Assembly: GCF_003334255.1 (NCBI RefSeq)
Contig: NZ_QOWU01000259.1
Length of the DNA stretch: 348 nt
Direction: 5' to 3' (one strand)
Origin: Escherichia coli
Lineage (GTDB): Bacteria; Pseudomonadota; Gammaproteobacteria; Enterobacterales; Enterobacteriaceae
Shown here: positions 1 to 348 of the stretch, in pieces
How positions within the stretch are numbered: the first letter of the stretch is position 1
Layout: every line of letters begins with the position of its first letter
The notes under the pieces: generated by a model
What the model was told of the DNA's origin: nothing
What the model saw: only the letters and a program-made list of their open reading frames with translations
The model's database searches: none
Made by a program: the position numbers and the translations under genes

Positions 1-117
1 CAGGCACTGGCAGTGGGTGTGGGTTACCGCTTCAACGAGCAGACCGCAGCGAAAGCAGGCGTGGCATTCAGTGATGGCGATGCCTCCTGGAACGTTGGTG
101 TGAACTTCGAGTTTTAA
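1..117 (+). CDS. 3' end of an outer-membrane beta-barrel protein gene (5'-partial; start codon lies upstream of the window)
   Basis: Frame +1 is open from base 1 to TAA at 115-117. Translation: [38 protein letters not shown]. Alternating hydrophobic/polar residues, short turns (NEQT, DGDAS) and a terminal Phe with aromatic/hydrophobic residues at -1, -3, -5 match the C-terminal beta-signal of outer-membrane beta-barrels. Internal GVGYRF resembles the C-terminal motif of OmpX/Ail/PagC-family proteins (from memory). Codons are common enterobacterial ones (ctg, gcg, aac, ttc, ggt, cgc). Family assignment is inference; no gene name can be given. Confidence 0.78.
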
Positions 118-141
118 TTGCTGAAGGTGACATGAAGTATG

Positions 142-175
142 ACGGCAGGCGCAGGACTCTGGTCTGCCGTTTTTC
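142..175 (+). terminator. Rho-independent (intrinsic) terminator of the upstream gene
   Basis: Inverted repeat ACGGCAGGC (142-150) pairs with GTCTGCCGT (162-170): 8 Watson-Crick pairs plus one G.U. An inner helix CAG (152-154)/CTG (159-161) closes a GACT tetraloop, with a 1-nt bulge at G151. The stem base is GC-rich and is followed directly by a T-run (170-174). It begins 25 nt after the TAA stop. There is no A-run on the upstream side, so it looks unidirectional. Confidence 0.65.
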
Positions 176-191
176 ATGGGGCATAAAAAAC

Positions 192-198
192 AGGAAGG
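192..198 (+). promoter_or_regulatory. Shine-Dalgarno / ribosome-binding site for the downstream CDS
   Basis: AGGAAGG (core GGAAGG 193-198) lies 7 nt upstream of ATG 206, complementary to the 16S rRNA 3' end. It is preceded by an A6 tract (185-190), which is commonly seen upstream of efficient RBSs. Confidence 0.55.
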
Positions 199-205
199 TG
201 CTGCG

Positions 206-348
206 ATGAAGGTGATTCTGGCTACCAGGAACCGCTATCTGGAGTATGGTCTGCAGGCGTTACTGAAGGGGCACAGTGTGATACTGGCGAGGGAGTTTTT
301 CCTGCCGGAGAACCGCCGTTATATCCCGGACTTTGACGAATCCTGGCT
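206..348 (+). CDS. 5' end of a protein-coding gene (3'-partial); possibly a LuxR/FixJ-family transcriptional regulator with an atypical receiver-like N-terminus (GadE/DctR/RcsA-like), tentative
   Basis: ATG at 206 with SD 7 nt upstream; frame is open to the window end (47 codons plus a partial codon). Translation: MKVILATRNRYLEYGLQALLKGHSVILAREFFLPENRRYIPDFDESW. The N-terminal pattern (hydrophobic run, T-R-N, then Y-L-x-x-G-L-x-x-L-L-K-G) is similar from memory to GadE (MIFLMTKDSFLLQGFWQLK), DctR/YhiF (MFLIITRDT…ILSKG) and RcsA. In canonical NarL-type receivers this position is the conserved acidic DD pair; here it is T-R. Functional call rests on about 25 residues of recalled similarity and is not verified. 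Confidence 0.68.
   Translation, partial: MKVILATRNRYLEYGLQALLKGHSVILAREFFLPENRRYIPDFDESW

Follow-up and report, generated by a model that had tools for sequence, protein, structure and literature searches.

Codon-adaptation contrast between the prophage-borne adhesin gene eibC/eibD and its downstream neighbour ORF-156, a predicted TosE-like regulator

The 348-nucleotide stretch of E. coli DNA analysed here (the window) spans a junction already on record, at which eibC/eibD, a prophage gene for an adhesin that binds immunoglobulin, is followed by the unnamed ORF-156. The two genes differ in codon adaptation over their full lengths; the contrast is genuine, if modest and ordinary. Sequence comparison identifies ORF-156 as a full-length homologue of TosE. 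We consider it probable that the window covers a junction of phage cargo in which the gene of an abundant adhesin is followed by that of a scarce, TosE-like predicted regulator.

The eib/ORF-156 junction and its prophage setting

In a comparison with GenBank, the window was 100% identical to AF151674.1 (2368-2715) and AF151675.1 (2394-2741), the prophages P-EibC and P-EibD of E. coli ECOR-9, where the annotation under the window reads eibC/eibD, a stem_loop and orf-156C/D. Identity to the other ECOR-9 loci was 93.7% for the A locus and 79% for the E locus. The gene order and stem-loop of the window are those of eibA/C/D/E and ORF-156A/C/D/E in ECOR-9 (AF151091, AF151674-6); these records give ORF-156 without a function, and the fold, TosE homology and codon statistics are new in the present analysis. 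The features are listed in Table 1. The codons at window positions 1-114 encode the end of the eibC/eibD product, whose last residues are NVGVNFEF, and 88 nt separate the two genes.

Table 1. Features of the 348-nt window.
Feature	Position	Strand	Basis or remarks
eibC/eibD 3' end: last 38 sense codons and TAA (115-117)	1-117	+	GenBank identity; YadA-type beta-barrel membrane anchor
Terminator-like hairpin: GC-rich stem 141-171 and five T 170-174	141-175	+	Folding, terminator scan, GenBank stem_loop
Shine-Dalgarno-like AGGAAGG, 6 nt 5' of the ORF-156 start codon	193-199	+	Direct reading
ORF-156C/D, first 47 codons (ATG and 46): N-terminal receiver-like domain	206-348	+	GenBank orf-156C/D

Matches of a full-length homologue of the upstream gene to EibD (PDB 2xqh, passenger, E 6.7e-84), to the YadA anchor (PDB 2lme, E 6.4e-18) and to NCBIfam YadA_autotrans (E 6.7e-36, residues 392-502), together with PF03895 recorded on its homologues, identify eibC/eibD at the level of sequence as a phage-borne trimeric autotransporter adhesin with a YadA-type C-terminal anchor. 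The GenBank annotation and literature cited in PMC5450701 ascribe non-immune immunoglobulin binding to Eib. PMC5450701 describes Eib expression as strongly dependent on conditions (static culture, stationary phase), and the reference list of PMC8065619 points to activation by IbrAB.

Of 5,426 complete E. coli genomes, 39 carry the eib/ORF-156 pair, which lies inside prophages at one to six copies per genome. This variable presence agrees with the suggestion of the initial annotation that the downstream gene was horizontally acquired, and it contradicts the description there of the upstream gene as core-like, since eib lies on the same mobile element. Both genes are horizontally acquired, and the contrast between them marks no boundary of core and foreign DNA. 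The prophage context runs, in order, capsid, tail fibre, DUF4376, YadA-like gene, 156-aa gene and S6 autotransporter, with lysis genes, a Q antiterminator and an integrase farther along. In 21 of 33 IMG/VR phage loci, an Eib-type anchor ends 85-93 nt upstream of the ORF-156 homologue. In the other 12, the homologue follows tail-fibre genes and there is no eib gene, so it is eib that behaves as the variable insert; this does not support the idea that the downstream gene had been inserted behind the upstream one.

The order of an adhesin gene followed by a TosE-like gene recurs in further prophages (L017, L019) and on plasmid-like contigs (L013-L016). One locus (L024) carries a TosE-like gene after a YadA-type anchor gene, and another (L062) has a YadA-like gene followed by a distant homologue of 151 aa (hhalign probability 95%, E 2e-8). 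The elements in which a TosE-like gene closely follows an adhesin gene include prophages, plasmids and chromosomal islands. The pairing is recurrent but not obligate, as copies of the ORF-156 homologue adjacent to hpaBC (L009-L012) lack an adhesin gene.

Folding of the intergenic positions 118-205 gave -30.7 kcal/mol (z -2.7 against shuffles), and the GenBank stem_loop feature corresponds to window positions 142-170. The hairpin and its T-run are kept between eib and ORF-156 in seven divergent loci with a changed stem sequence, and a purine-rich block is kept 5' of the conserved start ATGAAGGT (alignment A2). ORF-156 begins about 35 nt past the hairpin. A sigma-70 consensus scan of the + strand, covering the window and positions 600-3400 of an eib locus (L002), found no ORF-156 promoter; the same scan also missed the eib promoter, which makes it uninformative. 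We assume that ORF-156 is reached by read-through of the hairpin. Rfam had no match to the window at E<=1.

Codon adaptation in the window and over full-length genes

The codons that had drawn attention to the downstream gene do lie in frame: AGG at 227-229 and 290-292, ATA at 281-283, TTA at 260-262 and GGG at 269-271. Using a set of nine rare E. coli codons fixed a priori (AGG, AGA, ATA, CTA, CGA, CGG, GGA, GGG and TTA), we counted none among 38 codons of the upstream gene and five among 46 of the downstream gene (Fisher two-sided p=0.061). Codon adaptation index (CAI) within the window was 0.593 upstream and 0.376 downstream, and per-codon log-weights of the two genes did not separate (Mann-Whitney p=0.59). 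Of 107 MG1655 genes, 22% begin with a stretch of 46 codons that holds five or more of the rare set, and in 15% the final 38 codons are free of it. The contrast in the window alone is within chance expectation with the exception of the two AGG codons; at a host AGG frequency of 0.9 per 1000, the probability of at least two in 46 codons is about 9e-4. GC3 in the window was 0.63 upstream and 0.72 downstream, a direction opposite to that implied by the initial annotation.

CAI was then computed over full-length genes with 28 ribosomal-protein and elongation-factor genes of MG1655 as the reference, and percentiles were taken from 107 sampled K-12 genes rather than from the whole ECOR-9 genome. Values for eibC, eibD, eibA and eibE were 0.424, 0.435, 0.477 and 0.387, which correspond to the 47th-75th percentile of the sampled genes. 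ORF-156C, D and A reached 0.305-0.310 and ORF-156E 0.245, at the 1st-7th percentile. Each full-length pair of the four ECOR-9 alleles differed (Mann-Whitney p 0.003-0.02). The proposed codon contrast thus holds, modestly, over the full-length genes (eib 0.39-0.48 against 0.25-0.31 for ORF-156) while falling short of significance in the window that had suggested it.

The adaptation of eib is uneven along its length. No codon of the rare set occurs in the last 100 codons, where local CAI is 0.56-0.64, and 31 occur in the first 403. In eibC, GC3 is 0.18-0.24 at codons 176-250 and then 0.58-0.62 in the anchor, and AGG/AGA reach 12 per 1000, where the host has 2.4 per 1000. Overall eib GC3 is 0.39-0.45; relative to the 5th percentile of the host (0.44), eibC, eibD and eibE are lower (0.39-0.42) and eibA is just higher (0.45). 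Resemblance to the host is confined to the last 100 codons, which encode the membrane anchor; the window samples this best-adapted part of eib and so overstates the contrast.

ORF-156, for its part, is poorly adapted along its whole length. Rare-codon density is equal in its first 46 codons (5/46) and in the remainder (10/109), so the low adaptation is not a 5' ramp effect. AGG and AGA make up 5 of its 15 arginine codons, four codons are ATA, and its GC3 is 0.64-0.72. Phage-borne tRNAs for AGG, AGA and ATA were considered as a reason for the rare codons, but no tRNA gene is annotated in the DETEC-S792 prophage. The low CAI of ORF-156 may simply be a sign that selection on accessory genes of phages is weak, since neighbouring phage genes have similar values (tail fibre 0.30, Eaa 0.33); ORF-60 and eaa resemble ORF-156 in codon profile, with CAI of 0.30-0.33 and GC3 of 0.60-0.66. 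In all nine pairs compared, which come from about six lineages and are not phylogenetically independent, CAI was higher for the adhesin gene than for the TosE-like gene paired with it; for tosA and tosE, it was 0.371 and 0.220. GC3 of the TosE-like regulators ranges from 0.25 to 0.67, a spread indicating that low adaptation is not merely a relic of base composition.

ORF-156 as a TosE-like predicted regulator

ORF-156 encodes 156 aa and evolves under purifying selection (dN/dS 0.10-0.21), which identifies it as a real gene. Its AlphaFold2 model (pLDDT 89, pTM 0.84) was searched against the PDB with Foldseek, and the best matches were RcsB, FixJ and EvgA, full-length response regulators of the NarL/FixJ type, at probabilities of 0.99-1.00 and E of 5e-4 to 2e-3, with TM-scores of only 0.33-0.48. 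In the AlphaFold database, a CFT073 protein matched the model with a TM-score of 0.94, and UniProt names among the relatives found there include 'LuxR family transcriptional regulator'. The C-terminal helices of the model (102-153) form a four-helix fold of the LuxR/GerE helix-turn-helix (HTH) type. A profile of ORF-156 matched LuxR-type HTH proteins of the PDB weakly (E 0.05; GerE, E 0.56), and in this weak match the conserved motif LTMSEMVVMFGY..LA.EMGI.TKTV (alignment A1) falls on the part of LuxR proteins that forms their DNA-binding HTH. From the predicted fold and these profile matches, ORF-156 is predicted to carry an HTH domain. Pfam, NCBIfam and PHROGs assigned it to no named family, the sole match being phrog_6585, an entry with no assigned function; neither Pfam GerE and Response_reg nor any NCBIfam model matched.

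The N-terminal part of the model resembles a receiver domain that is incomplete. A full phospho-receiver has an acidic pair after strand 1, Asp after strand 3, Thr or Ser after strand 4 and Lys after strand 5. When residues were matched to those of response regulators by secondary-structure position rather than by structural superposition, D52 after strand 3 was nearly invariant, T7-R8-N9 replaced the acidic pair after strand 1, and only four strands were modelled, so that no complete phospho-receiver was found. ORF-156 would share with NarL/FixJ regulators (RcsB, FixJ, EvgA, DesR, VpsT) a two-domain plan of an alpha/beta N-terminal domain and a LuxR/GerE-type HTH. It differs from them in being about 50 residues shorter and in having four beta-strands instead of five, and a kinase gene does not lie near it.

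Over residues 1-151, ORF-156 is 32% identical to TosE (BLASTP, E 7e-31), a relationship also recovered by phmmer against the whole sequence library (E 1.3e-19). In Nissle 1917, where the tos context was examined, the TosE gene directly follows the adhesin gene tosA. PMC5956150 gives the operon order as tosRCBDAEF and associates the LuxR-family proteins TosE and TosF with suppression of motility, citing Engstrom et al. 2014, whose title reports it. RNA-seq reads for tosE and tosF were too few to analyse (PMC5956150), which is consistent with low expression. TosE (of uropathogenic E. coli CFT073 and also Nissle 1917) and ORF-156 are of similar size (160 and 156 aa), are encoded directly behind a non-fimbrial adhesin gene and are both less codon-adapted than their own adhesin gene. 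They differ in the partner, a type 1-secreted RTX protein for tosE and a trimeric autotransporter for ORF-156; in GC content, 0.28 (very AT-rich) for tosE against 0.54 for ORF-156C; and in the element, a pathogenicity island against a prophage. The next gene also differs: behind tosE lies tosF, whose product has a GerE domain, and behind ORF-156 lies ORF-60, which is unrelated. On the strength of the 32% identity and the shared gene order, ORF-156 is a predicted regulator with a putative link to motility. The suggestion in the initial annotation of a low-abundance regulator is upheld in its second part by the NarL/FixJ-type predicted fold and the full-length TosE homology; the low abundance is something we infer.

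No match to TosF was found in any eib locus. ORF-60 was considered as a TosF remnant and rejected, being a hydrophobic protein of 60 aa with no similarity to TosF, and TosF itself matched the ORF-156 profile over only about 30 HTH residues (probability 28%). Among remote matches, a Ser/Thr/Gly/Asn-rich repeat protein (P0057) was set aside as a likely compositional artefact, as were two proteins of 1,371 and 1,434 aa with four matched stretches each (P0062, P0065). Among the papers searched, none mentions TosE together with Eib.

Explanations of the contrast and adhesin-linked regulation

In the explanation we favour, a temperate E. coli phage resembling P-EibC and P-EibD carries two cargo ('moron') genes side by side at its tail-fibre end, and the window covers their junction. 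The eib anchor module is conserved and well adapted to E. coli codons, and the passenger region variable and AT3-rich. After the terminator hairpin, ORF-156 is predicted to encode a shortened receiver-like domain and a LuxR/GerE-type HTH. The codon contrast may then follow expression level, with the adhesin made in bulk and the regulator in small amounts, and limited terminator read-through and poor codons would keep the output of ORF-156 low. ORF-156 would thereby be a scarce adhesin-linked regulator behind a conserved hairpin, and by analogy with TosE and TosF it could link production of the adhesin to a further programme, for instance motility.

The locus could instead be a recombinational mosaic in which the eib passenger, the eib anchor and the ORF-156/ORF-60/eaa block keep the codon signatures of different donors with no functional bearing. 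We regard this as possible, if rather unlikely. Sharp GC3 shifts run through the locus, from the eibC passenger through the anchor to ORF-156; anchors are 79-100% identical across phage loci while the passengers of those loci are only 52-80% identical; eib is missing from 12 of the 33 phage loci with an ORF-156 homologue; and ORF-60 and eaa have the profile of ORF-156. A pure donor-signature model would not predict, however, that TosE-like genes of such different GC3 are all poorly adapted and all below their adhesin partner. A mosaic origin and the expression-level explanation are not exclusive. That the contrast is a sampling artefact, produced by comparing one gene's 3' end with another's 5' end given that rare codons tend to be more frequent towards gene starts and that a sample of 85 codons is too small to carry a conclusion, seems very improbable. 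The non-significant window statistics, the host baselines for rare codons and the unrepresentative eib anchor all speak for it, but it is largely refuted by the persistence of the contrast over full length in four ECOR-9 alleles and by the even density of rare codons in ORF-156.

An improbable alternative concerns the function of ORF-156, which might act as a sigma-region-4-like or anti-activator protein that contacts RNA polymerase or a host LuxR/FixJ-type regulator such as RcsB and does not bind DNA. The names that some relatives bear in PGAP and UniProt are 'sigma factor-like HTH' or 'sigma-70 region 4 type 2', and one family member has a weak match to Pfam Sigma70_r4; the LuxR-type HTH and sigma region 4 are one fold, however, so these names do not discriminate, and the conserved motif matches the DNA-binding region of LuxR proteins. 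RcsB is the best structural match of ORF-156, and a carrier prophage was observed inserted between rcsD and rcsB, though in no more than a single genome.

PapX of the E. coli pap operon and MrpJ of the Proteus mirabilis mrp operon are small regulators that repress flagellar genes and whose own genes stand at the 3' end of an adhesin operon. Their logic is that proposed for TosE and TosF and, by extension, would be that of ORF-156; PapX and MrpJ belong to a different, non-LuxR protein family and to fimbrial operons. AutA/AutR (HyxA/HyxR) are LuxR/GerE-type regulators encoded beside the autotransporter adhesin UpaB/HyxB, which they have been shown experimentally to control (PMC4844996). They resemble ORF-156 in lying beside an autotransporter adhesin gene in a horizontally acquired cluster, and differ in being larger (253-264 aa) and transcribed separately. 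As relatives of ORF-156 they were rejected, as tblastn against the hyxB-hyxA-hyxR locus of APEC O1 (L026) gave no match at E<=0.01.

The contrast itself is ordinary: on a prophage, the well-adapted anchor of an abundant surface protein stands next to a small accessory gene of poor codon adaptation. ORF-156, labelled 'hypothetical' since 2000, is now placed as a TosE-like predicted regulator of the LuxR fold. A locally encoded regulator of Eib has not previously been considered, and ORF-156 is a candidate for cross-talk between chain-forming adhesion and motility. As a tentative extension, ORF-156, TosE and their distant relatives might constitute a family of their own, consisting of small LuxR-fold regulators that work independently of phosphorylation and accompany the genes of non-fimbrial adhesins (trimeric autotransporters, RTX) on phages, plasmids and islands. 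Such regulators would be expressed at a low level through read-through of a conserved terminator and would reprogramme the host when the adhesin is expressed, for example by motility shut-off or feedback on the adhesin. If so, a temperate phage would import a module of adhesin plus lifestyle switch and not an adhesin alone.

Identity and prophage setting of the gene pair

A search of phage records matched the window to prophages P-EibC (AF151674.1) and P-EibD (AF151675.1) of E. coli ECOR-9, with 100% identity over all 348 bases; the GenBank annotation beneath the match reads eibC/eibD, a stem_loop and orf-156C/D. Because this match is complete, the sequence became public with the deposition of the two records, and the locus is already present in GenBank. 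The eibC and eibD loci match equally well and the source locus is either of the two, while identity is 93.7% to the eibA locus and 79% to the eibE locus. The full-length upstream protein matches both the EibD passenger structure (PDB 2xqh, E 6.7e-84) and the YadA anchor.

The initial annotation described the upstream gene as a core-like outer-membrane protein gene. This is wrong, as both genes are prophage cargo and the window sequence occurs in 39 of 5,426 complete E. coli genomes, at 1-6 copies each, all chromosomal. In the DETEC-S792 prophage the order is capsid genes, tail fibre, a DUF4376 gene (the ORF-191 counterpart), the YadA-like gene, the 156-aa gene and an S6-family autotransporter (Eaa), the lysis, Q antiterminator, replication and integrase genes lying farther on. 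The pair recurs in other prophages at about 73% nucleotide identity, and a lambda-type example reads J, lom, tail fibre, DUF4376, YadA-like, ORF-156, integrase. In DETEC-S792 (NZ_CP116067.1) the whole ~42-kb prophage separates rcsD from rcsB, neighbours in K-12; its integrase abuts rcsB, and the insertion could affect rcsB expression.

ORF-60, about 490 nt past the window's right end, overlaps the stop codon of ORF-156 by one base (TGATG) and encodes 60 aa, of which the C-terminal half is hydrophobic. Its conservation is 100% across three loci but 57-58% in two other prophages (L017 and L019), and it is missing from the PGAP annotation of the DETEC-S792 locus. Some loci carry the autotransporter gene eaa after ORF-156/ORF-60, among them only 2 of the 35 from IMG/VR; eaa has a CAI of 0.33 and 126 codons (9.4%) from an a-priori rare set (AGG, AGA, ATA, CTA, CGA, CGG, GGA, GGG, TTA).

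Coordinates of features in the window, in the ORF-156 model and in the loci examined
Feature	Location	Description
eibC	L002 (eibC locus) 970-2484	window 1-117 is its end
Upstream ORF, end	window, stop 115-117	read from the window sequence
Spacer	window, between upstream stop and ATG at 206	88 nt
GC-rich hairpin	window 141-171	in spacer; followed by five T
Short ORF	window 132-209 (+)	25 aa
Short ORF	window 68-184 (-)	38 aa
Second ORF, start	window, ATG at 206	protein begins MKVILATRNRYLEYGL
ORF-156 N-terminal domain	residues 1-88	alternating beta/alpha, four strands (AlphaFold2 model)
ORF-156 C-terminal domain	residues 102-153	four helices (AlphaFold2 model)
ORF-60	L002 3043-3225; L001 (DETEC-S792) 12676-12855	
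eaaC	L002 3317-7324; L001 12950-16957	1,335-aa S6-family (SPATE-like) autotransporter
rcsD	L001 17523-20195	
Integrase and rcsB	L020 (DETEC-S792) 23125-25109	
Tandem autotransporter region with Eib-like gene and ORF-156 homologue	L013-L016 1-5918	plasmid-like contigs
Orphan ORF-156 homologue	L009-L012 6001-6495	55% identical
ORF-156 remnant	L018 4819-5114	internally deleted

ORF-156 as a predicted TosE-like regulator

ORF-156 is a real gene, its homologues showing pairwise dN/dS values of 0.10-0.21 with synonymous sites near saturation. No Pfam or NCBIfam model matched it, its one PHROG match has a function-less annotation, and every relative in a collection of 5.8 billion proteins is labelled 'hypothetical protein', those with a source-named organism all being from E. 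coli. An alignment of 22 relatives contains the strongly conserved block LTMSEMVVMFGY..LA.EMGI.TKTV, and the confident AlphaFold2 model built from it (pLDDT 89, pTM 0.84) has two domains. The best solved-structure matches are the full-length NarL/FixJ-family response regulators RcsB, FixJ, EvgA, DesR, LiaR and VpsT, with probabilities of 0.99-1.00 and E-values of 5e-4 to 2e-3; the low TM-scores (0.33-0.48) are expected because ORF-156 is shortened and its domains are arranged differently. The sequence profile weakly matches LuxR-type HTH proteins (E 0.05) and GerE (E 0.56). Compared with NarL/FixJ receivers, ORF-156 keeps the Asp after strand 3 (D52) but lacks the fifth strand and the acidic pair after strand 1, where it has T-R-N; from the model, we infer that the receiver-like domain is probably not phosphorylated. 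That a prophage carrying this gene lies at rcsB while RcsB is the best structural match is probably a coincidence.

An exhaustive phmmer search recovered a 160-aa relative (E 1.3e-19) whose gene sits 3' of a large ORF and 5' of a GerE-domain gene. In E. coli Nissle 1917 this DNA encodes a PapB-family regulator, TolC, ABC transporter and HlyD proteins, and a large repeat protein, followed by the 160-aa 'helix-turn-helix transcriptional regulator' and another HTH gene. As this is the order of the tosRCBDAEF operon (PMC5956150), the relative is TosE. The alignment of ORF-156C with TosE spans both proteins in full (32% identity, E 7e-31), and superposing the ORF-156 model on the AlphaFold-database entry for the CFT073 protein gives a TM-score of 0.94. 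Judged by alignment and model, ORF-156 is assigned to the TosE-like LuxR-fold regulators, which is new here; no joint mention of TosE and Eib was found in a literature search. One report describes TosE and TosF as LuxR-family proteins linked to motility suppression (PMC5956150), and its RNA-seq reads for tosE and tosF were too few for analysis (PMC5956150), consistent with low expression. The view of the downstream gene as a low-abundance, horizontally acquired regulator is supported by homology and fold. ORF-60, considered as a TosF relative, proved unrelated.

Gene order and its exceptions

In many settings, the tos operon itself among them, a TosE-like gene lies directly 3' of a non-fimbrial adhesin gene; this recurrent arrangement is also new here. 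It is found at eibA/C/D/E in ECOR-9, in the DETEC-S792 prophage and two others (L017, L019), and on plasmid-like contigs, where a 66%-identical ORF-156 homologue comes after an Eib-like gene sharing 59% identity with EibC residues 154-504. One contig has a 47%-identical homologue after a YadA-type anchor gene, and in the HS4 chromosomal island a YadA-like gene is followed 61 nt later by a distant 151-aa homologue (hhalign probability 95%, E 2e-8). The plasmid-like contigs also encode Rep3, CcdAB, VapBC and colicin M; upstream of the Eib-like gene are a trimeric autotransporter of >1,439 aa, so that two such genes stand in tandem, and a BamE/OmpA-domain lipoprotein gene.

The adhesin/ORF-156 pairing is not obligate. 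Among 33 viral loci with upstream sequence long enough to judge, 21 have an Eib-type anchor whose end lies 85-93 nt 5' of the homologue. The other 12 place the homologue right after tail-fibre genes of lambda type, where the terminator differs and the AT-rich spacer measures 180 nt. The initial annotation had the downstream gene inserted behind the upstream one; the occurrence pattern suggests instead that eib is the piece gained or lost in front of ORF-156.

Two forms without eib were also observed. In one, an orphan homologue without any adhesin remnant stands about 1.1 kb 3' of hpaBC, and a PerC-family gene follows about 3.5 kb later; this variant, indexed in 391 contig-collection blocks, is the commonest orphan form seen. 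Stx-type prophages of E. coli O157:H7 retain just an internally deleted remnant; in that of TW14359 it matches residues 21-77 and 119-156, follows tail-fibre genes and is partly annotated as a 62-aa hypothetical protein. Many STEC genomes, O157:H7 and O111 included, carry the same 106-nt remnant fragment.

Codon usage and expression

The reference for CAI was 28 MG1655 genes for ribosomal proteins and elongation factors, with 107 other MG1655 genes as host background. All five codons singled out in the initial annotation lie where it placed them, in the downstream gene's frame, and good adaptation of the 38 upstream codons is borne out by a local CAI of 0.593, where the host median is 0.40 and the 95th percentile 0.64. 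Its small-sample caveat was also correct, as rare-set codons (0/38 upstream versus 5/46 downstream) do not differ significantly (Fisher p=0.061). At least five rare codons among the first 46 occur in 22% of the host genes and none among the last 38 in 15%; the sole window-scale outlier is the two AGG codons (P about 9e-4 at a host frequency of 0.9 per 1000).

Codon adaptation of full-length genes (percentiles refer to the host sample)
Gene	CAI	Percentile	GC3
eibC	0.424	63rd	0.41
eibD	0.435	64th	0.42
eibA	0.477	75th	0.45
eibE	0.387	47th	0.39
ORF-156C/D/A	0.305-0.310	7th-8th	0.65-0.67
ORF-156E	0.245	1st	0.63
tosA / tosE	0.371 / 0.220		
Plasmid pair, adhesin / regulator	0.315 / 0.211		
HS4 pair, adhesin / regulator	0.322 / 0.210		

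Over full-length genes, the comparison put forward in the initial annotation, eib remains better adapted than ORF-156, with per-codon weights differing in every pair (Mann-Whitney p 0.003-0.02), a real but modest contrast that the window exaggerates. In composition eib is mosaic: its GC3 is 0.18-0.24 around codons 176-250 and climbs to 0.58-0.62 over the final 100, and rare-set codons number 31 in the first 403 and none in that final stretch; the core-like impression arose because the window falls in the sole host-gene-like part of eib. Across phage loci the anchors are 79-100% identical and the passengers 52-80%, suggesting module shuffling at the stalk/anchor boundary. A 5' ramp of rare codons in ORF-156C was rejected (5/46 in the first part, 10/109 in the rest).

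A pure donor signature is one explanation of the contrast, and base composition does set the genes apart, in a way unlike that expected. Against a host range (5th-95th percentile) of 0.44-0.64, GC3 falls below in eibC, D and E, with eibA barely above the lower edge, and exceeds it in ORF-156C, D and A, with ORF-156E barely under the upper edge. Since the neighbouring ORF-60, eaa and tail-fibre gene (CAI 0.30) share its codon profile, ORF-156 is typical of the phage's accessory end and no outlier there. The adhesin is better adapted than its TosE-like regulator in 9/9 pairs, representing only about six independent lineages, by 0.10-0.17 CAI units. As GC3 of these regulators spans 0.25-0.67, low adaptation is a family property whatever the base composition, which favours an explanation by expression level over a pure donor signature.

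The folding energy of the entire spacer is -30.7 kcal/mol (z -2.7), and a hairpin with T-run occupies the same position in seven divergent loci with differing stem sequences; an Rfam search of the window gave no match. The two short ORFs overlie the spacer and terminator hairpin, a region variable across the aligned divergent loci, and nothing suggests that they are real genes. The hairpin stands only about 35 nt ahead of the ORF-156 start, with AGGAAGG in front of the start codon. A scan of this interval for sigma-70 consensus promoters had no hits, but it also missed the eib promoter and is thus weak evidence. In the simplest reading, ORF-156 would be made by partial read-through of the eib terminator, and its level would track eib transcription at much lower amplitude.

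Follow-up and report, generated by a model that had tools for sequence, protein, structure and literature searches.

In the trimeric autotransporters, each protomer contributes four strands to a single 12-stranded outer-membrane barrel (PMC12511318, PMC7247746, PMC3297439). For the membrane anchor of YadA (YadA-M), solid-state NMR has placed a helix at H16–L45 and the four strands at K53–Y63 (β1), S66–R76 (β2), V81–G91 (β3) and V95–E104 (β4) (PMC3495290). Residues that face the lumen of such barrels are reportedly small (PMC3297439), and a glycine in the third-last strand is perfectly conserved across trimeric autotransporters (PMC11912334); larger residues at this position of YadA impair insertion and surface display, slow autotransport and trigger periplasmic stress (PMC11912334, PMC3297439). 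The β-signal of the BAM complex follows the consensus ζxGxx[Ω/Φ]x[Ω/Φ], and for OmpC an internal signal has been described in which BamD recognises Φxxxxx[Ω/Φ]x[Ω/Φ] (PMC10945584). Among the Eib proteins, trimeric EibD fragments and SDS-stable multimers have been reported (PMC7247746, PMC5450701).

Against this background we analysed a 348-base stretch of E. coli DNA (the window), the first 117 bases of which encode, in frame 1, 38 residues followed by a TAA stop codon at 115–117. By exact string match, the window is 100% identical to positions 2368–2715 of AF151674.1 (eibC/orf-156C of phage P-EibC, E. coli ECOR-9) and to positions 2394–2741 of AF151675.1 (eibD/orf-156D of phage P-EibD, E. coli ECOR-9), and the coding frame is therefore real and not a chance open reading frame. 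The gene names are taken from these phage GenBank records, in which both genes are annotated as 'immunoglobulin-binding protein; cell surface protein; similar to YadA and UspAII'; an exact-sequence look-up returned only the generic protein name 'YadA-like'. EibC and EibD (prophages P-EibC and P-EibD; PDB 2xqh, 2xzr) are identical over the gene end, the stem-loop that follows and the start of orf-156, and, judged by its sequence, the window would fit eibC, eibD or near-identical paralogues in other strains equally well. The 38 residues are almost certainly the C-terminal end of EibC/EibD, which are prophage-borne type Vc autotransporter adhesins of the YadA family. The features of this anchor end, in window coordinates, are:

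1–117, plus strand: 3′ end of eibC (AF151674; product of 504 aa)
1–117, plus strand: 3′ end of eibD (AF151675; product of 511 aa)
1–30, plus strand: strand β2, 10 residues, its first residue lying just upstream of the window (AF2 E52–62; aligns with YadA-M β2 S66–R76)
16–33, plus strand: GVGYRF motif at the periplasmic end of β2 (the G at nt 16–18 stands opposite YadA-M G72 in the 2lme alignment)
34–42, plus strand: turn NEQ between β2 and β3 (AF2 non-strand residues 63–66; the T at nt 43–45 begins β3)
43–72, plus strand: strand β3, 10 residues (AF2 E67–76; aligns with YadA-M β3 V81–G91)
73–78, plus strand: loop DG between β3 and β4 (AF2 model)
79–114, plus strand: strand β4 and C-terminus, 12 residues (AF2 E79–88; aligns with YadA-M β4 V95–E104)
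115–117, plus strand: TAA stop codon of eibC/eibD

An earlier note, made from the letters of this DNA, had read VGVGYRF at residues 5–11, followed by a turn NEQT and two amphipathic strands, AAKAGVAFS and WNVGVNFEF. Both the frame-1 translation, which places VGVGYRF at nt 13–33, NEQT at residues 12–15 and the two strands at 16–24 and 30–38, and the alternation of faces agree with that description: all three segments are amphipathic, with alternating faces QLVVYF/AAGGR in the first, TAAVF/AKGAS in the second and AWVVFF/SNGNE in the third. An AlphaFold (AF2) monomer model of the last 90 residues of the full-length relative WP_271290586.1, built on an alignment of 20 anchors, reached a mean pLDDT of 87.9 and comprises a helix (H2–29) and strands E40–49, E52–62, E67–76 and E79–88. 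The strand count that the note had called for is thus exactly four per chain, following a coiled-coil helix, and not eight or ten. Within the window, the modelled strands fall at residues up to 10, 15–24 and 27–36, in agreement with the YadA-M solid-state NMR limits (PMC3495290) mapped through the 2lme alignment, and the 38 residues divide into β2 (1–10), a turn (12–14), β3 (15–24), a loop (25–26) and β4 with the C-terminus (27–38). The length of the β3–β4 loop differs among relatives in the 20-anchor alignment.

Family and fold were examined on WP_271290586.1, a 503-aa E. coli relative with identical last 38 residues. The Pfam anchor family YadA_anchor (PF03895) matched residues 445–503 over the whole model (1–60 of 60, E = 5.1e-16), so that the protein ends exactly where the model ends, and YadA_autotrans was the best NCBIfam match. 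Sequence matches in the PDB were 2xqh (EibD head and stalk, 6.7e-84), 2lme (YadA membrane anchor, 6.4e-18 over residues 429–502) and 1p9h (YadA head, deposited as 'Invasin', 1.4e-11); through these matches the passenger comprises a YadA-like head or β-roll, a neck and a coiled-coil stalk, and YadA_head repeats gave weak Pfam matches. A signal-peptide-like N-terminus of 27 residues was read by eye. On the structural side, the only Foldseek matches in the PDB with E ≤ 0.001 were 2lme (YadA), 3emo, 2gr7 and 2gr8 (Hia) and 9vnj (AtaA), all of them trimeric autotransporter anchors. The anchors of Hia (2gr7, 3emo) and AtaA (9vnj) have the same fold, with TM-scores of 0.68–0.89 normalised to the query, but only 20–24% sequence identity to it. 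The anchor of Yersinia enterocolitica YadA (2lme) is closer, sharing the helix and four strands, 48% identity over the aligned model, a β2 end of the form A-x-G-x-GYR[V/F] that includes the conserved glycine, and an aromatic last residue; the two differ in that β2 ends GSGYRV in YadA and GVGYRF in Eib, in that the C-terminus reads NIEW in YadA and NFEF in Eib, and in a β3–β4 loop that is one residue longer in YadA. In YadA-type anchors it is the usual arrangement, and a known one, for the G-x-GYRF strand to be internal and to have another hairpin behind it.

The motif was further characterised in 20 related anchors, a fairly close sample with 48–71% identity to the query. G-x-GYR[F/V] stands at the end of β2 in all 20: its two glycines, the Y and the R do not vary, and the next residue is F or V in every case, with F conserved at 90% or more. 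Conservation beyond these close relatives, at the scale of the family, is taken from the literature and from the Pfam match. Residue G6 of the window (nt 16–18), which is invariant in the 20 relatives, stands opposite G72 of YadA-M, the conserved glycine of the third-last strand, numbered G389 in YadA, and the A-A-G-G face of β2 fits the small residues expected towards the lumen. In a regular-expression match, the closing octapeptide NVGVNFEF conforms to the β-signal consensus of the BAM complex, as do the C-termini of 17 of the 20 relatives. The core pattern G-x-x-Ω-x-Ω occurs at only two sites in the whole of EibC, one closing β2 and the other, 27 residues on, closing β4; shuffling the 38-mer gave at least two matches in 0.3% of cases.

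What these results leave of the other barrel families can be weighed directly. The earlier note had attached an OmpX/Ail label to the motif and had offered two explanations, its coincidental presence in some other family of barrels and a barrel with an added C-terminal hairpin; the former is correct, the family being that of the YadA-type trimeric autotransporter anchors (PF03895). That the chain is instead an eight-stranded monomeric barrel of the OmpX/Ail/PagC/Lom type, with a hairpin gained after its GVGYRF end, we regard as extremely improbable. The ending that the note gives for Ail/Lom-type barrels, G-x-GYRF, was confirmed in the one example checked, the Lom protein of a related prophage, which ends IVGTGYRF, and BLASTP against this Lom aligned an 11-residue stretch to DAFIVGTGYRF with 7/11 identities. 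The similarity is nevertheless confined to those 11 residues (E = 0.011 in a single pairwise comparison), and in the full-length relative, on which the profile search proposed in the note was run, Ail_Lom (PF06316), OmpW, OMP_b-brl and Autotransporter (PF03797) found no Pfam match even at E ≤ 10. Moreover, the structural matches are to trimeric autotransporter anchors only, and 5′ of the motif the chain has a single further hairpin, then a long helix and the stalk, instead of six additional strands. Ail, Lom, OmpX and PagC thus resemble Eib in having a G-x-GYRF strand end that faces the periplasm (GTGYRF in Lom), but theirs are monomeric barrels of eight strands whose true C-terminus is the motif itself, whereas in Eib it closes the second of only four strands in the chain, 27 residues before the end, in a trimeric barrel; profile-level similarity between the two groups is absent. 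Ail/Lom membership was rejected for want of a Pfam match and on a BLASTP patch of only 11 residues, and OmpW for want of a Pfam match. The hairpin that had looked additional is β3–β4 of a standard four-strand protomer, and an end of the NFEF type, which the note had named as the sign of a well-known family, is normal in this one: the ends of related anchors read N[FY]E[FW], with the Pfam model stopping at the last residue. A β-domain of the classical, monomeric type Va autotransporters (PF03797) can likewise be given almost no credence. Eib does belong to the autotransporters broadly defined, and ~0.8 kb downstream there is a true type Va peptidase of the S6 family (EaaC-like), but beside the missing PF03797 match the membrane domain spans ~50 residues and four strands, as against ~250–300 residues and 12 strands in type Va, and YadA, Hia and AtaA are what it matches best; domain size and profile results together led us to reject this assignment.

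A different question is why the motif should appear twice in a YadA-type anchor. β1–β2 and β3–β4 might be a detectable tandem duplication of one ββ-hairpin, since both hairpins end V-G-V-x-Ω-x-F in the same register and the sole two G-x-x-Ω-x-Ω matches in EibC are spaced by 27 residues. Remmert et al. reportedly proposed, in 2010, an ancestral-hairpin origin of outer-membrane barrels. Nearly all outer-membrane β-barrels have also been described as homologous (PMC3297439). Yet an hhalign comparison of the β1–β2 and β3–β4 profiles, built from 16 non-identical sequences, aligned 7 columns with E = 0.061 and a probability of 0.9%, which is not significant, and the resemblance could equally have arisen because strands ending at the periplasmic interface are under common physical constraints; internal duplication is accordingly a weak possibility, and on balance an unlikely one. 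We infer that the motif common to Eib and OmpX/Ail/Lom reflects a shared strand-end design of outer-membrane barrels and not family membership, because β2, β4 and the last strand of OmpX/Ail/Lom end at the same membrane interface. A G-x-GYRF strand end is not diagnostic of OmpX/Ail; it recurs wherever outer-membrane strands end at the periplasmic interface, and in trimeric autotransporters it marks β2, the bearer of the conserved pore-lining glycine.

The present analysis establishes the sequence identity, the family and fold, the number of strands and how well the motif is conserved; the function of the YadA-type Eib anchor can be modelled on work with YadA, Hia and Eib, from which Sec export, trimer assembly, recognition and insertion by BAM, and the role of the glycine are drawn. 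Eib chains would be exported by Sec. Each protomer ends in a coiled-coil helix and then four antiparallel strands, and three protomers would combine to form a single outer-membrane barrel of 12 strands that encloses the three helices. The window supplies β2 (ending GVGYRF), β3 and β4 (ending NVGVNFEF) of such a protomer. β2 and β4 are both predicted to run towards the periplasm, which would be why both end in G-x-x-aromatic-x-aromatic, and only β4, at the real C-terminus, would carry the full β-signal recognised by the BAM complex, with insertion presumably depending on BAM and using this C-terminal signal. The small residues on the alternate faces (A, A, G and G in β2; S, N and G in β4) would line the pore, and the first glycine of GVGYRF is the counterpart of the glycine in YadA at which larger side chains slow autotransport and impair insertion. 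The three passenger chains would then be exported through the trimeric barrel, and the displayed head and coiled-coil stalk would mediate the non-immunological binding of IgG and IgA and the chain-like aggregation described for Eib proteins (PMC7247746, PMC5450701, PMC12511318).

We also considered whether the β2 end, LAVGVGYRF, functions as an internal BAM signal comparable to that of OmpC, beyond its structural part as a strand end, a proposal that is speculative and probably wrong. L-AVGVG-Y-R-F fits the internal-signal descriptor Φxxxxx[Ω/Φ]x[Ω/Φ], but the fit carries little weight because this loose pattern matches eight places in EibC. If the proposal were true, each Eib/YadA protomer would bear two BAM signals and each trimer six, and such paired signals could help to coordinate the assembly of three chains into one barrel.

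The same junction was found in 39 of 5,426 complete E. coli genomes (at megablast sensitivity), where all copies are chromosomal, number 1–6 per genome and lie at the cargo end of a prophage, 3′ of the tail-fibre genes; upstream of eib the prophage carries capsid, tail-fibre, gpJ and Lom genes. In other genomes, the identical 38-residue anchor end is joined to passengers of 438, 503, 504 and 511 aa, which suggests that passenger segments are exchanged as modules on a conserved 3′ cassette. The anchor end, the terminator and the start of orf-156 occur together at L001:6606–8117, L002:6801–8117, L003:970–2484 and L004:975–2510, with differing passenger lengths.

Two of these prophages can be described further. 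In strain DETEC-S792 the eib prophage, which includes a capsid protein of the N4-gp56 family, ends adjoining rcsD (L001:13523–16195). In strain S1-CAM-02-A the eib prophage region is interrupted by two IS21-family elements and one IS1, and also contains an Ail/Lom-family barrel ending IVGTGYRF (L002:682–1281); this barrel and eib, both bearing the motif, lie ~5.5 kb apart in the one prophage. The type Va protein ~0.8 kb downstream of eib is an EaaC-like serine-protease autotransporter of the S6 family, 1,335 aa in length, and the prophage cargo region thus includes a type Vc and then a type Va autotransporter in tandem, with orf-156 and orf-60 between them. Its gene was located at:

L001:8950–12957: EaaC-like S6-family autotransporter
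L002:8950–12957: EaaC-like S6-family autotransporter
L003:3317–7324: EaaC-like S6-family autotransporter

The rest of the window, beyond the stop codon of eib, holds two further features:

142–174, plus strand: terminator-like stem-loop with a 9-bp G+C-rich stem and an inner 3-bp stem, followed by a T run
206–348, plus strand: orf-156 (ORF-156C/D), first 47 codons, with AGGAAGG upstream at 192–198 (annotated in AF151674/AF151675)

The stem-loop begins 25 nt past the eib stop codon and coincides with the GenBank stem_loop at AF151674 2509–2537 (window 142–170). Its predicted RNA fold has an energy of −30.7 kcal/mol (z = −2.74), and a terminator scan matches it as well; Rfam found no structured RNA in the window at E ≤ 1, and a scan found no sigma-70-like promoter between eib or the stem-loop and orf-156.

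orf-156, which continues to L001:8206–8676 and L003:2573–3043, is a neighbour of the anchor and not a part of it, and lies directly 3′ of eibA, eibC, eibD and relatives. Its product, for which no sequence relative was found in Pfam, NCBIfam or the PDB, falls in PHROG 6585 (function unknown), and all named sources of its homologues in a word-index protein search are E. coli. An AF2 model of the product (pLDDT 86.2) resembles response regulators of the NarL/FixJ type (LiaR, StyR, FixJ, VraR, RcsB and EvgA), with Foldseek E-values of 4.5e-4 to 1e-2 and probabilities mostly >0.9. The aspartate D52, where the third strand (β3) ends, is invariant, but the acidic pair that normally follows the first strand (β1) gives way to T-R-N; the C-terminus carries a LuxR-like helix-turn-helix. 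orf-156 may encode an atypical regulator linked to the eib/eaa cargo genes.

Follow-up and report, generated by a model that had tools for sequence, protein, structure and literature searches.

How is a gene transcribed when a hairpin and T-run that look like a terminator end 31 nt before its start codon and the interval offers no recognisable promoter? The question is raised by a 348-nt stretch of Escherichia coli DNA (referred to here as the window), in which the 3' end of the adhesin gene eibC/eibD is followed by such a hairpin and then by the 5' part of orf-156. The answer that we favour, at a probability of roughly 60%, is a combined picture: orf-156 would have no promoter of its own, and the eib terminator would be bypassed by Q-dependent late transcription of the prophage, with a leak through the hairpin in the lysogen.

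The window and its homologues

The window is 100% identical to GenBank entries AF151674 (P-EibC, positions 2368-2715) and AF151675 (P-EibD), both from prophages of E. coli ECOR-9. Prophage copies in modern complete genomes show 99.7% identity to it. The window sequence was found in 39 of 5,426 complete E. coli genomes, in 1-6 copies each, all chromosomal. The stem-loop is already known: it was deposited in GenBank in 2000 with the same bases as were noted from the sequence (stem_loop 2509-2537 of AF151674, equal to window 142-170). The same entry starts orf-156C at 2573, which is window position 206, and PGAP agrees with GenBank on this start. In the two GenBank entries orf-156C/D is followed by orf-60 and then by eaaC (a serine protease autotransporter, SPATE) or an L0124-like phage gene.

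Homologous loci were pooled from IMG/VR viral contigs, GenBank phages and contigs encoding more distant ORF-156 relatives, and the resulting spacer alignment comprised 13 distinct variants, drawn from phages, chromosomes and plasmid-like elements. A search of both strands of the window against Rfam (E ≤ 10) gave three chance-level matches far below the gathering scores, none of them on the hairpin. No TSS, Term-seq or RNA-seq study of the eib-orf-156 locus was found in a literature search, and the Eib literature searched was silent on promoters, terminators and orf-156. The coordinates of the features are collected in Table 1.

Table 1. Features of the 348-nt window from the end of eib to the start of orf-156.
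Feature	Position	Strand	Basis and details
eibC/eibD 3' end, YadA-type trimeric autotransporter membrane anchor	1..117	+	GenBank CDS; identity to AF151674/AF151675
A-rich left flank, CATGAAGTATG	131..141	+	CATGAAG (131-137) able to pair with 172-178, lengthening the hairpin
GC-rich stem-loop, ACGGCAGGC (142-150) x GTCTGCCGT (162-170)	142..170	+	GenBank stem_loop; fold; terminator scan
T-tract, TTTTTCAT	170..177	+	5 T's at 170-174, first T shared with the stem; then CAT
orf-156 untranslated leader, 31 nt, CATGGGGCATAAAAAACAGGAAGGTGCTGCG	175..205	+	A6 at 185-190; Shine-Dalgarno AGGAAGG at 192-198
orf-156 5' part (156-aa protein)	206..348	+	GenBank orf-156C/D; PGAP; ATG 206-208

The upstream gene

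EibC/EibD is a prophage-borne, immunoglobulin-binding adhesin whose C-terminus reads ...WNVGVNFEF before the TAA stop at 115-117. The best PDB evidence comes from a near-identical full-length protein from one of the pooled loci (L001), which matched 2xqh (EibD; E=7e-84) and 2lme, the YadA anchor (E=6e-18); an NCBIfam YadA_autotrans match (E=7e-36) lies under the curated cutoff. According to two reports, Eib is made by wild-type uninduced strains and is activated by IbrAB (PMC4352079, PMC7649339). The complete phage PhiR5_2, which carries the same cassette (see below), itself encodes ibrA and ibrB.

The GC content is 35-38% in the region upstream of eib and in the 5' half of the gene, whereas the flanks have ∼50-55%; no such deviation is seen in orf-156 or in the 3' half of eib. 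The 360-bp AT-rich non-coding region upstream of eib contained promoter-like matches of 8-10 bits (weak, and scored with an approximate matrix), and a strict promoter scan of this upstream region found no consensus site.

The hairpin and its conservation

The stem formed by A142-C150 and G162-T170 consists of nine pairs including one G.U, with an extra inner extension of 3 bp, and the hairpin core has a folding energy of -19.0 kcal/mol. It begins on the coding strand 25 nt past the eib stop codon. In the minimum-free-energy fold of 118-210, positions 131-137 were paired with 172-178, and complementarity of the A-rich flank to the T-run was seen in all variants. A pattern scan of the window returned one terminator-like site, where shuffles would give 0.3. 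From these sequence features, the eib transcription unit probably ends in a Rho-independent terminator at 142-174; that transcripts would end at this hairpin is inferred from what is known of intrinsic terminators. The T-run of the window, with five T's, is on the short side.

Two further structural possibilities were rejected. A bidirectional terminator would require a T-run on the minus strand, where CATACTTCAT lies 3' of the stem instead, and there is no convergent gene. Pairing between 117-123 and 201-207 across the whole spacer would hide the start codon; with 5 bp for the window and 7 bp for two other variants, it was judged too weak.

Every locus in which an ORF-156 homologue follows a YadA-anchor gene had a spacer of 82-92 nt with the same hairpin. 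Stem pairing was kept in 13/13 distinct variants, with standard pairs in 107/107 pair cells. In the stem, the variants show one compensatory double change from AU to GC (L053) and six extra pair types; one pair alternates between G.U, G-C and A-U. The loop is free to vary in sequence as well as length. Covariation fell short of significance, with a statistic as high as the observed one in 55 of 500 shuffles; its weakness comes from the six of ten stem pairs that never vary. Counted on the 13-variant alignment, the stem differed from that of the window at 0-3 of 16 positions, and the synonymous sites of orf-156 in the same comparisons gave dS values of 1.1-1.7, near saturation. Since the stem is paired in all 13 variants at this level of synonymous divergence, we conclude from the alignment that the stem is under selection.

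The T-run is 5-8 T's long in 11 of the 13 variants. The exceptions are L053, in which it is interrupted (TATTTTC), and L047, a plasmid-type relative in which it has decayed to TTTCC.

The spacer as a place for a promoter

The geometry that the first-pass annotation had read from the letters was confirmed by the sequence: the T-run ends at 174, the ATG is at 206 (as in GenBank and PGAP), and the interval in between contains the A-tract and the Shine-Dalgarno site. Its view of the upstream gene as one for an outer-membrane protein also holds, as the 100% GenBank identity makes this gene the YadA-type eibC/eibD. The interval 175-205 is non-coding, as shown by A5/A6 and T-run length differences that shift the frame between variants. 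Its sequence diverges among variants and an SD-like site is retained.

The same annotation had reported no convincing sigma-70 -35/-10 pair in 118-205, and our scans agree. A strict sigma-70 scan found 0 sites in the window. In a position-weight scan with approximate matrices of our own, the spacer between eib and orf-156 scored 4.66 bits at best for sigma-70, compared to a mean of 7.7 for the best score in shuffled sequences; the best score anywhere in the window was 6.79 bits, which 67% of dinucleotide shuffles equalled or exceeded. With the same scan, the 5' half of eib and the AT-rich DNA preceding the gene reached 10-12 bits. Searching for consensus sites of sigma-54, E, 32, 28 and S revealed nothing convincing. 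The best alternative-sigma match, a 9/12 sigma-E-like GGAACGT-N17-TTTAA at 89-117, was rejected: GGAAC is not conserved and reads TACAAC in other variants. The conserved GTGACA at 127-132 was rejected as a -35 element for want of a -10 partner.

Candidate reading frames in the spacer were dismissed as well. A 25-codon ORF at 132-209, whose TGA overlaps the ATG at 206, loses its frame in the EibA-type variant through T-run and A-run length differences, and most variants lack its SD-like site. An earlier in-frame start at ATG 176-178 falls out of frame in other variants by the A5/A6 difference and has no SD.

The orf-156 gene and its product

Between variants, dN/dS of orf-156 was 0.10-0.21, and by this measure of constraint orf-156 is a genuine gene. 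A gene that is functional on this evidence must be transcribed. Its stop codon overlaps the start of orf-60 (TGATG), and eaa or further late genes come next.

The database matches of ORF-156 that carry organism names are all from E. coli, and the protein belongs to PHROG 6585 (function not known). It had no Pfam match even at E ≤ 10 and no NCBIfam match (Response_reg and GerE were both absent). A PDB sequence search gave no significant match, and the matches of a PDB sequence-profile search were confined to GerE and LuxR-type HTH proteins (E 0.1-0.6). In the AlphaFold (AF2) model (pLDDT 77, pTM 0.70) the N-terminal half is beta-alpha-beta-alpha and the C-terminal half consists of four helices. 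The top 20 Foldseek hits of this model were almost all FixJ, RcsB, StyR, EvgA and VpsT, at a weak level (E ∼1e-3 to 5e-2, TM 0.29-0.48).

Residues T7-R8-N9 stand in place of the receiver acidic pair after strand 1, and the nearly invariant D52 lies just past strand 3 (residues 47-51). If ORF-156 is a receiver at all, the model would make it an atypical one that is not phosphorylated. The first-pass annotation had called the downstream gene a putative regulator. That label is in keeping with the weak FixJ, RcsB and EvgA fold hits and finds no counterpart in Pfam or NCBIfam; ORF-156 as a putative regulator with a receiver-like half and a LuxR-type HTH is plausible but weakly supported.

Other members of the ORF-156 family were found behind long AT-rich regions and beside hpaBC and PerC genes; still others lie upstream of kpsF or after a PapB-family regulator gene. 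These genomic neighbours give hints of an association of the family with surface structures.

Position within a prophage late operon

In E. coli DETEC-S792, packaging and capsid genes, a tail-fibre gene, a DUF4376 gene, an Eib-like gene, orf-156 and a SPATE peptidase gene lie on one strand, and the host genes rcsD and ompC are found beyond the SPATE peptidase gene. In phage PhiR5_2 the eib-hairpin-orf156-orf60 cassette is located in the middle of the late operon on the + strand. Upstream of it are the holin, lysozyme, Rz, terminase, capsid and tail-fibre genes; downstream, on the same strand, come an L0124-like gene, another tail-fibre gene, lom and an 8.4-kb ORF. The layout of PhiR5_2 is lambdoid (int-exo-bet-gam-kil-N-cI-cro-cII-O-nin), and the gene after ninH, the canonical place for Q, belongs to PHROG 753, 'anti-termination protein Q-like' (E=3e-68, an assignment at the level of homology).

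The Shiga-toxin phages 933W and VT2-Sakai have the tail-fibre gene L0121 followed by L0122, L0123 and L0124, without eib, whereas PhiR5_2 and P-EibD carry eib at the position where these two phages have none. L0123 is a decayed remnant of orf-156 (its N-terminus is missing and it has an internal deletion and a frameshift); in front of it are L0122 and a strong hairpin other than that of eib. Because this remnant survives in 933W, orf-156 appears to be an older resident of the site.

Morons are genes added to a phage genome that bring a promoter and a terminator of their own and are expressed from a repressed prophage (PMC3594210). Judged by its composition and position, the eib unit is probably a moron within a lambdoid late operon, which is an ordinary arrangement for phage cargo genes.

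A proposed route for orf-156 transcription

In the arrangement that we propose, the hairpin and T-run would end transcripts from the eib promoter in the lysogen, and orf-156 would receive only those eib-promoter transcripts that escape termination at T170-T174. During lytic growth, polymerase coming from the late promoter and modified by Q would ignore the hairpin, so that orf-156 would be transcribed with the late genes. In both states its own Shine-Dalgarno site (192-198) would drive translation. We infer the passage of Q-modified polymerase through the hairpin, as well as the size of the leak in the lysogen, from established knowledge of such systems. A terminator that leaves no room for a promoter behind it is what would be expected of cargo genes inside a Q-antiterminated phage late operon.

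The first-pass annotation had proposed that orf-156 is transcribed either by read-through of a leaky or conditional terminator or from a promoter buried upstream. Its list of options is still the right one, as there is no recognisable promoter; the cause of the read-through has to be placed elsewhere. Given the late genes downstream and a Q-like antiterminator in at least one of these phages (PhiR5_2), conditional read-through is most likely due to processive Q antitermination and not to a property of the terminator itself. In 933W-like genomes, Q-dependent passage through the hairpin would be needed because late genes lie beyond it. The further claim that the level of orf-156 is tied to the outer-membrane protein gene either way does not follow, because transcription of the late operon would supply orf-156 mRNA without any need of the eib promoter.

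This account needs qualification. Since the T-run is short, termination may be far from complete, in which case eib and orf-156 would form a plain operon. Also, the TAA-hairpin-orf156 module is found in a plasmid-like context without phage Q (L047-L049), so Q cannot be the whole story for the family.

The alternative that survives best, which we consider rather unlikely, is a single adhesin operon. It would comprise eib, orf-156, orf-60 and, in the loci that have it, eaa, and the hairpin would be an internal attenuator or a stabiliser of the mRNA 3' end. There would be a high ratio of Eib to ORF-156 in the lysogen, partial read-through would be the main source of ORF-156, in line with the read-through option of the first-pass annotation, and ORF-156 may feed back on eib. 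The module of TAA gene, hairpin and orf-156, with its spacer of 82-92 nt, is kept in prophages, plasmid-like and other loci, which is consistent with such an operon; the decayed T-run of the plasmid-type relative favours co-transcription, and the five T's of the window together with the promoter-less spacer point the same way. However, the late genes past the cassette in 933W-like phages would be unexplained without antitermination, an action of ORF-156 on eib is only putative, and the stand-alone family members behind long AT-rich regions are away from adhesins of the Eib type. The adhesin-operon arrangement is compatible with the Q-dependent one and equals its lysogen-leak branch.

Activator-dependent promoters may lack recognisable -35 and -10 elements. 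It could be argued that orf-156 has a non-canonical, activator-dependent promoter of its own, located in the last eib codons or in the conserved sequence at or just upstream of the hairpin. The conserved GTGACA matches five of six positions of the -35 consensus, the block AGTGACATGAAG is kept in most variants, the sigma-E-like match is present although weak, and the stand-alone homologues evidently have their own upstream regions. Against this, no -10 element occurs 15-19 bp past GTGACA, where the GC-rich stem is located, the best sigma-70 score of the spacer stays below that of shuffled DNA, the GGAAC of the sigma-E-like site is not shared by the other variants, and the conserved block is equally well explained by its pairing with the T-run. 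Moreover, transcription started upstream of 142 would still meet the terminator, and a start after 174 leaves ≤31 nt with no hexamers. We regard a dedicated promoter as quite improbable.

We give very little credence to the notion that the hairpin is no transcription signal at all, but a protein-binding or recombination site or the leftover of a mosaic junction with an incidental T-run: the cassette does lie in a known hotspot of mosaicism past the tail fibres, where 933W has L0122 and a different hairpin, but 100% pairing with wobble and compensatory changes around a free loop marks an RNA or single-strand structure and not a sequence-specific site, a T-run is found 3' of the stem in 12 of 13 variants, a coding-strand position 25 nt past a stop codon is typical of terminators, and Rfam returned no match.

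A more far-reaching proposal concerns the protein. ORF-156 may stand for a new family, restricted to E. coli, of short receiver-like/LuxR-HTH regulators that are not phosphorylated and move together with genes for surface structures, and the hairpin would serve as a dosing device in the adhesin-linked copies. We hold this to be unlikely as it stands. If true, a fixed small share of adhesin transcripts would be turned over to the regulator in an adhesin-coupled feedback or cross-talk circuit, which would go to full ORF-156 expression on prophage induction.

Dependence of orf-156 on the leak in lysogens could bear on the control of Eib-mediated serum resistance and chain-like adherence, which are relevant to Shiga-toxin-producing and commensal E. 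coli. The importance of the arrangement reaches little beyond the locus, and the function of ORF-156 and the lysogen leak are of local interest.

Comparison with known systems

If the AF2 model is correct, ORF-156 would have the same order of elements as the NarL/FixJ regulators and their non-phosphorylated relatives (RcsB, EvgA, VpsT). At 156 aa it is much shorter than NarL/FixJ regulators, which are ∼200-210 aa long.

The probable moron character of eib can be compared with the morons of HK97 and HK022 (such as HK97 gene 15 in the tail operon) and with lambda lom and bor. Like these, eib is a surface-protein cargo gene among late genes on the same strand, is absent from related phages at the same site, has a deviant GC content and is followed by a probable factor-independent terminator; it is likewise expressed in the uninduced lysogen according to the literature. 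Unlike them, the eib cassette adds the promoter-less orf-156, orf-60 and sometimes eaa past the terminator.

The stem-loop after papA is an internal partial terminator behind an abundant structural gene, and the downstream genes are promoter-less and needed at a lower level. At the eib locus a strong hairpin likewise comes directly after a surface-protein gene, with a promoter-less gene next. In contrast to papA-type operons, the gene after eib encodes a putative regulator and not an assembly component.

A close parallel to the proposed route is found in the Q-controlled late operons of lambdoid phages (lambda, 82, 21 and 933W/H-19B). In 933W/H-19B, Q antitermination drives stx expression. PhiR5_2 likewise has a Q-like gene after ninH, and its lysis, packaging, head and tail genes are on one strand with embedded intrinsic terminators. 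It differs from these phages in that its Q is assigned by homology only, and read-through at the eib hairpin would follow from the established behaviour of Q in the known operons.

Reading frames and signals around the orf-156 start

Directly after the T-run of the hairpin, a second in-frame ATG was found at window positions 176-178, 30 nt 5' of the annotated start of orf-156, the 156-aa gene that follows the hairpin. This ATG lacks an SD, and in the variant spacers that carry A5 instead of A6 it is not in frame with orf-156, so position 206 is the real orf-156 start. A 25-codon ORF at window positions 132-209 (MKYDGRRRTLVCRFSWGIKNRKVLR) crosses the hairpin, and its TGA overlaps ATG206 (ATGA). 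The arrangement resembles a coupling leader peptide. Because length differences in the T-run and the A-run disrupt its reading frame in the EibA-type variant, we rejected the leader-peptide reading, and the ORF is probably a chance occurrence.

GTGACA at window positions 127-132, before the hairpin, agrees with the -35 consensus at 5/6 positions, and most variants retain it. No -10 hexamer was found 15-19 bp after it, a stretch occupied by the GC-rich stem. ATTGCTG (117-123), just after the eib stop codon, can pair with positions 201-207 around the orf-156 start codon and close the whole spacer. The pairing comprises 5 bp in the window, against 7 bp in the EibE-type and L022 variants. It may block access to the orf-156 start codon or may have arisen by chance.

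Genes flanking the spacer

In the eibC locus (L039), the orf-156 stop and the orf-60 start overlap as TGATG (3041-3045), which suggests translational coupling of the two genes. ORF-60 has a hydrophobic stretch at its C-terminal end. Between orf-60 and eaaC, the 91-nt gap (L039 3226-3316) contains no promoter-like and no terminator-like site, and on that ground eaaC also appears to be without a promoter.

We located no eib promoter in the AT-rich region preceding eibC, where it would be expected (see table). The AT-only palindrome annotated there is less likely to be a terminator than a protein-binding or H-NS-type region. ibrB and ibrA, reported activators of eib expression, share phage PhiR5_2 with eib. 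In strain DETEC-S792, a 16-residue unit in the head/neck region of the Eib-like protein is repeated exactly, in tandem (KVDKNATEGVALGAKA twice; L001 11286-11381).

Coordinates of features in the compared loci
Feature	Locus	Coordinates	Strand	Setting
Decayed orf-156 remnant (L0123)	L027 (933W / VT2-Sakai)	2944-3290		Shiga-toxin phages
AT-rich non-coding region, 360 bp	L039	612-969		precedes eibC
Annotated stem_loop, AT-only palindrome (AAATTTATAAAATTAATTTTTAAATTT)	L039	844-872		inside the 360-bp region before eib
ibrB + ibrA	L043 (phage PhiR5_2)	38434-40247	opposite to eib	far end of genome

Remnants and homologues of orf-156 in other settings

The remnant in 933W and VT2-Sakai lacks the N-terminus and carries an internal deletion and a frameshift. 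Upstream of it lie L0122 and a different strong hairpin (AAAAACCGGAGCCCGGCTCCGGTTTTTGTTGTCATG). This region is matched by 313 phage records.

Stand-alone ORF-156 homologues (50-63% identity) were found in three contexts (L044-L046, L050-L052, L056-L057), each preceded by a long AT-rich region. In one, the homologue adjoins hpaBC and PerC-family genes lie downstream; in another, it is located ∼450 bp before kpsF of a capsule cluster; in the third, it follows a PapB-family gene and an Hha gene is nearby. At a plasmid-like locus (L047-L049 3919-4000; CcdAB, PIN/MazE), an ORF-156 homologue follows a short YadA-anchor gene. Upstream are two more adhesin-related genes, one for a 1,439-aa YadA-type protein and the other for an OmpA/BamE-domain protein. 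The spacer hairpin of this locus is homologous but weakened by two wobble pairs, and the T-run has decayed to TTTCC.

Follow-up and report, generated by a model that had tools for sequence, protein, structure and literature searches.

ORF-156, a TosE-related protein with a predicted pseudo-receiver and a LuxR-type helix-turn-helix domain, is encoded behind the eib adhesin genes of Escherichia coli prophages

The stretch of Escherichia coli DNA analyzed here (348 nucleotides, in the following termed the window) is 100% identical to AF151674.1 (phage P-EibC, 2368-2715) and AF151675.1 (P-EibD), the records for two prophages of E. coli ECOR-9, and is present in 39 of 5,426 complete E. coli genomes with no more than six copies per genome. 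On its plus strand, positions 1-117 hold the 3' end of eibC/eibD, comprising the final 38 codons for the YadA-type membrane anchor and a TAA stop codon, as deduced from identity to the two annotated records, in which the gene product is given as an immunoglobulin-binding YadA-like trimeric autotransporter. An intrinsic-terminator-like hairpin follows on the same strand between eib and ORF-156 (142-174, with the stem at 142-170 and a T-run at 170-174); it is entered as a stem_loop in both GenBank records and was also detected in a terminator scan. A Shine-Dalgarno-like AGGAAGG, read from the sequence at positions 192-198 (plus strand), is located 7 nt 5' of an ATG at position 206, and a purine-rich block is retained at this place in most related loci. 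Positions 206-348 (plus strand) translate into MKVILATRNRYLEYGLQALLKGHSVILAREFFLPENRRYIPDFDESW, a stop-free run of 47 codons whose frame continues beyond the window. These are the first 47 codons of ORF-156C/D, which as a whole comprises 156 residues (L001 2573-3043); according to translation, AlphaFold2 modelling and family alignment they cover the degenerate receiver-like domain from strand 1 through helix 1 and strand 2 to the long loop before strand 3. The initial annotation of this DNA had placed the gene directly behind a surface protein gene, and indeed eibC/eibD ends 88 nt upstream of the ORF-156 start. A search of the window against Rfam returned no RNA family. In one complete phage genome the eib-orf156-orf60 cassette resides directly 3' of the tail-fibre and tail-fibre-assembly genes, a position that is typical of cargo genes.

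The interval between the two genes (118-205 in the window) folds at -30.7 kcal/mol (z -2.7), and a hairpin with a U-tract between the adhesin and regulator genes is retained in divergent loci with substitutions on both arms. When loci L008, L017, L023 and L038 are compared, the coding regions of which are 50-70% identical, pairing within the hairpin is maintained, and L008, the most distant locus, features a different hairpin at the same place. The ORF-156 start follows the hairpin at a distance of only about 30 nt, and a promoter scan of the eib to orf-156 interval revealed no sigma-70-like site. Together, these observations render read-through transcription from the adhesin gene probable, and we infer that ORF-156 is probably expressed by low-level read-through coupled to adhesin transcription. 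The start codon of the next gene, ORF-60 (L001 3043-3225), takes in the final base of the ORF-156 stop (TGATG), an overlap that suggests translational coupling of the two genes. The product of ORF-60 is a small membrane protein of 60 residues that is basic in its middle part and has a hydrophobic helix at its C-terminus. Downstream of ORF-156 homologues in other Eib-type prophages its last 40 residues are conserved, also at places where the gene has not been called (L017 5532-5651), and ORF-60 is absent from plasmid and tos-type loci.

ORF-156 has been present in GenBank since 2000 with no function assigned, and a function is not reported in the searchable literature, be it for ORF-156/ORF-60 or for regulators within the Eib papers. 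It is a real gene, because it is annotated, has homologues of conserved length, exhibits pairwise dN/dS values of 0.14-0.26 in its full-length form and yields a confident AlphaFold2 model (pLDDT 91, pTM 0.87); the dN/dS values show that it is under purifying selection. One protein search retrieved 44 homologues and another one 32, with identities ranging from 98% down to about 30%, and some of the more distant family members are labelled 'LuxR family' or 'LuxR C-terminal-related' in UniProt and NCBI. Three long, repeat-rich proteins (P0057, P0062 and P0065, two of them WD40-type) that gave spurious multi-stretch matches in the representative search were discarded. Standard profile libraries were negative for ORF-156. 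No NCBIfam family matches it, and Pfam recognizes neither of its domains even at E<=10, such that the profile check with PF00072 (Response_reg) and PF00196 (GerE) proposed in the initial annotation is formally negative on the full ORF. Pfam searches with 25 family members returned only single weak matches to Sigma70_r4 and GerE, with one of the 25 reaching E 0.1 for PF00196. Matches in PHROGs were phrog_6585 and phrog_2014, both of unknown function, and a weak 'transcriptional regulator' match (E 0.087). More sensitive methods were thus needed. In a phmmer search of the PDB with the single ORF-156 sequence no match was significant. The best one was streptococcal IgG-binding protein G (E 0.59), matching residues 82-108 (L001 2816-2896; GVWTYNSAARPLTMSEMV versus GVWTYDDATKTFTVTEMV), which is curious beside a gene for an immunoglobulin-binding adhesin; given its lack of significance and its overlap with the beginning of the helix-turn-helix (HTH) domain, we treat it as a chance match.

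At the level of homology, the C-terminal approximately 60 residues of ORF-156 are established as a LuxR/GerE-type HTH, and the reading of the ORF at position 206 as a LuxR-family regulator, which had been proposed from its first 47 codons, is borne out. An hhalign comparison of residues 96-156 with an alignment of the NarL, RcsB, EvgA and UvrY HTH domains resulted in a probability of 96.5% (E 1e-9, 49 columns), with two cross-domain controls at 0.1-0.2%. When a profile of 29 family members was run against PDB sequences, GerE ranked first (E 0.008), followed by eight further LuxR-type HTH proteins, e.g. VqmA-like regulators and VraR. In the AlphaFold2 model this part of the protein consists of four helices (102-113, 118-125, 129-142 and 150-153), with K130, T131 and V132, where the recognition helix begins, being invariant or almost so. 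Conservation within the family is highest in the block LTMSEMVVMFGY...LA.EMGI..KTVNTFLY.GM.KNG, which follows the LuxR pattern. The full-length ORF consequently carries at residues 96-156 the C-terminal LuxR-type HTH upon which the initial annotation had made its assignment depend. As judged from these similarities, ORF-156 may be expected to bind DNA.

The N-terminal 95 residues are modelled as a (beta-alpha)4 CheY-like domain from which the fifth strand is absent. In sequential order, the AlphaFold2 model shows a strand (residues 2-6), a helix (10-19), a strand (25-27), a short helix, a long loop, a strand (47-51), a helix (53-62), a strand (68-72) and a helix (79-88). Structure prediction for the whole protein, another of the checks initially advised, thus yielded a CheY-like front and a four-helix HTH back. 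When the whole model was compared with the PDB using Foldseek, the first 36 matches were all full-length NarL/FixJ-type regulators, among them FixJ, RcsB, StyR, LiaR, DesR, VpsT, spr1814, EvgA and VraR (best E 6.8e-4, probabilities up to 0.99); whole-chain TM-scores were low because the relative orientation of the domains differs. At the sequence level the resemblance to receivers is above chance, but weakly so. Residues 1-95 scored 20.9 in hhalign against four E. coli NarL-family receivers (P 0.005, probability 6.8%), compared with 11.1 +/- 2.0 for 100 column shuffles, the highest of which reached 18.0, and 11.5 for the reversed control. The receiver likeness first noticed in residues 3-22, the sequence of which is as quoted at the time, is therefore upheld, weakly by sequence and with the 36 NarL/FixJ-type matches by fold.

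In the hhalign register VILATRNR is placed over ILLIDDHP, such that T7-R8, which follow the first hydrophobic strand, correspond to NarL D13-D14. The acidic pair after strand 1 is therefore not present in ORF-156, and its replacement by T-R had been recognized correctly in the initial annotation. WLIISD is placed over LILLD, making D52 the equivalent of NarL D59. D52 follows strand 47-51 and is invariant in 29 of 29 family sequences, as are T7, E13, G15, F32, L58 and G65. A conserved Thr/Ser after strand 4 was not found, the positions after strand 68-72 being variable (D/G/N/S/P), and neither was the conserved Lys in model and alignment, where there is no fifth strand to carry it. Among the five signature receiver residues, the Asp alone is retained. 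As a whole, ORF-156 is approximately 50 residues shorter than NarL. Its N-terminal domain is most aptly termed a truncated pseudo-receiver, and the protein is predicted to be non-phosphorylatable as the Mg2+ ligands, the Thr/Ser and the Lys are missing. Inspection of the NarL D59 position, as originally suggested, consequently gave a divided answer: the Asp at the phospho-acceptor position is kept, which runs against a non-phosphorylatable domain, while the loss of the other signature residues agrees with it.

Sequence homology clearly groups ORF-156 in one family with TosE, a published LuxR-type protein and its closest CHARACTERISED relative. An exhaustive phmmer search over 1.8 billion representatives led to P0051, a protein of 160 aa with 32% identity to ORF-156 over residues 1-151 (E 1.3e-19). 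The P0051 gene is located directly after a gene for a giant RTX-repeat protein and before a gene for a 169-residue GerE-domain protein. In E. coli Nissle 1917 the cluster adjoins pic and encodes, in this order, a PapB/FocB-family regulator, a TolC-family protein, a type I secretion ATPase, an HlyD-family adaptor, a beta-strand-repeat protein and two HTH proteins. As this is the gene order of the published tosRCBDAEF operon, we equate P0051 with TosE and its neighbour with TosF, an assignment that rests on gene order. A tblastn comparison of ORF-156 with TosE gave E 3.7e-25, and the AFDB entry for the CFT073 protein matches the ORF-156 model with a TM-score of 0.93. In the tos literature, the tos genes are described as one operon, tosRCBDAEF, with tosA under the control of TosR, and TosE and TosF are presented as members of the LuxR family and suppressors of motility (PMC5956150, PMC10392849, citing Engstrom 2014).

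Related loci in IMG/VR number 51. Twenty-three of them are Eib-type and full-length; in 22 of these 23 a YadA-anchor gene ends approximately 90 nt upstream, the single exception being situated at a contig end, and most of the 23 have an ORF-60 homologue downstream. In 12 of the 51 loci, full-length versions of 180 residues directly follow a tail-fibre-assembly gene and there is no adhesin gene; on the opposite strand these loci carry a gene for a putative NleA-like effector. Next to one of the 180-residue homologues (L050 4001-4543) this is a 440-residue ORF (L050 5025-6347, minus strand) which, judging by its N-terminal sequence (MNIQP...), may encode an NleA/EspI-like type III effector. Fifteen loci contain internally deleted remnants in which residues 78-118 are missing, and one (L076) retains residues 1-38 only, at a contig end. 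The deleted derivative, in which residues 21-77 are joined to 119-156, is devoid of the first HTH helices, occurs in about 150 records of Stx-converting phages (e.g. L063 3944-4225 and VT2-Sakai H0139) and corresponds to phrog_2014; it is probably a fixed remnant. YadA-like genes likewise precede P0019 on a prophage, P0023 on a plasmid, where a 1,439-residue trimeric autotransporter is encoded beside it, and the 47%-identical homologue P0046. On a Rep3/CcdAB plasmid (L023 1-4918), genes for a 1,439-residue trimeric autotransporter, a BamE/OmpA-like protein and a short YadA-anchor protein precede the family member and make up a three-gene adhesin cluster. RTX-repeat genes precede P0050, P0059 and the plasmid matches H45 and H46, with a TosE/TosF-like tandem pair in H45. 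About 6 kb downstream of P0050 (38% identity), a gene pair with PAPS-reductase/DUF3440 and ParB-like features is present (L004 9548-11418), a domain make-up like that of IbrA/IbrB, the activators of eib expression. The common chromosomal member P0031 (55% identity) resides after hpaC with no adhesin gene; the roughly 1.1 kb in front of it are AT-rich and contain no ORF of more than about 50 codons (L020 3850-5000), representing either an extended regulatory region or what a lost gene has left behind. Family members are thus strongly, although not invariably, associated with genes for large secreted surface proteins. A linked kinase gene was found in none of the loci examined.

Taken together, we consider it reasonably likely that ORF-156 is a prophage-cargo regulator of the TosE family that is expressed with the adhesin by read-through and chiefly lowers motility. 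Its front half (approximately residues 1-95), a shortened four-stranded CheY-like fold, would most likely serve as a phosphorylation-independent module for dimerization or partner binding, given the loss of the acidic pair, the Thr/Ser and the Lys, while the back half (approximately residues 100-156) would bind DNA via the four-helix LuxR/GerE-type HTH. Each time the adhesin is produced, low-level read-through would probably transcribe ORF-156 as well. We infer the target genes to lie in host surface programmes, which ORF-156 would most likely adjust, chiefly by turning down flagellar motility upon adhesin expression. This role is proposed by analogy with TosE/TosF and with the degenerate-receiver LuxR partners of RcsB, and in a more specific version ORF-156 itself may act as an auxiliary partner of RcsB. 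Several points speak against this explanation: neither Pfam nor NCBIfam recognizes either domain, the invariance of D52 leaves room for phosphorylation or for some other function of the Asp, identity to TosE amounts to only 32%, no TosF-like gene lies beside ORF-156, some family members have no adhesin gene upstream, and the searchable literature assigns ORF-156 no function. Considerably bolder, and in our estimation rather unlikely, is the idea that the ORF-156/TosE family forms a distinct clade of miniature pseudo-receiver-LuxR regulators that travel together with an adhesin as a pair of genes on mobile elements (prophages, plasmids and islands), the adhesins being trimeric autotransporters or RTX proteins, whose secretion types are unrelated, and that its members are unrecognized RcsB partners that repress flhDC and use D52 for partner binding. 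If true, phages would deliver an adhesin together with a switch that stops swimming.

A different target is conceivable. ORF-156 could mainly control its neighbour eib rather than host motility, either by activating the eib promoter or by repressing it in a feedback loop. We regard this as possible, though doubtful. The tight linkage of eib and orf156 (22 of 23 phage loci) would fit a cis-acting pair. The homologue TosE is linked to motility, however, whereas tosA is controlled by TosR, and family members persist without eib, after tail-fibre-assembly genes or as chromosomal orphans. Moreover, K-12 lysogens reportedly required ibrAB, which are not linked to eib, in order to express eib. Adhesin-linked LuxR-type regulators that control their own neighbours are known, on the other hand, namely AutA and AutR, which bind the upaB promoter (PMC4844996), and MatA/EcpR, which with RcsB activates the mat (ecp) fimbrial operon by which it is itself encoded (PMC5651002).

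The remaining alternatives concern the nature of the protein. That its N-terminal part is not derived from a receiver, and that the LuxR HTH is instead joined to a small Rossmann-like alpha/beta domain of other ancestry whose likeness to NarL in residues 3-22 is convergent or fortuitous, appears unlikely to us: the first 36 Foldseek matches of the two-domain model are NarL/FixJ regulators, strands 1 and 3 fall into NarL register with a score above all 100 shuffles, and DctR, an accepted degenerate-receiver protein, aligns to the same four receivers no better (hhalign P 0.02). Very unlikely is a true phospho-accepting regulator in which D52 receives its phosphoryl group from acetyl phosphate or from a kinase encoded elsewhere. 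The presence of D52 in every family member, TosE included, and its alignment with NarL D59 where strand 3 ends would be in accord with such a function, but the Mg2+-binding acidic pair is replaced by T7-R8 with T7 invariant, there is neither a conserved Thr/Ser after strand 4 nor a strand 5 with a Lys, no kinase gene is linked in any locus examined, and GadE and DctR keep the Asp too, yet are auxiliary partners of RcsB (PMC5651002). Decay of ORF-156 into a non-functional prophage remnant, to which the wide distribution of the internally deleted derivative in Stx phages might point, is scarcely credible for the full-length form with its dN/dS of 0.14-0.26, conserved length, confident fold and intact HTH.

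Orphan LuxR regulators with degenerate receivers beside adhesin genes are already well established (TosE/TosF, EcpR, AutA/AutR, GadE/DctR), and ORF-156 as such will thus not surprise the specialist. Placement in the TosE family provides a testable role for a gene that resides beside Eib and related chain-forming adhesins in Shiga-toxin-producing and commensal E. coli. Should ORF-156 link adhesin expression to motility or surface genes, this would help to explain how prophage adhesins are integrated into host regulation. The main points of interest are the recurrent module of adhesin and regulator on mobile elements and the invariant Asp in a pseudo-receiver.

Among known systems, TosE stands closest. 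Homology with ORF-156 extends over the full length at similar size (160 versus 156 aa), residues T7, E13, G15, F32, D52, L58, G65, L100, F109 and V132 are invariant between both, and both genes are located immediately 3' of a gene for a large surface adhesin and a terminator-like hairpin, which in the tosA-tosE interval is a 10-bp hairpin followed by a T-run. Upstream of TosE, the adhesin is an RTX protein secreted by the type I route and encoded on a pathogenicity island; upstream of ORF-156, it is a trimeric autotransporter encoded on a prophage. TosE is followed by the second LuxR protein TosF, ORF-156 by the 60-residue membrane protein; a TosF-like partner gene was not found next to ORF-156, and such partners occur only in RTX-linked loci. 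Suppression of motility is reported only for TosE/TosF, and the reported TosE phenotype was obtained together with TosF.

With the NarL/FixJ family (NarL, RcsB, EvgA, UvrY, FixJ, DosR) ORF-156 shares the domain order, the C-terminal HTH, the register of strands 1 and 3 and the Asp equivalent to NarL D59. Unlike these proteins it has no acidic pair, Thr/Ser, Lys, fifth strand or partner kinase and no match to PF00072 or PF00196. A precedent for a four-stranded receiver exists in DosR. The LuxR-type auxiliary partners of RcsB, i.e. RcsA, GadE, DctR, MatA/EcpR, BglJ and RflM (PMC5651002), resemble ORF-156 in being small, in combining a receiver-like N-terminal domain lacking the acidic pair with a LuxR HTH and in having no cognate kinase. 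RflM-RcsB represses flhDC, and heterodimers of RcsB with auxiliary partners act independently of RcsB phosphorylation, as shown for GadE (PMC5651002). In both DctR (MFLIITRDT...VIIDT) and GadE (MIFLMTKDS...VIIDT), strand 1 is followed by T-[RK]-D and strand 3 by an Asp. Neither of these two proteins is known to be phosphorylated itself. ORF-156 is 20-50 residues shorter than the auxiliary partners and lacks the fifth beta-alpha unit, and sequence similarity is not significant: in local mode, hhalign aligned it collinearly with the DctR profile over 131 columns with P 0.009 and a probability of 4.6%, and with GadE the P value was 0.018. Global mode, which produced a nonsensical end-to-start alignment with DctR, was abandoned in favour of local mode. 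EcpR is among the AFDB fold matches of ORF-156. The parallel to GadE, DctR and RcsA drawn in the initial annotation is therefore reasonable as an architectural analogy, while membership in the same family is unproven. PapX, FocX and MrpJ, finally, are motility repressors encoded in adhesin operons, small regulators at the 3' end of the adhesin locus that lower flagellar expression when the adhesin is made and that possess a DNA-binding fold other than the LuxR-type HTH. Their likeness to ORF-156, whose role in motility is a proposal, lies in functional logic only.
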